Below, piece by piece: positions 1 to 64,000 of a stretch of 64,000 nucleotides of DNA. This DNA is from an uncultured Bacteroidales bacterium (lineage in GTDB: Bacteria > Bacteroidota > Bacteroidia > Bacteroidales > Paludibacteraceae). The stretch is taken from positions 41,378-105,377 of the forward strand of contig CAMUYI010000003.1 in assembly GCA_947164985.1 (NCBI GenBank). The letters run 5' to 3'. Position 1 is the stretch's first letter. Each line of letters opens with the position of its first letter. Below the pieces are notes generated by a model. It was given only the letters and a program-made list of their open reading frames with translations, was not told where the DNA came from and ran no database searches. The position numbers were made by a program, and so were the translations under genes.

Positions 1-750
1 GTCAATCAGGGCGTTGACCATCATATAGGAGTTACCCGTACTGCTATTGGCGCGGTATTTCATCTCAGTTGCTACACCGCATTGATAGATAAGCGTCGCT
101 ACGGCTGTCTGCTGCGCATCCGTGGCGCTGCTCGTGTAACTGTTGAGCATGTTCGTCCAGTCGTAGTAGGTGTTCTCAAAATCAGCACTCAGCGTGATCG
201 AGTCGCCGTTCTCGTTTGCCCACTTATAGGAGTGCGAACCGATACCGTGTGCGGGGTAGTTATGCTTCTTCATGATCTGCGAAGCAGCTACGGCTACGCA
301 ACCGGCGACAACGTGTCCCGACGAAGTGGTAGGGCAGAGGTTGTTATACGGATCTTTCTGACCCCAGAGCGTTTCGCACAAAGGCGCAACCGGCGTAATA
401 GAGCCCGTCTGCTGTGCGCGTGGCGCATAATCTGCCGGCAGGTTACTGATCGTCTCTGCATATGACTCGATCCATGCGCGTGCATTGTCAGGGATATCGC
501 TCTCGTTCCAGTGACCATGGTCGGAATAGCCCAAAACCGTATAGGTACGGTCGTCGGCAGAGATGAGTACAAATCCGCCGTCGTTGGGTTTGTTGAATAC
601 ATAGAAAGCAGGTTGACCGTTTTCCTGCAAGGCGGTATGCACATGCTTTGCACCTCCTGCGATCTGACGTGCCTGTTGCATACTACGGGGCGATGCGAAT
701 AATGTCATCGCAACCCAAACACCCAAAGTAAGTAAGTAAATCTTTTTCAT
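1..750 (-). CDS. Peptidase C10 (streptopain/SpeB-like) cysteine protease, N-terminal 250 codons; the 3' end lies beyond the window start
   Basis: Absent from the ORF track because it runs off the edge. Hand translation from the ATG at 750..748 stays open to base 1. It gives MKKIYLLTLGVWVAMTLFA (signal peptide), then ETLWGQKDPYNNLCP and HVVAGCVAVAASQIMKKHNYP. These are the oxyanion-Gln and catalytic-Cys blocks of C10 peptidases. Confidence 0.8.
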   Translation of the reverse strand, partial: MKKIYLLTLGVWVAMTLFASPRSMQQARQIAGGAKHVHTALQENGQPAFYVFNKPNDGGFVLISADDRTYTVLGYSDHGHWNESDIPDNARAWIESYAETISNLPADYAPRAQQTGSITPVAPLCETLWGQKDPYNNLCPTTSSGHVVAGCVAVAASQIMKKHNYPAHGIGSHSYKWANENGDSITLSADFENTYYDWTNMLNSYTSSATDAQQTAVATLIYQCGVATEMKYRANSSTGNSYMMVNALID

Positions 751-761
751 ATATTATTAAT

Positions 762-1751
762 TTACACATTCATCAGCCGATAGGCTAAATAGCCTGCATA
801 GACGATCAGCAGCACCGCGCCGCTCCAGCGTTGGAGTACACGCTCTTTATCTATACGCAGCGCCAGCCAAACGATGATGCTACCTAACGCCGCCATGAAC
901 GCGTCCAACTCAATTCCTTCGTATGCCGGTAAGGGATGAACCACCGCACTCATGCCGAGCACAAAGAACACATTGAAGATATTACTGCCGAATACATTGC
1001 CGATCGCGATATCGCTATTATGCTTATGCGCTGCGATGACGGACGTCGCCAATTCCGGTAGGGACGTACCCAAGGCGACAATGGTCAGACCGATGATCGC
1101 CTCGCTCACGCCACAACGTGCTGCGATATCGATCGCGCTGTCCACGATCAACTCTCCGCCTATCGTCAGTCCTGCCAAACCGCAGACGATCAACACGATG
1201 GCTTTACCGATCGACATAGGCTTCTCTTGTTCAACCGCTGCCTCTTCCGGTCCTTGCTCTTTAGCGTGACGGAAAGCATCGTAGAGGAAGAAAGCAAAGA
1301 AAGCCAGCAGTAACACACCGCCCATACGACTGATACCGGTTACGTTCTCAAACGGCGCACTGACTGCAACCATCACCAGTACCAGAAATCCGGCGATGAT
1401 AGACAGCGGGATATCGAAGTTACGGCTGTGTTTCTGCGAAGCGATCGGATAGACAAGCGCCGTGAAACCTAAGATGACAAAGGTGTTGATGATGTTCGAG
1501 CCCAAGATATTGGTGATTGCCAGATCGGTCGTACCGTGCGCCACCGACATCATATTCACCACAAATTCCGGCATCGAGGTACCGAACGCTACTACCGTCA
1601 GACCGATGATCAGATCGCTGATGCCGAACCGTTTGGCGATCGCCGAAGCGCCGTCCACTAACCAGTCTGCGCCCTTTACCAGTGCTACAAAGCCGATGAT
1701 GATCAGCACGATCGCCACCCACATGCCATATGCTAAAAGATCTTCAATCAT
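762..1751 (-). CDS. Ca2+/Na+ antiporter, CaCA (YrbG-like) family
   Basis: 329 aa polytopic membrane protein. It has the two alpha-repeat signatures GLTVVAFGTSMPEF and GLTIVALGTSLPEL. Confidence 0.85.
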   Translation of the reverse strand: MIEDLLAYGMWVAIVLIIIGFVALVKGADWLVDGASAIAKRFGISDLIIGLTVVAFGTSMPEFVVNMMSVAHGTTDLAITNILGSNIINTFVILGFTALVYPIASQKHSRNFDIPLSIIAGFLVLVMVAVSAPFENVTGISRMGGVLLLAFFAFFLYDAFRHAKEQGPEEAAVEQEKPMSIGKAIVLIVCGLAGLTIGGELIVDSAIDIAARCGVSEAIIGLTIVALGTSLPELATSVIAAHKHNSDIAIGNVFGSNIFNVFFVLGMSAVVHPLPAYEGIELDAFMAALGSIIVWLALRIDKERVLQRWSGAVLLIVYAGYLAYRLMNV

Positions 1752-1783
1752 AAATCTTCAATCTTCAATTTTCAATCTTCAAT
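1742..1783. repeat. Period-7 tandem array (CTTCAAT-like, about 5 units) spanning the CaCA start codon and the spacer to ychF
   Basis: Read directly: cttcaat 1742-48, 1756-62, 1763-69, tttcaat 1770-76, cttcaat 1777-83. Confidence 0.8.
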
Positions 1784-1794
1784 TGCACTTTTGT

Positions 1795-2901
1795 TCATAC
1801 ATTGAACAAAAAGTGCATAATATCTCCGTCTTGTACCAGATAATCTTTACCTTCGGTAGCCAGTTTACCGGCAGCACGGCATTGTGCTTCTCCGCCCAGC
1901 GCCACGAAGTCTTCGTATTTGATGACCTCGGCACGAATGAAGCCGCGTTCGAAATCCGTATGGATAACTCCGGCGCATTGCGGTGCTTTGTATCCGGCCT
2001 TGAAGGTCCAGGCGCGTACCTCATCGCTACCTGCCGTGAGGAAGGTGCGGAGGTTCAGCAACGCATAGGCGGCTTTGATCAGTCGGTTCACACCCGACTC
2101 CTGCAGACCGATCTCCTCGAGGAACATCAGCCGCTCCTCATAGGTCTCCAGTTCGGCGATCTCGCTCTCTATCTTAGCCGCCAGCACCAGCACTTGTGCG
2201 TCCTCGTCCTTCACGGCTTCTTTGACCTGCTCTACGTACGCATTGCCGGTCACGGCCGCGCTCTCATCTACGTTGCACACGTACATCACGGGTTTGTTCG
2301 TCAGCAGGAAAAGGTCGCGTGCTGCGGCTTCCTGATCTTTGTTATCCAGCTCTACCGTACGGGCGTTCTTACCTTGCGACAGCGCCTCGAGGTATTTCAC
2401 CAATACCTCCAACTGCAACTTGGCATTCTTGTCACCTCCGGCTTTAGCCGCTTTCTCGCATTTCTGAATACGTGCTTCTACCGTCTCCAAGTCCTTCAAC
2501 TGCAACTCTGCATCGATGATCTCTTTGTCGCGCACAGGGTTCACTGTTCCGTCCACATGCACCACGTTCTCATCGTCGAAGCAACGCAGCACATGGATGA
2601 TCGCATCCGTCTCGCGGATGTTGGCGAGGAATTTGTTCCCCAGACCTTCACCCTTGCTGGCACCCTTGACGAGTCCGGCGATATCTACTATCTCCACCGT
2701 CGTCGGTATCACGCCGCGCTCCGGTTTGCACATCTCGCCCAACTTGATCAGTCGCTCGTCCGGCACCGTGATCACACCTACGTTCGGCTCAATCGTGCAG
2801 AACGGAAAATTAGCGCTTTGCGCTTTTGCATTACTCAAACAGTTAAATAAAGTACTCTTGCCCACATTCGGCAACCCTACTATTCCACATTGTAAACTCA
2901 T
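1795..2901 (-). CDS. ychF: Redox-regulated ATPase YchF (Obg-like GTPase family)
   Basis: MSLQCGIVGLPNVGKSTLFN P-loop, 368 aa, typical YchF length, C-terminal TGS-like end ...DGDIMHFLFNV. Confidence 0.95.
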   Translation of the reverse strand: MSLQCGIVGLPNVGKSTLFNCLSNAKAQSANFPFCTIEPNVGVITVPDERLIKLGEMCKPERGVIPTTVEIVDIAGLVKGASKGEGLGNKFLANIRETDAIIHVLRCFDDENVVHVDGTVNPVRDKEIIDAELQLKDLETVEARIQKCEKAAKAGGDKNAKLQLEVLVKYLEALSQGKNARTVELDNKDQEAAARDLFLLTNKPVMYVCNVDESAAVTGNAYVEQVKEAVKDEDAQVLVLAAKIESEIAELETYEERLMFLEEIGLQESGVNRLIKAAYALLNLRTFLTAGSDEVRAWTFKAGYKAPQCAGVIHTDFERGFIRAEVIKYEDFVALGGEAQCRAAGKLATEGKDYLVQDGDIMHFLFNV

Positions 2902-2929
2902 ATCTTGTCTTAAAAAACTTTTGCGACTG

Positions 2930-2961
2930 CAAAAGTACTGCTTTTTTGCGATATGTGCAAA
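2930..2961 (-). promoter_or_regulatory. Bacteroidota-type promoter for ychF (-7 TACTTTTG, -33 TTTG)
   Basis: caaaagta at 2930..2937 is the reverse complement of TAnnTTTG. caaa at 2958..2961 gives the TTTG -33 element about 20 nt upstream. The ychF ATG is at 2901. Confidence 0.6.
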
Positions 2962-3033
2962 TATTTAATGTGGAAAAATTGACGGAAATGCAAAAAAAGC
3001 GTGCGCGCGCTTGTATATATAAAAAAAATATTG

Positions 3034-3041
3034 TAACTTTG
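3034..3041 (+). promoter_or_regulatory. Candidate -7 box (TAACTTTG) for uxaB-uxaA
   Basis: Exact TAnnTTTG match about 70 nt upstream of the uxaB ATG. Confidence 0.5.
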
Positions 3042-3112
3042 CACTCGCTTAAGTTAAGGCGAAACCCTGATGAAGGAAATAACAACAAAAATTCATTTAA
3101 TACTTAAAAACT

Positions 3113-4648
3113 ATGGCAAAAAAAGCATTGAACAAGTGGACAGCGCCGAAGAGCGTTATGCCCGAGAGAATCATCCAGTTTGGTGAGGGTAATTTCCTCC
3201 GTGCATTCGTAGATTGGATCGTATGGAACATGGACGCGAAGACGAACTTCAACGGTTCGGTAGTAGTGGTTCAGCCGATCGAGAAGGGTATGGTAGAGTG
3301 GCTCAACGGTCAGGATTGCTTGTATCACGTGAATCTGCAGGGTCGTCTCAAAGGTGAGGCAGTGAACTCGCTGGAGCGTATCGACGTGATCAGTCGTGCG
3401 CTTAACCCGTACTCGCAGAACTGGGCCTTCATGGCATTGGCAGAGCAGCCGGAGATCCGCTTCGTGATCTCGAACACCACCGAGGCAGGTATCACCTTCG
3501 ACGACACATGTAAGTTCACCGACGCACCGGCAAGTTCCTATCCGGGCAAGCTCGTTCAACTTCTCTTCCGTCGTTACAAAACGTTCAACGGCGATCCGAC
3601 CAAGGGTCTGATCTTCATGCCGTGTGAGTTGATCTTCCTGAACGGTCACCACCTCAAAGATTGCATCCGTAAGTACATCGAGTTGTGGAAAGATGATTTC
3701 GGCGCAGACTATGCCGGCTTCAAGGAGTGGTTCGAGAAATACAACTACGTTTGCGCAACGCTCGTAGACCGTATCGTTCCGGGCTTCCCGCGCAAGGACA
3801 TCGCGGAGATCCAAGAGAAAATAGGTTATAACGACAACCTCGTTGTACAGGCTGAGATCTTCCACCTTTGGGTAATCGAGAAGCCGGAGAATATGAGCAT
3901 CGAAGAGCTCGAGGCTGAGTTCCCGGCAAACAAGGCCGGTTTGAACGTGCTGATCGCAGAGAGCGAGAAGCCGTACCACGAGCGTAAGGTGACCTTGCTG
4001 AACGGTCCGCACACTGTGCTCAGTCCTGTTACTTACCTCAGCGGTGTGAACATCGTTCGTGACGCATGCAACCATGAGGTGCTCGGTAAATATATCCACC
4101 TCGTGATGTTCGATGAGTTGCTCGAGACCCTCAACCTGCCGAAGGACGAACTGAAGGCTTACGGCGAGAGCGTTATGGAGCGTTTCAACAACCCGTACGT
4201 AGATCACGCTGTAACCAGCATCATGCTGAACTCGTTCCCGAAATTTGAGACACGTGACCTGCCGGGTCTGAAGATCTACTTGGAGCGCAAGGGTCAACTG
4301 CCGAAGGGTCTGGTTCTCGGTCTGGCTGCTATCATCGAGTACTACAAGGGTGGTACCCGTGCTGACGGTGCTCCGATCCAACCGAACGACGCACAGGAGA
4401 TCATGGATCTACTCAAGGAGCTCTGGGCTACCGGCGACACGCGCAAGGTGGCAGAAGGTGTACTCGGCGCAACCGACATCATCTGGAAAGAGAGCAAAGA
4501 GGACCTCAATAAGATCCCGGGTCTGACCGATATGGTAGAGCTCTACCTCAACTGCATCGAGAAGATCGGTATGCTGGAGACCGTTCAACTGGTACTCGCA
4601 GCCGACAAAGTAGAAGGCCTTGTTTCGAAAATCAAAAGCTTGTTCTGA
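3113..4648 (+). CDS. uxaB: Tagaturonate reductase (altronate oxidoreductase)
   Basis: PERIIQFGEGNFLRAFVDWIV and the FVISNTTEAGI, LVDRIVPGFPR and KVTLLNGPHT blocks match the UxaB/mannitol dehydrogenase family over the full length. Confidence 0.93.
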   Translation: MAKKALNKWTAPKSVMPERIIQFGEGNFLRAFVDWIVWNMDAKTNFNGSVVVVQPIEKGMVEWLNGQDCLYHVNLQGRLKGEAVNSLERIDVISRALNPYSQNWAFMALAEQPEIRFVISNTTEAGITFDDTCKFTDAPASSYPGKLVQLLFRRYKTFNGDPTKGLIFMPCELIFLNGHHLKDCIRKYIELWKDDFGADYAGFKEWFEKYNYVCATLVDRIVPGFPRKDIAEIQEKIGYNDNLVVQAEIFHLWVIEKPENMSIEELEAEFPANKAGLNVLIAESEKPYHERKVTLLNGPHTVLSPVTYLSGVNIVRDACNHEVLGKYIHLVMFDELLETLNLPKDELKAYGESVMERFNNPYVDHAVTSIMLNSFPKFETRDLPGLKIYLERKGQLPKGLVLGLAAIIEYYKGGTRADGAPIQPNDAQEIMDLLKELWATGDTRKVAEGVLGATDIIWKESKEDLNKIPGLTDMVELYLNCIEKIGMLETVQLVLAADKVEGLVSKIKSLF

Positions 4649-4649
4649 T

Positions 4650-6131
4650 ATGACCAATATCTTAAAGATCAATCCGGCGGATAATGTGGTGGTAGCTATC
4701 CAACCGCAATCCGCCGGTGCGGTTATCGAAGTGGACGGTAAGCAGATCACCGTATTGGAGGATGTACCTGCCGGACATAAGATAGCCATCAAAGACTTAG
4801 CCGAAGGTGAGAACGTGATCAAGTACGGTTTCCCGATCGGTCATGCCCGCGAAGCGAAGAAAGCCGGTAGTTGGATGAATGAGAATAACATCAAGACCAA
4901 CCTCGCCGGACTGCTGGAATATGAATATCATCCGAAGGATGTGGTACTCAATATCCCGGACGAGAAACGTACATTTATGGGGTATCGCCGCAAAGACGGA
5001 CAGGTAGGTATCCGAAATGAAGTATGGATCATCCCGACCGTAGGTTGCGTGAACGGTATCATCGAGAAATGTGCGGAGCGTCTGCGTCAGGAGACCGGTG
5101 CAGAAAATATCTTCGCTTTCAAGCATAACTACGGTTGTTCGCAACTCGGTGACGATCATGAGAATACGAAGAAGATCCTGCGTGACATGATCCATCATCC
5201 GAACGCCGGTGCGATCCTGGTAGTGAGCCTCGGATGCGAGAACAACCAACCGGATGTCTTCAAGGAGTTCTGCGGCGAGATCGACGAGGACCGTGTGAAG
5301 TTCGTCACCACGCAGAAGATCCAGGGCGATGAAGTGGAGTACTGCATGCCGATCTTGCGTGAACTATACACCAAGACGACCCATGACAAACGGGTAGCAG
5401 TGCCGTTGAGTGAACTGCGTGTCGGCCTCAAGTGCGGCGGCAGTGACGGTTTCAGCGGCATCACCGCGAACCCGCTTCTGGGCTGCTTGAGCGACTGGCT
5501 CGTAGCACAAGGCGGTACGACCGTACTGACCGAAGTGCCGGAGATGTTCGGCGCCGAGACCATCCTGATGGATCGTTGTGCGAACAAAGACCTCTTCGAC
5601 CAGACCGTACACCTGATCAATGACTTCAAGGATTATTTCCTCAGTCACGGTGAACCGGTAGGCGAGAACCCGAGTCCGGGTAACAAAGCCGGTGGTATCT
5701 CCACGCTCGAGGACAAAGCACTCGGTTGCACGCAGAAATGCGGTAAATCGCTTGTTCGCGGTGTGATGGCCTATGGTGATCGTCTGCAGGTGAAGGGCCT
5801 CAACCTCTTGTCTGCCCCGGGTAATGACCTCGTGGCTTCGACGGCTCTCGCTTCCTGCGGATGCCATATGGTGCTCTTCACCACCGGTCGCGGTACGCCG
5901 TTCGGAACGTATGTGCCGACGATGAAGATATCTACCAACTCTACCTTGGCGAACAACAAACCGAACTGGATCGATTTCAATGCCGGTGTGATCGCGGAAG
6001 GTGAACCGATGGAAGAGGTGGCAAAACGCTTTGCCGAGTTCGTCATCGAAGTAGCTAACGGCGCCAAGACCAATAACGAGAAGAACGGATACCACGAGAT
6101 ATCCATCTTCAAGAATGGCGTTACGCTCTAA
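4650..6131 (+). CDS. uxaA: Altronate dehydratase
   Basis: GHKIA, VWIIPTVGCVNG, YGCSQLGDDH, LKCGGSDGFSGITANP, TEVPEMFGAE and NPSPGNKAGGISTLEDKALGCTQK all match UxaA. Start reset to the ATG at 4650 (MTNILKINP...), just after the uxaB stop at 4646..4648. The track start at 4620 overlaps uxaB. Confidence 0.93.
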   Translation: MTNILKINPADNVVVAIQPQSAGAVIEVDGKQITVLEDVPAGHKIAIKDLAEGENVIKYGFPIGHAREAKKAGSWMNENNIKTNLAGLLEYEYHPKDVVLNIPDEKRTFMGYRRKDGQVGIRNEVWIIPTVGCVNGIIEKCAERLRQETGAENIFAFKHNYGCSQLGDDHENTKKILRDMIHHPNAGAILVVSLGCENNQPDVFKEFCGEIDEDRVKFVTTQKIQGDEVEYCMPILRELYTKTTHDKRVAVPLSELRVGLKCGGSDGFSGITANPLLGCLSDWLVAQGGTTVLTEVPEMFGAETILMDRCANKDLFDQTVHLINDFKDYFLSHGEPVGENPSPGNKAGGISTLEDKALGCTQKCGKSLVRGVMAYGDRLQVKGLNLLSAPGNDLVASTALASCGCHMVLFTTGRGTPFGTYVPTMKISTNSTLANNKPNWIDFNAGVIAEGEPMEEVAKRFAEFVIEVANGAKTNNEKNGYHEISIFKNGVTL

Positions 6132-6819
6132 CATCCTCTCTCTCTTGTATCCCCGTACATGTCCTATGTGCGGGCGATACTTGAGCGACGAGACGGTGGA
6201 CTTGGAGCATATCGAGTGGATCTGTCCGCGATGCTGGATACGTATGCCCCGTACGGAGCAAGATGTACTGCGGCAGAACGAGACAGAAGAGGCGCTGGCG
6301 GACGAGAAGCGGTTGGACAAAGCCGCCGCATATCTCTTCTACGAGAAAAATCATCCGGTGCAGTACCTCATCCATAAGATGAAATACGCTGACCAACCGG
6401 AGTTGGGTTTCTGGATGGCCAGACAGGCGGTGCTGGACTGCGACAACGAGTCTTTCTTCGAAGATATCGACCTGATCGTTCCCATGCCCCTGCACCCTAA
6501 ACGGCAGCGCGAGAGAGGTTATAACCAATCGGAGTACATCGCCCGAGGGATCAGTGAGATTACGGGCATACCGGTGGATACCACGCATGTTGTACGCGTG
6601 GTCAACACGCCCCAACAGGCCCTGCAAGAAGGGGAAGAACGAAAAAAGAACGTGGCCAATGCGTTTGAGGTGATCAATCCTCGTGAGTTGGCCAATAAAC
6701 ATATTATGGTCGTAGATGACCTGATCACGACAGGCGAGACAATGAAAGCCTGTCTCAAAGCAATGCACTCTATTAGAGGAGTAAAATTTACGGTCTTTGC
6801 GTTATGCAAAGCACGATGA
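6115..6819 (+). CDS. ComF family phosphoribosyltransferase-domain protein
   Basis: N-terminal double CxxC zinc finger (CPMC...CPRC) and a C-terminal PRTase motif IMVVDDLITTGETM. Confidence 0.8.
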   Translation: MALRSNILSLLYPRTCPMCGRYLSDETVDLEHIEWICPRCWIRMPRTEQDVLRQNETEEALADEKRLDKAAAYLFYEKNHPVQYLIHKMKYADQPELGFWMARQAVLDCDNESFFEDIDLIVPMPLHPKRQRERGYNQSEYIARGISEITGIPVDTTHVVRVVNTPQQALQEGEERKKNVANAFEVINPRELANKHIMVVDDLITTGETMKACLKAMHSIRGVKFTVFALCKAR

Positions 6820-6820
6820 T

Positions 6821-8422
6821 ATGACAAGAAAATACGATTTTTTGATTATAGGCGGCGGAGTAGCCGGTATGAGTTTCGCACTCAAAGTGGCGCGGACGGG
6901 TAAGTATAAGATCGCCTTATGTTGTAAGACCACGCTCGAAGAGGCCAACACGGCCAAGGCGCAGGGAGGTATCGCTTCGGTGACTAACCTGATGGTTGAT
7001 GACTTCGAGAAACACATCCATGATACGATGGTAGCAGGAGACTGGCTCAGCGACCCTGCTGCCGTAGAACAAGTGGTGCGGAATGCACCCAAAGGGATCG
7101 AAGAATTAGTCAAGTGGGGCGTTAACTTCGATAAGAAAGAAGACGGACAGTTTGACCTGCACCGCGAGGGCGGTCACTCCGAGTTCCGTATCCTGCACCA
7201 TGCCGATGATACCGGTTTTGAGATCCAACGCGGACTGATGGAAGCCGTTCGGCAGAACCCCCATATTGAGGTACTGGAGAACCATTTCGCGGTAGAGATC
7301 ATCACGCAGCACCACCTCGGTGTACGTGTCACGCGTCGGACACCCGATATCGAGTGCTACGGCGCCTACATCCTCAACCCCAAGACGCAGAAGATAGACA
7401 CCTATCTCAGCCGAATCACCCTCATGGCTACCGGTGGAACGGGTGCTGTCTATGCCACGACGACCAACCCTGAGATAGCTACCGGTGACGGTATCGCTAT
7501 GGTCTATCGTGCCAAAGGAGCGGTCAAGGATATGGAGTTTGTGCAGTTCCACCCGACGAGCCTCTTTAACCCCGCCGAGACCCATCCTGCATACCTCATC
7601 ACCGAAGCCATGCGCGGCTACGGAGGTATCTTACGCCTACCGAACGGCGAGGAGTTCATGCAGAAATACGATCCGCGTCTGAGTCTCGCACCTCGTGATA
7701 TCGTGGCTCGTGCCATCGACAACGAGATGAAGATCCACGCGATCGATCATGTGTGCCTGGATGTGACGCACAAAGATCCGGAAGAGACCAAACACCACTT
7801 CCCCAATATCTACGCTAAGTGCCTGTCGATCGGTATCGATATCACCAAGGAATATATCCCTGTAGCACCTTGTGCGCACTACATGTGCGGTGGTATCAAG
7901 GTGGACTTGGACGGTCAATCGTCCATCAAACGGCTCTACGCAGTAGGCGAGTGTTCGTGTACCGGTCTGCATGGTGGAAACCGTTTGGCCTCTAACTCGC
8001 TTATCGAAGCTGTCGTCTATGCCGATGCCGCTGCCAAGCATAGCTTGAGCGTAGTGGATAACTACGGTTTCAACGATAAGATACCGGCTTGGAACGACGA
8101 AGGTACGCTCTCTAACGAAGAGCGCGTATTGATTGCACAGGACGTTAAAGAGGTGGGTCAGATCATGTCCACTTACGTCGGTATCGTGCGTTCAGACCTC
8201 CGTCTGCGTCGTGCGTGGGAACGTCTGGACCTGCTTTATGAAGAGACCGAAGACCTCTTCAAGCGCGTCAAAGCCGATAAGGAGATTTGTGAGTTGCGTA
8301 ATATGATCAATGTGGGTTATCTCATCACCCGCCAGGCCATGGAGCGCAAAGAGAGCCGCGGACTCCATTACTCCATTGACTATCCGCGCAAAGAATCCGA
8401 GCATCCGCAGGAAGTGTGGTGA
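6821..8422 (+). CDS. nadB: L-aspartate oxidase
   Basis: YDFLIIGGGVAGM FAD fold, RLYAVGECSCTGLHGGNRLASNSLIEAVVY and ESRGLHY blocks. Start reset to the ATG at 6821, directly after the comF stop. Confidence 0.92.
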   Translation: MTRKYDFLIIGGGVAGMSFALKVARTGKYKIALCCKTTLEEANTAKAQGGIASVTNLMVDDFEKHIHDTMVAGDWLSDPAAVEQVVRNAPKGIEELVKWGVNFDKKEDGQFDLHREGGHSEFRILHHADDTGFEIQRGLMEAVRQNPHIEVLENHFAVEIITQHHLGVRVTRRTPDIECYGAYILNPKTQKIDTYLSRITLMATGGTGAVYATTTNPEIATGDGIAMVYRAKGAVKDMEFVQFHPTSLFNPAETHPAYLITEAMRGYGGILRLPNGEEFMQKYDPRLSLAPRDIVARAIDNEMKIHAIDHVCLDVTHKDPEETKHHFPNIYAKCLSIGIDITKEYIPVAPCAHYMCGGIKVDLDGQSSIKRLYAVGECSCTGLHGGNRLASNSLIEAVVYADAAAKHSLSVVDNYGFNDKIPAWNDEGTLSNEERVLIAQDVKEVGQIMSTYVGIVRSDLRLRRAWERLDLLYEETEDLFKRVKADKEICELRNMINVGYLITRQAMERKESRGLHYSIDYPRKESEHPQEVW

Positions 8423-8438
8423 TAAGGGGTTACAGGTT

Positions 8439-9224
8439 ATGGGTTACGGAATAGCGTTACATAGTGTAGTGCCGGTACGGGCTGAGGCTCGGGAAGGAGC
8501 TGAGCAGAACACGCAAATGTTGTTCGGTGAACTCTGTGCGATCCTCGAAGAGCAACCCCGTTGGGTGCGTATTCGACTGGAGTCGGACGGTCAGGAAGGA
8601 TGGGCGGATGCGAAGATGATTTGTCCGATGAAATCGGAGGAATATAAGTCCCACAAGACGGCCTTGAAGACGGCTGCGACGGTAGCCATGCCGATGGCAT
8701 ATGCTGTGAGCGAGAATAACGGACAGACCATACCCCTGACGGCCGGTACCAAACTGACGAACTACCAAGACGGACGCTTCGAGGTCTTAGGCGTCGGTTT
8801 TCGTATTGATCCCTCGATGGTGATCACAAAAAGTCTCGATTTCAACGAACAAAATCTGCTGCAAGCGGTGCGGTTTTTCCTCAATATCCCGTACCTCTGG
8901 GGCGGAAAGAATGCGATGGGTATGGATTGCTCCGGCTTTACGCAAATCGTGATGAGCCTGTTCGGTAAAAACCTGCCACGCAACGCCTCTGAGCAAGTGA
9001 CCTGCGGACGGATGATATCGACGCTCTCCAAAGCAAAGGCCGGTGACCTGGTCTTCTTCGATCATGAGGACGGAAAAATCTCCCATGTCGGTATCGTCAT
9101 TGACCCCGAGCGGGTGATCCATTGTTCGGGACGAGTGAAGGTGGAAAAACTCGATGAAACCGGTGTTTTTAATGCAGAGACCGGTTCGTACTCGCATCAT
9201 TTGGTAACTATTCGAAGAATATGA
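8439..9224 (+). CDS. C40 (NlpC/P60) family peptidase with N-terminal SH3-like domain
   Basis: YLWGGKNAMGMDCSGFTQ (catalytic Cys) and ISHVGIV (His). Start reset to the ATG at 8439 (MGYGIALHSVVPVRAE...). The track ORF is an upstream extension overlapping nadB. Confidence 0.85.
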   Translation: MGYGIALHSVVPVRAEAREGAEQNTQMLFGELCAILEEQPRWVRIRLESDGQEGWADAKMICPMKSEEYKSHKTALKTAATVAMPMAYAVSENNGQTIPLTAGTKLTNYQDGRFEVLGVGFRIDPSMVITKSLDFNEQNLLQAVRFFLNIPYLWGGKNAMGMDCSGFTQIVMSLFGKNLPRNASEQVTCGRMISTLSKAKAGDLVFFDHEDGKISHVGIVIDPERVIHCSGRVKVEKLDETGVFNAETGSYSHHLVTIRRI

Positions 9225-9922
9225 AACGCATTGTTGTTTTCACCGGTGCCGGTGTAAGTGCCGAGAGTGGTCTGGGTACCTTTCGTGACTCGGACGGGTT
9301 GTGGGAGAAATACCGCATCGAAGATGTGTGTACCCATGAAGCATGGCTTCGTAATCCGCAGTTGTGTGTCGATTTTTACAATGCCCGCCGTAAGGACACC
9401 TTAGCGGCTCAACCGAATGCGGCGCATGTATCGATTGCGAAGTTACAAGCGGCTATCCCCGGAACACGGATTATTACGCAGAATATCGACGATCTGCACG
9501 AGCGTGCCGGTGCAACCGATGTGGTGCACTTGCATGGCGAGATCACCAAGTTGCGTTCCGAACGCAATGAGATCGCGACTGTACCGCTTGAGGGATGGGA
9601 ACAACATTACGGTGACCGTCATCCGGACGGATCGTTATTACGACCCTATATCGTCTTCTTCGGAGAAGGTGTACCGTATTTTGAGGAAGCCTGTCATATC
9701 GCTTCGCAGGCTGATATTATGGTAGTAGTGGGTACGAGTCTGAATGTCTATCCGGCAGCCAGCCTTATCCATTATGCACCGGCGAATTGTCCGATTTATT
9801 TTGTGGACCCGGGACAGCCGGAGTTCGGCATGTGGGCCGATCGTATCACCCATATCCGCAAAAAAGCCACCGAAGGTGTACCCGAATTGGTGGATAAGTT
9901 GATTAGTGAATTAGGGAATTAG
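9221..9922 (+). CDS. NAD-dependent protein deacylase (Sir2/CobB family)
   Basis: FTGAGVSAESGLGTFRDSDGLW and ITQNIDDLHERAG are sirtuin signatures. ATGA overlap with the upstream gene. Confidence 0.9.
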   Translation: MKRIVVFTGAGVSAESGLGTFRDSDGLWEKYRIEDVCTHEAWLRNPQLCVDFYNARRKDTLAAQPNAAHVSIAKLQAAIPGTRIITQNIDDLHERAGATDVVHLHGEITKLRSERNEIATVPLEGWEQHYGDRHPDGSLLRPYIVFFGEGVPYFEEACHIASQADIMVVVGTSLNVYPAASLIHYAPANCPIYFVDPGQPEFGMWADRITHIRKKATEGVPELVDKLISELGN

Positions 9923-9925
9923 AGA

Positions 9926-10297
9926 ATGAACGCACTTTATACGATTTTATTACTTTTGGCATCGAATATCTTCATGACGCTCGCTTGGTATGGTCATCTC
10001 AAACTGCAGCAGACGGGCTTTTTTAGCAATGCTACGCCCTTGATCTTCGTGATCCTGCTCTCCTGGGGAATTGCTTTTTTTGAATATTGTTTGCAGGTAC
10101 CGGCTAACCGCATGGGTTTTGAAGGGAACGGCGGTCCGTTTACTCTGATGCAGTTAAAAGTGATACAAGAGGTGATCACGTTGGTTGTGTTCGTCCTCTT
10201 CTCAGCGCTTGCTTTTCACATGGAATTGCGGTGGAATCATTTCGTAGCATGCCTGCTGCTTATCGCCGCCGTCTATTTTGTATTCGGCTTCAAATAG
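9926..10297 (+). CDS. DMT-superfamily small membrane protein (DUF486 type)
   Basis: 123 aa with 4 TM helices. LAWYGHLK and FEYCLQVPANR motifs are typical of this family. Confidence 0.75.
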   Translation: MNALYTILLLLASNIFMTLAWYGHLKLQQTGFFSNATPLIFVILLSWGIAFFEYCLQVPANRMGFEGNGGPFTLMQLKVIQEVITLVVFVLFSALAFHMELRWNHFVACLLLIAAVYFVFGFK

Positions 10298-11063
10298 GCT
10301 TCGGAAGATAATCCGTTTTGATATTTGTCATAGCTCCGTAGATGGAGTCGATGGCTTCAGGGTTAAGGGCTTTCAACTGCGATAGAAGGTCCTTTACTTT
10401 TTCTCGGGACGATACATGTTCGAAGGGGCATAATTTCGTTTGCTTCTGATAGCCCCGCATGGCTGCATAGGTGATGATATCCGCTTCGTCAATCAGGCAG
10501 AGAGGACGGATGAGTTGTATCGGCATCTTGTCTAACTGCAAAATCGGCGGCATGGTGGCGAACGTACCCTGGTAGATGAGGTTCATGAGAAGTGTCTGCG
10601 CCACATCATCGCGGTGATGCCCGAAAGCGATCTTGTTACAGCCTATCTCCTGCGCCACATTGAAGAGCGTTTTGCGTCGATACCAGGAACAGAGGAAACA
10701 GGGGGTAGTAGACCGCTGCGTTGTTAGACCGGCTTCGCCTGTTAGAGCCTCGCCGATCTCTACATCGCGTACGATAAGGGGTACGTTCAGTTCGGCACAG
10801 AAAGATTCGAGGTAGGAGAGGTCGGTATGATAATCCCGCTCTTTCACGCGCACGTGTAATGCGCTTACCTTAAATCGCGGCACGTATATGCGCGCGCGTT
10901 GTGCCAATAGTTCGGTCAATAACAACGAGTCCTTTCCTCCACTCAGACCAATAAGGATATGGTCGCCGTCGGCGATTAAACCATAGTCGGCACAGGCTTT
11001 ATGAAACCGTTTGGTGAGTCGGTCCCGCTGTTTGTCCAACGCTATTTGTTCCGGCGTCTTCAC
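10290..11063 (-). CDS. PP-loop ATPase, tRNA 2-thiocytidine (TtcA)-like
   Basis: LIGLSGGKDS PP-loop plus a CFLCSW cysteine motif. The start is GTG at 11063; I found no in-frame ATG near the N-terminus. Confidence 0.7.
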   Translation of the reverse strand: MKTPEQIALDKQRDRLTKRFHKACADYGLIADGDHILIGLSGGKDSLLLTELLAQRARIYVPRFKVSALHVRVKERDYHTDLSYLESFCAELNVPLIVRDVEIGEALTGEAGLTTQRSTTPCFLCSWYRRKTLFNVAQEIGCNKIAFGHHRDDVAQTLLMNLIYQGTFATMPPILQLDKMPIQLIRPLCLIDEADIITYAAMRGYQKQTKLCPFEHVSSREKVKDLLSQLKALNPEAIDSIYGAMTNIKTDYLPKPI

Positions 11064-11780
11064 TTATGCTTTTCGCTCCAGTTGGTTGCGTTTGTTCTGC
11101 GCGATCATATCGCTGATTTTCTGGCTGGCACCTTTTTGCAACTTAACGCAGAAATAGATGAGTACGATCGTGCATACGCTGGCAGCGATCGGATCAACAC
11201 CTCCGCTCATAGCAATCGAGTCATAGACACCATGTGCCGCAAAAGGAACCAACAGGATCTTCCATGCATTCTTGCGAGAGGGATCGACGAACGCATATAT
11301 CGCATAATAGAAGCCCATCAGGATGGCAAACGCGTAATGTCCCGGAACGGCCAGCAGGGCACGCATGACAGCAGTACTCATCCATTCTTCGCCACTCATC
11401 AGGACGTAGCCGATATTCTCTACCGTTGCAAAACCCAGACTGATGAAGACCGCATATACGATGCAATCAAAATCTTCATCAAACTCCGGACAGCGCTTGA
11501 GGAATAACCATAGGGCAAATAACTTCACGCCCTCTTCGGGCAAAGCCGCTACGAAAAAGGCCATTGTGGTAGAACCTAATAAGGTGGTAGGTTCACCCTC
11601 TCCGAAAAGGAAGAAATGGATGTACTGCTCGATCGTAGCCACCGGCATGCAGATGACCATACCTAATAAGAACGCGCGAAAGACCCAACGGAAGGGTTCG
11701 GGATGCGGATCCTTACGCCAGATGTACAAACCTAAGAACACTGCCGGTAAGACGGACGCTGCAATCATAATGCTATACAT
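11064..11780 (-). CDS. PrsW family intramembrane glutamic/metallo-protease
   Basis: Polytopic. ALPEEGVKLFAL and the GFATVEN and HGVYD blocks are typical of PrsW. Confidence 0.75.
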   Translation of the reverse strand: MYSIMIAASVLPAVFLGLYIWRKDPHPEPFRWVFRAFLLGMVICMPVATIEQYIHFFLFGEGEPTTLLGSTTMAFFVAALPEEGVKLFALWLFLKRCPEFDEDFDCIVYAVFISLGFATVENIGYVLMSGEEWMSTAVMRALLAVPGHYAFAILMGFYYAIYAFVDPSRKNAWKILLVPFAAHGVYDSIAMSGGVDPIAASVCTIVLIYFCVKLQKGASQKISDMIAQNKRNQLERKA

Positions 11781-11804
11781 ATATGCTCGATTTTTTGTGT
11801 TTCT

Positions 11805-11846
11805 CTAAAAAGAAGAGCGGGATGTGAATTACTCCACGTCCCGCTC
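11805..11846 (-). terminator. Intrinsic terminator downstream of tRNA-Leu
   Basis: 12-bp stem with one G-U pair (gagcgggatgtg 11815..11826 and cacgtcccgctc 11835..11846) and an 8-nt loop. On the minus strand it is followed by TTCTTTTT. Confidence 0.7.
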
Positions 11847-11848
11847 GG

Positions 11849-11934
11849 TACCGCGAGCCGGGGTCGAACCGGCACGCCCATCACTGGGCAAAAGATTTTA
11901 AGTCTTTCTTGTCTACCTATTCCAACATCGCGGC
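11849..11934 (-). tRNA. tRNA-Leu (anticodon UAA), class II with long variable arm
   Basis: Folded by hand on the minus strand. Acceptor gccgcga/tcgcggt; anticodon stem aaaga/tcttt with loop cTTAAaa (anticodon TAA); long variable arm gcccagtgatgggcgt; T arm gccgGTTCGAcccCggc; discriminator A. The downstream sequence gives CC but not the full CCA. Confidence 0.88.
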
Positions 11935-12086
11935 AGGGCGATTTTATCGGCTAAAATAGCCTTTTTTCTCAAGCGAGGTTCGCTTTCGATTAAAAATCGG
12001 GTGCAAAAGTACTGCTTTTTTTTTATATATGCAAGAAAAAATAAAAAATCCGTCAATTTTTACACATTTATTTACGGAAAAAGTAG

Positions 12087-12094
12087 TAATTTTG
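12087..12094 (+). promoter_or_regulatory. Candidate -7 box (TAATTTTG) for the giant surface protein gene
   Basis: Exact TAnnTTTG 27 nt upstream of the ATG at 12121. Confidence 0.5.
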
Positions 12095-12120
12095 TGCGCC
12101 TTTTGAAAAAAACACGTACT

Positions 12121-15100
12121 ATGATACACTTTACACTTAAATCAAACCATTTTTTCACTACACTCGTTTTGGGTCTCTTTTTGTCCTGCGCAATGGTAGC
12201 ACGGGGCGCAGATATTTCGCATTATGCCACCGGTTTAGAGAACGGCACAACGGGAATCATTACTAAAGACCAATGTGATGCTGCTAATGTGTCTACAGAT
12301 GTACCACGAACCGGATTAAAGTGCCTAACTACTACCGCTAATAGCAATAGTAACAGGCGGTGGTATATTACGCCGACCTTTGCTGTACCCAAGAATTCCT
12401 ATCTTCATGTAATTGGCTATACTAAATTAGAATCCACAGATGGAACTGCAGCAAGTAATAACACGCAGGCTAATGCTGATGCATATGTCGGTAGCGCAAG
12501 CAACGGAACGACCGTCAACTTAACCACCTCATGGCAGCGTATAACGGCTACTTCCGGCAAGGCCAGTTCGGACAAGACAGGTTCTACTGCTCGTTTTCTT
12601 CGTAAGCATACGGCAAAGAAGGCGGTGCTGTTTGATGATATAGTGGCGTATGTATCGACGAACAGTGAGGTGGATTTAACTGCTCCGACGCCGGCTACTT
12701 CTGCATCGGGAACAGGAACGGAACTCACATGGACTTGTGGTACGGATGCCAACACGGGTATTCAGGCTACGATGATTTGGAAACGCACCAGTGGTACGGC
12801 GGAGGATTTAACACTGAATAACCAGGGTATTTATGCGCTGGCTGCAACTGAGGGACCGAAAGTAGATCAGAGCGGACATTGGGAGTTGATTGCTGCCTCT
12901 TTAGCCGCGGATGCGACATCGTATAGCGGAACGTTTGAAGGTAATGAAGTATATGCAATCGTGCATCGCGACTTGGCATATAACTATTCATCGCCGACCT
13001 ATATAACGATTCCGGATCTCTCTACCAGAACGCTTTATCTGAAGCCCGGCACGAATTGGTCGACGAAGGGCGGTGAGGTAAGTCCGCGTTTTGCCGTTTA
13101 TTGTTTTGGCGACGGGGAAGAATGGTTCGATATGGAAGCAGTAGATGCAGGATGTGGTTCCGGCACGATCTATAAAGCTGAGGTGATGGCGCGGTATCCT
13201 AATTGTATCTTCTGTCGTATGGCTGGTGATCATCCGGACAATAGTTGGGAGAACCCGCCTTTATGGAACAAAACAGCCGACTTGACGATACCGGAGCCCA
13301 AAGCGGGTGTCTATGAAGTGCCGAATAGTGCATGGAATAGCAGCGATAACTCTCATTGGCGGACGACACCGCTCAATATCTGCGTGTCGGGTACGTGGCT
13401 TTGCTTTGCGGGCGAGCAGTTAACGTTGACGGCAACCAGTACCGGTGCTACGCATTATCAGTGGTATAAAGGCGGTACGGCAGAGAGCAATAAGATACCG
13501 GGTGCGACAACGGCTACCTATATCAACTATAATTTCGCATATGAAGACGCAGGTGATTACTATTGCAAAGCGCGAATAGGCGACGGCACGGAGGTGACGA
13601 GTGCTAAACACACGGTCAAAACGTTGCGTATGTATTTCAATAATGGTCGTGGTGGCGGAGATTATGGCTTTATGGACTTGCGCAATACAGATCCGGATCA
13701 TCAGAAGGCGACGGGCATGATTTTCCTGGGCCAAACATGGACGTATGCGTTCTGTGTAGCAGACGGAGTAGGGCATTACTACGGCTGTAATAATGATAAT
13801 GACCATAAGATGTGGAGTGGTAACTGTACGAATTGGGCGATGAATGCCGATGGCATACAATGTCTCATGTGGACTGAAAATGGAGCAACCTACACCTTCA
13901 CGGTGGATTATTCGAATTTCACCGTACCGGTTGTATCCGTGATTTATCCTCCAGACAACCAAGCTGCGGGTTATAAGATTTATTTCGATAACAGTACGGT
14001 TAATTGGGAAGATCACTTGTATTACCGTATTGGTCGTGGCGGGCGCGGTGCTACTGACCATACATGGGCAGAGCCCATTTCCAAGGTACCCGGTACAGCT
14101 AATCTATACTATCATACGACGCCGGATTATACCGACTTGGATGCATGGCATATTGCAGACAACGAGGGTAACCAGGGTAGTGGTAGCGGATATTCGATCT
14201 ATCAAACCAATACAGATGATGCTACCACAGAGATAAAGAAATCCGTGACGTATGAGGGCGGAGCTGTTATGCAAGACATCACTATTGTTCCTGTAGGCAC
14301 TCATTCTGCGGGTAGCGCCGGGTATAACAACCATTGCGAATTCTACAACTACACGATGCTTCTCGGCATGAAGACGCAGAACGTGATGGTTGATGATACG
14401 GAGCATGGTACGATCACGGTTAGTTATACGGACGTAGATGGCAATCCTCAGTCGTTCACATCGGGCGATCGCGACCTGGCGCATACGTGTATCTTGACGA
14501 TTACGGCTGAGCCGGAATGCGGTTATAAGATCTCTTCTTTGACCGTGAACGGAGTGGATTTCACGAGCGGCAATACGTTTGTTGTAGATGCACATACCAT
14601 CATCGAAGCAGAATTTGAGATAGATAGTTACACGGTGACCTTGCACCCGAACGGTGGTTTGATTTTAGCAGGTGATGTAACGGAATATACTTATGGCGTA
14701 GGCGCGACCCTGCCGACGCATATGTCGATGATTGGTAAGGACTTCAAGGGCTGGTATAATAATGCCGGTTTGACCGGAACTCCGGTGACGGAGATCACAA
14801 CCACCGACTGCGGCGACAAAGAATATTGGGCGAAATGGGAGAACGAGACTACCAAAGTCACCTATATCATCGGTTCTTGTCAAGTGACCGGTGAGGAATG
14901 GATACAAGGTCAGGATGGAAGTTATAGCGCTTGGTTGTTCAAAGGCGGAGCCACACCGGCAGCGAATACGCTCAAAGCTACTTCGGATATCAAGATTCCT
15001 TCGCTTAATAAAGCCGATCAGTGGTTCTTGACCAAAGACGTTGCGTTGCTCCCCACCAATAGCGAATGGAGCCATACGGACGATGACGATACGAAGGCTA

Positions 15101-18100
15101 ATAAGACGATACGTGCCTTTAAGTTAGGAAGCGGCAGTTCGGCGGAGTTTGACCTGAAGGATTTGCAAGCCAGCGGTATCATGTTCTATGTGTTCCCGAG
15201 TAGCAATAATGCCTACTCGGTGGATTTGACGGTGAACGGCGTGACGGAGAGTTATGCCATCCCTGCCGGTGAACAATATCAGCTACATCGTTATGACTAC
15301 TTTGGTGATACCTATACCGGCAAATTCAAAATTAAGAGCGTAGGCAAAGAGAGTAGAGTCGTGATCGTCGTGGAAGTGCCGACCGTAACAATTACATTTG
15401 ACAAGAACTCCGCGAGCGCTACCGGTACGATGGATCCGCTGGTTGTACCGAAAGGTACGCAGCCGACCTTGACGGCCAATAGTTTTGCATGGATCGACCA
15501 CGAGTTCCAATGCTGGACAGAAGGTTCGACTACCGGTCCGGAGATAGCCGATGAAGCAAAGTACACGGCTACCGACAATGTGACGCTTTACGCGAAATGG
15601 GTAGAGCGTATTGAGACAACAGTGACCTTAGATGGTACAGGTGCGACGAATGACTATACAACCTCCGTGACAGCCGTGTACACCCAAGCCATGCCGGAGA
15701 TAGCCGTACTGCCGACGAAAGAGTGGTATATTTTTGACGGCTATTTTGAGAATCCGGACGGAACAGGTACGCAGTACTATTCCTCGACAGGCGAGAGTAT
15801 TCATGCATGGGATAAGACAACGGATGCTACTATTTATGCGAAATGGACGGAGATCAAGCATGCGACCATTACGCTGGTAGCTACCGGTGCCTATAACCAT
15901 TATACATCTTCTGTGGTGGCTACCTACGAGAAGCCGATGCCGGCGATAGAGAATCTACCGTTGAGTACGACGAATGTGTTTGCCGGATATTTCACTAACC
16001 CTGATGGCACGGGTACGCAATACTATACGGCCTCCGGATCGAGTAGCAGGAATTGGGATCAAGATGGGACGGCATATACGCTGTATGCGAAATGGTTGGA
16101 TCCGTGCCAGATTCCTCCTACGCTGACTCCCGCAGCGCCTATCGTGACGATGTGGGACGGCAAGAAAGTGGATATTACGCTGGCTACCTTATCTTGCTTT
16201 GTCGATACGACGACGCTCAAATATTCGTATGTATCTGCGTCGGAAGACATCCCGGGATGCAGCTATATGTATTTCGACTCTCGTATCCATATCATTGGTA
16301 CGCCGACCTTGGGTAATACAACAGTTGTGGAGAAGACCATCATGTTTACCTTCTCGAACAATTGTGATCCGTCCAGCAGCTATACCGTAGATCAGACTAT
16401 CCGCATCTATCCGGCGGATCAGAAAGCGCGTATCGCGTTTATTCTAACCGGTAAGAAAAGTGGCGGTTTTAACGAATATACAGAAAGCGACTCGACGAGT
16501 TGTGCAGAGTTGATCAGTTATTTGAACCGGACGTATGATGTGAAGTGCGTGAACGGCTATGCGACGAAGAATACAGCGACTCTCGCATCCTACTACAATG
16601 ATTACGACCTGCTGATCGTGACCGACTTCCTAAATACAGGAGAAGGTTATACGAATGCTATCGGTACGCTGATAGACAAGAAGCCGATATTGAGTTTCGA
16701 AGCCTACGTGGCGAATCAGTCCAACTGGCATATTGGATCGAACCCGAAAGACCCGAAACCGAAAGTGCAGGACATGAAAGTCCTTTGTGCCGGTCATGCC
16801 ATCTTCGCGGATGCCAAGTATGACGAGGAGGATTTGGATTATGTAGATGTGATCAATGATGCGGACACCACCGTTCATGTACTGGACGCATTGAGTACCG
16901 CAGACAAGGCGAAAGGTTTGCAAGGTTTTACGATCAATGAAGCACCGGACTTTATCTTCCTTGCTACGATACGCGATGCGGACAATAAGCGTGATTTGGT
17001 TGTATGCTGTGAGCGCCAGGTGGTGTTCTCCGCCCGATTGATGCTATATGGTATCAACTTCTACGAGATGGGCAATTTGTCCAAGGCAGGACGTATCATC
17101 ATTCGTCAGATGATAGACTATTTATTGATGACGGATGAGACAAAGATCGCGGACTGCTCGTTGGTGTTCGACAATGGAGCCGGTAATGCGGACTTTGATG
17201 CAGCCGCCTACGTTGCAGCAGGTGGCACGGGAACGAAAGGAGATGGCTTGTGGAGTACGGCAGCTAACTGGTCTCCGGGATATAACATCATCCCTACAGC
17301 TTTTCACCCGACTCGTATTATCGCCGAATGTCATGTGAATTATGATGCAGCTCATGCCGGTAGTGTAAAAATAAACAAAGGAAGGGATGAGCATAATAAT
17401 ATAGTAGATGGCGAGTTAATCGTAGAACCGGAAGGTGGATTGACTATCGCGGGAATAGTTGCCAAAGTGAACGATACACGCTATGCTTCGCCCATCACTA
17501 TAGCGGCTGAAGATCTATTAATCAAAGCCGATGCATTCAATAATGGAGCCTTCGTTTATGGAAACAAGGAATCGGATGTACGTGCAACGGTGCAATATTA
17601 CAGTCGAGGCACAGATGCTACTACTGATGAGCCCATTTGGCAATATGTGGGTATTCCGTTCCAAGCCGGTCATACGGCGATCAATATGTACTACGCAGCA
17701 TGGATGTGCCGTTGGTCGAGCGCTACGACGGATGGTTTAGGCGGTCTATGGCAGTGGGTAGATAATGACGATGTATTGCTGCCGTTCGAGGGCTATTGTA
17801 TTACACAAGCAGCTACGAAGACATATAGTTTCAAAGGTAAACTCAATTCTCCGGTAACAACCACGCTAACCTTGGATAACCGCGATGGTGACGGTTTCGC
17901 TTTTGCGGCAAACAGCTGGACGGCACCGATCAAGATTCAAGAGATGCAGGATGCGGACTTTACAAATGCTGAGAAATCGATCTATATTTACCATTCGGGA
18001 TCGTATGCATCGTGGGATACGAATAAAGAGAATGTGATTAATACCGATGCAAGTGCTGCCGTTCCTGCGCCGGGACAATATGTGGTCATTCCGATTCATT

Positions 18101-18825
18101 CGTCTCCTTATCTTGGTGTCGATTCAGTCATTCCGGCTATGCAGGGCTTCTTCGTGAAGACCACAAGCGCCGATGCTAAACTCAAACTCGTCTATAACCG
18201 CGTGGTTTATGACGCTACGTATTTCAAGACTTCGACTCAGCCGATGCGTGCACCGAAGCATGGATATGATAAACCGGAGGTGATGGTGCTGAATGTGGTC
18301 GGAGATGCGTACGGTGATCGCGTGCATATGCTTGTGCGGAGTGACTTCTCTGAGGAATACGAAGACGGATGGGATGGACGTAAGATAGAGGGTGATGAGC
18401 ATGCTCCTAAATTGGCCGTTGTCAAAGAAGGTGGAGATATGTCAGTAGCTGCAATCCCGACGGCTGAGGAACGTTTCCTCTCTTTCCGTGCGGGTGTCGA
18501 TAGCATCTATACTTTTACCTTTAGTTACGAAGGCGAAACGATCTATCTATACGATATTCTTGCGCAGCAAGCGACGGAGATTCAAACCGGCAATACATAC
18601 ACCTTTGAGGCACGCAACAAGACGGCGGTTAATCGCTTCCTGATCACCAAAAATCCTCCCCGGATACCAACGGATATTAACAACATGGGATATTCCGAAG
18701 GAGGCGGAGATAAACCGCTGAAATTCATTTATGAAGGCGAAGTGTATGTGCTTCGCGGAGGTGTAATATACGACATGACGGGAAGACGGGTTGCTCCCCT
18801 TGAAAGAAAGGAGGGTGAGCAATGA
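12121..18825 (+). CDS. Giant secreted/cell-surface mosaic protein (2234 aa) with an Ig-like module and four Listeria-Bacteroides (InlB B-repeat, Flg_new type) repeats
   Basis: Start reset to the ATG at 12121 (MIHFTLKSNHFFTTLVLGLFLSCAMVARG, signal peptide, downstream of the promoter). Ig-like motif YQWYKGG...YEDAGDYYCKA lies at about 13455..13575. Four repeats of the type ..Y.VT....G......Y......LP.....G..F.GW.......G.......T..LYAKW lie at about 14635..16095. The C-terminal tail KFIYEGEVYVLRGGVIYDMTGRRV is shared with two other secreted proteins in this window. Confidence 0.8.
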   Translation: MIHFTLKSNHFFTTLVLGLFLSCAMVARGADISHYATGLENGTTGIITKDQCDAANVSTDVPRTGLKCLTTTANSNSNRRWYITPTFAVPKNSYLHVIGYTKLESTDGTAASNNTQANADAYVGSASNGTTVNLTTSWQRITATSGKASSDKTGSTARFLRKHTAKKAVLFDDIVAYVSTNSEVDLTAPTPATSASGTGTELTWTCGTDANTGIQATMIWKRTSGTAEDLTLNNQGIYALAATEGPKVDQSGHWELIAASLAADATSYSGTFEGNEVYAIVHRDLAYNYSSPTYITIPDLSTRTLYLKPGTNWSTKGGEVSPRFAVYCFGDGEEWFDMEAVDAGCGSGTIYKAEVMARYPNCIFCRMAGDHPDNSWENPPLWNKTADLTIPEPKAGVYEVPNSAWNSSDNSHWRTTPLNICVSGTWLCFAGEQLTLTATSTGATHYQWYKGGTAESNKIPGATTATYINYNFAYEDAGDYYCKARIGDGTEVTSAKHTVKTLRMYFNNGRGGGDYGFMDLRNTDPDHQKATGMIFLGQTWTYAFCVADGVGHYYGCNNDNDHKMWSGNCTNWAMNADGIQCLMWTENGATYTFTVDYSNFTVPVVSVIYPPDNQAAGYKIYFDNSTVNWEDHLYYRIGRGGRGATDHTWAEPISKVPGTANLYYHTTPDYTDLDAWHIADNEGNQGSGSGYSIYQTNTDDATTEIKKSVTYEGGAVMQDITIVPVGTHSAGSAGYNNHCEFYNYTMLLGMKTQNVMVDDTEHGTITVSYTDVDGNPQSFTSGDRDLAHTCILTITAEPECGYKISSLTVNGVDFTSGNTFVVDAHTIIEAEFEIDSYTVTLHPNGGLILAGDVTEYTYGVGATLPTHMSMIGKDFKGWYNNAGLTGTPVTEITTTDCGDKEYWAKWENETTKVTYIIGSCQVTGEEWIQGQDGSYSAWLFKGGATPAANTLKATSDIKIPSLNKADQWFLTKDVALLPTNSEWSHTDDDDTKANKTIRAFKLGSGSSAEFDLKDLQASGIMFYVFPSSNNAYSVDLTVNGVTESYAIPAGEQYQLHRYDYFGDTYTGKFKIKSVGKESRVVIVVEVPTVTITFDKNSASATGTMDPLVVPKGTQPTLTANSFAWIDHEFQCWTEGSTTGPEIADEAKYTATDNVTLYAKWVERIETTVTLDGTGATNDYTTSVTAVYTQAMPEIAVLPTKEWYIFDGYFENPDGTGTQYYSSTGESIHAWDKTTDATIYAKWTEIKHATITLVATGAYNHYTSSVVATYEKPMPAIENLPLSTTNVFAGYFTNPDGTGTQYYTASGSSSRNWDQDGTAYTLYAKWLDPCQIPPTLTPAAPIVTMWDGKKVDITLATLSCFVDTTTLKYSYVSASEDIPGCSYMYFDSRIHIIGTPTLGNTTVVEKTIMFTFSNNCDPSSSYTVDQTIRIYPADQKARIAFILTGKKSGGFNEYTESDSTSCAELISYLNRTYDVKCVNGYATKNTATLASYYNDYDLLIVTDFLNTGEGYTNAIGTLIDKKPILSFEAYVANQSNWHIGSNPKDPKPKVQDMKVLCAGHAIFADAKYDEEDLDYVDVINDADTTVHVLDALSTADKAKGLQGFTINEAPDFIFLATIRDADNKRDLVVCCERQVVFSARLMLYGINFYEMGNLSKAGRIIIRQMIDYLLMTDETKIADCSLVFDNGAGNADFDAAAYVAAGGTGTKGDGLWSTAANWSPGYNIIPTAFHPTRIIAECHVNYDAAHAGSVKINKGRDEHNNIVDGELIVEPEGGLTIAGIVAKVNDTRYASPITIAAEDLLIKADAFNNGAFVYGNKESDVRATVQYYSRGTDATTDEPIWQYVGIPFQAGHTAINMYYAAWMCRWSSATTDGLGGLWQWVDNDDVLLPFEGYCITQAATKTYSFKGKLNSPVTTTLTLDNRDGDGFAFAANSWTAPIKIQEMQDADFTNAEKSIYIYHSGSYASWDTNKENVINTDASAAVPAPGQYVVIPIHSSPYLGVDSVIPAMQGFFVKTTSADAKLKLVYNRVVYDATYFKTSTQPMRAPKHGYDKPEVMVLNVVGDAYGDRVHMLVRSDFSEEYEDGWDGRKIEGDEHAPKLAVVKEGGDMSVAAIPTAEERFLSFRAGVDSIYTFTFSYEGETIYLYDILAQQATEIQTGNTYTFEARNKTAVNRFLITKNPPRIPTDINNMGYSEGGGDKPLKFIYEGEVYVLRGGVIYDMTGRRVAPLERKEGEQ

Positions 18826-19484
18826 AAAGAATCAATAAAAAATTCCGTAAGCAACTCATTTGGGCAGGCGTCGTCTTTGTGCTCAGTATATCGTTGATGA
18901 GTGCGATATATATCTTAGGTAATAAACCCTATGTATATATCAATCCCGGTATCACGATGTCGGCGCCCTCTCCAGTAGGAGTACCTTATCATCCGGGCGG
19001 TTTTTCCTACGGATCGACGGGGTTAGGTAGGCATGCGGTGTCTACACCATACTCGATGTCGGCTCAACCATCCATGTCTGAGAATTCGTCGTTTGGAGGT
19101 ATCTATTTGACGAGTAATGCTCAGGTCCATTCGGTTGGAGGCGGTGGTGGAGGTATGGCGATGACGGCATCCCATAACTCTTCATCTCGCAGAAATGTAG
19201 TGAGCGGAGGTGGAGCGGCTGCGATGCCGATCAGCAGTTTTATAGCCTTGGCTTCAACGCGTCAAGTGGCACCTCCGGCTGCAGAAGAAGCACCGCAGAT
19301 GGCGAAGTTAGCGCCTCGTCATGCGCCTGGACCTCCTCAACCGCCCGGAGGAGGAGGTGGAGGACTGCCCGAGGATTATCAGTTAGTGGAGCATCCGATA
19401 GGTGAACCGTGGATATTGGCGATCATGGCTGCATTGTATGCTTTGGCGCGGTTTATGTTCTTTAAAAGAAGAAAAGCGGCCTAA
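18822..19484 (+). CDS. Hypothetical bitopic Gly/Pro/Ser-rich protein, translationally coupled to the giant gene
   Basis: ATGA overlap with the giant ORF. AAGGAGGG lies 6 nt upstream of the ATG. N-terminal signal anchor, a low-complexity core with two G6 runs, and a C-terminal PIGEPW + hydrophobic helix + KRRK. Confidence 0.6.
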   Translation: MKRINKKFRKQLIWAGVVFVLSISLMSAIYILGNKPYVYINPGITMSAPSPVGVPYHPGGFSYGSTGLGRHAVSTPYSMSAQPSMSENSSFGGIYLTSNAQVHSVGGGGGGMAMTASHNSSSRRNVVSGGGAAAMPISSFIALASTRQVAPPAAEEAPQMAKLAPRHAPGPPQPPGGGGGGLPEDYQLVEHPIGEPWILAIMAALYALARFMFFKRRKAA

Positions 19485-19529
19485 AATAAACTATTTTAGG
19501 GTTCGATTGCGAAAAAATATGGCATATGC

Positions 19530-19560
19530 TTGCATATGTCATTTTTTTTTTGTACTTTTG
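19530..19560 (+). promoter_or_regulatory. Promoter for the HD-lpxD-lpxC-lpxA operon (-33 TTGC, T-run, -7 TACTTTTG)
   Basis: ggcatatgcTTGCatatgtcaTTTTTTTTTTgTACTTTTGcacgc; the ATG follows at 19577. Almost the same module occurs at 26658..26699. Confidence 0.6.
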
Positions 19561-19576
19561 CACGCAATTTTGTAAT

Positions 19577-20809
19577 ATGGCTAATAAACGTAAGATTATA
19601 AATGACCCGGTGTTTGGATTTTTATCCATTCCCAACGACTTGATTTACGATGTGCTGCAGCATCCTTATGTGCAGCGTTTGAACCGTATTCGGCAGTTGG
19701 GGTTGTCTTATTTGGTGTACCCGGGGGCGATGCACAGCCGTTTTGGTCACTCGTTGGGTGCGATGCATCTGATGCATGAAGCGATCACTTCGCTGCGGTT
19801 GAAAGGGGTAGATATTACACCCGAAGAAGAGACCAGCGCGATGATTGCAATCCTGCTGCACGATATCGGTCACGGTCCTTTCTCGCATGTGCTTGAGCAT
19901 ACGATCGTCGATGGCGTCACGCACGAAGATATATCGCTTCTGATGATGGAACGTATCAATTTGGATCTCCACGGTCAGTTGGATATGGCGATCTCAATTT
20001 TCAAGAATGAATACCCGAAACATTTTTTGCACCAATTGATCTCGAGTCAGTTGGATGTGGATCGGATGGATTATCTATGCCGTGATTCGTTCTTTACCGG
20101 CGTGCAAGAAGGTAGGGTGGCAAGTGAACGTCTGCTGAAGATGCTGGATGTGCGCAATGACCGTTTGGTGGTGCAGGTTAAGGGTATCTACAGTGTGGAG
20201 AAATTCTTGGTAGCACGCCGTCTGATGTACTGGCAGGTGTATCTGCATAAGACCTCGGTGGCGGCTGAGCAACATTTGATAAAAATCCTGAATCGCGCCA
20301 AAGAATTGGCGCATGAAGGGAAAGAGCTCTTCTGCTCGCCGTCTTTGCGTTATTTCCTTTATCAGCATGTGACGTTTGAGCAGTTTAGTCCGACGAGTGA
20401 GGCACTGGAGCAGTATGCGTTGTTGGACGATAATGATGTGCTTTCCGCTATCAAAGCATGGATAGCAAGTGATGATAAGGTGCTTAGTTTGCTAAGCCGG
20501 AGTTTTATCAATCGTCAGCTGTTCCGTGGTGAACTGCTGAATGCTCCGCTGACAGAGGAGCAGAAAACGGCATTGAATAAGCAATATGCGGCGGTGCTGG
20601 GCGTGTCAGAGAAAGATGCGGAATATCTATGGAGCGAACATGTATCGACCAGTAATACCTATTCGGAGAAAGCTGATTCGATAGATATTTTGTACTCCGA
20701 CGGTACGGTACGCGATATCGCTGAAGCGAGTGAGATCTTGGATCTGGCATCGCTGACGCGCAAACCGAAAAAAATGTATATATTTAAATATCGAATAGAT
20801 GGAATTTAG
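19577..20809 (+). CDS. HD-domain phosphohydrolase (dNTPase/SAMHD1-like superfamily)
   Basis: RFGHSLG...LLHDIGHGPFSH...DVDRMDYL motifs. Start reset to the ATG at 19577, downstream of the promoter. Confidence 0.85.
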   Translation: MANKRKIINDPVFGFLSIPNDLIYDVLQHPYVQRLNRIRQLGLSYLVYPGAMHSRFGHSLGAMHLMHEAITSLRLKGVDITPEEETSAMIAILLHDIGHGPFSHVLEHTIVDGVTHEDISLLMMERINLDLHGQLDMAISIFKNEYPKHFLHQLISSQLDVDRMDYLCRDSFFTGVQEGRVASERLLKMLDVRNDRLVVQVKGIYSVEKFLVARRLMYWQVYLHKTSVAAEQHLIKILNRAKELAHEGKELFCSPSLRYFLYQHVTFEQFSPTSEALEQYALLDDNDVLSAIKAWIASDDKVLSLLSRSFINRQLFRGELLNAPLTEEQKTALNKQYAAVLGVSEKDAEYLWSEHVSTSNTYSEKADSIDILYSDGTVRDIAEASEILDLASLTRKPKKMYIFKYRIDGI

Positions 20810-21809
20810 TGCACAACAAATAGCAGCCGTTTTAGGCGGAGCGTTGTACGGCAATGCGAATGTGAAGGTGTGTGATGTGGCTCCGATTGAGCAAGCTCAG
20901 GCACAACACCTGACGTTTATCACCGATGAGAAATACTTACCGTATCTTCAGGATACCAAGGCGGGTGTCGTTTTGATTACGCGCAGTATTGTGGAAGGGA
21001 AGATTGCTTTTCCGGAAGGAGAAGGCAAGGCAGGAAGTGCTATCATCTTGGTGGAGAATGCCCGTGGAGCTATGGGACAACTCTTGACGATGGTTTCGAA
21101 AGCGATGTTTCCTGCTAAGAAAGGTGTCGAACAGCCCTGCTTTATCAGCGAAGGCGTAGAGATGCCTGCTGATGCTTACGTAGGTGCATTTGCATACATC
21201 GGTCGCAATGTGCGTTTGGGTGAAGGCGTGCAGATTTACCCGAATGTCTACATCGGCGATAATGTGGTGATCGGAGAAGAAACAATCCTCTATTCAGGTG
21301 TTCGTGTGTATGCGAATTGTAAGGTAGGTGCGCAATGTATCTTGCATGCCGGAGTGGTAGTAGGAGCCGATGGTTTCGGCTTCGAACCTGATGCACAGGG
21401 CGTAAACCAGAAGATCCCGCAGATAGGAAATGTGATCATTGAGGATGATGTGGAGATTGGTGCTAATAGTTGTATCGACCGCGCTATGATGGGTTCGACA
21501 ATCGTGCGTAAGAATGTGAAGATCGATAACTTGGTACAGATCGCCCATAATGTAGAGGTAGGTGAGTCCACTTTCTGTTGTGCGCAAGTAGGTATAGCCG
21601 GTAGTACGAAGATTGGTAAACATTGTATCTTAGCCGGACAGGTTGGCGTTGCCGGACATATTGAGGTGGCGGATAACTGCATCTTCGGTGCCCAGACAGG
21701 TGTGGCCGGAAATATCAAACAACCGGGAATGTATAGTGGTAGTCCCGCTATCGATGCCGCTACATGGCGTCGTGCGGTTGTTAAATTCAAACAATCAGGA
21801 AAACATTAA
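20799..21809 (+). CDS. lpxD: UDP-3-O-acylglucosamine N-acyltransferase
   Basis: N-terminal LpxD domain followed by a long hexapeptide-repeat beta-helix; conserved position upstream of lpxC and lpxA. Confidence 0.9.
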   Translation: MEFSAQQIAAVLGGALYGNANVKVCDVAPIEQAQAQHLTFITDEKYLPYLQDTKAGVVLITRSIVEGKIAFPEGEGKAGSAIILVENARGAMGQLLTMVSKAMFPAKKGVEQPCFISEGVEMPADAYVGAFAYIGRNVRLGEGVQIYPNVYIGDNVVIGEETILYSGVRVYANCKVGAQCILHAGVVVGADGFGFEPDAQGVNQKIPQIGNVIIEDDVEIGANSCIDRAMMGSTIVRKNVKIDNLVQIAHNVEVGESTFCCAQVGIAGSTKIGKHCILAGQVGVAGHIEVADNCIFGAQTGVAGNIKQPGMYSGSPAIDAATWRRAVVKFKQSGKH

Positions 21810-21817
21810 ATCCATAT

Positions 21818-22723
21818 ATGAAACAGCACACTATCAAAGAGAGTTTCTCTCTCAGTTCGGTTGGACTGCACACGGGTTTACAGATAACCGCCACGTTCCA
21901 TCCGGCACCGGAGAACACCGGTATTCGTTTACGTCGTATCGACTTGCCTAAACAGCCTTGCCATCAAGCTTTGGCGGACTATGTGTCAAGTACAGAGCGA
22001 GGCACGGTTTTGGAGCGCGGTAAATGGAAGATCAGTACCGTAGAACATGCATTAAGTGCCCTCTATGCCATGGGAGTAGATAACTGTATCATTGATGTGG
22101 ATGCCCCTGAGATGCCTATTCTGGACGGTAGTGCCCGTATGTTCGTTAAGGAGATTCAGCGCGTAGGACTCGAGGAACAAGAGGCGGAGCAGCAGGTATA
22201 TGTGGTTACTGAACCGATTGAGTATGTGTCTGAGCACGGAAATATCTTGCGTGTAGAGCCGTGTGACCATTACGAGGTAGATGTGACGATCGCTTTCCGT
22301 TCTGTGTTGCTGAGTGAGCAACATGCTACGTTGACCGATCTGACTAAGTACCCCAAAGAGATAGCTGCTGCGCGTACGTTCTGTTTTGTAAGAGAGATTG
22401 AACCGCTGCTGCGTGTCGGACTTATCAAGGGTGGCGACCTCAAGAATGCACTTGTCATCTACGAGACCGAGATGTCGCAGGACGGTATGGATTATTTCTG
22501 CGATAAGATGGGACAACCTCACATGGATGCAACCAAGTTGGGATACCTCTCGCCGCTTAATTATCAGAACGAACCGGCACGGCATAAGTTGTTGGATGTC
22601 ATCGGTGACCTGTCCTTGTTGGGTATGCGCCTTCAGGGACGTATAGTTGCCTATAAACCGGGACACACGTTCAATACGCAATGCGTACGCCGTCTGCGTA
22701 ACCAGATCATCAACGAAGAATAA
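21818..22723 (+). CDS. lpxC: UDP-3-O-acyl-N-acetylglucosamine deacetylase (stand-alone, no FabZ domain)
   Basis: TIKESFSLSSVGLHTG, TVEHALSALYAMGVDN, ILDGSA and HKLLDVIGDLSLLG blocks. Only 301 aa. Confidence 0.9.
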   Translation: MKQHTIKESFSLSSVGLHTGLQITATFHPAPENTGIRLRRIDLPKQPCHQALADYVSSTERGTVLERGKWKISTVEHALSALYAMGVDNCIIDVDAPEMPILDGSARMFVKEIQRVGLEEQEAEQQVYVVTEPIEYVSEHGNILRVEPCDHYEVDVTIAFRSVLLSEQHATLTDLTKYPKEIAAARTFCFVREIEPLLRVGLIKGGDLKNALVIYETEMSQDGMDYFCDKMGQPHMDATKLGYLSPLNYQNEPARHKLLDVIGDLSLLGMRLQGRIVAYKPGHTFNTQCVRRLRNQIINEE

Positions 22724-22748
22724 TCGTAAATCGTTAAATCGTAAATTA
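22722..22748. repeat. 27-nt heptamer-array element AATCGTAAATCGTTAAATCGTAAATTA filling the lpxC-lpxA spacer
   Basis: Identical 27-mer, in sense orientation, also lies just upstream of the rnfA start (plus-strand 51819..51845). Confidence 0.85.
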
Positions 22749-22749
22749 T

Positions 22750-23520
22750 ATGATAAGTCCATTAGCAAGTATTCATCCTGAAGCCAAGATAGGCGAGAAT
22801 GTAGAGATCGGTCCGTTCGTGTTCATTGACAAGGACGTAGAGATAGGTGACGGTTGTATCATTGATGCCAGCGCTACCATCTGCCGGTACACCAAGTTGG
22901 GTAAGAATTGCCATGTGTTCCCGTCGGCTGTCATTGGTGCTATCCCGCAGGATCTGAAGTTCCACGGAGAAGAGACCTGGACGCTCATCGGCGACAACTG
23001 TGTGCTGCGAGAGTTTGTGACCGTGCATCGCGGTACGTTCAGTAAGGGCAAGACCGTGATCGGTAATAACAACCTCATCATGGCATATTGCCATGTGGCA
23101 CACGACTGCGTGCTGGGTAATAATATCATCATGTCCAATGCGACTCAGTTGGCAGGTGAAGTGGTAGTAGATGATTTTGCAATCATCGGTGGTGGTTCTT
23201 TGGTTCACCAGTTCAGCCATATCGGAAGCCACGTGATGATACAAGGCGGTTCGCGTATCAACAAAGATGTACCGCCGTTCATCATCGCTGCCCGTGAACC
23301 GATCGCTTACTGCGGTGTCAACTCGGTAGGACTCAACCGTCGCGGTTTTACCCCGGAGCAGATCCATACGATTCAAGAGGTGTATCGTCTGTTGTATCAG
23401 GGAGGCATGAATACCACACAGGCTTTGGAGCATATCGAAGCAACCATGCCGCAGAGTGCCGAACGCGATACGATCGTGGAGTTCGTCAAACAATCCGCCA
23501 GAGGAGTAGTAAGAGCATAA
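22750..23520 (+). CDS. lpxA: Acyl-ACP--UDP-N-acetylglucosamine O-acyltransferase
   Basis: MISPLASIHPEAKIGENVEIGPFVFI hexapeptide repeats and a C-terminal helical domain; 256 aa. Confidence 0.92.
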   Translation: MISPLASIHPEAKIGENVEIGPFVFIDKDVEIGDGCIIDASATICRYTKLGKNCHVFPSAVIGAIPQDLKFHGEETWTLIGDNCVLREFVTVHRGTFSKGKTVIGNNNLIMAYCHVAHDCVLGNNIIMSNATQLAGEVVVDDFAIIGGGSLVHQFSHIGSHVMIQGGSRINKDVPPFIIAAREPIAYCGVNSVGLNRRGFTPEQIHTIQEVYRLLYQGGMNTTQALEHIEATMPQSAERDTIVEFVKQSARGVVRA

Positions 23521-23554
23521 GGAATTTTCAGGGCTTGCATAGGGGGTCTATTAG

Positions 23555-23598
23555 GTGATTAACACGTGATTAACACGCGATTAACATGTGATTCGATT
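23555..23598. repeat. 11-nt tandem array (GTGATTAACAC x2, GCGATTAACAT, GTGATTCGATT) upstream of glnS
   Basis: Read directly; exact 11-nt period, four units. Confidence 0.85.
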
Positions 23599-23620
23599 AA
23601 TATACAAAACAACAACAATA

Positions 23621-25312
23621 ATGGAAGAGCAAGAGAAAAGTCTCAATTTTATTGAGCAGATCGTAGAAAAGGACCTGGCAGAAGGAGTAAATGACGGACG
23701 TATCCAAACTCGTTTTCCGCCGGAGCCGAACGGATACCTGCATATCGGTCACGTTAAGGCCATTTGTATGGACTTCGGTATTGCGGAGAAGTACAACGGT
23801 GTTTGTAACCTTCGTTTTGATGATACCAACCCTGCCAAAGAAGATACCGAATACGTAGAGACCATTGAGCGTGACATCGCTTGGTTAGGTTTCAAATGGG
23901 GTAAGATTTTCTACGCCTCCGACTATTTCCAGCAACTATACGATCTGGCGATCATGTTCATCAAACAAGGCAAGGCCTATGTGGATGAGCAGACTGCCGA
24001 GCAGATCGCTGAGCAGAAAGGTACGCCGACCGAACCCGGTGTCGCTTCGCCTTACCGTGATCGCCCCATCGAAGAGAACTTACGTCTCTTTGAGGCCATG
24101 CAACGCGGCGAGATAGAGGAAGGCAAGATGGTTCTCCGTGCCAAGATAGATATGGCGAACCCCAACATGCACTTCCGTGATCCGATCATGTATCGAATCA
24201 TCACGAGTCACCCGCATCACCGTACGGGCACCAAATGGAAAGTGTACCCCATGTACGACTTCGCGCACGGTCAGTCCGACTATTTCGAAGGCGTAACGCA
24301 CTCGATCTGTACGCTGGAGTTTGAGGTACATCGTCCGTTGTACGACTATTTCATTGATCAGTTCAGTGGTGAGAATTTCTGTGGTTTGAGTCCGTACGGA
24401 CCTAACTATCGTCCGAAACAGCGTGAGTTCAACCGCCTCAATATCACCTATACCGTCATGTCCAAGCGTAAGATGCTGCAACTCGTCAAAGAAGGTCTTG
24501 TTGCCGGATGGGACGACCCGCGTATGCCGACCGTTTGCGGTCTGCGTCGTCGCGGTTACACACCGCAAGCCATCCGCACGTTCATGGATAAGATCGGTTA
24601 TACTAAGGTAGAAGGCATGATTGACCAAGGCTTACTGGAGCACGTCATCCGCGAGGACCTCAAAGAGACAGCACCGCGTGTATGTGCTATCTTCGATCCG
24701 GTTAAGCTCGTTATTACGAACTACGAAGGCGAAGGCGAGACCATCATCGCGGAGAACATCGACGGACACGAAGAACTCGGTACGCGTGAGATGAGGTTCG
24801 GTCGTGAACTCTGGATCGAGCGAGGCGATTTCCTCGAAGAGGCGGACAATAAATTCTATCGACTCAGTCCTGGTGGGCGTGAAGTACGTCTCAAAGCGTC
24901 CTATATTATCCAAGCTACCGGTTGCGAGAAAGATGCGAATGGTAATATCACTACCGTTTATGCGACTTATGACCCGAATAGTAAGTCCGGTACAGAAGGT
25001 GGAAACCGCAAAACCAAAGCGACGATTAACTGGGTGGAGTGTAACAGTGCCGTTGACGCCGAAGTTCGTCTGTACGACCGACTCTTTGCGGTGGAGAACC
25101 CAAGTGCTGAGGAAGGCGATTTCCGTGACCTGCTCAATCCGGACAGCCTTAAGGTAGTGACCGCTAAAGTGGAAGCATCCTTGGCCAAAGCCAAACCGCA
25201 AGACCATTTCCAGTTGCTCAAACAAGGTTACTTCGTGGTGGATGATGACTCTACGTCGGAGCATCTTGTGCTCAACCGTACCTGTTCGTTGAAGGATAAC
25301 TATCTTAAATGA
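23621..25312 (+). CDS. glnS: Glutamine--tRNA ligase
   Basis: PEPNGYLHIGH (HIGH) and VMSKR (KMSKS) class I motifs, with GlnRS-type C-terminal beta-barrels. Start reset to the ATG at 23621 (MEEQEKSLNFIEQIV). Confidence 0.93.
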   Translation: MEEQEKSLNFIEQIVEKDLAEGVNDGRIQTRFPPEPNGYLHIGHVKAICMDFGIAEKYNGVCNLRFDDTNPAKEDTEYVETIERDIAWLGFKWGKIFYASDYFQQLYDLAIMFIKQGKAYVDEQTAEQIAEQKGTPTEPGVASPYRDRPIEENLRLFEAMQRGEIEEGKMVLRAKIDMANPNMHFRDPIMYRIITSHPHHRTGTKWKVYPMYDFAHGQSDYFEGVTHSICTLEFEVHRPLYDYFIDQFSGENFCGLSPYGPNYRPKQREFNRLNITYTVMSKRKMLQLVKEGLVAGWDDPRMPTVCGLRRRGYTPQAIRTFMDKIGYTKVEGMIDQGLLEHVIREDLKETAPRVCAIFDPVKLVITNYEGEGETIIAENIDGHEELGTREMRFGRELWIERGDFLEEADNKFYRLSPGGREVRLKASYIIQATGCEKDANGNITTVYATYDPNSKSGTEGGNRKTKATINWVECNSAVDAEVRLYDRLFAVENPSAEEGDFRDLLNPDSLKVVTAKVEASLAKAKPQDHFQLLKQGYFVVDDDSTSEHLVLNRTCSLKDNYLK

Positions 25313-25737
25313 ACACACGTGTTTCTAACGGCAAAGAACAGATCTTCTGCGAATGGCGTCACCGTTGGGTGCGCCTGACGCCCGAAGAGTGGGTTCGTCA
25401 ACAGTTGCTTCACTTTTTAGTGGAGCAACTTGACTTTTCAGCCTCACTTATTGCCGTCGAACAGGCAATCACGGTAGGTGCGGCGAAGAAAAGATGCGAT
25501 GCAGTGGTGTATGACAACGCTATGCAACCGATCGTACTGATCGAATGCAAAGCGGAGACCGTTGCCTTGACGCAAAAGACACTGGACCAAGCGGTGACCT
25601 ATAATAGAAAATTGAATGTGCCCTACCTGCTGCTGTATAATGGTCCACAAATGATTTTTGTAACAATTAACGCTGATGGAAACAATACTATCTCTCAACG
25701 ATGCCCTCGATACGCCGACCTTTTACGGCGTGAATAA
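25309..25737 (+). CDS. Type I restriction enzyme HsdR N-terminal (PD-(D/E)xK-like) domain protein
   Basis: 142 aa. The pattern WVRQQLLHFLVE ... CDAVVYD ... LIECK resembles the stand-alone HsdR_N family common in Bacteroidota. ATGA overlap with glnS. Confidence 0.55.
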   Translation: MNTRVSNGKEQIFCEWRHRWVRLTPEEWVRQQLLHFLVEQLDFSASLIAVEQAITVGAAKKRCDAVVYDNAMQPIVLIECKAETVALTQKTLDQAVTYNRKLNVPYLLLYNGPQMIFVTINADGNNTISQRCPRYADLLRRE

Positions 25738-26626
25738 CCAAAATATCCTCTGTCTCAAGAACCAGCACCCTGATGTGCGGGTCGTGGCGCGTGGCTATCA
25801 AGTAAAGGTAACAGGCGCTGAGAAAGCGATTGATAATTTTGAACAGGCACTGCGTAAATGTGAGCAGTTCTGTATCCGTAATAACCGGCTTACCGAGCAG
25901 GATATTTTGATGCTGCTGCATGGCGAAAAACCGCATGAGCAAGCAATGGATAATCTCATCTTGCATGGTGTGAACGGTAAATCAATCTACGCGCGTTCCA
26001 TAAATCAACAGGCGCTTGTGCGCGCGTACGAAGAGAACGATCTGCTTTTTGCCGTAGGCCCTGCGGGTTCTGGAAAAACCTACACCGCCATCGCATTGGC
26101 CGTTAGAGCCCTGAAAAATAAAGAGGTACGCCGTATTATCCTTTCCCGTCCTGCTGTAGAAGCAGGGGAGAAACTTGGATTCTTACCGGGTGATATGAAA
26201 GAGAAGATCGATCCATACCTGCAACCGCTCTATGATGCGCTACAAGATATGATCCCTGCTGCCAAATTAGCAGAATACATGGAGAAAGGTACGATTCAGA
26301 TAGCTCCGCTTGCTTTTATGCGCGGTCGTACCTTGTCAGAGGCAGTGGTCATACTCGATGAAGCGCAGAATACTACGGCGCTCCAACTGAAAATGTTCCT
26401 TACCCGTCTCGGTATGGGCGGTAAGATGATCGTAACCGGCGATATGACACAGATCGACTTACCTCCGACTCAAAAGTCCGGTTTGCGGGACGCGATGGAG
26501 CGATTTAAGAATATCAAGGGTATCAAGATTATTGAATTCAACGAAAAAGATATCGTTCGTCATCCGCTTGTCAAACGCATTGTGGCAGCCTATGCTGGTG
26601 AAAAATCTACGGAGAATGTGGAATAA
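25676..26626 (+). CDS. phoH: PhoH family ATPase
   Basis: FAVGPAGSGKTY Walker A, ILDEAQN Walker B, and the GDMTQIDLP motif. Confidence 0.9.
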   Translation: METILSLNDALDTPTFYGVNNQNILCLKNQHPDVRVVARGYQVKVTGAEKAIDNFEQALRKCEQFCIRNNRLTEQDILMLLHGEKPHEQAMDNLILHGVNGKSIYARSINQQALVRAYEENDLLFAVGPAGSGKTYTAIALAVRALKNKEVRRIILSRPAVEAGEKLGFLPGDMKEKIDPYLQPLYDALQDMIPAAKLAEYMEKGTIQIAPLAFMRGRTLSEAVVILDEAQNTTALQLKMFLTRLGMGGKMIVTGDMTQIDLPPTQKSGLRDAMERFKNIKGIKIIEFNEKDIVRHPLVKRIVAAYAGEKSTENVE

Positions 26627-26691
26627 TTGACAAAAAGGGGTAAAAAAAAAGTAAAGTGGCATATACATTTGTATATGTCATTTTTTTTTAG

Positions 26692-26699
26692 TACCTTTG
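26692..26699 (+). promoter_or_regulatory. Candidate -7 box (TACCTTTG) with upstream T-run
   Basis: ggcatatacatTTGtatatgtcaTTTTTTTTTagTACCTTTG, 35 nt upstream of the ATG at 26734. Confidence 0.55.
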
Positions 26700-26733
26700 T
26701 CGTCGCAAAAAGTCGGTTAAAATCTATACACAC

Positions 26734-28302
26734 ATGAAAATAGACAAATTACCCCATGTGGCGACGATTGTAGGTGTTATCGTTCTTGGCTTGACACTTA
26801 TCGGTCAGCGTGTTTTTCTAAAGAAGAGTTTTCCGGATCAACCTCTGAAGATCGTACTGGAGAAGAATATCTCATTGGAGTCCATTGTTGCAAATGACGA
26901 TGCGGTGGTAGCCAAACTCAAGAAAGGGGATACAGTTCTTTTTTTAGGTGTGGTAGAAGGTTCGTATTACCATCCATACGGGCTGTTAGTACAGACAAAG
27001 GATGGAGAGCGCGGACTCCTGCCTGCTGCAGATATGGGATTTCCGATGATGCTGACCAATAAGAAAGACAGCCTGCCCGTGACCGTCAAGAGCCTCTTCC
27101 GTGAGAAAACAAAAGTCAAAGGCAGCAAAGGAACTTTGAAATACAACATCGTCAAAGCGAACGGCGAGAAAGACGCTGTTAATGTGGCGGCTGTACGTCC
27201 GATCTTGCCGGATAGCCTTAGTGATATGCAGTTGCGCACAGAGGGTGATTATTACATGACCAAAGAAAAGTTCCAGCGTCTCTATATGGGGCATAAGTTG
27301 GCGGAGAATGATATGCTCTACCGGCAGGCTTGGGTCATTGATAAGACCAAGAAAGGTTTTCTGGCCTATTATCCGAATATTGAACTTGTAGATACAGATG
27401 ACGGTAAGTTATACAATCCTATCGTTGTCTATGATGCAGACAGTGTGGCTGTGACATGCGGCTATGAGTCTGGACATGGTAACAACCGCTATATCCTCAA
27501 GTGGATGCCGTTCTTGGGTAAAATCGTAGATACGGATTTCTTTGCACATTTCATTGAGAGTTCGATATATGGTTCTTGGATCAATGCCGACACGGAGAAC
27601 TACACCGAGAAAGCCAATATGACATGGAAAGATGTGCCGTTCTATATGTGGATCGGAATTATCTTGTGGCTGGTATGCGGTCTGGCATGGATGTTCCTTA
27701 TGGAGACCCTTCCGTTATTGATCTTGGAAGCCGGACTCTACTGCCGATATCTCTATTTCCACCTCAATGATGGCGTGCTCGCTTCTATTTTCGGTATTGT
27801 TGCCTTTGTCGCCATCTATCTGTGGCTTGCACTGATGGCGGTATGGGGTTGCTTATGGCTCTTCTTGCCTATCATCGTGATAGCAGGAATATGTGCATGG
27901 GCTTATGCCGAACGTATGTTAGGCACCCATCCTCACACCCGTTGTCCCGATTGTCGCCGAATGGAAACGATCGAGTTTGTGAATCGTACGTTCGATCGCG
28001 AGTATAATGAATGGAGGCATGATTCGCGAGCTATTGATTCGCATACCGAACGATGGAAGACTTGGACCGATGTGACGACCAAATGGAGTGACGGACGCAC
28101 TACCCATACAACTGAAAATGAACGGAATCACAGTCGTACGACCACCCTTTACAACGACTATGATGTGTACTATCATGTAAAGGTGTACCATAAGAATTAT
28201 AAATGTGCAGGTTGTGGCTATCGGGAGTATATTCCGGAAGAAGAATTGACGGAATTGGATCGTAAATTCACCGGCCGGCATACTACTGTTTCGGAAACCT
28301 GA
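26734..28302 (+). CDS. Hypothetical membrane protein with C-terminal zinc-ribbon-like CxxC pairs
   Basis: N-terminal TM helix, a central cluster of about 4 TM helices (IGIILWLVCGLAWMF ... LFLPIIVIAGICAWAY), then CPDC ... CAGC. I do not recognise a family. Confidence 0.5.
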   Translation: MKIDKLPHVATIVGVIVLGLTLIGQRVFLKKSFPDQPLKIVLEKNISLESIVANDDAVVAKLKKGDTVLFLGVVEGSYYHPYGLLVQTKDGERGLLPAADMGFPMMLTNKKDSLPVTVKSLFREKTKVKGSKGTLKYNIVKANGEKDAVNVAAVRPILPDSLSDMQLRTEGDYYMTKEKFQRLYMGHKLAENDMLYRQAWVIDKTKKGFLAYYPNIELVDTDDGKLYNPIVVYDADSVAVTCGYESGHGNNRYILKWMPFLGKIVDTDFFAHFIESSIYGSWINADTENYTEKANMTWKDVPFYMWIGIILWLVCGLAWMFLMETLPLLILEAGLYCRYLYFHLNDGVLASIFGIVAFVAIYLWLALMAVWGCLWLFLPIIVIAGICAWAYAERMLGTHPHTRCPDCRRMETIEFVNRTFDREYNEWRHDSRAIDSHTERWKTWTDVTTKWSDGRTTHTTENERNHSRTTTLYNDYDVYYHVKVYHKNYKCAGCGYREYIPEEELTELDRKFTGRHTTVSET

Positions 28303-28346
28303 TAAACAGCATTTTATTAATCATTTTTTTAAAATTATTTTAAAAT

Positions 28347-29762
28347 ATGAAACCATTCATGGACAAAGATTTCCTGTTGCAAACAGCTACTGCGCAGGAG
28401 TTGTATCACGAGCATGCTGAGCACATGCCGATTATCGATTATCACTGCCACCTTATTCCGCAGATGGTTGCCGAGAACAAGCGTTTCGAATCCATCGCAC
28501 AGATCTGGCTCATGGGCGACCACTACAAATGGCGTGCTATGCGTTCCAACGGTGTGGACGAGCGTTATTGCACCGGTAAGGACACGACCGACTGGGAGAA
28601 GTTTGAGAAATGGGCAGAGACCGTTCCTTATACCTTCCGCAACCCGTTGTACCACTGGACGCATCTGGAGCTCAAGACCGCTTTCGGTATCGAGGAGCGT
28701 CTGAATCCCGAGACCGCACGCGCTATCTATGACAAGTGCAACGACCTGATTGCCAACGATCCGAAGTTCTGTCCGCGCGGACTGATGAAGCACTACCATG
28801 TAGAGCTCGTCTGCACGACCGACGATCCGGCAGACTGCCTGGAGTGGCACAAGATGGTCAAAGAAGATCCGACCGCAGAGGTACGTATGTTGCCTACTTG
28901 GCGTCCGGACGCAGGTATGAACATCGAAGCCGCTACTTGGAAAGCATACATCGAGAAACTGGCTAAGGTAGCCGGCGTGGAGATCCGCAACTTCGCAGAC
29001 ATGGTGGACGCTCTCCAGAAACGTCATGATTTCTTCGAGTCGATGGGCTGCCGTCTCTCCGACCACGGAATCGAGGAGTTCTACGATGAGCCGTACACCG
29101 ACGCAGAAATCAACGCAATCTTCCAGAAAGCCCTCGCAGGCAAGGAGTTGAGCGTCTATGAGATCCGTCAGTACAAGCACGCTTACCTGCACGCGCAGGC
29201 TGAGATGGACTACGCTTCGGGTTGGACCCAGCAATACCACTACGGCGCAATCCGTAACAACAACTCCAAGATGTTCGCAGCCCTCGGCGCAGACACCGGT
29301 TTCGACTCCATCGGTGAGTTCACGACCGCAAAAGCCATGAGCCATTTCCTCGACGAAATGAACAGCGAAGGACATCTGGCTAAGACCATTCTCTATAACC
29401 TCAACCCGTGTGCAAACGAGGTAATCGCTACGATGTTGGGTAACTTCCAAGATGGTTCCGTTCCGGGTAAGATTCAGTTCGGTTCCGGCTGGTGGTTCCT
29501 CGATCAGAAAGACGGCATGGAGAAGCAGATGATGGCTCTCTCGAACCTCGGTCTCTTGAGCCGCATGGTAGGTATGCTGACCGACAGCCGTTCGTTCCTG
29601 AGCTACCCGCGTCACGAGTATTTCCGTCGTACGCTCTGTAACGTCCTCGGCAACGATATCGAGAACGGCATGATCCCGTACACCGGCTACGAGAAAGCCC
29701 GCGTTCAACAGATGGTAGAAGACATCTGCTACAACAACGCGAAAAACTACTTCAAGTTCTAA
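28347..29762 (+). CDS. uxaC: Glucuronate isomerase
   Basis: PIIDYHCHL, GDHYKWRAMR, NPLYHWTHLEL, GSGWWF and MLTDSRSFLSYPRHEYFRR match UxaC along the whole length. Confidence 0.95.
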   Translation: MKPFMDKDFLLQTATAQELYHEHAEHMPIIDYHCHLIPQMVAENKRFESIAQIWLMGDHYKWRAMRSNGVDERYCTGKDTTDWEKFEKWAETVPYTFRNPLYHWTHLELKTAFGIEERLNPETARAIYDKCNDLIANDPKFCPRGLMKHYHVELVCTTDDPADCLEWHKMVKEDPTAEVRMLPTWRPDAGMNIEAATWKAYIEKLAKVAGVEIRNFADMVDALQKRHDFFESMGCRLSDHGIEEFYDEPYTDAEINAIFQKALAGKELSVYEIRQYKHAYLHAQAEMDYASGWTQQYHYGAIRNNNSKMFAALGADTGFDSIGEFTTAKAMSHFLDEMNSEGHLAKTILYNLNPCANEVIATMLGNFQDGSVPGKIQFGSGWWFLDQKDGMEKQMMALSNLGLLSRMVGMLTDSRSFLSYPRHEYFRRTLCNVLGNDIENGMIPYTGYEKARVQQMVEDICYNNAKNYFKF

Positions 29763-29772
29763 ATACATTTCA

Positions 29773-29809
29773 CACCCGCTTGCCTCTATTTCCGGAGGCA
29801 GGCGGGGTG
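29773..29809 (+). terminator. GC-rich hairpin after uxaC (possible terminator; no clear U-tract)
   Basis: cacccgcttgcctc ... gaggcaggcggggtg inverted repeat with one bulge. Confidence 0.4.
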
Positions 29810-29875
29810 GTTGTTGCAAAAAATGCAACTTGTCGGAAATAGCGACAGTTTCCAAAACGGAAACAGTTGGTATAA

Positions 29876-30910
29876 ATGCAAAATATGCATCTATACAATA
29901 TGAACGATAAACCCATCGGAAATAGAGGCGAGATAATCATCTATCGTGCGGAAGACAACACGGTACAACTCGATGTGCGCATGGAGAACGAAACCGTGTG
30001 GCTGACAGCTTCGCAGATGGCGATGTTGTTTGATCGAGATGTAAAAACAATTCGTAAGCATATCAATAATGCTTTGCGTGAAGAATTAGATAAATCCTTG
30101 GTTGTCGCAAATTTTGCGTCTACCAAGAAATATGGTCGTAGAGAGGGTTTTACGCAACAGAAAGAAGAAATTATTTATAACCTCGATGTTATAATATCTG
30201 TTGGCTACCGCGTTAAGTCTCAACGAGGTGTTCAATTCCGTCAATGGGCAAACAGAATTCTCAAAGACTACCTCGTCAAAGGTTTTGCCGTCAATGAAAA
30301 ACTCCGCCGTGAGCAGTTGTCGGATCTGCGGCAGTTGGTCCAGATTGTAGGACGGACGGTGCAAAGCAAGGCGGTGGAGAGCGCAGATGAGACCCAGGCT
30401 ATTTTCGATGTCGTTTTGGATTATACGTACGCGCTGGATACGCTCGATAACTATGATTACGAGCGGCTAACCGTCAAAGAGACTACGCCTGAAGAGCGCT
30501 TCCATGCTACATATGAGAATGCCATGCAGACGATAGCTGCGCTGCGTGAGAAGTTCGGCGGTAGCACTTTGTTTGGTAACGAAAAAGACGACTCGTTCAA
30601 AAGCAGTATAGGTCAGATTTATCAGACCTTTGGAGGTTTAGACCTCTATCCGAGTGTGGAGGAGAAAGCAGCCATGTTGCTGTATTTAGTGACCAAGAAC
30701 CACTCCTTTTCGGATGGTAACAAACGTATCGCGGCTACGTTGTTCCTGTGGTTCCTAAACAATAACGGCATTTTATACCGCGAGGATGGCACCAAGCGTA
30801 TAGCAGATAACACGCTGGTCGCTTTGACCCTCATGATTGCCGAGAGCCGCACAGAGGAGAAAGACACCATGGTCAAAGTAGTAGTAAACTTGATAAACCA
30901 AAAGAACTAA
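29876..30910 (+). CDS. RhuM-like N-terminal domain fused to a Fic/Doc (death-on-curing type) domain
   Basis: The N-terminus GEIIIYRAEDNTVQLDVRMENETVWLTASQMAMLF resembles the RhuM family. The C-terminus contains HSFSDGNKRIAATLF, the Doc-type HxFx(D/E)GNKR motif. The exact start is uncertain, with ATGs at 29876, 29885 and 29900. Confidence 0.75.
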   Translation: MQNMHLYNMNDKPIGNRGEIIIYRAEDNTVQLDVRMENETVWLTASQMAMLFDRDVKTIRKHINNALREELDKSLVVANFASTKKYGRREGFTQQKEEIIYNLDVIISVGYRVKSQRGVQFRQWANRILKDYLVKGFAVNEKLRREQLSDLRQLVQIVGRTVQSKAVESADETQAIFDVVLDYTYALDTLDNYDYERLTVKETTPEERFHATYENAMQTIAALREKFGGSTLFGNEKDDSFKSSIGQIYQTFGGLDLYPSVEEKAAMLLYLVTKNHSFSDGNKRIAATLFLWFLNNNGILYREDGTKRIADNTLVALTLMIAESRTEEKDTMVKVVVNLINQKN

Positions 30911-30919
30911 GTAGATGTA

Positions 30920-31810
30920 ATGAAACAAAGTATTCTATCATTATTTATGATTGTTTTCGCAAATGTTGTATTTGCAGAGCAAGGACAGCCCATAACGGGG
31001 ACAGCCTCAGTATTAAGTTCTTCCGGTCGTACTACTTGCGACTACGTACAACTATGGGAGAATGGTCCATTATGGGCGACATTCAATGTAGGTGCTACTA
31101 TTACGGATTATGCAGACCTGCAAGAAGGAGCTGATGCGACACCGTACTACAACAACAACGAGAATGCACCTTTATACAACACGAATAATGTCGGAGGTCT
31201 CTATCCATGGAATAATCCTAACCAGAATGGGAGAAAAAGTAGGTATAATGAGAATGTGAGTGTCGGTATTGCCGATATTGCGACGACACTATGGGGAGAT
31301 GGCTGGCAAACTCCCGGAAAACAATGTTTTGATACACTTATCAATACTGCATATACTACGTGGACATGGTGTAATGGAACTACCGTACAATATACTGAAG
31401 GTTGCACATTGTCCGGGTATAAGGTAACAGGCGTCGGCAATTTTGCAGACGTGTCTATTTTCCTTCCTGCTGTAGGCTATTATGACTGGTGTAGAAGTAA
31501 GGTCGTCAATGCAGGAGGACATGCTGACTATCACACAAGTACTATATCTAAATGGGGTGGTAACTATTCATATTATCACTATTTCCGTGGTAATATGGTC
31601 AGAATATACTTTCAAACCACAAACAACTTCGGTCGTGCCATAAGGGCTATTTATGTTCCTACAGTTTCTACAAATCCTACAGGTATAGACGCTACTAGCG
31701 TAGAAGAGAATAAAGGAAAAGTTATAAAGATATTTCAGAATGGTAGCATCTATATAAAACAAGGAGACAAGACTTACTCAATACAAGGGCAAGCGGTAAA
31801 AATAGAATGA
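30920..31810 (+). CDS. Secreted FISUMP/DUF1566-like domain protein
   Basis: Signal peptide MKQSILSLFMIVFANVVFA. The blocks LWATFNVGA, GGLYPWN, LWGDGWQTPG, IFLPAVGYY and GRAIRAIY resemble the Fibrobacter-succinogenes-major-paralogous-domain family. The C-terminal tail is KIFQNGSIYIKQGDKTYSIQGQAV. Confidence 0.6.
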   Translation: MKQSILSLFMIVFANVVFAEQGQPITGTASVLSSSGRTTCDYVQLWENGPLWATFNVGATITDYADLQEGADATPYYNNNENAPLYNTNNVGGLYPWNNPNQNGRKSRYNENVSVGIADIATTLWGDGWQTPGKQCFDTLINTAYTTWTWCNGTTVQYTEGCTLSGYKVTGVGNFADVSIFLPAVGYYDWCRSKVVNAGGHADYHTSTISKWGGNYSYYHYFRGNMVRIYFQTTNNFGRAIRAIYVPTVSTNPTGIDATSVEENKGKVIKIFQNGSIYIKQGDKTYSIQGQAVKIE

Positions 31811-31827
31811 AAGCGAAGTGTGGCGTA

Positions 31828-31890
31828 CCCGAATTAAATTCTTAACCCACAAGGGGTACGATTATTTCGGGGCTAATGGACGAAGGAGAC
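31828..31890. repeat. REP-like element copy A (hairpin arm split by a 24-nt insert)
   Basis: cccgaattaaattc [ttaacccacaaggggtacgattat] ttcggggctaatggacgaaggagac. The tail GGGGCTAATGGACGAAGG is identical to copy D. Confidence 0.7.
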
Positions 31891-31929
31891 AAACGCTCAA
31901 AAAAGTCGCATAAAGAAGAGAGATAAATA

Positions 31930-32283
31930 ATGAAAGCGAAGTGGGTGAATATAGTGGATAGCTTGCAGGGGAATGTGGATCAGAGACACTATGCACGGCG
32001 GATTCCCGGAAATGGGGAATATGGGGCGGTGTGTGCGAAGCCGGAGTTGAGCAAGAAGACAAAGAAGGCAAAGGCGGAACATCCGACGGCTAAGGCTTTT
32101 GCGGAATTGATGGCAGAGACAAAGGCAATCATGCATGATCCGGTGCGCAAAGCGGAATGGCAGGCACGATACGAGGAGGCACAAAAGAAAGCAAGGAAAT
32201 ATAACAAGCCGATTCAAGGACGGCTGTACGATTATATCAAGCATGAGCTGAGTGAGGAGAGAAAGCAGGGTATTCTCCCGTAG
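31930..32283 (+). CDS. Hypothetical small basic protein (117 aa)
   Basis: ORF only; Lys/Ala/Glu-rich; no family recognised. Confidence 0.4.
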   Translation: MKAKWVNIVDSLQGNVDQRHYARRIPGNGEYGAVCAKPELSKKTKKAKAEHPTAKAFAELMAETKAIMHDPVRKAEWQARYEEAQKKARKYNKPIQGRLYDYIKHELSEERKQGILP

Positions 32284-32304
32284 ATGTCAGGGGGACGTCA
32301 TAGT

Positions 32305-32382
32305 GAGCACCCGATGAGCATCCGATGAGCACCCGATCAGCACCCGATGGAGGAAGGTGGTAAGAAGGTGGATGGAAGGGTG
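32305..32382. repeat. Two adjacent 11-nt tandem arrays (GAGCACCCGAT-like x4, then GGAGGAAGGTG-like x3)
   Basis: Units at 32305, 32316, 32327 and 32338, then 32349, 32360 and 32371; read directly. Confidence 0.85.
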
Positions 32383-32470
32383 AGAGATCGATAATAGAAA
32401 TACAGACGCAAAGTGGCACATCGTGAAGCGGTTACAGATTGTCACTAGGTGAAAAAAAGATACAAAGAAA

Positions 32471-33619
32471 ATGGCAGAACAAGAGGCATGGAAATGGCAA
32501 GAGACGGGAACGGCATGGAGAGGTGTCGGCATTTACCATGTTACGCTGGTTGTGCCAAACAGAGAGAGTTTATTGGGAAGGCTTGTCATTCCTGAGAGTG
32601 ATCCAAAACAGGCAGTGGTGGAAAGGACAGAGATGGGGGATAAGATAACAGAAGAAGCATTGCGTATTAACCATTACTATCCTGAGATAAAGGTAATACA
32701 GCATTGTTTGATGCCTGACCACTTGCATATAATATACTATGTCACCAAGCCGATGACACAAAGTATAAATAATGTAATCCGTAGTTTGTGGCAGGGCTTT
32801 AAGAAAATAGGGCGGGCATATTCTCCGTTGATTTATCCCGAATTAAATTCGGGGCTAACGGACGGAGAGGAAATGGCAAACAAGGACGTTTATCCCGAAT
32901 TAAATTCGGTGTTAACAAACGAAGGGGACATAGCATGCCATGCTATTTATCCCGAATTGAATTCGGGGCTAATGGACGAAGGAGAGCAAGGAGGCAAGGC
33001 GGGAGACAAGGATGGAGGGTATCCATTTCCAATATTCACGGAGCGGCCATTTGTTCGTCCAATGTCACACAAAGGGCAACTACAAACGATGATCCGCTAT
33101 GTACAGATGAACCCGCAGAGGTTAGCAACGAAAAGGTTGATGCCGGGATATTTCAGAGTGCAGCGAGATATAGAGATAGCGGGACAGAAATATAGCGGAA
33201 TTGGGAATATAGGCATTTTGCAGGCAGAGAAGTTCTCACCGGTGCATGTGCGGAGGATTTGGGTGGAAGATGCGGAACAACACGGAGAAGCGACACGGCT
33301 ACGCGACTATATGAACGGTTGTGTATTGGCGGCTCGTAAAGGGGTAGTGATGGTGTCGCCGTTCATTAGTCCGAAAGAGAAAGAGGTATTGGAGGTGTTG
33401 CTGCGCGAGAAACATACCATTATTTATATCGCGGAGAATGGATTTGGCGAGTATTACAAACCGACAGAAGGACTGTTTGAGGCGGTCGCAGAGGGAAGGA
33501 TGTTGATACTATCGCCGTGGCTGCATGATCCGGACAAGCCTCATGTGACACGAGCCGAGTGTGTGGCGATGAATAAAATGGCAGAGGAGATATGCGAGGC
33601 TTTGAACAAACCCGCATAA
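32471..33619 (+). CDS. REP-associated tyrosine transposase (RAYT / IS200-Y1 HUH) -like protein with an internal repeat insertion and a C-terminal extension
   Basis: HUH motif in LMPDHLHIIYYV (His-Leu-His at 32720..32728). Tyr motif MIRYVQMNPQRL resembles the YIHxNP block of Y1 transposases. Between the two motifs lie three 19-aa repeats (YPELNSGLTDGE...). About 170 further residues follow, of unknown fold. Confidence 0.65.
   Translation: MAEQEAWKWQETGTAWRGVGIYHVTLVVPNRESLLGRLVIPESDPKQAVVERTEMGDKITEEALRINHYYPEIKVIQHCLMPDHLHIIYYVTKPMTQSINNVIRSLWQGFKKIGRAYSPLIYPELNSGLTDGEEMANKDVYPELNSVLTNEGDIACHAIYPELNSGLMDEGEQGGKAGDKDGGYPFPIFTERPFVRPMSHKGQLQTMIRYVQMNPQRLATKRLMPGYFRVQRDIEIAGQKYSGIGNIGILQAEKFSPVHVRRIWVEDAEQHGEATRLRDYMNGCVLAARKGVVMVSPFISPKEKEVLEVLLREKHTIIYIAENGFGEYYKPTEGLFEAVAEGRMLILSPWLHDPDKPHVTRAECVAMNKMAEEICEALNKPA
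32832..33002. repeat. Three REP-like units (copies B, C, D) at exact 57-nt spacing inside the RAYT-like ORF
   Basis: Hairpins cccgaattaaattcgggg at 32837..32854, cccgaattaaattcggtg at 32894..32911 and cccgaattgaattcgggg at 32951..32968. Each is followed by a CTAA(C/T)GGACG(G/A)AG-like tail. 57 is 19 codons, so the frame is kept. Confidence 0.9.
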
Positions 33620-33740
33620 AATGCGGGGCTAATAGACGAAGGCCAATCCTCTACAACAATAAGACAAAAGATAACACAGAATAATTCAAACCCGAATAAA
33701 ATTCGGGGCTAATAGACGAAGGACAAATCCTCTACAACAA
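33611..33740. repeat. REP-like copies E and F (80-nt spacing) at and after the RAYT-like stop codon
   Basis: cccgCataaaatGcggggctaatagacgaaggccaatcctctacaacaa and cccgAataaaatTcggggctaatagacgaaggacaaatcctctacaacaa. The stop codon at 33617..33619 lies in the loop of copy E. Confidence 0.9.
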
Positions 33741-33812
33741 AACAATGCAAAACAAAATAAAAAGCAAAACAATAACTAACAACAATATTAACCAATTTAA
33801 TTCATTTAACCT

Positions 33813-34838
33813 ATGGCTAAAATTATTACATTGGGCGAGATTATGCTCCGCCTGAGTCCTGAAGGACAAGACCGTTTCATTCAATCTGATCACTTCCGTA
33901 TCATCCCCGGTGGTGGTGAGGCTAATGTGGCTATTTCGTGCGCTAACTATGGTCACGAGGCTTATCTGGTTACCAAACTGCCGAAGCACGAGATCGGTCA
34001 GATTGCTGTTAACTCGCTTCGTCGTTACGGTGTGAAGGACGATTATATCGTTCGTGGCGGTGACCGTATCGGTCTGTATTACTGCGAGACCGGTGCTTCG
34101 ATGCGTCCGTCGAAAGTCATTTACGACCGTGCTCACAGCGCTATCGCTGAGGCTGATCCGAAGGACTTTGACTTCGACAAGATCATGGAAGGTGCAGCAT
34201 GGTTCCACTGGAGCGGTATCACTCCGGCTATCTCGGACAAGGCTGCTGAGATCACCAAACTGGCTTGCGAGGCTGCAAAGCGTCATGGCGTGACCGTTTC
34301 CGTTGACCTCAACTTCCGTAAGAAACTGTGGACCAGCGAGAAAGCTATCTCGATCATGCGTCCGTTGATGAAGTACGTGGATGTTTGTATCGGTAACGAG
34401 GAAGATGCAGAGCTGTGTCTCGGCTTCAAGCCCGATGCAGATGTAGAAGGCGGCGAGACCAATGCCGAGGGCTACAAGGGCATCTTCGAGCAGATGATGA
34501 AAGAGTTCGGCTTCAAGTATGTTGTTTCGACGCTCCGCGAGAGCTTCAGCGCTACGTTCAACGGCTGGAAGGCAATGATCTACAACGGCAAGGAGTTCTA
34601 CCAGAGCAAACGTTACGAGATCAACCCGATCATCGACCGCGTAGGTGGTGGTGACTCGTTCTCCGGCGGTCTGATTCACGGTATGCTCAAGTATCCGGGT
34701 GACCAAGCATCGGCTCTTGAGTTCGCTGTAGCTGCATCGGCTCTGAAGCACACTATCAACGGCGACTACAACCTCGTAAGCGAGGATGAGGTATTGAGCC
34801 TTGCAGGTGGTAACGCGAATGGACGTGTACAACGCTAA
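33813..34838 (+). CDS. kdgK: 2-dehydro-3-deoxygluconokinase (PfkB family)
   Basis: MAKIITLGEIMLRLSP, GGGEANVA and a C-terminal DRVGGGDSFSGGLIHG motif; genomic context with eda. Confidence 0.9.
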   Translation: MAKIITLGEIMLRLSPEGQDRFIQSDHFRIIPGGGEANVAISCANYGHEAYLVTKLPKHEIGQIAVNSLRRYGVKDDYIVRGGDRIGLYYCETGASMRPSKVIYDRAHSAIAEADPKDFDFDKIMEGAAWFHWSGITPAISDKAAEITKLACEAAKRHGVTVSVDLNFRKKLWTSEKAISIMRPLMKYVDVCIGNEEDAELCLGFKPDADVEGGETNAEGYKGIFEQMMKEFGFKYVVSTLRESFSATFNGWKAMIYNGKEFYQSKRYEINPIIDRVGGGDSFSGGLIHGMLKYPGDQASALEFAVAASALKHTINGDYNLVSEDEVLSLAGGNANGRVQR

Positions 34839-34846
34839 CGCGTAAT

Positions 34847-34874
34847 GGAAAATTGAAAATTGAAAATGGAAAAT
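34847..34874. repeat. Four exact-period heptamers (GGAAAAT TGAAAAT TGAAAAT GGAAAAT) ending 1 nt before the eda ATG
   Basis: Read directly. Confidence 0.85.
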
Positions 34875-34875
34875 T

Positions 34876-35544
34876 ATGGCAAAGTTCGATAAATTTGAAG
34901 TGATGGCCAAGATTAAGGCCGCACCGATGGTTCCTGTTTTTTACCACAAGGATGTGGAGGTTTGCAAGAACGTGATTAAGGCTTGTTACGAAGGCGGTGT
35001 ACGTGCTTTCGAGTTCACGAACCGAGGCGATTTTGCGCACGAGGTGTTCGGCGAACTGAGCAAGTGGGTAGCTGTAGAGTGTCCGGAACTGGCACTCGGT
35101 ATCGGTAGTGTTGTTGATGCTCCGACAGCTGCTCTGTACTTGCAGTTGGGCGCTAACTTCGTGGTTGGTCCGTTGTTTAACAAGGATATCGCAGTAGTCT
35201 GCAACCGTCGTTGCGTGACCTACTGTCCGGGTTGCCTCACACCGAGCGAGATCGGTGCAGCACAGGAGGTGGGCTGCGACTTCACGAAGGTGTTCCCGGG
35301 CGATGTAGTAGGTCCGAACCTCGTGAAGGGTCTGATGGCTCCGATGCCGTGGTCGAAGATCATGGTTACCGGCGGTGTGGCTCCGGAGAAAGAGAATCTG
35401 GAGAAATGGTTCGCTGCTGGTGTTTACTGCGTAGGTATGGGTAGCAAGCTGTTCCCGAGCGACAAAGTAAAAGCCGGTGACTGGGCCTATGTTACGGCAA
35501 AATGCCGCGAGTGCTTTGACATCATCGCGGGCTGCCGTAAGTAA
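34876..35544 (+). CDS. eda: KDPG / 4-hydroxy-2-oxoglutarate aldolase
   Basis: 222 aa. [18 protein letters not shown] and the FTKVFPG blocks are typical of Eda. Confidence 0.88.
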
Positions 35545-35577
35545 TTAAAAATTAAATATTAAGAATTAAAAATTATT
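35543..35577. repeat. Five heptamers (AATTAAA-like) filling the eda-exuT spacer and abutting the ATG
   Basis: aattaaa aattaaa tattaag aattaaa aattatt ATG. Confidence 0.85.
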
Positions 35578-37029
35578 ATGAATGACGTTAAGAAAGCTGT
35601 CATGACCAACTGGCGTTGGGTCATGTGTGCGATGCTCTTCTTCGCCACTACGGTCAATTATATGGATCGTCAGGTTCTGTCGTTGACCTTCAAAGAGTTT
35701 ATTCAACCGGAATTTCACTGGACGGATAACCATTATGGAACGATCACCGGTGTGTTCTCTATAGCGTACGCTATCTTCTGCCTCTTCGCCGGTAAGTTCA
35801 TCGACTGGATGGGTACGAAGAAAGGTTACCTCTGGGCGATCGTGGTATGGTCGTTAGGTGCAGTGATGCACGCGGCTTGTGGTATCGCTACCACTTGGTT
35901 TGTGAACGGTGTAGATAGCGTAGAAGCTTTGCGTGCCGTAGAAGCGGGATCGGCTATCGCCAGTTCGATAGCGATGGTGAGTGTGTGGCTGTTCTTGGCT
36001 TGCCGTATGATCTTGGGTCTCGGTGAGGCAGGTAACTTCCCGGCTGCCATCAAGGTAACCGCAGAGTATTTCCCGAAAACAGACCGTGCGTTTGCTACTG
36101 CATTGTTCAACGCAGGTGCATCGGTAGGTGCGCTCGCAGCTCCGGCTACTATTCCTCTGTTGGCTAAGGCCATGGGATGGGAGATGGCATTCATCATCAT
36201 CGGTGCGCTGGGCTTCCTGTGGGCCGGTATCTGGGTGTTTGTCTATGACAAACCGCAAGAGAGCAAGCATGTGAACGAGGCGGAATTGGCATATATCCAT
36301 TCGGATGAAGCAGATGCCCCGAAAGAGGCTGTCAAAGAGGAACCGCAGATGTCCTTCAAAGAGGCTTTCAAGCATAAACAGACCTGGTCGTTTGCGTTTG
36401 GTAAGTTCATGACCGACGGCGTTTGGTGGTTCTTCCTCTTCTGGGCTCCGGCATATTTCCAGGATCAGTTTGGTATCAAGGCTTCCGATCCGCAAGGTAT
36501 TGCGTTGATTTTCACGCTCTATGCGATCGTGACGGTGGTATCGTTGTTCGGTGGATATCTGCCGAAGATCTTCGTGGAGAAGAAAGGTATGGAGCCTTAT
36601 GCAGGTCGTATGTTGGCGATGTTGATCTTCGCTTTCTTCCCGATCATTGCCCTCTTCGCTCAACCCTTAGGTGGCATCTACGGTCCTTGGGCTGTTGCCA
36701 TCATCATCGGTATCGTAGGTGCAGCTCACCAGAGTTGGAGTGCGAACATCTTCTCGACCACAGGTGATATGTTCCCGAAATCGGCGGTAGCTACTATCAC
36801 CGGTATCGGAGCGATGGCCGGTGGTATCGGTTCGTTCCTGATCAACAAGGGTTCGGGTATGCTCTTTACCCACGCAGAAGAGATGGGTGAAGCATTCCAG
36901 TTCATGGGCTTCAGTGGCAAACCGGCAGGATACATGATCATCTTCTGCATCTGTGCCGTAGCTTACCTGATCGGCTGGAGTGTGATGAAGACTTTAGTAC
37001 CGAAATACGAGCCGGTCGTAGTTAAATAA
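35578..37029 (+). CDS. exuT: MFS transporter, hexuronate (ExuT-like)
   Basis: 12-TM MFS with FFATTVNYMDRQVLS and LGLGEAGNFPAAIK motifs; hexuronate operon context. Confidence 0.8.
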   Translation: MNDVKKAVMTNWRWVMCAMLFFATTVNYMDRQVLSLTFKEFIQPEFHWTDNHYGTITGVFSIAYAIFCLFAGKFIDWMGTKKGYLWAIVVWSLGAVMHAACGIATTWFVNGVDSVEALRAVEAGSAIASSIAMVSVWLFLACRMILGLGEAGNFPAAIKVTAEYFPKTDRAFATALFNAGASVGALAAPATIPLLAKAMGWEMAFIIIGALGFLWAGIWVFVYDKPQESKHVNEAELAYIHSDEADAPKEAVKEEPQMSFKEAFKHKQTWSFAFGKFMTDGVWWFFLFWAPAYFQDQFGIKASDPQGIALIFTLYAIVTVVSLFGGYLPKIFVEKKGMEPYAGRMLAMLIFAFFPIIALFAQPLGGIYGPWAVAIIIGIVGAAHQSWSANIFSTTGDMFPKSAVATITGIGAMAGGIGSFLINKGSGMLFTHAEEMGEAFQFMGFSGKPAGYMIIFCICAVAYLIGWSVMKTLVPKYEPVVVK

Positions 37030-37924
37030 ACTGAATAATAGCTAAAGCCGTCATGGCTTCGACGACGGGCACGGCGCGAGTGGCAACACACGCGTCGTGT
37101 CTTCCTTTTATACCGGCTTTGGGTGTGGAGGGAGTGGGCTTGAATACACAACGGAAAATGATTTCGGAACCATCGGAAATACCGCCGGAGATGCCACCGG
37201 AGAGGTGGTTGATGGCAGAGCCGGGTTGTGTGACACCGCCAAAGCCGGTACCATATTCAAAACCTTTGCAGGCATTGATGCTCATGACCGCAAAAGCGAG
37301 ATGGGCTTGCAGTTTGTCGAAGATCGGTTCGCCTGTGCCTACCGGCAGACCGTTGATGCGACATTCGATGATACCGCCGATTGAATCGCCGTCTTTCTGA
37401 TAAGCGGCGATCGTGTCAGCGAACTTGGCAGGATCAGTTTCTGCGCCTACTTGTATTAGGTCCGCCTGTATGTGAATGCCTTTTTGTGCTAATTCCTGTT
37501 TGGCGATGCATCCGGTCACGACGCGGGCTGCTGTCTCGCGGGCTGAGGCTCTGCCTCCGCCTCTCCAATCGCGGATACCATATTTCTGTTCATAAACTTT
37601 GTCGGCATGTCCGACGCGATAGGTGTGTTTTAGATATTCATAGTCTTCCGGTCGCGCATTCTTGTTGCGAATGATGAACGCGATCGGTGTGCCGAGCGTG
37701 ACACCGTCCATGATACCGGATAACCATTCCACTTCGTCGGGTTCATGTTGTGCACGTTGAGAGGCGCCTGTAACACCTTTTCCGGCACGGCGTTCCAACT
37801 CTTCGCGGATCATAGCAAAGTCAATATGCAGACCTGCCGGTACGCCGTCCAATACACCTCCTATCGCTGCTCCGTGGGACTCGCCGAAGCTCGTAAACGT
37901 CCATTTATCGCCAAACGTATTCAT
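37022..37924 (-). CDS. aroC: Chorismate synthase (compact form, 300 aa)
   Basis: FGESHG, VGHADKVYEQKYGIRDWRGGGRASARETAARV, MSINACKG and KGRHDACV signatures. Start reset to the ATG at 37924; the track start at 37948 is a TTG. A TAAATTTG -7 box lies at 37946..37953 on the minus strand. Confidence 0.88.
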   Translation of the reverse strand: MNTFGDKWTFTSFGESHGAAIGGVLDGVPAGLHIDFAMIREELERRAGKGVTGASQRAQHEPDEVEWLSGIMDGVTLGTPIAFIIRNKNARPEDYEYLKHTYRVGHADKVYEQKYGIRDWRGGGRASARETAARVVTGCIAKQELAQKGIHIQADLIQVGAETDPAKFADTIAAYQKDGDSIGGIIECRINGLPVGTGEPIFDKLQAHLAFAVMSINACKGFEYGTGFGGVTQPGSAINHLSGGISGGISDGSEIIFRCVFKPTPSTPKAGIKGRHDACVATRAVPVVEAMTALAIIQFI

Positions 37925-38026
37925 CTTTTTCCAATAAATCGACTGCAAATTTAATCAAAAATTTCTATTTACACAAGTAAATGCGATTATTTTTGATAAA
38001 ATTTTGCATATATGCAAATTATTTTG

Positions 38027-38034
38027 TAACTTTG
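38027..38034 (+). promoter_or_regulatory. Candidate -7 box (TAACTTTG) downstream of the palindrome TTGCATATATGCAA
   Basis: Exact TAnnTTTG. The palindrome at 38004..38017 can supply TTGC -33 elements in both directions (aroC on the minus strand, GT2 on the plus strand). Confidence 0.5.
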
Positions 38035-38105
38035 CGGCGAATTTGTGTAATAATGAGGGTGAGAAATTGAATTGGAGTGATTTTAATACGGTTGATTATT
38101 GCCTG

Positions 38106-39227
38106 ATGGGGGCTTTGGCACTGCTTTTTGTGGTGCAGGTATGTATCTACGCGATTTGTCTCGCGGCACCGGCTCGTGCCATCAGGGGAAAGAAGAAACA
38201 CTTGCATATCGATGCACCATCTACGGATGAACTTCCGGGTGTATCGGTTATTCTTTGTGCGCATAATGAGCGAGAGAACTTATCGAACTACCTGCAGTCC
38301 TTGTTGACGCAGGACTATCCGACATATGAGGTGATTGTGGTGGATGATGGTTCGGAAGATGACACACGGGAAATCGTGGAGCGTTATATGGTGCACGATG
38401 ATCGTCTGCACCTGACTTTTGTGCCTTATGGCGCACGCGTGGGTTCGACGAAGAAATTGGCTCTGACCTTAGCGGCCAAGGCGGCTAAGTATGATTTCCT
38501 GTTGCTGACCGATGCCGATTGTGTGGCAGAAAGTAACTTATGGATCCGTGCGATGATGCAGGGTTTTGCGCCGGACAAGGATATCGTATTGGGTTTCAGT
38601 CCTTATCTTGTAGAACCCGGACATGTGAACCGCTTGGTTCGTTACGACACGCTCTTTAACGGTCTGCACTATATGGGAGCTGCCCTTTGTGGACATCCGT
38701 ATATGGGCGTGGGACGTAACTTGGCGTACCGCAAGTCGCTTTTCTTTGAGTCTGGTGGTTTTACGCACTTGATGACCAACAATGCAGGGGATGACGATTT
38801 GTTTGTGAACCATGTAGCCACGAAGACGAATACGGCTGTAGTACTGCAACGGGAGAGTCTGATGTGGTCGGTGCCTAAGCGAACGATGCAAGAGTGGTGG
38901 CAGCAGAAAAGAAGACATCTGTCCGTCTCTCCAGCCTATAAACTATCCACGAAGATTCGCTTGACGATGGAGCCTCTGACACGCGGACTCTTCTATGCGT
39001 TGGTGCTTTTTATCGTTATTAGATATCAGTGGTCAGTGATCAGCTTGGCAGCGTTAGGCCTGTTCCTGTTGCGTTGGATGCTCCAGACCGCTATACTCAA
39101 TGTGTCGGCACGACGGATGGGATGGAAACGGTTCTGCATGGCCAGTGTGTTGTGGTTTGATATCACCCTTCCGTTGGTGAACCTCTGGATGCTGGCGGTA
39201 CCGAAGAAAAACAAGAAAAAATGGTAA
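38106..39227 (+). CDS. Glycosyltransferase family 2, membrane-anchored
   Basis: VSVILCAHNE...YEVIVVDDGSEDDT...LLLTDADC GT-A motifs, with TM helices at both ends. The track start at 38004 is a TTG that lies upstream of the promoter. The first in-frame ATG after the -7 box is at 38106, but the true start is uncertain. Confidence 0.75.
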   Translation: MGALALLFVVQVCIYAICLAAPARAIRGKKKHLHIDAPSTDELPGVSVILCAHNERENLSNYLQSLLTQDYPTYEVIVVDDGSEDDTREIVERYMVHDDRLHLTFVPYGARVGSTKKLALTLAAKAAKYDFLLLTDADCVAESNLWIRAMMQGFAPDKDIVLGFSPYLVEPGHVNRLVRYDTLFNGLHYMGAALCGHPYMGVGRNLAYRKSLFFESGGFTHLMTNNAGDDDLFVNHVATKTNTAVVLQRESLMWSVPKRTMQEWWQQKRRHLSVSPAYKLSTKIRLTMEPLTRGLFYALVLFIVIRYQWSVISLAALGLFLLRWMLQTAILNVSARRMGWKRFCMASVLWFDITLPLVNLWMLAVPKKNKKKW

Positions 39228-39249
39228 ATAATTTTAAAGTTGAAAGAAT

Positions 39250-39555
39250 ATGGCAGAGAAAGAATTGAAGATTAACATTGCCCCGGATAAAGCACAGGGC
39301 GTGTTCGCAAACTTAGCGCTTATCGCGCATACTCCTACGGAGTTCGTGTTGGATTTTGCACAACTGATGCCGGGCGTTCCGCAGGCTAATGTAGTGGCTC
39401 GCGTAGTGGTAACACCGGATCAGGCAAAGAAGATCCTCGGCGCATTGCAGAATAATATCGGTCAATACGAGCAGAAGTTCGGTACGATTCAACCGATCGG
39501 CGGACCTGCTCACGGCAACACATTACCCTTAACATTTACAGGAGGAGAAGCATGA
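39250..39555 (+). CDS. DUF3467 family protein
   Basis: 101 aa. GVFANLALIAHTPTEFVLDF and ARVVVTPDQAKKIL are typical of DUF3467. Confidence 0.75.
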   Translation: MAEKELKINIAPDKAQGVFANLALIAHTPTEFVLDFAQLMPGVPQANVVARVVVTPDQAKKILGALQNNIGQYEQKFGTIQPIGGPAHGNTLPLTFTGGEA

Positions 39556-40427
39556 AAACATTCCCGGCATCGCAGTTGATCATCAATGCGGATGGTTCTG
39601 CGTTTCATTTACATCTTAAACCGGAATTCTTGGCGGACAAGGTCATCCTTGTCGGCGACCAGGACCGTGTGAATATGGTAGCATCTTTCTTTGACGAAGG
39701 ATCTATCGAGTGCGACGTTCAGAGTCGTGAGTTCCACACCATTACCGGTAAGTTCCAAGGCAAACGTATCTCGTGTATCTCGACGGGTATCGGTACGGAT
39801 AACTGTGATATCGTGATGAATGAGATCGATGCATTGGCAAATATCGACTTCGCTACCCGCACCGAGAAGGAGAACAAGCGCTGCTTGGATATCGTGCGTA
39901 TCGGTACCTGCGGCGGTATGCAAGAAGACATTCCTCTGGGAACATTCCTTGTTAGCCAGAAATCGATCGGTTTCGATGGTGTCTTGGCTTTCTATGAGGA
40001 CCGCGACAAGATTGCTGATGTAGGCTTTGAGAAGGCGCTCGTGGATTTCATCGGCTATCCGAAGAAAGCGGCTGTACCGTACGTAGTAGCTGCGAACCCG
40101 GAGTTGGTAGATCGCATCGCAAAGGACGATATGATGCGTGGTTGTACGATTGCTGCGAACGGTTTCTACGGTCCGCAAGGTCGCGTACTGCGTGTACCTC
40201 TGGCTGTACCCGATATCAACGAGAAGATCACTGCTTTCCGTTATGAGGGGCAGCGTATCACGAACTACGAGATGGAAGGAAGCTGTATCGCCGGTCTGGC
40301 GCTGCATATGGGGCACAAAGCGATGACCGTTTGCTGCGTCATCGCACAGCGTAAGATCGAAGCAGCTAACACCGATTATAAACCGCGTATCAAAGAGTTG
40401 GTACGCACTGTACTTGAGCGTATCTAA
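39552..40427 (+). CDS. Nucleoside phosphorylase (PNP/UDP-1 family)
   Basis: KVILVGDQDRV, ISTGIGTDN, RIGTCGG and NYEMEG blocks. Confidence 0.8.
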   Translation: MKTFPASQLIINADGSAFHLHLKPEFLADKVILVGDQDRVNMVASFFDEGSIECDVQSREFHTITGKFQGKRISCISTGIGTDNCDIVMNEIDALANIDFATRTEKENKRCLDIVRIGTCGGMQEDIPLGTFLVSQKSIGFDGVLAFYEDRDKIADVGFEKALVDFIGYPKKAAVPYVVAANPELVDRIAKDDMMRGCTIAANGFYGPQGRVLRVPLAVPDINEKITAFRYEGQRITNYEMEGSCIAGLALHMGHKAMTVCCVIAQRKIEAANTDYKPRIKELVRTVLERI

Positions 40428-42415
40428 TGAAAAAACATTTTGCAATTATCTTGGCAGCCGTGGGGATTCTCTGCGGCTGTCAAAAGAAAGAAACCTCTTT
40501 CCAATACAACGTGGATAAGTTCTATGACCTTGAGATCCTTCGGTATGACGTACCGCAGTTTGAGAGTTTGACGCTGCAACAAAAGCAGTTAGTGTATTGC
40601 CTGAGTGAGGCAGCTTTGTGGGGACGCGACATCTTGTTTGACCAAAACGGGCGTTATAACCTGCGTATCCGTCGTACGCTCGAGGCACTGTACCTCAACT
40701 ATCCGTACGAGAAGGATACCGAGGAGTTCGCTGCTTTTGAGCGTTACCTCAAGCGTGTATGGTTCTCGAATGGTATCCACCATCATTATTCGGAGGATAA
40801 GTTCCTGCCGGAATTTGGTGAGGAATGGTTCGTGAAGGCTTGCGAGCAAGCAGGGGTGGAGTATGACGCTGCGATTTTGCCGGTGATGTTTGATCCGGCG
40901 GTTATGCCGAAACGCATGACCGCTCAGGACGGAATCGACCTGGTGGCTAACTCTGCCGGTAACTATTACGGCGAGGGTGTGACACAAGCGGAGGCAGAAG
41001 CATGGTATGCAGCACACAAAGATAATAGTCCAGAACCGCTGTGGATCGGTCTGAATAGCCAACTCGTCAAGAACGAGAAAGGTGAGATCGAGGAGCGCGT
41101 GTATAAGGTAGGCGGCCTTTATGGTCCGGCATTGGAGAAAGTAGTGTTCTGGCTCAATGAGGCTTTACAGTACGCCGAGACAGACCAGCAACGCGAGGTG
41201 CTTAACAAACTCATTGCCTTCAATGAGACCGGTGACCTGAAGTTATTCAACGAGTACTGTATTGCATGGGTGAAAGACCTGGATAGCCGCGTGGATTTCG
41301 TGAACGGTTTCACCGAGACGTACAGCGATCCGTTGGGCATTACGGGTACATGGGAGTCGATGGTTAACTTCAAAGATCTGGCAGCTACCAAACGTACCCA
41401 ACTCATCTCGGACAACGCACAATGGTTCGAGGACCACTCCACGACCGATCCGAAATACAAGAAAGAAGAAGTCAAGGGTGTGACGGCCAAGGTCATTACG
41501 GCAGCGATGCTTGCCGGTGATTGCTATCCAGCCACGCCGATCGGTATCAACCTGCCGAACGCTAACTGGATTCGCAAAGAGTACGGTTCGAAGTCCGTGA
41601 CCATCGACAACTTGATGCACGCGTATAACGAGGCGGCAAAGGGTAACGGCTTCAACGAGGAGTTCATGATCGACGACGAGATTCGTGCGATCTATGAGAA
41701 ATACGGCGCTATGTGCGGCGACTTGCATACCGATCTGCACGAGTGCGTGGGACATGGTTCCGGCAAACTGATGCCGGGTGTAACCAAAGATGCGCTCAAA
41801 GAGCATGCTTCGACGATCGAAGAGGCACGTGCGGACTTGTTCGGACTCTATTATCTGGCGGACGACAAACTTGTGGAGTTGGGGCTGCTGCCGAACAAAG
41901 AGGCGTATAAAGCCGGTTATTATCAGCAGATGATGAACGGTCTGATGACGCAACTCGTGCGTATTGAGCCGGGTAAGGACATCGAGGAAGCGCATATGCG
42001 GAATCGCCAACTCATCGCTAACTGGTGTTATCAGCACGCGAACGGTGAGATGGAGATCATCGAGCGGGGCGGTAAACACTACCTGCAGATCAATGATTAC
42101 GAAGGTGTTCGTCGCTTGTATGGTGAGTTGCTGGCAGAGATTCAGCGGATCACGTCGGAAGGCGACTATGCGGCCGCCAAAGAGATGGTGGAAACGTACG
42201 CCGTTAAGGTAGATTCTGAATTGCACAAAGAGATTTTGGAGCGCTATCAAAAACTCGACCTTGCACCGTATAAAGGTTTCGTGAATCCGGTTTACTGCGT
42301 AGAGCGCAATAAGAAAGGTGAGATCACGGACATCAAACTAGATTTCACCGAAGGTTACATCGAGCAGCACTTGCGTTATTCGAAAGAGTATAGTCCGTTA
42401 CCGGATGTCAATTAA
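40427..42415 (+). CDS. Dipeptidyl-peptidase III family (peptidase M49) lipoprotein
   Basis: Lipoprotein signal ILAAVGILCGC. Zinc motifs HECVGHGSG and EEARADLF correspond to the M49 HExxGH / EExR(A)E signature. Confidence 0.88.
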   Translation: MKKHFAIILAAVGILCGCQKKETSFQYNVDKFYDLEILRYDVPQFESLTLQQKQLVYCLSEAALWGRDILFDQNGRYNLRIRRTLEALYLNYPYEKDTEEFAAFERYLKRVWFSNGIHHHYSEDKFLPEFGEEWFVKACEQAGVEYDAAILPVMFDPAVMPKRMTAQDGIDLVANSAGNYYGEGVTQAEAEAWYAAHKDNSPEPLWIGLNSQLVKNEKGEIEERVYKVGGLYGPALEKVVFWLNEALQYAETDQQREVLNKLIAFNETGDLKLFNEYCIAWVKDLDSRVDFVNGFTETYSDPLGITGTWESMVNFKDLAATKRTQLISDNAQWFEDHSTTDPKYKKEEVKGVTAKVITAAMLAGDCYPATPIGINLPNANWIRKEYGSKSVTIDNLMHAYNEAAKGNGFNEEFMIDDEIRAIYEKYGAMCGDLHTDLHECVGHGSGKLMPGVTKDALKEHASTIEEARADLFGLYYLADDKLVELGLLPNKEAYKAGYYQQMMNGLMTQLVRIEPGKDIEEAHMRNRQLIANWCYQHANGEMEIIERGGKHYLQINDYEGVRRLYGELLAEIQRITSEGDYAAAKEMVETYAVKVDSELHKEILERYQKLDLAPYKGFVNPVYCVERNKKGEITDIKLDFTEGYIEQHLRYSKEYSPLPDVN

Positions 42416-44027
42416 ACTGCCGATATCGAAATCTATAGCCAACAGAATTCTGTTGTTGCAAGCTATCCATGGAGATCCGCTTATGCGGGTCTCTTCGGAT
42501 ATGCCTGATGATGTGATCGTGCTGCACGATGCCCTGATGGCATTGCGCGCACATAAGAAAGGCGAACCGCTGACCATCTATCTCAAGAACTGCGGTACGG
42601 CATTGCGCTTCTTGCAAGTCCATCTCGTCAAATGCTATCCCGGCGAACCGATCACCCTTACCGGCGATCCGCGACTTATGGAGCGGGATGGAAAACCCAC
42701 CTCACAAACCACCTCTGCGCGCATCTTGTATGGCGAGAATATTCCGGTTGAGCCCAACGAGTCACCCTATATCACCATGTCCCGCAAGATAGCGGAGGCT
42801 TATCCGAAAGTGGAGTTAGAGGCTGATTGGAGTAGTGCTGCTTTCTGGTATGAGTATGTGGCGATTCATGGCGGTTCATTACACCTCGAAGGCCTTACTT
42901 CCGATAGCCTTCAGGGCGACAAAGTGGTAGCAGATATCTATGCCAACTATTTCGGCGTAACCACTACTTTCACATCTACCGGCGCCGTGGTCAACAAGGA
43001 GGCATCAGCTATGCATCAGCTATGCATCCTAGACTTTACCCCTTATCCCGACCTATATCCAGCGGTAGCATTGACGTGTGAACGTTTAGGAATAGAATTG
43101 CAGGCTACTGGTATAGAGAATCTGCGTCATAAAGAATCCGATCGCATAGAAGCGGTACGACTTCATGAAGTAAGGAACGACCACCGCATGGCGATGAGTC
43201 TTATGTGTGCGGACTATCCGGTGTCGATCGAAGAACAAGCCTGCATCGCGAAGAGTTATCCGAATTTCGTACCGGAACATATTACGCCGATTAAGGGTGT
43301 TAATGATGACAATTTAGGTAAAAAACATGCATTGTCTAAATTGATCCATGCGGCAACGAGTGAGTATGTGTGGCTGCACGATGATGATGTGGTTTTGCCC
43401 GAGGCTTGCGAAAAGGCGGTCGTGTTAGACGGAGACTTAATTATTCTGCCGCTTCGCATGGAGAGTCTTTACGACAAACCTTCTTTATTAGAGCGACTCC
43501 AGATAGCCGAATACGCGGCGATACAGGAACTCACTATGCGTTCTGCCAAAAGCGGCAAAGCGGTCATGTGTTCCGGGGCGAATCTTATTGTCAAAAGAGA
43601 GGTGTGGTTAGAGTGTGAAAAAGACTTACATCCCGAGATTCCGAGCGGTGATGACATGTTCTTGTTAGAGGCGGTTAAGCGTCACGGTTATAAGATTAAG
43701 GTAATCGATGAGCCTGCATATACGGCTGTAGTTCGTCCGCTGACAAGTTGGAAAGCGTTTTTCAGGCAGCGAATGCGTTGGGCAGGGAAGGCACCGAAAT
43801 ATACCGACCGTGACATCATCCGTTGTGGACGTCTTGTGGCTGCGGCGAATATACTGCAGATTCTTTGTCCGCTGATCATTCTGATTAAGTTCCCGATAGA
43901 GTACAAGCTTATTAAAGCAAGAGAACCACGTACTTCTTGGTACGTGGCTCTGCTCTTGGAGATTGCCTATCCCTTCTACATCCTCTTATCCCTCCTCGGC
44001 GGCCTCTTCCGCCAGAAGAAATGGTGA
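42405..44027 (+). CDS. Fusion protein: shortened EPSP-synthase (AroA)-like domain + GT2-like glycosyltransferase domain with C-terminal TM helices
   Basis: Residues 1 to about 300: LPISKSIANRILLL, CGTALRFL, EADWSSAAFWYE, HKESDRI and DHRMAMS are AroA blocks, but with large internal gaps. Residues from about 300 to 540: VWLHDDDVVLP, GANLIVKREVW, GDDMFLLEAV and RQRMRWAGK are GT2 blocks, followed by 2 TM helices. Confidence 0.7.
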   Translation: MSIKLPISKSIANRILLLQAIHGDPLMRVSSDMPDDVIVLHDALMALRAHKKGEPLTIYLKNCGTALRFLQVHLVKCYPGEPITLTGDPRLMERDGKPTSQTTSARILYGENIPVEPNESPYITMSRKIAEAYPKVELEADWSSAAFWYEYVAIHGGSLHLEGLTSDSLQGDKVVADIYANYFGVTTTFTSTGAVVNKEASAMHQLCILDFTPYPDLYPAVALTCERLGIELQATGIENLRHKESDRIEAVRLHEVRNDHRMAMSLMCADYPVSIEEQACIAKSYPNFVPEHITPIKGVNDDNLGKKHALSKLIHAATSEYVWLHDDDVVLPEACEKAVVLDGDLIILPLRMESLYDKPSLLERLQIAEYAAIQELTMRSAKSGKAVMCSGANLIVKREVWLECEKDLHPEIPSGDDMFLLEAVKRHGYKIKVIDEPAYTAVVRPLTSWKAFFRQRMRWAGKAPKYTDRDIIRCGRLVAAANILQILCPLIILIKFPIEYKLIKAREPRTSWYVALLLEIAYPFYILLSLLGGLFRQKKW

Positions 44028-44054
44028 TGTACGATTGTCCCCTATTATAGAACT

Positions 44055-44087
44055 CAACAAGGGGTCAACAAGGGGTCAAGAAGGGTA
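44055..44087. repeat. 11-nt tandem array (CAACAAGGGGT x2, CAAGAAGGGTA)
   Basis: Read directly. Confidence 0.85.
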
Positions 44088-44216
44088 ATCCTAGACCATT
44101 GCCGGTATCCTTTCGTTTCCATTGCGGACGTTTTAGTCCCATAAATTTTATGCAAAACCTTCGTGAAAAACTGCGATTTTGCAAATTGTTTGCATGACCT
44201 CCCCTCTTCTTTAAGC

Positions 44217-44242
44217 AAAAAGCACCCGCAAGTCGCGAGTGC
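44217..44242 (-). terminator. Intrinsic terminator ending the giant-LRR / small-ORF transcription unit
   Basis: Minus strand reads gcactcgc-gactt-gcgggtgc followed by TTTTT (8-bp stem with one G-U pair). Confidence 0.7.
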
Positions 44243-44305
44243 TTTCGTTATATGGGATGTTATTCCCCTTTCCGTCAGATTCCCTAATGAATCAAGGAAC
44301 CTCGG

Positions 44306-44461
44306 TTACAATTGTATGTCCGTTGTTGCGTTCGGAGTAAAGGTCGAAAGGGGTATGCCCGGTTCAGGTGTACTGCCTCCACCTCCGCTAGCGCAGAGCG
44401 TTTGAATCATTTCCAGTTCCGTTACCTTGACGGATGGCTGTACATAAATATATTTTTTCAT
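44306..44461 (-). CDS. Small ORF (51 aa) with strong Shine-Dalgarno: MKKYIYVQPSVKVTELEMIQTLCASGGGGSTPEPGIPLSTFTPNATTDIQL
   Basis: Too short for the ORF track; hand-translated. AAGGAGGA lies 7 nt upstream of the ATG, 43 nt downstream of the giant gene stop and upstream of the terminator. Confidence 0.5.
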   Translation of the reverse strand: MKKYIYVQPSVKVTELEMIQTLCASGGGGSTPEPGIPLSTFTPNATTDIQL

Positions 44462-44504
44462 TGTTGTGTCCTCCTTATTTTATGATTTCTTAGCTTACGC
44501 ACGA

Positions 44505-47500
44505 TTAATGAAGTTTTTGACCTTGTGCGTTATACTCTTTGCCGTCTTTGATGATAATCAACTGGCCGTCACGAATAACCTTTGTACATTGTACCTTGTC
44601 ACTTTGTACATTCTCTACATCTGTAGGCTCATTTTTATGTTTGAAAACAAAGCGTGCGGGCGCGTTGTTAGGACCGGAAGGAGCATCATAAATCAAGTAT
44701 GCTTTGTGTGCGCCAAGGGTTGCTCCTGTATATTGGTACATACCCATGCCTACATATAGGTTGCCTCCGATATTGGCTTGCCTGTTGAGCACATAGACAT
44801 TTTCGCCATTATTGCCTACACTGGTTCTTGGGATGTCCACATCTGTACCGACAAGGTCATTACGACCATCATACAGAGGAGCAGTATTACCCGTCGGAAC
44901 CAAACGATAGGTCGGGGTCTCCGATTCGAGTACAACCGCTGTTCCGCGAGGCAGAACCATTCCATCGAAAGCGACAGGACTCAGTATGAAAGTACCGTTC
45001 TCTACATAACCTGCATGCGCCCATACGCTCGGTGGCATCAAGTAGTCGGTTTCGCTATCGTAGAAAGTACGATAGTAGCGACTTGCATGATTCGGGTCTT
45101 CTGATGCAGTAACATCTATATCAAGGATTTCACCCTCAACCATACACTCAGCCCACGCCGGAGCCCATTCTTGATAGTACGCCAATGTGCCTTTGGGAAC
45201 ACAAATCTTGGTTTCGCCGCTGGCAGCCGTCTTGAACTCTGCACCTACATTGGCATCTGCCCAAGTAACTGTTCCTCTCGGGTCGTCCCACAGGAATTGT
45301 ACAGTCTCCACACCTGTGCAGTTCAAGAATGCACCGGATTCGATAGATTTCACAGCCTGCGGTATCATTACCATGTAGAAACGTGTGCTGTCCTTGTATG
45401 CATTCTCACCGATACCGGTTACTTTATATTCCTGATACAAATAAGTTATTTCCTCCGGGATAACCAGTCTGCCATAACGTGTAGCAGGATAGATATCATT
45501 TACAGCTGCGCTGTACGGCAGTACCTTTGCCTCTTTAACAGGCGATACAGAAGAAACGGCATACCAGTTGGTTGTCATCTGATTGTGCCAGAAGAATTCC
45601 TCACCGATAGCGGGGGCTTCCCACATAGAATAAATCTTGTCAGCATAGTCCTCCCAATTGGTAGCATACTTGTAATCCGATGCAGAATTAACTCGGATGC
45701 GATTCAAGTATGTGGTGCCGGAGAAGGCGTTGCTGCCGAGTACAGGAGGCAGTTGGGTCATACAATCGAAGTTAGCCATCAGTTTGCAGTCCTTGAATGC
45801 TGCGTCACCGATAGTATCCAAAACATCGCTATACCAACTGATATCGGTTATTTGGAGGCAACCATCAAAAGCGTGAGCGCCAATCTTGGCAATGTTTACG
45901 CCACCAAAGACATTAGGCAGCTCTGCCTGACCATAGAATGCATAATCATCAATCTCGGTTACATAATACCTCACGTCTTCGTCATCTACATACTCCGGAA
46001 TTTGAAGCGTATGGTTCAGATCTTGTGCCGGCAGTTTCGCTGTGTGCGCACCGGTGATTTGGTAGTATTGGTTGTATATACCAAAGAATGTTTCACCCTT
46101 ACGAGGAGCAGGAGCCGGGTCATAGAAGAACTCAATAGACGAGATGTTAGCAACATCTACATGTCCGGATAGGGTAACTGTCTCGGCAGGCGTGCCGACC
46201 CAGATAAGGGTTCCGTTCTCGCTATCATATCTCCAATCGGCAGAAAGATCATCTGCATAATACTTATAACCACATGTAATGACGATACCTGTGAGATCTC
46301 CGACAATAGACCGGAAGGTCAGGGTTCCGTTATTCTTTATGTTAATTCCGTTATTCGCGAAGAGGCAGAAGTCGTATTGGTCAGTCTTAGCAGCCGTTCT
46401 CTGCAAGGACGTAATGATATTTTTGATTACATGCGTGGTTTGACTGGCTCCGTTGTCATCGATACTCAACAACACATGGCTGACTTGACGTGACTGCCAA
46501 ATAAAGCTTGGACCGGAAGGAGTCGGGTAAACCGGAGCCGGTGCTTCTATTACGTCGAACTCAATGGAAGAAACCGTGCAAGATATATTTCCGGAGAGGG
46601 AAACCTCTTCAGCAGCAGTACCTGTCCATGTCAAGGTGCCTGCACCTTCATCCAACGTCCAACCGACAGGGAAATCAGAAATAGAATAATCGGTATTATC
46701 GAATGTAAGGACGATGCCTTGAATATCTCCAACAGAGGACGTGAATATCAGTTCTCCATTGTTTTGCATTTTTATTTTACTATTATCAAAGTAACAGTAA
46801 CCATCGTTTGTTTTCATGATAGAGGGCTTAATACCATCAATTGCAGTGCCGGGCACAACGGTATTGAAGCTGCCGCCATACAATGAAACGGTTGCCACCT
46901 CTGTTGCATCCCACGTGATATCTGCAGTGAAAGCCGGAGCAGCAGAAACAAAGGTAAACACGATGGATGTAATGTTGCTAACATATATATCATCCAAAAC
47001 AACTGAATTTGCTGGCGTGCCGGCCCATGTTAAAGTCTTCTCCGTAAGATCCCATGTCCAATCACCGGAAGTACGTCCGGAACCACCATTGGTATTGACC
47101 ACAATGCTTTGGAACTGGCCTAATTCGGTAGAGAAAGTAAGTGTTCCACCAGCTTCCAAAATAATACTATTGTTATTATTGTCACTGAAACTTGCATATG
47201 CTCCATCAGTTGTAGCAGATATTGTAGCTACGATATCTTTTAAATCTATGGCTTTTGGTCCATTATGTTCAGAACCATAAGTGCTACTGTAAGAGAAATA
47301 ATAGTTTTCAAACTCTGTGAGGCTGAGATTTGCTAATTCTTCATCATTCGCAAAATCCCATGTAACCGGACCTTGGCTAACAGGTGTCGGATCAACCGGA
47401 GCTGCTGCAGATTCCACGGTAAATTCGACAGAAGAAACATTGAAATCCATATTTCCTGAAAGTGTAACTTGATTGGAAGCCGCACCAACCCATGTTAAGG

Positions 47501-48689
47501 TAGTTGCCTCAGAGTCATAGGTCCAACCGGCTGGAAGATTATAAGGCTCCGTATATATATGATCGCTTGTGATGACGATACCGGAGATATTTCCGACAGA
47601 AGCTGTGAACGTCAGTTCTCCACTATTATTATTCATCCACAGGTCTCTATTTGTAAATGAGCAGTTGCCGCCTGAGGCTATTCGCCTGAGCGATGCGGTA
47701 ATACCATCTATTTCCTCTGATGTTGCAACATCATCTACGTTCTCGCAATTCAAAGAAATCGAGCTTACTTCTTCTGTGTCCCATGTAACAGTTGTTGTAG
47801 TTACAACCGGAGCCGGAGCAGAAGCGTCTATGATAAACTCAATGGAAGATACCATGAAATCGATACCTCCCGAAAGAATAACCTCATTGGAAGCAGTACC
47901 TTCCCACGTTAAGGTGTTTGCCTCTCCATTAAACGTCCAACCTCCTGAGAGGTCGTAATGATTCCACACTGTGCCGCATGTGATTACAATACTTATGATA
48001 TTTCCGACAGAGGAAGTGAATGTAACTTTTCCACAAGCATTACTGAACCAAATCTCAGAACCACTAAATTGGCAGGGATCGCCAGCACTTATTTTCGTTA
48101 GCGATGCAGTAATACCATCAATTTCAGAAGCCGTCTGGACTTCATCTACATTGCTGCAAGACAAAGACACCATGCTTACATCGGTCCCATCCCACTCGAC
48201 GGTGGTCGTCGGGATCGCTTCCACGGTAAACACGATGGAGGTAATTCCGTTAACATACGCATTGGTCATTTCCACCGAATGAGTAGCACTGCCCGTCCAA
48301 GTTAAGGTGCTTCCATTACTCGTCCATCCGGTAGCATAGCCGGAGCTTGTAAAATTAATAACGATGCTTTGAATCTCATACAGCGATGATGAGAAAGTAA
48401 GCGTTGCACCATTGGATGCACTGAGGTCAGTACTGTTGTTGTAAGTGGAAAAACTTGCAGAAGATCCATCTGTTGTAGCAGAGATAGTGGCTGCGATACC
48501 TTCAATTGTTGTAACCTTGGGACCATCATTATATGAATGATAACTCTCATCCCAATAAAGGTTGGTGTACTCACTGAGATAAATGGAACTTAGTCCATTC
48601 CCTGCATTCCACGTAATCGTTGTTGGCGTTGCCCATGCGCTGACGGTTAGCGCTAGGAGGGCAATGAGTAAAGTAAATCTTTTTCTCAT
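44505..48689 (-). CDS. Giant secreted surface protein (1394 aa): six ~140-aa N-terminal modules, BspA-type leucine-rich repeats, C-terminal domain and tail
   Basis: Signal peptide MRKRFTLLIALLALTVSAWA. Six modules follow in the order A-B-B-A-B-B. Each ends ..TLTW.G.....V.LSG......SS(I/V)EF. LRR region: YAFYGQ...IGAHAFDGC...IGDAAFKDC...GSNAFSG. Tail: KVIRDGQLIIIKDGKEYNAQGQKL. Confidence 0.85.
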   Translation of the reverse strand: MRKRFTLLIALLALTVSAWATPTTITWNAGNGLSSIYLSEYTNLYWDESYHSYNDGPKVTTIEGIAATISATTDGSSASFSTYNNSTDLSASNGATLTFSSSLYEIQSIVINFTSSGYATGWTSNGSTLTWTGSATHSVEMTNAYVNGITSIVFTVEAIPTTTVEWDGTDVSMVSLSCSNVDEVQTASEIDGITASLTKISAGDPCQFSGSEIWFSNACGKVTFTSSVGNIISIVITCGTVWNHYDLSGGWTFNGEANTLTWEGTASNEVILSGGIDFMVSSIEFIIDASAPAPVVTTTTVTWDTEEVSSISLNCENVDDVATSEEIDGITASLRRIASGGNCSFTNRDLWMNNNSGELTFTASVGNISGIVITSDHIYTEPYNLPAGWTYDSEATTLTWVGAASNQVTLSGNMDFNVSSVEFTVESAAAPVDPTPVSQGPVTWDFANDEELANLSLTEFENYYFSYSSTYGSEHNGPKAIDLKDIVATISATTDGAYASFSDNNNNSIILEAGGTLTFSTELGQFQSIVVNTNGGSGRTSGDWTWDLTEKTLTWAGTPANSVVLDDIYVSNITSIVFTFVSAAPAFTADITWDATEVATVSLYGGSFNTVVPGTAIDGIKPSIMKTNDGYCYFDNSKIKMQNNGELIFTSSVGDIQGIVLTFDNTDYSISDFPVGWTLDEGAGTLTWTGTAAEEVSLSGNISCTVSSIEFDVIEAPAPVYPTPSGPSFIWQSRQVSHVLLSIDDNGASQTTHVIKNIITSLQRTAAKTDQYDFCLFANNGINIKNNGTLTFRSIVGDLTGIVITCGYKYYADDLSADWRYDSENGTLIWVGTPAETVTLSGHVDVANISSIEFFYDPAPAPRKGETFFGIYNQYYQITGAHTAKLPAQDLNHTLQIPEYVDDEDVRYYVTEIDDYAFYGQAELPNVFGGVNIAKIGAHAFDGCLQITDISWYSDVLDTIGDAAFKDCKLMANFDCMTQLPPVLGSNAFSGTTYLNRIRVNSASDYKYATNWEDYADKIYSMWEAPAIGEEFFWHNQMTTNWYAVSSVSPVKEAKVLPYSAAVNDIYPATRYGRLVIPEEITYLYQEYKVTGIGENAYKDSTRFYMVMIPQAVKSIESGAFLNCTGVETVQFLWDDPRGTVTWADANVGAEFKTAASGETKICVPKGTLAYYQEWAPAWAECMVEGEILDIDVTASEDPNHASRYYRTFYDSETDYLMPPSVWAHAGYVENGTFILSPVAFDGMVLPRGTAVVLESETPTYRLVPTGNTAPLYDGRNDLVGTDVDIPRTSVGNNGENVYVLNRQANIGGNLYVGMGMYQYTGATLGAHKAYLIYDAPSGPNNAPARFVFKHKNEPTDVENVQSDKVQCTKVIRDGQLIIIKDGKEYNAQGQKLH

Positions 48690-48790
48690 AAGATTGAGTT
48701 TTAGTTAATACTGTGAGGGTTGCCCCTCGGTTAGTTATAAAAGAGTTGTCTGTTGCTCGGTGGTGTTGTTGTTCCGGAGGGCTTGGGGGG

Positions 48791-48826
48791 CCGGAGATTC
48801 CGGAGGTTCCGGAGAATCCGGAAGGG
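48791..48826. repeat. 9-nt tandem array (CCGGAGATT CCGGAGGTT CCGGAGAAT CCGGAAGGG)
   Basis: Read directly. Confidence 0.85.
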
Positions 48827-48860
48827 ATTTTGTCCCTCTTTCATTCCTCTCTCGTTATGG

Positions 48861-48893
48861 TTGACCGTCGGCTCACCGTCGGTTGACCGTCGG
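48861..48893. repeat. 11-nt tandem array (TTGACCGTCGG CTCACCGTCGG TTGACCGTCGG)
   Basis: Read directly. Confidence 0.85.
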
Positions 48894-48925
48894 GATTGAC
48901 AGCACTTTTACTTTGCTTTTTCTCT

Positions 48926-48991
48926 GTTTCGGGTGTGTTTCGGGAGTGTTTCGGGAGTGTGTTGGATGTGCTTTGGATGTGTGTGCGGGCG
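48926..48991. repeat. 11-nt tandem array, six units (GTTTCGGGTGT, GTTTCGGGAGT x2, GTGTTGGATGT, GCTTTGGATGT, GTGTGCGGGCG)
   Basis: Read directly. Confidence 0.85.
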
Positions 48992-49006
48992 TTCATTTAT
49001 TTATGG

Positions 49007-49062
49007 GGGTCGGAAGAGAGCATCTCTCCTTATTTAGGAGGGTCGGAAGAGAGCATCTCTCC
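49007..49062. repeat. 23-nt direct repeat GGGTCGGAAGAGAGCATCTCTCC x2 with 33-nt period
   Basis: Copies at 49007..49029 and 49040..49062. Each contains the small palindrome gagag-cat-ctctc. Confidence 0.9.
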
Positions 49063-49277
49063 GATCAGTTCCCTCGTATAGTCTTTCGCCGCCACATGCC
49101 GTCGTTGCGAAACGGAGGGCGATTCCTGCGCAGACTGATTGTTGTTTTCCTTTTTTCCCATGTTTTCCATTCCCTATGCAAAGCATAAAATTCCTCCAAG
49201 TACGAGTGCCAAAACAGTGTCCAAGCTATAAAAAAGCACTCGCTCCAGACCGGGTGCAGCAGAGGCGGTAATAGCAT

Positions 49278-49304
49278 AAAAAAGCACCCGATCAATTCGG
49301 GTGC
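49278..49304 (-). terminator. Intrinsic terminator after the TPR-AraC gene, abutting a TACCTTTG -7 box (49304..49311)
   Basis: Minus strand reads gcacccgaattgatcgggtgc + TTTTTT. A weaker second copy of the same design lies at 49230..49257. Confidence 0.6.
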
Positions 49305-49380
49305 AAAGGTAGTAGAAATTTCTGAAAACGCTTTTGCAAAAGCGGACAGAAGTTTTACAAAATCGGACAAAGTGCCGTTT

Positions 49381-51071
49381 TTACCCATTTCCGCGGGTTA
49401 AACGGTAGTCTGATGGTGACATTCCGACGTTCTGGGTGAAGTTTCGGGTGAAGGAACTATGATCCTCAAACCCGCATCGGTTGCCGATCTCCACGACGGG
49501 CATGTCGGGGTACTGGAGCAGCATGATACGCGCCTGCTCCAACTGGATGCGCATGATATAGCGTTTGGCTCCTTCGCCCGTCAGATATTTCACCTTCCGG
49601 TTGAGGGTCTTGGTGGACATGCACATCTTATCGGCTATCTGTGTGACCGTCACCGCCTGGTAGGTCATGATCTGGGTCACCGTCAGGATCAGTTTCTTGA
49701 GGAACTGTTTGTCCTCCGTGGTCAGATATTCCTCCGTCTCTTCCGCCGGCGTGTTTTCCTGTACGGGCTCGGAGGGTGGACGCACTTCGTTCAGCTCGGT
49801 CATCATACTGCTCATCAGCTCGTTAATCTTCCTCTGTCTTCTCCGCAGCCATAGTACAGCCAACACAATAGCGATCAGTACGATTGCTGCTGTAACCAGT
49901 CCTATACCCATGAGCCGGTGGTTTCGCCGGGTCAGTTGCTCTTTCTCTTTCTCCAGTTCGTCCCGCCCGAACTCGGCGTTGAATCGTGCGAGCTGTTCCG
50001 CCGTAGCGTGTGAGTAGAGCGAGTCCTTGATCAGATGATACCGCTCCAGATGTACTCTCGCCGCCTCCGGATTGGATTTATACAGAATCTCGTATATCGC
50101 GCGTTGCGCGTACGCCTCGTTATATGGGTTGCCGATGCTTTGGCATATGTCGATGGCTTCTTTGAGGTATTCGACGGCTTCATCCTCGTGCCCCAAACCG
50201 TTTGCCGCCTGACCTCTCTTATTGAGTGCAATAGCCAGCGAGAGCTGGTCTCCTGCCTCGCGGAAATAGGGCACTACCTCCGCCAGAATGCGTTCCGCTT
50301 CTCCGTATCTGCCGAGGCTGACGAGTATAGATGCTTTCTGAGTCTGACGCACTGCCATTTTGTAGTTGTTTCCGGTGGTCGCCTCCACCATGCAGGCACT
50401 GTCGGCATAGAGCAACGCCTTCTCTTTGTGCTCCAGACGGTTTTCTATCTCGCTTGCCATGCCGAAGATGACCGCCGTCCGTGAGGGGGGGGGGTATTCG
50501 CAGATTTTGCATAGTTGATCGCTTTGAGGATATAGCCCTCCGCCTCCTCGGGGTTTCCCGCAGCCAGCAAGGTACCGGCGATCATATTCAGAGAAGAACT
50601 CATCCGGTCGGGGTCGCCGCTTTCGCTATCCAGCCGGTAGCACCGGTGCATATAATGCAGCGCCTCTTCATATTTGGATTGCCGCATACAGGTAAGGCCG
50701 AGCATGGCAAGATTGTCCGAGATGGATTTCTCGTCCGCATACTCCATTAGTTCCAGTGCGCGCAGGAGGTTCTTCTCCGCCAAGGGATAGTCCTGTTCGG
50801 CATAATACCATTCGCCCGCCCAATACCATACCAGCGCTTTCATCGTGTCCAGAGGCGTAGCGTCGGTGAAGACGACCGGCTCGTCCATGAACTGCTCTTG
50901 GTCCATGTAGGCGAAGAAATGCCGTGCAGCGTTCAGTCCCGGCTTCCGGTCAAACTGCTCCAGCAACGTGTCAATCGGCTCCGCCTTCCGGCTGGAGGCA
51001 GAGGCGGTCACGATGCACGCCAGTAGCGCAAAAAAGGTGAAAAGTGTGTTGATAGAATGGTTTCTAATCAT
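49381..51071 (-). pseudogene. TPR - TM - AraC/XylS-HTH one-component regulator, frame-shifted at a C10 tract (two ORFs: 50445..51071 and 49381..50460)
   Basis: The upstream ORF has a signal peptide plus TPR-like repeats. The downstream ORF has more TPR, a TM helix GIGLVTAAIVLIAIVLAVLWL and the AraC HTH (YIMRIQLEQARIML ... GFEDHSSFTRNF). By hand translation, 11 or 8 C would join the two frames. Confidence 0.75.
50485..50494. repeat. Homopolymer G10 (C10 in the coding sense) inside the TPR-AraC gene
   Basis: Counted directly: gtga + 10 g + tatt. Confidence 0.95.
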
Positions 51072-51132
51072 AGGTCAGGAGAAATGACGAATGTGCAAAA
51101 AAATAATCAAGGTATTGCTTTTTTTGAATGGA

Positions 51133-51175
51133 CGCACATACGCGCGTACCTTAATTTAATACGCGCGTATGTGTG
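51133..51175. terminator. Long perfect inverted repeat (cacatacgcgcgta / tacgcgcgtatgtg, 11-nt loop) between rnfA and the regulator gene
   Basis: 14-bp perfect stem at 51135..51148 and 51160..51173. It lies directly downstream of the rnf operon. No adjacent U-tract, so its role as terminator or operator is uncertain. Confidence 0.45.
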
Positions 51176-51219
51176 TAGAGGATTGCCTGTTTTCAGCGTT
51201 CTGCAATCATCACTCCGGT

Positions 51220-51813
51220 TTATACAACTCCGCTGAAGCCCATGAATGCCATGGCGAGGAGGCCGGCAGTCAGGAGGGCAATCGGAGTACCCTTCATTGC
51301 TTCGGGCACTTTGGCAAGGGCTAATTGCTCGCGGATACCTGCGAAGAGGATGAGTGCGAGGCCGAAGCCGAGTGCGGTTGCGAAAGCGAAGAGTGTACCG
51401 GTTAACATACCGTGCTCAGCGCCCATCGGCAGTTTCTCGGTACCGTTCGCTACGAGAATAGCTACACCGAGGATACAGCAGTTGGTGGTGATCAGCGGCA
51501 GGAAGACACCGAGTGCCTGATAAAGCGACGGACTAATCTTCTTCAGGATGATCTCGATCATCTGCACGAGGGCAGCAATGATGAGGATGAAGAGGATGGT
51601 CTGGAGGAACTCGAGTCCCCAAGCAACGAGTAACATTTGCAGCAGATAGGTAACGACGGTAGCGAGCGTAAGCACGAATACCACAGCGGCACTCATACCC
51701 ATCGCGGTGTCGATTTTCTTGCTGACGCCGAGGAACGGGCAGATACCCAAGAACTGGCTCAATACGATATTATTAACAAATATCGCAGAGATGAAAATCA
51801 AAAAGTATACCAT
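51220..51813 (-). CDS. rnfA: Rnf complex subunit A
   Basis: FVNNIVLSQFLGICPFLGVS is typical of RnfA/NqrE-like subunits; 197 aa, 6 TM helices. Confidence 0.92.
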   Translation of the reverse strand: MVYFLIFISAIFVNNIVLSQFLGICPFLGVSKKIDTAMGMSAAVVFVLTLATVVTYLLQMLLVAWGLEFLQTILFILIIAALVQMIEIILKKISPSLYQALGVFLPLITTNCCILGVAILVANGTEKLPMGAEHGMLTGTLFAFATALGFGLALILFAGIREQLALAKVPEAMKGTPIALLTAGLLAMAFMGFSGVV

Positions 51814-51818
51814 AATAC

Positions 51819-51845
51819 TAATTTACGATTTAACGATTTACGATT
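51819..51845. repeat. 27-nt heptamer-array element (sense: AATCGTAAATCGTTAAATCGTAAATTA) upstream of rnfA, identical to 22722..22748
   Basis: The plus strand reads taatttacgatttaacgatttacgatt. Its reverse complement equals the lpxA-upstream 27-mer. Confidence 0.85.
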
Positions 51846-52435
51846 TACGATTTTTTCTGCAACTTGTTGATAATAACCATCAAGTAAGCGAGGGCGATGA
51901 AGGCACCCGGGGCGAGGACGAAGACCAGTGCGCCGTAGTTATCCGGGAAGAGATGGAAGCCGAAGCAAGCACCTGTTCCGAGCAGTTCACGAACAGCGCC
52001 GAGTAGGGTGAGGGCGAGGGTAAAACCAAGACCCATACCGATGCCGTCGAGGGCGCTGAGTCCTACGCTGTTCTTCGCAGCAAACGCTTCTGCACGACCG
52101 AGGACGATACAGTTCACTACGATGAGCGGGATAAAGAGTCCCAGCACGTCGTAGATAGCGGGCAGGTAAGCCTGCATCAGGAGCTGTACGAGGGTCACGA
52201 AAGTAGCGATGACGACGATGAACGCCGGGATACGTACTTTATCCGGGATGAGGTTCTTGAGGAGCGAGATCACTACGTTCGAGCAGATGAGCACGAACAT
52301 GGTAGCCAAGCCCATCGACATACCGTTGATAGCACTGGTGGTGGTGGCCAGGGTCGGACACATACCGAGTACCAGTACAAAGGTCGGATTCTCTTTGAGA
52401 ATACCGTTCGTTAAAACTTTTAATCCGTTACTCAT
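51845..52435 (-). CDS. rnfE: Rnf complex subunit E
   Basis: NPTFVLVLGMCPTLATTTSA is typical of RnfE/NqrD-like subunits. Confidence 0.92.
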   Translation of the reverse strand: MSNGLKVLTNGILKENPTFVLVLGMCPTLATTTSAINGMSMGLATMFVLICSNVVISLLKNLIPDKVRIPAFIVVIATFVTLVQLLMQAYLPAIYDVLGLFIPLIVVNCIVLGRAEAFAAKNSVGLSALDGIGMGLGFTLALTLLGAVRELLGTGACFGFHLFPDNYGALVFVLAPGAFIALAYLMVIINKLQKKS

Positions 52436-53006
52436 GACTTACCTCCGTTTCTTCGATAATTACAACTTCTTCTTCAGCGGCTTCCTCTGTGGGTTGCAGT
52501 TGGCTGGCACCGGTATGTGCCTCTACGCCGAACTGCTCTGCGTACGCTTGGTTGACTGCCTTGAGGAATGCGCGCGACGTGATTGTAGCGGCTGTGATAG
52601 CATCTACGTCACCACCGTCTTTGGATACCTGGAGTGCGCCAGCTTTACGGCCGATGATATTCTGACCGGGTTTGTCGGCGTTCTTGAACCAATGCTCCAT
52701 ATGCGAACCCAGACCCGGAGTCTCTTGGTGCTCCAGGATCTCGTAGCCGAGGATGTTACCTTCCTGGTCAAAGCCGACCATCACGCGGAAGGTACCACCG
52801 AAGCCGTCCACCGCGGTCTCGACAGCGATGCCGTCTTCATGACCTGCGAGCACAGCCTGCTTGGCAGCCTCTTGTTTCGCTTTCTTCTGTGCTTCAATAT
52901 TACCGAGCGTCAGCATATAGACACCGGCCAATGCGCCTGCAGCCACCATCGAGATGATGACGAGGCTGAGCACCATATTCTTGAATGTACTTTCTAATTT
53001 TGCCAT
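52428..53006 (-). CDS. rnfG: Rnf complex subunit G (FMN-binding)
   Basis: N-terminal TM helix, ETPGLG and the flavinylation motif DAITAATITSRA. Confidence 0.88.
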   Translation of the reverse strand: MAKLESTFKNMVLSLVIISMVAAGALAGVYMLTLGNIEAQKKAKQEAAKQAVLAGHEDGIAVETAVDGFGGTFRVMVGFDQEGNILGYEILEHQETPGLGSHMEHWFKNADKPGQNIIGRKAGALQVSKDGGDVDAITAATITSRAFLKAVNQAYAEQFGVEAHTGASQLQPTEEAAEEEVVIIEETEVSHE

Positions 53007-53018
53007 AGTCGTACCTCC

Positions 53019-54005
53019 TTATTTCTTTTTCTCGCCGAAACGTTGCGGACGAATCTTGTTCAACAATGGAACGCAAGCGTTCATGATGAGGATAGCGAAT
53101 GACATTCCTTCGGGATATGCACCCCAGGTACGGATGACCATCATGATGAAGCCGATACCGATACCGAAGATGATCTTACCCCACGCGCTCATCGGGCTGG
53201 TGACATAATCGGTAGCCATGAAGAAGGCACCGAGCATCAGACCACCGGAGAGCAGTTCGTACGCTACGTATTGGTGCGCTTCCATGCCGGCCGGCGTACC
53301 GATCCAAGCGAAGAGGGCTACGGTAGCGATGATAGATACCGGAATATGCCATGTGATGACGCGGCAGCAGATGAGGAACAGACCGCCGATGATGAGTGCT
53401 AGCGCGCAAACCTCACCGAGCGAACCGCCCATAACACCGAGGAAGGCGTCCTTAAGAGCCGGCAGTTGATCTACGAGCGATGTATCACCTGTCTTAGCGA
53501 TATGCTTGAGGTAATAGAGCGGGGTAGCACCTGTCTCAGCGTCGAGGTAGGATGTGTTGAATCCTTGCGGAACAGGCCAAGTGGTCATCTGTGCCGGGAA
53601 GGAGATAAGCAGGAAGACACGACCTACGAGCGCGGGGTTGAAGGGGTTTTGTCCCAGACCGCCGAAGGTCATCTTACCTACACCGATAGCTACCACTGCT
53701 CCGATCAGTACGATCCACCAATCGAGACTGGACGGGAGGTTGAAGGCGAGCAGCAGACCCGTGAGGACTGCAGAGAGGTCGCCGATGGTTTGTCTTTGCT
53801 CTTTGAGCAAGAAACGGCTGATACACCATTCGGTGAGCACACAAGCGCAAACCGAGATGGCCGCCGTAATGAGAGCTCCTACACCAAACTCGATCACTGA
53901 TACCACGTAAGCGGGCAGCAGCGCGAGAATGACGAGTAACATGTTCCTGCGAACGCTGTCACCGCTGTGTGCGTGAGGAGCCGGAGCAACAATATATTGT
54001 TTCAT
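53019..54005 (-). CDS. rnfD: Rnf complex subunit D
   Basis: PAPHAHSGDSV, FGGLGQNPFNPAL and MATDYVTSP blocks of RnfD/NqrB. Confidence 0.92.
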   Translation of the reverse strand: MKQYIVAPAPHAHSGDSVRRNMLLVILALLPAYVVSVIEFGVGALITAAISVCACVLTEWCISRFLLKEQRQTIGDLSAVLTGLLLAFNLPSSLDWWIVLIGAVVAIGVGKMTFGGLGQNPFNPALVGRVFLLISFPAQMTTWPVPQGFNTSYLDAETGATPLYYLKHIAKTGDTSLVDQLPALKDAFLGVMGGSLGEVCALALIIGGLFLICCRVITWHIPVSIIATVALFAWIGTPAGMEAHQYVAYELLSGGLMLGAFFMATDYVTSPMSAWGKIIFGIGIGFIMMVIRTWGAYPEGMSFAILIMNACVPLLNKIRPQRFGEKKK

Positions 54006-54040
54006 AATTAAAAATTAAAAATTACGAATTAAAAATTTAT
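54006..54040. repeat. Five heptamers (AATTAAA-like) filling the whole rnfC-rnfD spacer
   Basis: aattaaa aattaaa aattacg aattaaa aatttat lies between the rnfD start (54005) and the rnfC stop (54041). Confidence 0.85.
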
Positions 54041-55396
54041 TTATTTCTTCTCGGCTGCGGCAGCGGCGGCACGTTCGCGGAGGATAGCGCCGACTTTAGC
54101 TTTGGCAGGACGGATACCGTCGAGCAGACGACGATGGGCAGGACAAGCGAAGACGCAGCAACCGCAGTCGATGCAGTCCATGACGTCGTGCTTCTCGCAG
54201 TCTTCCCACATCTCGAGTTGACTCATTCGCTGGAGCAGATAGGGTTCAAGACCCATCGGGCAAGCCTGAACGCACTTACCGCAACGGATACAGTTCTCTT
54301 CCTCCGGACGGATAGATTCCGCTTCGGGCAAGAAAAGCAGACCGCTGAGGCGTTTATTAGCCGGCATAGCTTCGATATGATCCATGGCGCGACCCATCAT
54401 CGGACCTCCGCCAATGATCTTACCGGTATCCACCGGTACACCACCTGCGAGAGCGATGACCTCCTCGATCGGCGTACCGAAACGAACGGAGTAGTTACCC
54501 GGTTTAGCCACTTTCTTACCCGTCACGGTCATGACGCGGCTGATAAGCGGTTTGTTCTTCTGAACGGCCTCGTAAACGGCATAGATCGTAGCGACGTTAT
54601 CCACTACAGCGCCCACTTCGATAGGCAGTGCACCCGAAGGTACCTGACGACCGATACAAGCGTCGATGAGTTGTTTCTCACCGCCTTGCGGATATTTGAG
54701 TTTGAGAGGAACGACCTCGATGCCCAGTTTGGATTGCGCCAACTTGGTCATATGCTCGATTGCATCTTTCTTGTTATTCTCTATACCGATGATCGCGCGG
54801 TCTACACCGAGAGCACGTTTGAGGATCTCGATACCGACTATGATCTCTTCGCCATGTTCGAGCATCAACTGATGGTCACAGGTCAGGTAGGGTTCGCACT
54901 CTACACCGTTGACGATAAGCACTTCTGCTTTCTTACCCGGAGGCGGCAGCAGTTTGACGTGGGTCGGGAAGCAAGCACCACCGAGACCTACGATACCGGC
55001 AGCTGCGATCTTATCGATGATCGCTTTGGGCTCGAGGGCACACGAACGGATGAGGTCCGGCGTACGGTCGATCTCCGGCATCCATACATCACCTTCTACA
55101 TCGATGAATATGGCCTGCCCAGGGGCACCCCATGCATCGGTCCAATCACCAATCTTTGTAACGGTACCACTAACCGGCGAGCAGATGTTCGCACTCACGA
55201 ATCCACCGGCTTTCGCCAGCAGTTCGCCTACTTTTACTTTCGCTCCGACTTCCACAACAGCCTGCGCCGGTGCACCGATATGTTGCACGAGCGGGATGAT
55301 GGCCTGCTTAGGCAGCGGGCACTCCGTGATACGCTGGTGTGCGGAGAATTGTTTGTTGTCATGCGGATGAACTCCGCCTATTTTAAATGTCTTCAT
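54041..55396 (-). CDS. rnfC: Rnf complex subunit C
   Basis: GIVGLGGACFPTHVKL, VNGVECEPYLTCD and two ferredoxin motifs CIRCGKCVQACP and CIDCGCCVFACP. Confidence 0.92.
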   Translation of the reverse strand: MKTFKIGGVHPHDNKQFSAHQRITECPLPKQAIIPLVQHIGAPAQAVVEVGAKVKVGELLAKAGGFVSANICSPVSGTVTKIGDWTDAWGAPGQAIFIDVEGDVWMPEIDRTPDLIRSCALEPKAIIDKIAAAGIVGLGGACFPTHVKLLPPPGKKAEVLIVNGVECEPYLTCDHQLMLEHGEEIIVGIEILKRALGVDRAIIGIENNKKDAIEHMTKLAQSKLGIEVVPLKLKYPQGGEKQLIDACIGRQVPSGALPIEVGAVVDNVATIYAVYEAVQKNKPLISRVMTVTGKKVAKPGNYSVRFGTPIEEVIALAGGVPVDTGKIIGGGPMMGRAMDHIEAMPANKRLSGLLFLPEAESIRPEEENCIRCGKCVQACPMGLEPYLLQRMSQLEMWEDCEKHDVMDCIDCGCCVFACPAHRRLLDGIRPAKAKVGAILRERAAAAAAEKK

Positions 55397-55401
55397 AATC
55401 T

Positions 55402-55821
55402 CTACAACTTTTGCGCCATACTAATGTGATACGGGAACGAAGCTTTCGGCGTCGGCAGCGCTTTGATCTTAGCGGCAATAACCGGGTCAAAGCCCTCTTT
55501 CTTGCCACCATCTGCAGCCGCAGCAGCCTCTTCTCCCTCCGCCGCAGGCGTCAGGATCTTCTTCACCTCATCCATCGTAGGATCACCACCTACAGGACAA
55601 GCCAAACCATCCGTGTTGCCTGCTTTGACACACGCTTCCGCGAAATTACGGCAACCGGCGAATCCGCATCCGCCGCAGTTAGCACCCGGTAACACTGCGG
55701 TCACAAGGTCAATGCGCGGATCTTCTTCCACTTTGAAGTACAGGCTGACCACATATAGCAGGCAAGCTGCCAGAAAGGCGATCACACCTAAGACTCCCAT
55801 TGAAATCAGAATTAAATTCAT
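55402..55821 (-). CDS. rnfB: RnfB-like subunit, short form (membrane anchor + N-terminal Fe-S domain only)
   Basis: TM anchor, then LPGANCGGCGFAGCRNFAEACV...LACPVGG. The protein ends after 139 aa with no 4Fe-4S ferredoxin repeats. Confidence 0.7.
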   Translation of the reverse strand: MNLILISMGVLGVIAFLAACLLYVVSLYFKVEEDPRIDLVTAVLPGANCGGCGFAGCRNFAEACVKAGNTDGLACPVGGDPTMDEVKKILTPAAEGEEAAAAADGGKKEGFDPVIAAKIKALPTPKASFPYHISMAQKL

Positions 55822-55842
55822 GTTTTTGATATTTTAAGTTAA

Positions 55843-56262
55843 TTATAATTTGCGAGCTGTAAAAGAGAATTGCTTCTGCAAGCGGTTTCTAAACACGCTG
55901 AGGCCGATATAATAAAGCGCGATGCCGCAGAGGGAGAGTGTTCCGACGACGGCTTCGGACCAATCGGTAGCAAAATCCAGGATGGCGATGATGGCGAGCA
56001 TCACAATAAAAGGCAGAATATACGCGAGTAGTACGGCCTTCCATGCCAGACGTTCGCGAACTTCTACCTCTACCTTGTCGCCTATTTTCATGGGCTCCAA
56101 CATGATTGCATCCATCTCTTTGTTTTGACTCTCGGACGACATACACATCGAGCGGGCTTTGCATGCCGAACAAGCGCTGGTTTGCACGATCTGCACGTGC
56201 GCTTTTTCGCCATTGATGCTCAGCACTATACCTTCATGTCTGATTAGTTCGTCCATGCTCAT
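55843..56262 (-). CDS. RseC/MucC (SoxR-reducing system) family protein
   Basis: GIVLSINGEKAHVQIVQTSACSACKARSMC followed by two TM helices; conserved position ahead of rnfB. A TATCTTTG -7 box lies at 56277..56284 on the minus strand. Confidence 0.8.
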   Translation of the reverse strand: MSMDELIRHEGIVLSINGEKAHVQIVQTSACSACKARSMCMSSESQNKEMDAIMLEPMKIGDKVEVEVRERLAWKAVLLAYILPFIVMLAIIAILDFATDWSEAVVGTLSLCGIALYYIGLSVFRNRLQKQFSFTARKL

Positions 56263-56363
56263 AATTTTTGCGGCTGCAAAGATACAAATTCTTTTTCATA
56301 TACGCAAGTGCGCGCGTACTTTTTATAAAAAATTACACCTTTTTTGTCAAAAAGTACGAAAAT

Positions 56364-56391
56364 TTCAACTTTCAACTTTCAACATTCAACT
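56364..56391. repeat. Four heptamers (TTCAACT TTCAACT TTCAACA TTCAACT) just upstream of the ftsK promoter T-run
   Basis: Read directly. Confidence 0.85.
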
Positions 56392-56399
56392 TTTTTTTG

Positions 56400-56407
56400 T
56401 ACCTTTG
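56400..56407 (+). promoter_or_regulatory. -7 box TACCTTTG for ftsK
   Basis: TTTTTTTTgTACCTTTGcacgctaaatttg; ATG at 56428. Confidence 0.6.
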
Positions 56408-56427
56408 CACGCTAAATTTGAGATAAT

Positions 56428-58959
56428 ATGCCTAGAACCTCATCGAAGATTTCCAATACTCCTGTTGATTCCGCTCCGAGAGCCATCAAAGTGGAGAAGC
56501 CCAATGCCTGGGAAGCGCTACAGCGTTTCTTTAAGGCGCGTGAGACCCGCATGGTGTTGGGTATTGTGCTGCTGACGTTTAGTGTGATCGCTTTGCTGGC
56601 GTATGTCAGTTACCTATTCACCGGTACGTACGACCAATCGATCCTGTCGATGGATAGGCCGGATCGAATTGCGAACCGTCTGCAGATCCGCAATATGTTG
56701 GGTTTGCCGGGTGCGATGTTGGCGGCATTTCTGATTGACGGCAGTTTTGGTTTTGTATCAATTCTGCTGGTTCTTCTCGTGGGCGTTTATGCCTTGCGTC
56801 TGATGCATGTGCTCAAGGATATTCCGGCTTTGAAGTTGTTTATCAGCGGTGCTTTCTGGGTGTTGTGGGGTTCTATCACCTTGGGCTTTGCCCATAATAT
56901 GGTGCATCAATTGGGTGTTTTCCTATGGGGCGGTGCGTTTGGTGCGACCTGTGCCCAATGGTTAGTTGGCTATGTGCGCGAGTTGGGAACGGGATTGATT
57001 CTGTTGGCTTCGCTGACGATCTTCATGATTGTGACCGATCCGCGTTTTATTGATCGCTGCAAAGCTTTTGGAGCATGGGTATCGGGCTTGTTTGCTAAGA
57101 AGCCGAAAGCAGCGCAGAAAACTCCGGAAGTACCGGAGACGGCTGTTGAACCGGAAGGAGAAGAAGTGGTGGTGAATATCCCGATCGTCGAAGAGCCGAC
57201 CGAAGAGGCTAAGCCGGAAGATGTGGCATTCACGATTGAACCGGTGACGGAAGAGCCTGAAGCGACCGAAGAACCTTTGGGCGATGAACCGCTGCCGGTG
57301 GAAGAGCCGATTGAAGAAGGAGATAAGGACGCGAAGTTGGAGATTCAGGATGTGGTAGAAGAAGAGTTGTACGACAAAGATCCGGATAAGTTGTTGGAGA
57401 AGTTAGGTCCGTACGATCCGCGTAAAGATCTGGAGTTCTTTAAGTTCCCGAGTCTGAACCTGCTGAAGGTGTATGACAATGAGAATGCGCCGATCATTGA
57501 TCAGGAAGAGCAGCGTGCGAACGGCGCACGTATTGTGACGACCTTGCGTAACTATGGCATAGAAATTGATAGCATCAAAGCAACGGTAGGACCGACCGTG
57601 ACGCTCTATGAAATCGTGCCGAAAGCAGGTATCCGTGTGGCGAAGATCCAAGCGCTGGAGAATGATATCATGATGAGCCTGAGTGCGACAGGTATTCGTA
57701 TCATTGCGCCGATGCCGGGTAAGGGAACGATCGGTATCGAGGTACCGAACGAGAAACCGCAGGTAGTGAGCATGCACTCGGTAATCGCATCCAAGCGTTT
57801 CCAAGAGGAGCAGAAGATGAAGTTGCCTATCGCGTACGGTCGAACGATCACAAACGAGGTGTTTATGTTCGATCTCGCGAAGACGCCGCACTTGTTGGTA
57901 GCCGGTGCAACCGGTACCGGTAAGTCGGTGGCAATCAACGCGATCATCACTTCGCTGCTGTATAAGAAACATCCGGCGGAGTTGAAACTCGTGATGGTGG
58001 ACCCAAAGATGGTTGAGTTCGCGCCCTACAAACCGCTGTTGAAACATTATCTGGCGGCGATGCCGGACACCGATCCGGAACAGATCGTCATTACCGATTG
58101 CGATAAGGTGGTCAATACCCTGAACTCGTTGGTGATCGAGATGGAGAACCGTTATAAACTGCTCATGGACGCCGGTGTGCGTAACTTGGAGGATTATAAT
58201 GACAAGTTCGTGAGACGTCGTCTGAATCCGGCTAAGTTGGTGGCGGACAGTCTGCATCACCAGTATCTGCCGTATATCGTGATCATCATCGATGAGTATG
58301 GCGATTTCATCATGCAGGCCGGCAAGCAGGTGGAGACGCCTATCGCGCGTATCACGCAGAAAGCGCGTGCCGTAGGTATGCATATGATCTTGGCTACACA
58401 ACGTCCGTCGGTGAACATCGTCACAGGTGTGATCAAGGCTAATATCCCGACGCGTATCGCATTGCGTACCCAGAGTGTGATTGACAGCCGTACGGTGCTG
58501 GACGCCAAGGGCGCAGAGCAGTTGATCGGTCGCGGAGACTCGCTGTATGCCGGTAACGCCAGCATCACGCGTGTGCAGTGTGCGTTTGTCGATACGCCGG
58601 AGGTGGACGAGATCGTCAAGCATATCAGTAAACAGCAGCGTTATACCGAGCCGTACCAGTTGCCGGAATATGTGGGTGAAGGCGGTGAAGGTGAGGCGCT
58701 GGCACCGGGTGTAGTGGATCTGAAGCGTCTGGATCCGATGTTTGCCGATGTGGCACGGTATGTGGTCAGCAAACAAGAGGGTTCGACGAGTCGATTACAG
58801 CGTGCGTTTGAGATCGGTTATAACCGCGCCGGTAAGTTGAGTGACCAGTTGGAAGCAGCCGGAGTGGTAGGGCCGAATAAAGGTCCGAAGGGTAGGGATG
58901 TACTCATTACCGATCTGGATGCCTTGGAGAAACTATTGGAAGAATTAGGCGTAAAATGA
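56428..58959 (+). CDS. ftsK: DNA translocase FtsK/SpoIIIE
   Basis: N-terminal TM helices, an acidic/Pro-rich linker, an ATPase core with LLVAGATGTGKSV and IIIDEYGD, and a C-terminal gamma domain. Confidence 0.93.
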   Translation: MPRTSSKISNTPVDSAPRAIKVEKPNAWEALQRFFKARETRMVLGIVLLTFSVIALLAYVSYLFTGTYDQSILSMDRPDRIANRLQIRNMLGLPGAMLAAFLIDGSFGFVSILLVLLVGVYALRLMHVLKDIPALKLFISGAFWVLWGSITLGFAHNMVHQLGVFLWGGAFGATCAQWLVGYVRELGTGLILLASLTIFMIVTDPRFIDRCKAFGAWVSGLFAKKPKAAQKTPEVPETAVEPEGEEVVVNIPIVEEPTEEAKPEDVAFTIEPVTEEPEATEEPLGDEPLPVEEPIEEGDKDAKLEIQDVVEEELYDKDPDKLLEKLGPYDPRKDLEFFKFPSLNLLKVYDNENAPIIDQEEQRANGARIVTTLRNYGIEIDSIKATVGPTVTLYEIVPKAGIRVAKIQALENDIMMSLSATGIRIIAPMPGKGTIGIEVPNEKPQVVSMHSVIASKRFQEEQKMKLPIAYGRTITNEVFMFDLAKTPHLLVAGATGTGKSVAINAIITSLLYKKHPAELKLVMVDPKMVEFAPYKPLLKHYLAAMPDTDPEQIVITDCDKVVNTLNSLVIEMENRYKLLMDAGVRNLEDYNDKFVRRRLNPAKLVADSLHHQYLPYIVIIIDEYGDFIMQAGKQVETPIARITQKARAVGMHMILATQRPSVNIVTGVIKANIPTRIALRTQSVIDSRTVLDAKGAEQLIGRGDSLYAGNASITRVQCAFVDTPEVDEIVKHISKQQRYTEPYQLPEYVGEGGEGEALAPGVVDLKRLDPMFADVARYVVSKQEGSTSRLQRAFEIGYNRAGKLSDQLEAAGVVGPNKGPKGRDVLITDLDALEKLLEELGVK

Positions 58960-59519
58960 CGACATTATTCGTAATATTATCGGTTCTCACGAGTTTCTTG
59001 ACGAACTTGGAGACAAAGACCTTGAAGTCGGATTTTGTAGTGACGGTAAGCGAAGAGGTGAATGCCCCAATGAACTTTCCGGGTTCGCTGACTATGCACG
59101 GTCAGTTATTCCGTTTGGAGATGTTCAATATCCAGGCGGCTTATGATGGAAAGACGATGTATATGTATTCGCCGGACACCGATGAATTGACGTTGACGAA
59201 TCCGACGGAGGCAGAACTGACGGAGGCGAATCCGTTGCTGTATGCAAAAGCGCTGATACCGGCCTGCAATGTGGTAGAGAAAGCCAGCAGTGACGGTAAG
59301 CGGACGACGGTGACCTTGACGCCGAAAGATCAATCGATCGGTATTAACCGGTTTGTGCTGATCGTACGAAATAGCGACCAGATGCCTCTGCAGGCAGAGA
59401 TCAAAGAAGGAAAGAAAATTTCGACGCTCAAATTCAAAGAGCCGAAGTTTGTGAATACGAAAGAAGAATATGTGATTAAAGCAGACAAAGAGACCTTTGT
59501 CAATGATATGCGTCTATAA
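58956..59519 (+). CDS. LolA-like outer-membrane lipoprotein carrier family protein
   Basis: 187 aa with a signal sequence; conserved ftsK-lolA-trxB order in Bacteroidota; ATGA overlap with ftsK. The assignment rests mostly on context and size. Confidence 0.55.
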   Translation: MTTLFVILSVLTSFLTNLETKTLKSDFVVTVSEEVNAPMNFPGSLTMHGQLFRLEMFNIQAAYDGKTMYMYSPDTDELTLTNPTEAELTEANPLLYAKALIPACNVVEKASSDGKRTTVTLTPKDQSIGINRFVLIVRNSDQMPLQAEIKEGKKISTLKFKEPKFVNTKEEYVIKADKETFVNDMRL

Positions 59520-59537
59520 AGTTGAAAGAGTGAAAGA

Positions 59538-60467
59538 ATGAAAGTAAAGTGTTTGATTATAGGTTCAGGTCCGGCAGGATACACGGCCGCTATCTATGCG
59601 AGTCGTGCGAACTTGGAGCCGGTGCTGATTGAGGGTCCGCAGTTGGGCGGGCAGTTGACGACTACGACCGAAGTGGAAAATTTCCCCGGCTATCCGGATG
59701 GTGTAGAACCGTTCACGATGATGGACGATATGCGTCGTCAAGCAGAGCGTTTCGGTACGCAGTTCGTGTCGGGTATTGTGACGAAAGTGGATTTTTCTAC
59801 ATCCCCGAAGAAGGTGATCGTAGAAGATGAGATGGAGTATGAAGCGGACGCGGTCATTGTGGCTACGGGTGCATCGGCACGCTATCTGGGCTTAGAGTCG
59901 GAGCGTACCTACCGTGGTCGTGGCGTGAGTGCCTGTGCAACCTGCGACGGGTTCTTCTACCGCAAGAAAACAGTAGCCGTAGTAGGTGGAGGTGACACGG
60001 CATGCGAGGAGGCAAACTATCTGGCAGGCCTTTGTGAGAAAGTGTATATGATCGTTCGCAAACCGTACTTGCGTGCTTCGGAAATCATGCAGCAACGCGT
60101 GCTCAATAACCCGAAGATTGAGGTGCTTTTCGAGCATAACACCCTTCAGTTGACCGGTGAAGGTAAGGTACAGGGTGCCGATCTGATTTATCGCAAGGGT
60201 GAAGCGGATGAGGAAATGCGTCATATCGCTATTGACGGCTTTTTCCTGGCGATCGGTCATCATCCGAATACGGATTTGTTCAAGGACTATTTGAATCGCG
60301 ATGCAGAGGGTTATATTCTGGTGGATGGCGATAGTCCGCGTACCAATGTGCCGGGTGTTTTTGCGGCCGGAGACTGTGCTGATCCGCATTACCGTCAGGC
60401 GATCGTGGCAGCCGGTTCAGGCGCTAAGGCAGCGATTGAGGCAGACAAGTATATCAAGAGTCTGTAA
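59538..60467 (+). CDS. trxB: Thioredoxin-disulfide reductase
   Basis: IIGSGPAGYTAAIYA, the redox-active CATCDG, VVGGGDTACEEA and GVFAAGD. Confidence 0.95.
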   Translation: MKVKCLIIGSGPAGYTAAIYASRANLEPVLIEGPQLGGQLTTTTEVENFPGYPDGVEPFTMMDDMRRQAERFGTQFVSGIVTKVDFSTSPKKVIVEDEMEYEADAVIVATGASARYLGLESERTYRGRGVSACATCDGFFYRKKTVAVVGGGDTACEEANYLAGLCEKVYMIVRKPYLRASEIMQQRVLNNPKIEVLFEHNTLQLTGEGKVQGADLIYRKGEADEEMRHIAIDGFFLAIGHHPNTDLFKDYLNRDAEGYILVDGDSPRTNVPGVFAAGDCADPHYRQAIVAAGSGAKAAIEADKYIKSL

Positions 60468-60483
60468 GCGATAAAGAACAATA

Positions 60484-60522
60484 AAAAACGCTCAATGGAA
60501 AAAATCCATCGGGCGTTTTTTT
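60484..60522. terminator. Bidirectional intrinsic terminator between convergent trxB and secG
   Basis: AAAAAA-cgctcaatgga-aaaaa-tccatcgggcg-TTTTTTT; imperfect stem with A and T runs on both sides. Confidence 0.65.
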
Positions 60523-60539
60523 GTAGGGGAGCGGTTGAA

Positions 60540-60851
60540 TTACTCACCCTCTACCGGCAGTTCTGCAGCCGGAGCAGCAGGTGCTTCGTCGATGACGATA
60601 GCCGATTGATCTTCGCTCACAGCTTCCTGACCTTTGTTGAATCCAACAGCAGCTACGCTGAAGACTACGATGAGTGCTACAAGAGTCCAAGTAGCTTTCT
60701 CCAAAAAGTCAGCTGTCTTGGGAGCACCCATTACTTGGTTGCCGCTCGCGAAACCGGCTGCCAAGCCACCGCCTTTACTATTCTGAACCAACACCAGAAG
60801 GGTCAGTAGGATAGCAGCGATAACGATTAAGATAGTAATAAAAATGTACAT
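60540..60851 (-). CDS. secG: Preprotein translocase subunit SecG
   Basis: LLTLLVLVQNSKGGGLAAGF signature; 103 aa. A TACCTTTG -7 box lies at 60892..60899 on the minus strand. Confidence 0.88.
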   Translation of the reverse strand: MYIFITILIVIAAILLTLLVLVQNSKGGGLAAGFASGNQVMGAPKTADFLEKATWTLVALIVVFSVAAVGFNKGQEAVSEDQSAIVIDEAPAAPAAELPVEGE

Positions 60852-60939
60852 AGTTATTAATTTAAAATGTTATTTTCTACAAAATCGGCTGCAAAGGTAC
60901 TGCTTTTTTTTGAATTATGCAAGCCTTTGTCGATTTTTT

Positions 60940-61455
60940 TTACCATTTTGCAACGGTGTCATTGTAAATATTTTCGGCTATTTCCGTGATGATGATGTCG
61001 CATAACTCGTCCTGTATATCGGTCAGCAGGACGTTGGCATCGAAAGTCTGGGACGCCGAATAGGTCTTGTCAAACGACTCTTCGGGATAGACGTTATTGG
61101 TAAAATGCACTGTTACGCGAATGGTCAGTTTGCTCTCTGTGGCATAACTGTTGGCGCCGATAGCTCCTTGGCTGATTTCGTATCCGGTGATCTCTCCTTC
61201 GAGTTCCAGATCGCCACCTTTGTTGAGGACTTGCAGTCGTGTCTGCCGTTGGAAAAGGTCACGAATGCCTTCCGACAGTTTGGGGCTCAAGTTCGGGTTC
61301 ACCATCGCGGCATTGTTAGGGAAGTCGGCGATGGATATAGAATGCGTGGTCTCGTAGTTGATGTTGGCTCCGTTGAACTTATAACTGATCGAACAGCCGC
61401 TGAACAAGAGCAGGATCAAGCCAAAAATAAATATGTTTCGATTACTCCAAGCCAT
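60940..61455 (-). CDS. LptE-like lipoprotein
   Basis: Start reset to the ATG at 61455 (MAWSNRNIFIFGLILLLFSGCS lipobox). The position between the sigma-54 activator and secG is conserved in Bacteroidota. Confidence 0.55.
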   Translation of the reverse strand: MAWSNRNIFIFGLILLLFSGCSISYKFNGANINYETTHSISIADFPNNAAMVNPNLSPKLSEGIRDLFQRQTRLQVLNKGGDLELEGEITGYEISQGAIGANSYATESKLTIRVTVHFTNNVYPEESFDKTYSASQTFDANVLLTDIQDELCDIIITEIAENIYNDTVAKW

Positions 61456-62614
61456 ATTCCTTGATTTTGCGGTATAATGTTCTTTCGGATCGTCCGAGCC
61501 GTGCAGCCGCCTCTTTGCGGTTCCCGCCGGATAGCTCGAGTGCGCGTCGGATGAGTTCTTTTTCGCTATCATCGACGCGGAGAGAAGACTCTTCTACAGG
61601 AAGGATGTCCTCTGTTTCACGAGACGGAATTTCAATAGAGGGCGTTTTGTCTATTTCGCGCGGTTTCGCGATGTCGTGACTCCGACCGTTTTGCAGCAGT
61701 TCTTTGAGTTCCTCGAGGTCTTTCTTGTTTTGCATCACCATGTTATAGAGAATACCGATCTCGTGCGAATAGTCCTTGCCGGCAGGTTCATGCGGCGCAC
61801 GGAGAACTAGTCCTTGTTGATTTTCCTCGGCGGGCAAGTAACGCTGCAAGGTCTCAGCGCTGATCTGGTGGTCTAACTCAATGGTTGCGATCTGTTCAGC
61901 GAGGTTCTTGAGTTGACGGATGTTTCCTCGCCAATAACTGTTTTGCAGCAAGCGTGTCGCTTCTTCGTTAAGCGAAAGGGGCGGCATCTGGTAGCGTGTG
62001 CAGAAATCGACGGCAAACTTACGGAAGAGCAGGGGGATGTCCTCTTTGCGCTCACGCAAGGCAGGTACGCGTATCTCAACGGTGTTGAGACGGTAGTAGA
62101 GGTCTTCGCGGAAACGTCCGTCATCGATGGCTTGCCGCATGTTGAGATTCGTAGCTGCCACGACACGTACATTCGTTTTGCGCACTTGGCTGGACCCCAT
62201 GCGCAGGTATTCGCCTGTTTCTAACACACGAAGTAGGCGCACCTGAGTCTGGAGCGGCAATTCGCCTACTTCATCCAGGAAGAGCGTACCGCCATCGGCT
62301 ATCTCGAAGTAACCTTTATGTTCGTTTTTTGCATCCGTGAAGGCGCCTTTCTCGTGTCCAAAAAGTTCCGAATCGATCGTTCCTTCCGGTATCGCGCCGC
62401 AGTTAACGGCAAAGTACGGTCCATGTTTGCGTGCCGAGAAAGCGTGTATGATTTTCGGAAAATGCTCCTTACCGACACCGGATTCTCCGGTGATGAGCAC
62501 ACTCAAATCGGTACGCGCTACTTGCACGGCTATTTCGATATCGCGGTTGAGAAGCGGACTCTGTCCGATGATCCCAAATCGCTGCTTGATACTTAATAAT
62601 TCTTGTGGTGTCAT
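61442..62614 (-). CDS. Sigma-54-dependent transcriptional activator (AAA+ and Fis-type HTH, no receiver domain)
   Basis: ITGESGVGKE Walker A, the GAFTDA motif, FLDEVGEL Walker B and a C-terminal HTH NRKEAAARLGRSERTLYRKI. Confidence 0.9.
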   Translation of the reverse strand: MTPQELLSIKQRFGIIGQSPLLNRDIEIAVQVARTDLSVLITGESGVGKEHFPKIIHAFSARKHGPYFAVNCGAIPEGTIDSELFGHEKGAFTDAKNEHKGYFEIADGGTLFLDEVGELPLQTQVRLLRVLETGEYLRMGSSQVRKTNVRVVAATNLNMRQAIDDGRFREDLYYRLNTVEIRVPALRERKEDIPLLFRKFAVDFCTRYQMPPLSLNEEATRLLQNSYWRGNIRQLKNLAEQIATIELDHQISAETLQRYLPAEENQQGLVLRAPHEPAGKDYSHEIGILYNMVMQNKKDLEELKELLQNGRSHDIAKPREIDKTPSIEIPSRETEDILPVEESSLRVDDSEKELIRRALELSGGNRKEAAARLGRSERTLYRKIKEYGLE

Positions 62615-62718
62615 ACTAAAACTGACAAAATGTCATGCAAAAGTACTACAAAATTTGCATATATGCAAATATTTTGCGTAAAAAAGTAAAAAAACTTGTG
62701 TATGTCAAATAAATTTCG

Positions 62719-62726
62719 TAATTTTG
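62719..62726 (+). promoter_or_regulatory. -7 box TAATTTTG for the polysaccharide export locus
   Basis: TAATTTTGcacgctaaatttg; ATG at 62756. The divergent -7 box for the sigma-54 activator lies at 62638..62645 on the minus strand. Confidence 0.55.
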
Positions 62727-62755
62727 CACGCTAAATTTGGAAAAACTGCGAAATC

Positions 62756-63547
62756 ATGTATAAGACAATTAGACTTTTTGCGTTGGGTATGGTGGCCTTT
62801 CTGGCTGCGAGTTGTGTGACGCAAAAACAGATTACGTATCTGCAAGATGCGGATGGGGCGAAAGGGGATTCTATCAATGCCCATTTTGTTCCCCAGACAG
62901 AGACGATTATTCGTTGCGGCGACGCGCTGACTGTTTTTGTTTCGGCGTTGGATAAAGAGGCGGTTGCCCCGTATAATCTGCCGGCGGCAGTGTTCGCTTC
63001 TCCTGGTTCGACGCAAGTTCAAACGACTCCGATGTTGCAATGTTATACGGTAAACGAGGCGGGTGATATTGAATTGCCGGTCTTGGGGAAGGTGCATGTA
63101 GCCGGTCTGAAACGTCCGGAAGCAGAAGAGGCGATAAAGAAAAAATTGGAGGCGCAGATCGTTAACCCGTTGGTGCAAGTGAACCTGATAGGAGCGAAAG
63201 TATCGGTGATGGGTGAAGTGGCTCGTCCGGGACAAGTAGGGATATCTCAGGGACGTATCACGATTCTGGAAGCCATCGCGGCATCCGGCGATTTGACGCC
63301 TTACGGCCGTCGCGATAATGTGCTGGTGACGCGTGAGGTGGATGGAAAATTGGAGATGGCGCGTGTGGATTTGCGCAGCGCAGATTTATATACTTCGCCT
63401 TATTATTATTTGCAGCAAAACGATGTGATCTATGTGTCGCCAAACTCGGTGCGTGCAATCAGTAGTACCAACGCCGGTTTGTGGTTAAGCGTTGTATCGA
63501 CCGCCTTGAGTGCAGCTACGGTCATTGTAACGGTTGTTAAAAAGTGA
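62756..63547 (+). CDS. Polysaccharide export protein (Wza family)
   Basis: Lipoprotein signal FLAASC, a Poly_export block GDALTVFV...YTVNEAGDIELPVLGKVHVAGL, and an SLBB-like VSVMGEVARPG. Confidence 0.85.
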   Translation: MYKTIRLFALGMVAFLAASCVTQKQITYLQDADGAKGDSINAHFVPQTETIIRCGDALTVFVSALDKEAVAPYNLPAAVFASPGSTQVQTTPMLQCYTVNEAGDIELPVLGKVHVAGLKRPEAEEAIKKKLEAQIVNPLVQVNLIGAKVSVMGEVARPGQVGISQGRITILEAIAASGDLTPYGRRDNVLVTREVDGKLEMARVDLRSADLYTSPYYYLQQNDVIYVSPNSVRAISSTNAGLWLSVVSTALSAATVIVTVVKK

Positions 63548-63552
63548 GCAAG

Positions 63553-64000
63553 ATGGAGAAAAATACAAACGAGATAGACGTACGCAAGATAATGCGTTTG
63601 GTGCAGGAGCACTGGTGGTGGTTCGCATTGAGTGTGGCATTTTTTGTACTGTTGGGAACGGCGTATTACCTGCGTAAGGCTCCTAAATGGACGACGGATG
63701 CGAGTGTGATGTTGCGTCAGAAAGAAGGGTCGGGTACCTCTTTTGATGCGTTGTCGATGTTGGGCATTTCCGGAAACACAGCTGCCGAAGATGAAGTGAT
63801 CGTTCTCTCTTCGCGCGGTTTGTTGTACCAGGCGATTGATGCCTTGAATATTTGGGATGCTTCTACCAAACGAGGCGGATTGCGATGGGAGAGTGAGTTC
63901 CGTAATCCGGCGTTGACGATTGAGTATTTGGCTCTGACGGAAGATGCGCAAGTGAATGCGTTTACAGTGAAGGTTAAACCGACGAAGAAGGGATATAAAG
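63553..64000 (+). CDS. Polysaccharide chain-length determinant / tyrosine kinase (Wzc/GumC-like), N-terminal part; continues beyond the window
   Basis: Absent from the track because it is open at the window end. Hand translation gives MEKNTNEIDVRKIMRLVQEHWWWFALSVAFFVLLGTAYYLRKAPKWTTDASVMLRQK..., a typical Wzz-domain N-terminus following wza. Confidence 0.7.
   Translation, partial: MEKNTNEIDVRKIMRLVQEHWWWFALSVAFFVLLGTAYYLRKAPKWTTDASVMLRQKEGSGTSFDALSMLGISGNTAAEDEVIVLSSRGLLYQAIDALNIWDASTKRGGLRWESEFRNPALTIEYLALTEDAQVNAFTVKVKPTKKGYK

Follow-up and report, generated by a model that had tools for sequence, protein, structure and literature searches.

A gene for a Y1-type HUH protein fused to a DprA-like domain, lying near the middle of the 64-kb stretch of DNA analysed here (the window), carries three in-frame copies of a small hairpin-plus-tail unit, and one of these copies is an ancestral element found at a fixed position across the protein family. 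The locus is probably a RAYT-like system of a hitherto unannotated type, with the unit as its cognate REP-like repeat and one copy built into the gene itself.

The Y1-DprA-like gene and its product

The ORF at 32471-33619 with the motifs PDHLHII and MIRYVQMNPQRL, reported in the first-pass annotation, was present as described. The gene and its surroundings comprised the following features.

31930..32283, + strand: ORF117, a small clade-specific ORF 5' of the Y1 gene (ORF list)
32471..33619, + strand: Y1/HUH and DprA-like fusion gene, 382 aa (ORF list, homologue alignment, structure models, Foldseek)
32510..33154, + strand: N-terminal Y1 (IS200/IS605 TnpA / RAYT-like) HUH domain, approximately aa 14-228, split by a loop (Foldseek, NCBIfam)
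32714..32734, + strand: HUH motif PDHLHII (H84, H86), invariant in alignments A1 and A4
32825..33025, + strand: alphaC-beta4 loop, aa 119-185, predicted to be disordered (pLDDT <50 for residues 119-185), with three units inside
33089..33124, + strand: catalytic Tyr motif MIRYVQMNPQRL (Y210, N214, P215), invariant in alignments A1 and A4
33155..33616, + strand: C-terminal DprA-like (Rossmann-type) domain, approximately aa 229-382 (Foldseek)

Single-sequence profile searches of Pfam, NCBIfam and PDB sequences gave only sub-threshold HUH matches, namely NCBIfam REP_Tyr_transpos (NF047646; E=4.5e-4, 20.1 bits, cutoff 80) and Pfam Y1_Tnp (PF01797; 13.5 bits, cutoff 23), and a profile of the family had no match among PDB sequences. 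As the sequence profiles were sub-threshold or empty, structure prediction and Foldseek were required. In two independent AF2 models of moderate quality (pLDDT 72-75), the Y1 domain matched 2xm3, 2vjv and the E. coli RAYT-REP complex 4er8 with a Foldseek probability of 1.00, the best structural matches of the fold being ISDra2 and IS608 TnpA. REP_Tyr_transpos was also matched weakly by 32/32 family members (best E=4.7e-7). Together with the invariant motifs, these results supported the Y1/HUH homology. The identification of the gene as a RAYT was thus sound as regards fold and motifs, but the protein is not a canonical member, and its relation to RAYT is remote.

The C-terminal region of about 170 aa had been left unassigned. 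It turned out to resemble DprA in both models (4ljl, 3uqz and 5mll; Foldseek probability 0.96-0.99, TM approximately 0.43) as well as the DprA-like defence protein ShosA (8zva; E=3e-4). Pfam DNA_processg_A did not match the window protein, and the best match in the superfamily, that of the distant member P0160 (E=1.1e-3), reached 18.6 bits against a gathering threshold of 29.6; the DprA identity is therefore one of predicted structural similarity, with a sole, sub-threshold sequence match. The domain probably binds ssDNA.

The exact sequence of the window protein was absent from the assembly index. PADLOC gave no match for this protein, for the one-unit homologue P0108 or for the paralogue at locus L110, and PHROGs left the Y1 protein unmatched; identity with a known defence or phage protein was dropped on these grounds. 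ORF117 matched no family in Pfam, NCBIfam, PADLOC or PHROGs, and was rejected as an obligatory partner because its homologues adjoin just 8 of 106 Y1 genes.

Distribution and synteny of the family

The superfamily comprised 3185 close matches in 1564 clusters at 50% identity, all annotated in databases as "hypothetical" only and hosted by gut and rumen Bacteroidales. Its proteins are 324-430 aa long, the DprA-like domain included, and share the motifs DHLH / FTE / YVQMNP. Residues H84, H86, Y210, N214 and P215 were invariant down to 24% identity, and 80 genes sampled independently of the hairpin retained HUH (77/80), Y..NP (80/80) and FTE (78/80).

In all close relatives the Y1 gene occupied the same uxaC...kdgK site, with neighbours 96-100% identical. 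Genes of a sister subfamily were single and located among housekeeping genes, while some genomes held two divergent paralogues (within-genome identity 26-81%). Neither the gene nor the hairpin-tail unit was found in 2.9 million viral contigs. The fixed site and the viral absence indicated that the gene is chromosomally resident rather than mobile.

Hairpin-plus-tail units in the window

The units were located with a custom hairpin-plus-tail scanner, calibrated on shuffles and used in place of a covariance model. All of them lay on the forward strand.

31828..31886, + strand: upstream unit, right arm of the hairpin split by a 26-nt insertion, tail GGGGCTAATGGACGAAGG whole
32822..32868, + strand: internal unit 1, the ancestral element shared by the family, with the core hairpin at 32837-32853 plus tail in an extended imperfect 'double-foot' palindrome
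32894..32925, + strand: internal unit 2, degenerate, with a 6-bp stem, GGTG and the tail TTAACAAACGAAGG
32951..32982, + strand: internal unit 3, CCCGAATTGAATTCGGGG followed by CTAATGGACGAAGG
33611..33642, + strand: unit over the stop codon, TAA (33617-33619) being in the hairpin loop
33691..33722, + strand: downstream unit, 80 nt past the stop-codon unit

The consensus of the unit on the top strand was CCCGAAT-NNN-ATTCGGGG followed by CTAAT-RR-AC-RAAG; read on the other strand, a 5'-CCTTCGTCCATTAG tail (...ATTAG) precedes a GC-footed hairpin. Only 0.00-0.05 matches to the unit patterns are expected per window by chance. A scanner accepting any stem detected five units, all at this locus and none in the remaining approximately 60 kb of the window, whereas shuffled sequence gave 0-1. 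As ssDNA, each unit was predicted to fold into a 7-bp hairpin (-5.7 to -8.0 kcal/mol, z -0.9 to -3.3). Folding energies alone are weak evidence, and the structural support rests on the covariation described below.

Six copies had originally been counted. The three internal ones and the two at or after the stop codon stood, but the upstream one was broken by the 26-nt insertion, which was called from the intact unit at loci L066 and L067. The segment with the upstream unit lies between the copies of a 15-nt direct repeat. The stem of the stop-codon unit was a compensatory variant, CCCGCAT/ATGCGGG, and in some homologues this unit was read through as PEYNSGLIDGE or PESDSGLTNEDK. Locus L110 had a single unit at the position of the downstream unit, with the same downstream flank.

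The internal units (32837-32868, 32894-32925 and 32951-32982) were in frame, lay between the HUH and Tyr motifs at a spacing of exactly 57 nt, as previously reported, and translate as YPELNSGLTDGEE, YPELNSVLTNEGD and YPELNSGLMDEGE, respectively. TRF agreed with the scanner, giving a period of 57 over 32831-32982 (2.7 copies, 76% matches, no indels). The span from HUH to Tyr, supposed to be roughly doubled, was indeed enlarged, to 126 aa from the 74 aa of a one-unit homologue, although this is approximately 1.7-fold and not quite double. In P0108, the homologous loop (residues 115-131) was the sole internal segment predicted to be disordered. The three copies in the window represent a local expansion within the disordered loop.

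Ancestry of the internal hairpin and constraint at the nucleotide level

The gene had been thought to have been colonised by its own repeats. As a recent event, this was not borne out: the internal hairpin is ancestral and fixed in position family-wide, and what is recent is the copy number alone, which was 1-3 in close relatives. The loop ranged from approximately 23 to 93 aa in length across the family; in most members the element lay at a constant distance, 7 residues past a conserved GR. Perfect hairpins of 7 bp or more were present in the loop DNA of 58 of 79 genes, corresponding to 5.8 per kb compared with 0.55 in the rest of the gene, and 21/79, about a quarter, were without one. The same loop contained unrelated palindromes, with arms of 7-15 bp, in four of five genes of the sister subfamily, which is 26% identical, and in the L110 paralogue.

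Codon usage in the motif was nearly uniform, with CCC for P in 37/37 cases (background 20%), GAA for E in 52/52 (40%), TCG for S in 46/52 (27%) and GGG for G in 28/36 (23%). Several lineages read the same hairpin in another frame (PNDIRDNKR), and a whole base pair could be lost so that the stem was kept and the frame shifted. Alignment A5 was assembled without regard to hairpins. In it, 92.4% of the core stem was paired, while slid controls reached 32-53%; double changes occurred at five of the seven core-stem pairs, and the 74 double-change cells compared with 27.7 in shuffles, none of the 500 shuffles reaching 74. These compensatory changes along the lineage of the gene, like the stem-keeping base-pair loss, indicated vertical descent under structural constraint. 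What is maintained thus appears to be the nucleotide structure of the hairpin and not the peptide.

Some intragenic units had seemed to run opposite to the gene. This was rejected in favour of a palindrome of the 'double-foot' type, whose left flank (PSSIS) repeats the tail in reverse complement. The extended stem had frequent T.G (U.G) pairs on the sense strand, with UG counts of 29 at pair 56/111 and 30 at pair 66/101, and these point to the sense strand or the mRNA.

The dispersed repeat family

The repeat was not confined to this locus. The unit pattern matched 110 stretches, all from Paludibacteraceae or other Bacteroidales MAGs, and for 93 of 125 unit matches no Y1 gene was present in the 8-kb locus. 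In all but one of 97 distinct units (96/97), the stem pair left free by the search pattern was complementary. When units were ascertained by the tail only, 62/115 had a perfect hairpin of 6 bp or more, with 14 different stems, compared with 1/115 after shuffling. In the stretches covered, copies of the exact pattern numbered 1-6 per genome among approximately 51 assemblies. The REPIN-like inverted doublets that had been envisaged did not appear, as neighbouring units formed 59 direct pairs and no inverted one; direct arrays had a spacing of approximately 40 nt, and some mixed different stems.

The association of enzyme and unit is positional and statistical. Units occurred at 0.58 per kb up to 100 nt from the gene and at 0.023 per kb beyond 300 nt, a 25-fold difference. 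Adjacent units were present at only 6-9 of 80 unbiased loci, a unit lay at the stop codon in 3/75 genes and upstream in 2/53, and the flanking copies are therefore a sub-clade trait. Fifteen flanking units were co-oriented with the gene and five were opposite. Many dispersed units were intergenic. Others lay in frame inside genes for restriction enzymes (MmeI, Type ISP) and DUF3987 proteins, at domain boundaries; units inside other genes were mostly antisense to the host ORF, and the presence of in-frame units in linkers of unrelated proteins was polymorphic. No Rfam family matched the repeat-rich loci, and the window hairpins had no T-tract on their 3' side.

Mosaic genes and deletions at units

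The Y1 gene itself was mosaic: residues 57-118 of its relatives were either approximately 95% or 45-50% identical to those of the window protein, whereas residues 186-382 were 91-100% identical. A tie between the allele classes of residues 57-118 and stem types found no support, as all three classes occurred in alignment A1 with CCCGAAT-type stems. Homologues of MmeI had their unit at one of two sites, A or B, and the homologue at locus L034 was without exactly the 232-aa target-recognition domain (TRD) between the two sites, one unit remaining at the junction. Two DUF3987 homologues (L081 and L105) shared the site of the unit, which faced opposite ways in the two. Even without a dedicated enzyme, ordinary slippage during replication or homologous recombination involving short repeats could account for the deletions, the tandem expansions and the mosaicism.

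Alternative explanations

An appreciable, though minor, probability goes to the view that the internal hairpin is a functionless selfish insertion, essentially the reading of subclass 2.4 by Quentin et al. (PMC6006769). With a preference for insertion in cis, only in-frame copies in a permissive loop would survive, and conservation could come from repeated insertion or conversion by dispersed copies, or from one tolerated site. The disordered loop of variable length, the polymorphic in-frame units in linkers of unrelated proteins, and the quarter of the genes without a perfect loop hairpin all fit this view. It accounts poorly for an element fixed 7 residues past GR in most of the family, for compensatory changes and a frame-shifting base-pair loss that indicate vertical descent under constraint, and for different palindromes in the same loop of a 26%-identical subfamily. 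Were the peptide PELNSG-x-T/M-D/N-G/E-E the selected entity and the palindrome incidental, its recognisability in most homologues and the near invariance of E124 and S127 would follow. Selection on the peptide has hardly any probability left, being refuted by the essentially complete fixation of the synonymous codons that keep the palindrome, by the change of frame in several lineages, and by P to S and G to D/E replacements that stem from the two partners of compensatory base pairs; the segment is also predicted to be disordered. An equally negligible place is left for a purely local minisatellite, a tandem duplication with no repeat family behind it. Every copy in the window does lie at one locus, but the 110 matching stretches in other genomes, most of them far from any Y1 gene, and the arrays whose units have different stems refuted it.

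That the units are RNA-level elements (terminators, mRNA stabilisers or translational regulators) spread independently of the enzyme, the internal one tuning its own mRNA, is unlikely. REPs are known as RNA elements (PMC3733652), one unit covers the stop codon, many dispersed units are intergenic, and the flanking units favour the orientation of the gene by 15 to 5; a role in RNA would also fit the sense-strand U.G pairs of the extended stem better than a DNA enzyme acting on either strand. Against this stand the empty Rfam search, hairpins with no T-tract following and the mostly antisense position of intragenic units elsewhere. The 25-fold enrichment, with units built into two deep subfamilies of a single ssDNA-hairpin enzyme family, is hard to explain otherwise than by the enzyme. 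It is very improbable that the flanking units are the subterminal hairpins of an active IS200/IS605-type element of approximately 1.9 kb (ORF117 plus tnpA) moving by single-strand 'peel and paste'. Such an element would have its end units on one strand, as in the window, and a Y1 fold closest to that of ISDra2 and IS608 TnpA, and the 15-nt direct repeat around the upstream-unit segment could be read in the same sense. This reading was largely refuted, however, by the uxaC...kdgK site shared by all close relatives with nearly identical neighbours, by a search that found no identical extra copies and only divergent within-genome paralogues, by the lack of tnpB, and by a Tyr motif of the form Y-x3-N-P (class 2, RAYT-like) rather than Y-x3-Q. 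Most family members are moreover without flanking units, the upstream hairpin of the window is broken, and gene and unit are absent from viral contigs.

Proposed mechanism

From the observed fold, catalytic motifs, repeat family, covariation, unit positions, and mosaic and deletion patterns, we infer that the enzyme acts on the units and that the built-in copy may serve a purpose of its own. As a ssDNA endonuclease/transferase of the Y1 HUH class, the DprA-like fusion protein would bind the hairpin folded in transiently single-stranded DNA, and would then cut and rejoin adjacent to it, by analogy with TnpA_REP and IS608 TnpA. If strands were transferred between two directly oriented units, the products would include direct tandem arrays with the observed spacing of approximately 40 nt, precise unit-to-unit deletions such as the lost TRD of MmeI, and, at the hairpin inside the gene for the enzyme itself, swapped gene modules. 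The built-in unit sits in the DNA for the predicted disordered surface loop after alphaC, where it would have expanded locally to three, with further units at the borders of the gene; it may be a cis recognition site, an autoregulatory site or a recombination joint.

A more specific proposal, which we regard as quite doubtful, is that the built-in hairpin is the functional cis-site of a hairpin-guided cassette exchange, in which the enzyme would nick and rejoin ssDNA at in-frame units at domain boundaries. The unit in its own gene would let the half with the HuH strands and alphaC swap between alleles, and the units in MmeI and Type ISP genes would bracket the target-recognition domain. If true, this would be a new route of domain shuffling in defence and mobile-element genes, and an HUH enzyme with its own recognition site in the coding sequence across a superfamily.

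Comparison with known systems

The HUH initiators phiX174 gene A and pT181 repC have their nick site within their own gene. They share with the present protein an HUH enzyme whose coding sequence contains a DNA structure, here a putative recognition structure; they differ in being Rep proteins of replicons.

RAYT/TnpA_REP (E. coli, subclass 2.2, 4er8) resembles the window system in the Y1 HUH fold with a DHLH-type HuH and Y-x3-N-P, in being a resident chromosomal gene of conserved synteny and single or low copy number, and in small GC-footed hairpin repeats both beside the gene and dispersed. On the bottom strand, TTAG stands directly 5' of the hairpin here, as GTAG does in REPs. The differences are considerable: the window protein is well below the family cutoffs (20 bits vs 80), has an extra DprA-like domain of approximately 150 aa, and has FTE in place of WE/WQ as the strand-beta4 motif. 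Its unit has a conserved tail of 14 nt (TTAG plus a 10-nt extension), compared with the tetranucleotide GTAG/CGTC of REPs, and is of low copy number, whereas REPs typically exceed 100 per genome and are mostly intergenic. Direct arrays of approximately 40 nt replace inverted BIME/REPIN doublets, and units flank the gene in the window and its sub-clade, a minority of the family genes. A CST assay for TnpA_REP has been described (Corneloup et al. 2021, PMC8266576).

That a Bacteroidota example would be unusual, as the first-pass annotation held, does not agree with the literature. Subclasses 1.2, 2.4 and 2.6 of TnpAY1 have been defined in Bacteroidetes, and subclass 2.4 genes carry in-frame REP insertions between HuH and Y that were treated as tolerated (Quentin et al. 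2018, PMC6006769). With the intragenic REPs described by Di Nocera et al. (2013, PMC3733652), repeats inside such genes are thus already published. Subclass 2.4 (Bertels group 4; Cyanobacteria, Bacteroidetes) has NH[IFV]H / WQ / YIxNNP in a protein of approximately 194 aa with no C-terminal extension (PMC6006769, Table 1), unlike the DHLH / FTE / YVQMNP protein of approximately 330-430 aa with its DprA-like domain. The two have in common an in-frame REP between HuH and Y, a variable repetitive insert region and a 'double-foot' palindrome, here ATTAG...CTAAT. The insertion lies at beta3-alphaC in subclass 2.4 and at alphaC-beta4 in the present family, in which the hairpin is fixed in position and covarying, and recurs in the 26%-identical sister subfamily.

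The TnpA proteins of IS200/IS605 (IS608, ISDra2), the best structural matches, recognise ssDNA hairpins and act on those in direct orientation on one strand, as the present enzyme would, but they are of 130-150 aa with Y-x3-Q and belong to multi-copy mobile elements often with tnpB, none of which applies here. Rickettsia palindromic elements and intragenic REPs (PMC3733652) share in-frame palindromic repeats that are translated, in either orientation, into short peptides of surfaces or linkers; phylum and repeat sequence differ, and the hosts here are mainly MmeI, Type ISP, DUF3987 and the Y1 gene, with placement at domain boundaries. DprA/Smf and ShosA (4ljl, 3uqz, 8zva) have the C-terminal fold, which occurs here with no significant sequence match, no PADLOC match and no Shosta partner, in fusion with a Y1 nuclease.

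Significance

The locus bears on the role of RAYT-type domesticated transposases and on the spread of REPs. It reveals a large "hypothetical" family, of a Y1 class that annotation pipelines overlook altogether, whose genes contain, at a fixed position, a covarying hairpin that looks cognate. The candidate substrate is simple, a 7-bp hairpin with a 14-nt tail, and the restriction-enzyme units with their presence, absence and deletion variants are unusually clean natural experiments. The family thereby raises the questions of whether the enzyme acts on the repeats, whether the intragenic copy is regulatory, and whether domains of defence genes are lost or exchanged through such units.

The Y1 gene and its repeat units

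The open reading frame at 32471..33619, proposed in the first-pass annotation to be a RAYT-like gene, was found as described with both of its motifs. The features around it are as follows.

29763-33812, uxaC-kdgK gap, a variable island
31828-31886 (+), upstream unit, split by a 26-nt insertion
32471..33619 (+), Y1 gene, 382 aa
32714-32734 (+), HUH motif PDHLHII, within the Y1 gene
32837, 32894 and 32951 (+), internal units, exactly 57 nt apart and in frame
33089-33124 (+), Tyr motif MIRYVQMNPQRL, within the Y1 gene
33611 (+), unit at the stop codon, with the TAA inside the hairpin loop
33691 (+), downstream unit

Each unit consists of a REP-like hairpin and a 14-nt tail. The sites, spacing and frame of the six copies originally claimed were confirmed, but the second internal copy was degenerate and the upstream copy, intact in the related loci L066 and L067, was interrupted in the window. 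The chance expectation of the unit patterns was 0.00-0.05 occurrences. In the 64 kb, a scanner that required a perfect stem, of whatever sequence, of 6 bp or more and then a tail fitting a weight matrix detected the five intact units and no others, compared with 0-1 in shuffles, and TRF reported a single array, of period 57, at 32831-32982 (2.7 copies, 76% matches, no indels).

Several other elements were observed at the locus. Internal units 2 and 3 were separated by a linker with a second, different perfect palindrome, ATAGCATG-C-CATGCTAT (32930-32946), coding for DIACHAIY and kept in several relatives. A 15-nt direct repeat, AATGAAAGCGAAGTG, at 31806-31820 and 31929-31943 surrounded a 123-nt segment with the upstream unit; it copied the start of ORF117, a small upstream ORF (31930-32283) without a family match in Pfam, NCBIfam, PADLOC or PHROGs, and the same layout was seen in L066, L067 and L036. 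The repeat resembles either a target-site-type duplication left on both sides of an inserted unit or an ancient tandem duplication. ORF117 homologues (39-97% identity) in L005, L022, L085, L086 and L036 also had a unit nearby, mostly ~90-270 nt upstream, including at loci that lack a Y1 gene within 8 kb. In the ORF117-Y1 interval, 4.2 copies of the 11-nt tandem repeat TGAGCACCCGA were followed by three of TGGAGGAAGG (32304-32379), which could be a binding-site array or regulatory region; the stretch 32263-32352 was 90% conserved in L066.

Fold and conservation of the Y1 protein

Single-sequence profile searches gave marginal scores, below the cutoffs of both Pfam Y1_Tnp (E=0.08, 13.5 bits against 23) and NCBIfam REP_Tyr_transpos (20 bits against 80). 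In an alignment-based AlphaFold2 model (pLDDT 72), the fold was confident apart from residues 119-185, which are exactly the repeat region. The N-terminal part matched ISDra2 TnpA, IS608 TnpA and the E. coli RAYT-REP complex 4er8 with a Foldseek probability of 1.00, and the C-terminal ~150 aa, part of an extension of about 170 aa previously left unassigned, matched DprA (4ljl) and the DprA-like ShosA (8zva). A second model was that of P0108, a natural homologue of 328 aa with one unit. The order of secondary-structure elements was identical, the homologous loop was the sole disordered internal segment, and both sets of matches were repeated (4er8, TM 0.61; DprA of two species, probability 0.96-0.98). 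As the repeat region was disordered in both models, the 57-aa expansion is predicted merely to lengthen a disordered surface loop running from helix alphaC to strand beta4.

The family yielded 3185 matches, none of which had a Pfam assignment, and all named members were hypothetical proteins from Bacteroidales or Paludibacteraceae. An exhaustive search gave 1564 clusters at 50% identity (E<=1e-3). H84, H86, Y210, N214 and P215 were invariant in distant members (24-40% identity), one of which cleared the Pfam Y1_Tnp threshold, while another gave a sub-threshold Pfam DprA match in its C-terminal domain. Among 80 genes fetched through conserved peptides and not through the hairpin, the HUH motif was present in 77, Y..NP in all 80 and FTE in 78. 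This retention indicates purifying selection on an enzyme that is probably active.

Conservation of the internal hairpin

Almost all homologues carried at least one PELNSG-type unit at one common place, with the internal copy number ranging from 1 to about 6 across homologues and from 1 to 3 in close relatives. In the 80-gene set, the codons of the unit were nearly fixed to those making the palindrome, namely CCC for P (37/37, background 20%), GAA for E (52/52, 40%), TCG for S (46/52, 27%) and GGG for G (28/36, 23%). Several lineages used another reading frame, in which CCCGAAT-GAC-ATTCGGG plus ACAACAAACGA was read as PNDIRDNKR. When no tail was required, 58 of 79 genes had a perfect hairpin of 7 bp or more in the loop DNA, at 5.8 per kb versus 0.55 per kb elsewhere in the same genes. 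The stems were varied (CCCGAAT, TCTGAAT/ATTCAGA, TCCGAAT/ATTCGGA, GCCGAAT/ATTCGGC, CCCGCAT/ATGCGGG and CCGGAAT/ATTCCGG), and the peptide changes P to S and G to D/E were the two sides of compensatory pairs.

Covariation was quantified in an alignment (A5) of the 66 nt that follow the conserved GR codons in 74 sequences, taken without hairpin selection. The 7-bp core was 92.4% paired, with double changes at 5 of 7 pairs. The extended 18-pair 'double-foot' hairpin was 84.8% paired, versus 32-53% when slid, and had 74 double-change cells versus 27.7 in shuffles, none of 500 shuffles reaching 74. A sister subfamily of 1346 proteins at 26% identity obeyed this rule too, using unrelated sequences: the same loop contained a perfect palindrome, with arms of 7-15 bp, in four of five sampled genes and in the second Y1 paralogue of L110, and a compensatory pair distinguished the palindromes of L195 and L196. 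In another gene of this subfamily (L197, 1501-2649), located directly downstream of an MmeI-type restriction-modification gene, three related perfect palindromes with the core CAGCCAAGCTTGGCTG were observed at aa 46, 120 and 334.

The codon bias, the second frame, the covarying stems and the sister-subfamily palindromes argue against selection on the PELNSG peptide and against the earlier proposal that the gene had recently been colonised by its own repeats. These comparisons indicate that the internal hairpin is ancestral and has been maintained at the nucleotide rather than the peptide level.

Spread and arrangement of the repeat family

The pattern CCCGNATNNNATNCGGGGCTAANNRAC, searched in a single genome for each GTDB species, retrieved 110 stretches, all from Paludibacteraceae or uncultured Bacteroidales MAGs of rumen or gut; copy number per genome was 1-6. 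Y1 homologues contained 21 of the 125 matches and lay within 1.5 kb of another 11; the loci of the remaining 93 had no such gene, which disposes of the possibility that the repeat is confined to this locus. Positions left free by the pattern were also conserved (R-A-A-G after CCCGNATNNNATNCGGGGCTAANNRAC; the free stem pair was complementary in 96 of 97 distinct units). When units were retrieved by tail only, 62 of 115 tails followed a perfect hairpin of 6 bp or more, with 14 stem sequences represented; shuffles gave 1 of 115. No Rfam family matched the units.

Neighbouring units were direct in 59 pairs and inverted in none, at a modal spacing of ~40 nt, so the REPIN-like inverted doublets raised for checking, or BIME-type ones, are not formed. 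Around the 80 genes, units occurred at 0.58 per kb up to 100 nt from the gene but at 0.023 per kb more than 300 nt away. Adjacent units occurred in only 6-9 of the 80 loci, and the flanking copies in the window are a sub-clade trait. A long direct array with a 40-nt period was observed immediately 3' of the Y1 gene in L108 (~3060-3290, minus strand). As many as 22 units were counted at one locus of the set, and L169 had five directly upstream of its Y1 gene.

Genomic context

In close relatives the Y1 gene always adjoined kdgK in the uxaC-kdgK gap, where uxaC and kdgK shared 96-100% protein identity and the remaining gap was variable. In the window the gap also held a RhuM/Fic-domain gene (29876-30910) matching the PADLOC candidate system PDC-S23 (E=1.6e-136) and a 296-aa ORF (30920-31810) with a hydrophobic signal-like N-terminus and no match in Pfam, NCBIfam, PADLOC or PHROGs. 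The gap of L110 held a DUF262 protein beside its second Y1 paralogue, and that of L067 held T5orf172-like and other genes without Y1. Sister-subfamily genes were single, among housekeeping genes, and both the Y1 gene and the unit were absent from 2.9 million viral contigs. The fixed site, the single sister genes and the viral absence rule against an insertion sequence; the distribution is that of a domesticated, resident gene.

Units within other genes and mosaicism of the Y1 gene

About a dozen dispersed units lay in frame within large ORFs, mostly antisense and read as (P/S)SSIS-PE(F/S)NSG, in which PSSIS corresponds to the tail read in reverse complement. The host genes encoded MmeI-family and Type ISP restriction-modification enzymes and DUF3987/BT4734-like proteins. 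In MmeI homologues, the in-frame unit was located at the MTase/TRD boundary (L069) or the TRD/C-terminal boundary (L006), and identity between L006 and L069 was 55% in the TRD versus 76-81% in the flanking domains. The homologue L034 lacked exactly the 232-aa TRD between these sites, with one unit at the junction. In the DUF3987 homologues L081 (2472-3746) and L105 (2186-3484), the units occupied one shared site but faced opposite ways, one being read as PELNSGLMNKG and the other as SSSISPESHSG; this suggests an inversion, or else separate insertions at a single position. Linkers with several hairpin types in frame (e.g. ASGLNPDNG, PSDAIRQ) were seen in L009, L050 and L074 (BT4734_N plus DUF3987, ~790 aa), and L008 lacked any unit at a site that was occupied in L009 and L074.

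The Y1 gene was itself mosaic. Residues 57-118 were either ~95% or 45-50% identical to those of the window among proteins sharing residues 186-382 at 91-100%, and the proteins nearest to the N-terminal module of the window had more distant C-terminal halves. This mosaicism suggests that the hairpin loop marks a recombination boundary.

Relation to known systems and interpretation

The first-pass annotation considered that a Bacteroidota gene with its own repeats in frame would be unusual. Intragenic REPs and RPEs were documented by Di Nocera et al. 2013 (PMC3733652), and in the TnpAY1 classification, which lists several Bacteroidetes subclasses, subclass 2.4 (Cyanobacteria and Bacteroidetes) alone has in-frame REPs in the gene, between HuH and Y, as well as 'double-foot' REPs (Quentin et al. 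2018, PMC6006769). The present family fits none of the listed subclasses by motif or length (DHLH, FTE and YVQMNP; 324-430 aa), and its insert lies between alphaC and beta4, whereas that of subclass 2.4 lies between beta3 and alphaC. No paper in the literature collection searched connected DprA with Y1 enzymes.

Homology and association suggest that the enzyme acts on the units. Its strand-transfer activity could then account for the direct arrays as well as for the deletions between units and the exchange of modules, for all of which ordinary slippage or recombination at short repeats is a viable alternative. An RNA-level role of the hairpin is also hinted at. The extended stem had many T.G (U.G) pairs on the sense strand, at A5 columns 56/111 (29 sequences) and 66/101 (30), corresponding to ~32826/32864 and 32836/32854 in the window. 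As these would be C.A mismatches on the opposite strand, they hint that the folding strand is the sense strand or the mRNA.

On the best-supported reading, the locus belongs to a RAYT-like system that forms a new subclass, in which a resident Y1 plus DprA-like ssDNA enzyme is associated with a low-copy hairpin-plus-tail repeat family. One unit is an ancestral, structurally constrained part of the Y1 gene, and the three copies in the window are a local expansion in a disordered loop.

Follow-up and report, generated by a model that had tools for sequence, protein, structure and literature searches.

A variable poly-C tract in a membrane-spanning AraC-type regulator gene of rumen Paludibacteraceae is a candidate phase-variation switch

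Introduction

That regulator genes can be switched by frameshifts in homopolymers is well established, for example for Bordetella and for mga of group A Streptococcus (PMC11868660). According to the passage of PMC11868660 that cites Stibitz et al. 1989, bvgS (vir) of Bordetella pertussis undergoes phase variation by poly-C frameshifting; as presented there, bvgS governs surface and virulence factors, and the frameshift switches that control off. In group A Streptococcus, mga is ON with C8 and OFF with C7, and reversion was seen only in animals (PMC11868660). A poly-G tract in Klebsiella pneumoniae rmpA was shown experimentally to mediate high-frequency switching of a surface phenotype (bioRxiv 10.1101/2025.09.12.675794). 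Phase variation described in the Bacteroidales involves invertible promoters and shufflons, for example at the capsule loci of B. fragilis (PMC10939037, PMC11868660), and in gut and rumen members of the order it is known almost only as recombinase-driven DNA inversion.

Here we analyse a locus in which a C10 run interrupts a regulator gene. As in bvgS, the C run lies in the coding sequence of a membrane sensor/regulator, where a ±1 frameshift leads to the OFF state. BvgS, however, is a two-component histidine kinase of a proteobacterial pathogen, whereas our regulator is a one-component TPR-TM-AraC protein of an uncultured rumen Bacteroidales commensal; moreover, switching in Bordetella was shown in culture, while the present locus is known from population-level variation only. 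With mga, which regulates a major surface protein, it has in common a C mononucleotide tract (8-C in mga) within a regulator gene. Mga, in contrast, is a cytoplasmic PRD-type protein of a Gram-positive pathogen, and the locus studied here shows lengths of 7-11 in nature, two of them ON. The rmpA gene likewise carries a poly-G/C repeat in a transcription regulator, but one of another family and with another target (capsule mucoidy). The Bacteroidales inversions occur in the same order and have the same outcome, stochastic surface variation, but use site-specific recombinases and inverted repeats, whereas the variable element here is a homopolymer. Our literature search found no description of homopolymer contingency loci for Bacteroidales or rumen MAGs; such a locus in a regulator gene is of a known kind and appears to be undescribed for this order.

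Results

Within the 64-kb stretch of DNA that was analysed (the window), one regulator gene is split by a poly-C tract into two ORFs:

50485..50494, minus strand: poly-C tract, C10, out of frame, encoding Thr193-Pro-Pro...
49381..51071, minus strand: whole regulator gene (signal-like segment, TPR sensor, TM helix, AraC-type HTH), whose sole interruption is the tract-length frameshift
50445..51071, minus strand: ORF A, N-terminal fragment of 208 aa (signal-like segment, first half of the TPR region and a 13-aa off-frame tail)
49381..50460, minus strand: ORF B, C-terminal fragment of 359 aa (second half of the TPR region, coiled coil, TM, AraC HTH)
49846..49914, minus strand: predicted TM helix LMGIGLVTAAIVLIAIVLAVLWL, residues 386-408 of the repaired protein, followed by RRRQRK
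49402..49638, minus strand: AraC-type double HTH (HTH_18 / HTH_AraC, residues 479-557; Pfam E 4e-21, above the gathering score)

The plus strand reads G10 at 50485-50494, i.e. C10 in the coding sense, in the context GCGAATA-C10-TCACGG (flanks in the coding sense of the regulator, GCGAATA and ACGGCGGTCATCTTCGG). The frames of ORF A and ORF B are offset by +2. ORF A ends in AKSANTPPPHGRRSSSAWQAR directly before its stop codon, and its off-frame tail, HGRRSSSAWQAR, also terminates truncated proteins from other assemblies; ORF B starts at the invariant Met204 (MASEIENRLEH). In silico repair of the tract, by addition of one C (C11) or removal of two (C8), yields an uninterrupted protein of 563 or 562 aa, respectively.

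No other G/C run in the window exceeds 6 nt; the next longest are one G6 and ten runs of 5. Contingency loci are characterized by an uninterrupted mononucleotide run of at least about 7 inside a reading frame or a promoter, and the C10 run lies in coding sequence. In dinucleotide shuffles of the window, however, 6 of 100 gave at least three overlapping G8 matches and thus reached the level of the tract, so composition alone was dropped as proof of its significance, which derives instead from its position and its recurrence in orthologues.

Pfam analysis of the repaired protein placed TPR_12, TPR_2 and TPR_8 matches in the N-terminal 350 aa, all above gathering scores, with the TPR domain covering residues 30-355. 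Matches to HTH_18 (75.4 bits, cut-off 33.6) and HTH_AraC (41.7 bits, cut-off 26.6) assign the protein to the AraC/XylS family. An N-terminal hydrophobic signal-like segment is present, and the TM segment sits inside a long helix of the structure model. The protein thus has the make-up of a one-component regulator with a single TM helix, the sensor being predicted to lie outside and the DNA-binding domain inside. In the structure model the tract codons fall in a confident inter-helix turn, where they would encode Thr-Pro-Pro(-Pro) between two TPR helices; because of this position, an extra or missing proline is probably tolerated. The TPR region (residues 79-344) also weakly matched Porphyromonas gingivalis FimS (NCBIfam NF053520; E 8e-7), with a score of 27.7 bits that is far below the family cut-off of 600. 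Both proteins are envelope sensors of Bacteroidales that go together with genes for surface adhesins, but the window regulator lacks a kinase domain of the FimS type, its output being a fused AraC HTH. Its way of working would be ToxR/CadC-like, although it is not homologous to these proteins: its domains come in the opposite order, and its DNA-binding domain has another fold.

An earlier note on this DNA had read the C10 run as splitting a single regulator gene of TPR-TM-AraC architecture, with 11 or 8 C rejoining the frames into a protein of about 560-570 aa. Both ORFs, the repaired frames and their translated lengths bear this out, as do the Pfam TPR and HTH matches, the hydrophobic helix and the signal-like segment, and the neighbourhood (a repeat-containing intergenic region, a 1394-aa LRR protein and a peptide gene) is as it was described.

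Intact orthologues measure 558-570 aa, and the best are 95-98% identical to the window regulator. In several rumen Paludibacteraceae species-level lineages, orthologues carry a homopolymer at the same codons as the window. DNA-verified lengths at this site were C7, C8, C9, C10 and C11, of which C8 and C11 are in frame and C7, C9 and C10 out of frame, covering both alternative frames:

C7: L201, L202-204 (DNA-verified)
C8: L004, L215 (DNA-verified)
C9: L205, L206, L208-214 (DNA-verified)
C9 with the following TC lost: L022 (DNA-verified)
C10: the window and L200, an independent MEGAHIT contig
C11: L207 (DNA-verified)

For C8, DNA verification covers the two ON alleles listed, and the length in about 40 other TPPS or TPPA clusters was deduced from protein. 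Samples and assemblies behind the series include SAMEA5383937 (C11), SAMEA5383814 and SAMEA5383929 (both C9), ERZ27256811 (C10) and ERZ27279896 (C7). The variation spans dozens of independent rumen metagenome assemblies. Between close relatives the repeat number changes, with altered frame, while the flanks stay constant: over 5.6 kb, L207 (C11) shares 99.0-99.4% identity with L208-L213 (C9), and the tract forms the single gap; alignment of the window (C10) with L215 (C8) contains one 2-nt gap in 2074 nt, at the tract. A query made of the two predicted off-frame tails matched N-terminal fragments of the regulator gene only. The clusters of proteins with off-frame tails comprise about 29 different truncated sequences, found on about 88 contigs that stem from several studies and were built by short-read assemblers. 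One of these sequences is present on 29-32 contigs of up to 107 kb; these contig counts are inflated by re-assembly of the same runs (ENA, MGnify, Logan). In a DNA pattern scan of metagenome contigs with GCGAATACCC-N3-12-ACGGACGGC, none of the matches listed contained the regulator gene. Several lineages carry an interrupted tract (CCCACCCC, CCCCTCCC or TCCCCC), which indicates that the tract is not universally retained.

The earlier note had proposed slipped-strand phase variation, had suggested comparing the tract in related strains, and had named non-repetitive orthologues of constant length as an outcome that would speak against its reading. The opposite was seen: the homopolymer occupies the same codons, is 7-11 long in independent short-read assemblies and exists in both in-frame (8, 11) and out-of-frame (7, 9, 10) states, a sequence comparison that lends support to the proposal.

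We also considered the alternative given in the earlier note, a sequencing or assembly error, under which the genome behind the window may really have 8 or 11 C and an intact gene, the homopolymer having been mis-sized in the consensus. Indel errors classically fall in homopolymers, above all when long-read or hybrid assembly is used, and the source contig is long (294,995 bp); the C10 of the window was read from the assembly consensus, and exact look-ups of both window ORFs matched no contig record. Nevertheless, C10 was also found in the independent MEGAHIT contig, and C7 and C9 occur in many short-read assemblies from several studies, so that an out-of-frame length is a common natural state. 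In addition, the offset from the nearest ON allele is +2 rather than the ±1 typical of consensus errors, and no other frameshifted gene was found in the 64 kb despite A/T runs of 8-10; further split or broken genes were not evident there, the ORFs of 2235 and 1394 aa being intact. We therefore regard a mis-sized consensus as distinctly improbable. Given that tract length is 7-11 across independent rumen assemblies, the tract looks like a natural on/off mutation hotspot, and hence a candidate phase-variation switch, rather than a one-off sequencing error.

Population data of this kind also bear on one-way loss, in which the homopolymer would be a weak spot by accident, losing the regulator would time and again have been neutral or advantageous in the rumen, and the OFF alleles would be pseudogenes of recent origin rather than one phase of a reversible switch. 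Resetting the tract alone restored the full ORF in all OFF alleles tested. OFF alleles are found in both frames and wherever a lineage bears the tract, and almost all of them lack a second lesion. The exceptions are two C9 alleles (L210, L214) with extra in-gene deletions of 56 and 48 nt. Such deletions, together with lesions that truncate the same gene elsewhere (P0141, where the gene is broken otherwise, beside foreign DNA, on about 40 contigs, and P0171/P0172, with a frameshift upstream of the tract), fit one-way loss as well as switching. OFF alleles are, moreover, very common, and PMC11868660 cautions that, until a high rate and reversibility have been demonstrated, tracts of this sort should be termed mutation-prone adaptive variation. 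Against one-way loss stands the 99% identity between the in-frame C11 allele and C9 alleles, which implies that the tract has passed through OFF lengths or started from them. The dN/dS ratio 3' of the tract was 0.03-0.15 (about 0.1), even between two OFF alleles, with dS of up to 1.4-1.6, and ORF B compared with its orthologues likewise gave about 0.1. These low values indicate that the regulator has been functional over evolutionary time and that OFF states are short-lived. Finally, the tract persists across lineages with saturated synonymous sites, in genomes that otherwise avoid G/C runs (four runs of at least 7 besides the tract in 561 kb of related loci). Those four runs are too few to judge as further switches.

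Pseudogene decay was rejected as a general explanation on the strength of single-lesion OFF alleles and low dN/dS and was kept as a rival for some alleles; as an account of the locus, we consider one-way loss unlikely. Observations on the question of reversal comprise the two in-frame lengths (8, 11), the spread of OFF alleles over both frames and the purifying selection seen in OFF lineages. Tract changes may be reversible within lineages, and the tract may have a fitness role.

Long homopolymers can also cause RNA polymerase slippage, although G/C runs are less prone to it than A/T runs; the Shigella AraC-family gene mxiE, for instance, needs slippage on a T9 run. Programmed recoding by transcriptional slippage or ribosomal frameshifting on the C run would yield some full-length regulator alongside a truncated TPR protein in the periplasm. 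C9 and C10 alleles could plausibly show leaky expression, and the invariant Met204 lies just past the tract. Most orthologues, however, are plainly in frame, and the OFF alleles are spread over both frames, so that one programmed shift could not correct them all; for this latter reason programmed frameshifting was rejected as the main explanation, and we judge it highly improbable.

Downstream of the regulator lies a module with the following features:

49332..49369, minus strand: two 17-nt direct repeats TGTCCGNTTTTGNAAAA with a 4-nt spacer, 12 nt past the regulator stop; candidate operator
49284..49304, minus strand: conserved G+C-rich hairpin followed by a T-run; terminator-like or leader structure
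49030..49161, minus strand: conserved small ORF of 43 aa between the regulator and the LRR gene, with substitutions that look coding-like in alignment
48859..49062, no strand assigned: short tandem direct repeats upstream of the LRR gene, window-specific and not conserved in relatives
44505..48689, minus strand: BspA-type LRR (LRR_5) protein of 1394 aa, predicted surface protein and presumed regulator target
44306..44461, minus strand: 51-aa peptide gene 3' of the LRR gene, conserved in 7 related loci

The 17-nt double repeat is unique in the window (expected 0.01), is found at the same place in 31 orthologous loci and belongs to an invariant block of about 105 nt. At araI1-I2, AraC binds 17-bp direct-repeat half-sites 4 bp apart. 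The window regulator shares the C-terminal double HTH of AraC, and its double repeat of the same unit length and spacing would be a candidate site; the N-terminal sugar-binding/dimerisation domain of AraC is absent, an extracytoplasmic TPR domain and a TM helix being present instead. A second, similar copy of the hairpin follows about 48 nt downstream in the window. The tandem repeats consist of 11-nt units (three copies at 48859-48893 and three at 48925-48968) and of a 33-nt unit (two copies at 48997-49062). An Rfam search of the control region returned nothing meaningful, and a sigma-70 consensus scan is not informative for Bacteroidota. As no inverted repeats were found in the control region, an invertible promoter there was rejected.

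The LRR protein matched LRR_5 at 66.7 bits (cut-off 27.7) in two stretches, as expected of the BspA type, and combines a variable N-terminal part with a conserved C-terminal 200 aa. The regulator adjoins the LRR gene in almost all orthologous loci, and the order regulator, LRR_5 gene, peptide gene is kept down to 54% regulator identity. From this conserved synteny and the conserved AraC-like direct-repeat site, we infer that the regulator may control the adjacent LRR gene through the candidate site.

Discussion

We propose that the tract is probably a hypermutable homopolymer contingency locus inside a membrane-spanning TPR-sensor/AraC regulator of rumen Paludibacteraceae, switching the adjacent surface module. 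Slipped-strand mispairing during replication would add or remove C residues. With 8 or 11 C, the full regulator of 562 or 563 aa would be made (ON); with 7, 9 or 10 C, translation would stop 13-90 codons past the tract, with loss of the TM helix and the DNA-binding domain (OFF), so the C10 allele of the window is expected to be OFF. The regulator most likely acts on the double repeat just past its own stop codon and would through it control the small ORF, the variable LRR protein and the 51-aa peptide. Tract length would thereby switch the surface module in a fraction of cells.

More tentatively, the homopolymer may be an ancient switch that selection has kept in place in uncultured rumen Paludibacteraceae, acting on a regulator dedicated to a hypervariable BspA-like module. 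The Bacteroidales would then offer a case of phase variation by strand slippage, with states readable animal by animal from public metagenomes and with OFF possibly dominant in many samples.

If a contingency locus is indeed present, commensals would possess a second, recombinase-independent route for varying a surface adhesin-like module, and an uncharacterised TPR-TM-AraC architecture would be tied to a candidate operator and a candidate target. Thousands of metagenomes that already exist could be typed for the state of the tract, and the result compared with host, diet or phage pressure. Long-read polishing may wrongly "correct" such tracts, and genome pipelines will call such genes pseudogenes or split, as the public gene calls do here.

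A poly-C tract splits a TPR-TM-AraC regulator gene

The minus-strand sequence at 50485-50494 reads GCG AAT A-C10-TCACGG, and this run divides a single regulator gene into two open reading frames:

ORF A, 50445..51071, minus strand: N-terminal fragment, 208 aa; crosses the tract and meets a stop 13 codons after it, ending …ANTPPPHGRRSSSAWQAR
ORF B, 49381..50460, minus strand: C-terminal fragment, 359 aa, in the +2 frame; N-terminus MASEIENRLEH

Repair in silico, by one additional C or by removal of two, yielded an uninterrupted protein of 563 or 562 aa. The translation thus confirmed the earlier note's claim that C10 breaks the regulator and that 11 or 8 C rejoin its halves; the feature is real and had been read correctly, including its proposed TPR-TM-AraC architecture, which we recovered in the repaired protein:

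Roughly residues 30-355: TPR repeats (Pfam)
Residues 386-408: hydrophobic helix, with RRRQRK next
Residues 479-557: AraC-type HTH_18 domain, above Pfam thresholds

The HTH domain places the regulator in the AraC family. As far as sequence and model indicate, it would work in the same way as ToxR/CadC-type membrane one-component regulators, to which it is unrelated by descent. Its TPR sensor resembles the P. gingivalis FimS sensor weakly, with a score below threshold. AlphaFold predicted an all-helical TPR solenoid (mean pLDDT 76, TPR region mostly >85), in which the tract-encoded Thr193-Pro194-Pro195 forms the turn between helices 174-190 and 195-211; according to this model, one proline more or less should be tolerated.

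With the repaired protein as query, we retrieved hundreds of intact proteins of 558-570 aa from rumen metagenomes and MAGs with Paludibacteraceae or Bacteroidales labels. The best match was 95% identical, and members of the same 90% cluster reached 98.6%. Given so many intact close relatives, the regulator is a normal, widespread and conserved gene, and the window copy is the exception.

No other G/C run in the 64-kb window exceeds 6; composition by itself does not make the tract extraordinary, as 6 of 100 dinucleotide shuffles matched it. Outside the regulator, a greedy ORF map of the window displayed long, dense, unbroken genes, with ORFs of 2235 and 1394 aa among them, and did not contain another split gene.

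Tract length varies at one site among relatives

In protein alignments, the tract site reads ANT-PP-S/A-R in about 40 clusters of closer relatives, with TPPPS in one cluster and THPS, TSPS or TPHPR in a few relatives; distant lineages carry NN-PSR, encoded by AACCCTTC-type DNA. On the DNA level, the tract is interrupted in locus L001 (CCCACCCC) and in L002/L003 (CCCCTCCC). Comparison with related strains, which the earlier note had suggested, revealed lengths from C7 to C11 at this one site, with both in-frame (ON) and out-of-frame (OFF) lengths present.

Tract lengths in the window and at orthologous loci (L-numbers), read from DNA
C7: L201, L202-204; out of frame
C8: L004, L215; in frame
C9: L205, L206, L208-214; out of frame
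C10: L200, window; out of frame
C11: L207; in frame

The GTDB representative MAG RUG372 (L022) also has a frameshift at the same tract. We searched for broken alleles using the upstream peptide plus both predicted off-frame tails, and all matches were N-terminal fragments of the regulator gene. Clustered at 90%, these comprised ~29 distinct truncated sequences of 186-241 aa on ~88 contigs together, ending in …HGR(R/Q)SSSAWQAR… (C7/C10 frame) or …L(T/A)DGGHLRHGKRDRKP… (C9 frame). One truncated sequence alone occurred on 29-32 contigs of up to 107 kb; these contig counts overstate independence because some runs were assembled more than once. Judged by their names, the contigs come from several studies and from short-read assemblers (MEGAHIT k141/k127/k119, 'scaffold_', Logan).

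A sequencing or assembly artefact limited to the window is unlikely, as the rest of the window is clean and out-of-frame lengths, C10 included, are common among independent short-read assemblies. Still less probable, to the point of being improbable, is programmed recoding across the tract: most orthologues are in frame, and the OFF alleles fall in both alternative frames.

OFF alleles differ at the tract and remain under constraint

The C11 allele of L207 (ON) and the C9 alleles of L208-L213 (OFF) share their gene neighbourhood and are 99.0-99.4% identical over 5.6 kb, the single gap being the tract. Likewise, alignment of the window with L215 (C8, protein 98.2% identical) over 2074 bases has a single 2-nt gap, which is also the tract. 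In every OFF allele tested, an in-frame tract length was by itself enough to restore the full reading frame.

We calculated dN/dS (Nei-Gojobori) on sequences with the tract repaired, separately for segments upstream and downstream of it. Values were 0.03-0.15 in both segments, also in the OFF-OFF pairs window-L200, window-L022, L022-L202 and L202-L208, which argues that OFF states are young relative to lineage divergence and hence that OFF alleles either revert or keep disappearing and arising anew. The two main groups that carry the tract have diverged at synonymous sites by up to 1.4-1.6; an unbroken C-run has thus been kept at the same codons while synonymous change reached saturation, in genomes where such runs are otherwise avoided. 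The halves of the regulator gene are often unequal in dS within a pair (N- versus C-terminal: 0.36 vs 0.045 for L202-L208; 0.53 vs 0.19 for window-L200), which points to intragenic recombination.

One-way, mutation-prone loss of function would account for the extra deletions in two C9 alleles (56 or 48 nt within the regulator gene; L210 ~3544, L214 ~3130), which may be secondary decay of OFF alleles, and for regulators broken in other ways elsewhere (proteins P0171/P0172, and P0141, which adjoins foreign DNA). We nevertheless regard it as rather unlikely, given the in-frame C11 allele, the OFF alleles with a single lesion and the low dN/dS. The P0141 case concerns a tract-less lineage (L216-L219, 5001-5750; ~40 contigs), in which the orthologous regulator breaks off at residue 249, unrelated genes (DUF5675) come next and contigs often end soon after; this looks like a mobile DNA insertion.

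Most likely, the tract is a homopolymer contingency locus; we consider this probable. The sequences themselves show the tract and its frameshift, the series of alleles, indels specific to the tract, OFF alleles that are otherwise intact, selection, synteny and the conserved repeat site; from these we infer slippage as the cause, reversibility, the regulatory link and any adaptive value. Replication slippage would alter tract length: C8 or C11 would allow the full regulator to be made, while C7, C9 and C10 would leave a secreted N-terminal TPR fragment that lacks both TM and HTH, presumably null for DNA binding. The window, with C10, is OFF.

Homopolymers that frameshift regulator genes are established, with Bordetella (Stibitz 1989) and the C8/C7 tract of streptococcal mga among those listed (PMC11868660); a preprint describes a poly-G tract in Klebsiella rmpA (bioRxiv 10.1101/2025.09.12.675794). 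The term phase variation is reserved for demonstrated high rate and reversibility (PMC11868660); by this usage, the poly-C locus is so far a candidate. In our literature searches, we found no relevant account of homopolymer or contingency loci from Bacteroidetes, Bacteroidales or rumen MAGs, and the Bacteroidales phase variation that we found proceeds by DNA inversion. The kind of locus is already known; in this clade and this regulator class it appears to be undescribed. Comparative sequence support at population scale for the putative switching is unusually rich.

Four other G/C runs of at least 7 occur in 561 kb of related loci, too few to interpret; they include an in-frame G8 in the LRR gene of L005 (11093-11100), a G7 in the regulator-LRR intergenic region of L007 (9920-9926) and a C8 just upstream of the L028 regulator (1304-1311).

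The regulator precedes a conserved module with a putative surface protein

Genes upstream of the regulator vary by lineage, with a MatE/M20 peptidase pair in L207 and DUF3791/DUF3990 in L215. Upstream in the window, 51220-56262 (minus) resembles an Rnf-type electron-transport operon, as read from ORF translations only; this neighbourhood is not common to the orthologous loci. Downstream lie:

44505..48689: LRR protein, 1394 aa, Pfam LRR_5 (BspA-type) repeats
44306..44461, minus strand: 51-aa peptide gene, after the LRR gene

Where the flank is long enough, nearly all orthologous loci have a relative of the 1394-aa protein after the regulator and on its strand, an order kept down to 54% regulator identity, often with a ~50-aa peptide gene next. 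Across loci, the N-terminal part of the LRR_5 protein is hypervariable and its C-terminal 200 aa are conserved. At L070 (10693-13830), an LRR protein 84% identical adjoins a regulator just 54% identical, suggesting exchange of surface-protein genes between lineages. The 51-aa peptide, which has no match in Pfam or NCBIfam, is conserved at 50-64% identity in L004, L006, L014, L016, L021, L034 and L070.

The region between the regulator and the LRR gene contains:

49270-49374, minus strand: ~105-nt block directly 3' of the regulator stop codon
49332-49369, minus strand: two 17-nt direct repeats (TGTCCGNTTTTGNAAAA) with a 4-nt spacer, 12 nt past the stop
49284-49304, minus strand: G+C-rich hairpin and T-run at the 3' end of the block
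49030..49161, minus strand: conserved small ORF, 43 aa (MGKKENNNQSAQESPSVSQRRHVAAKDYTRELIGEMLSSDPPK), between the block and the LRR gene

Six loci with dS >1 in their coding regions have the block in identical form. Its repeat pair occurs nowhere else in the window (0.01 expected) and recurs at the corresponding position in 31 orthologous loci (for example, L207 5768-5805). AraC half-sites have a 17+4+17 geometry (AraC I1-I2), and this match makes the repeats, by analogy, a good candidate operator. Through them, the regulator probably controls the small ORF, the LRR gene and the peptide gene; if it acts on this adjacent module, tract length would set whether the surface module responds to the sensor. 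A second, similar hairpin lies ~48 nt further on in the window and L215. The control region had no Rfam match, and no inverted repeats were found in that of the window.

The 11-nt and 33-nt tandem repeats of the control region, which the earlier note called repeat-rich, are real and window-specific, lacking conservation in relatives; the latter is a 33 nt ×2 duplication of the small-ORF 3' end (48997-49062). Homologues of the small ORF, 42-56 aa long, occur in L002, L004, L008, L202, L207 and L208; in public gene calls, this site instead has a 60-aa ORF that runs on the other strand.
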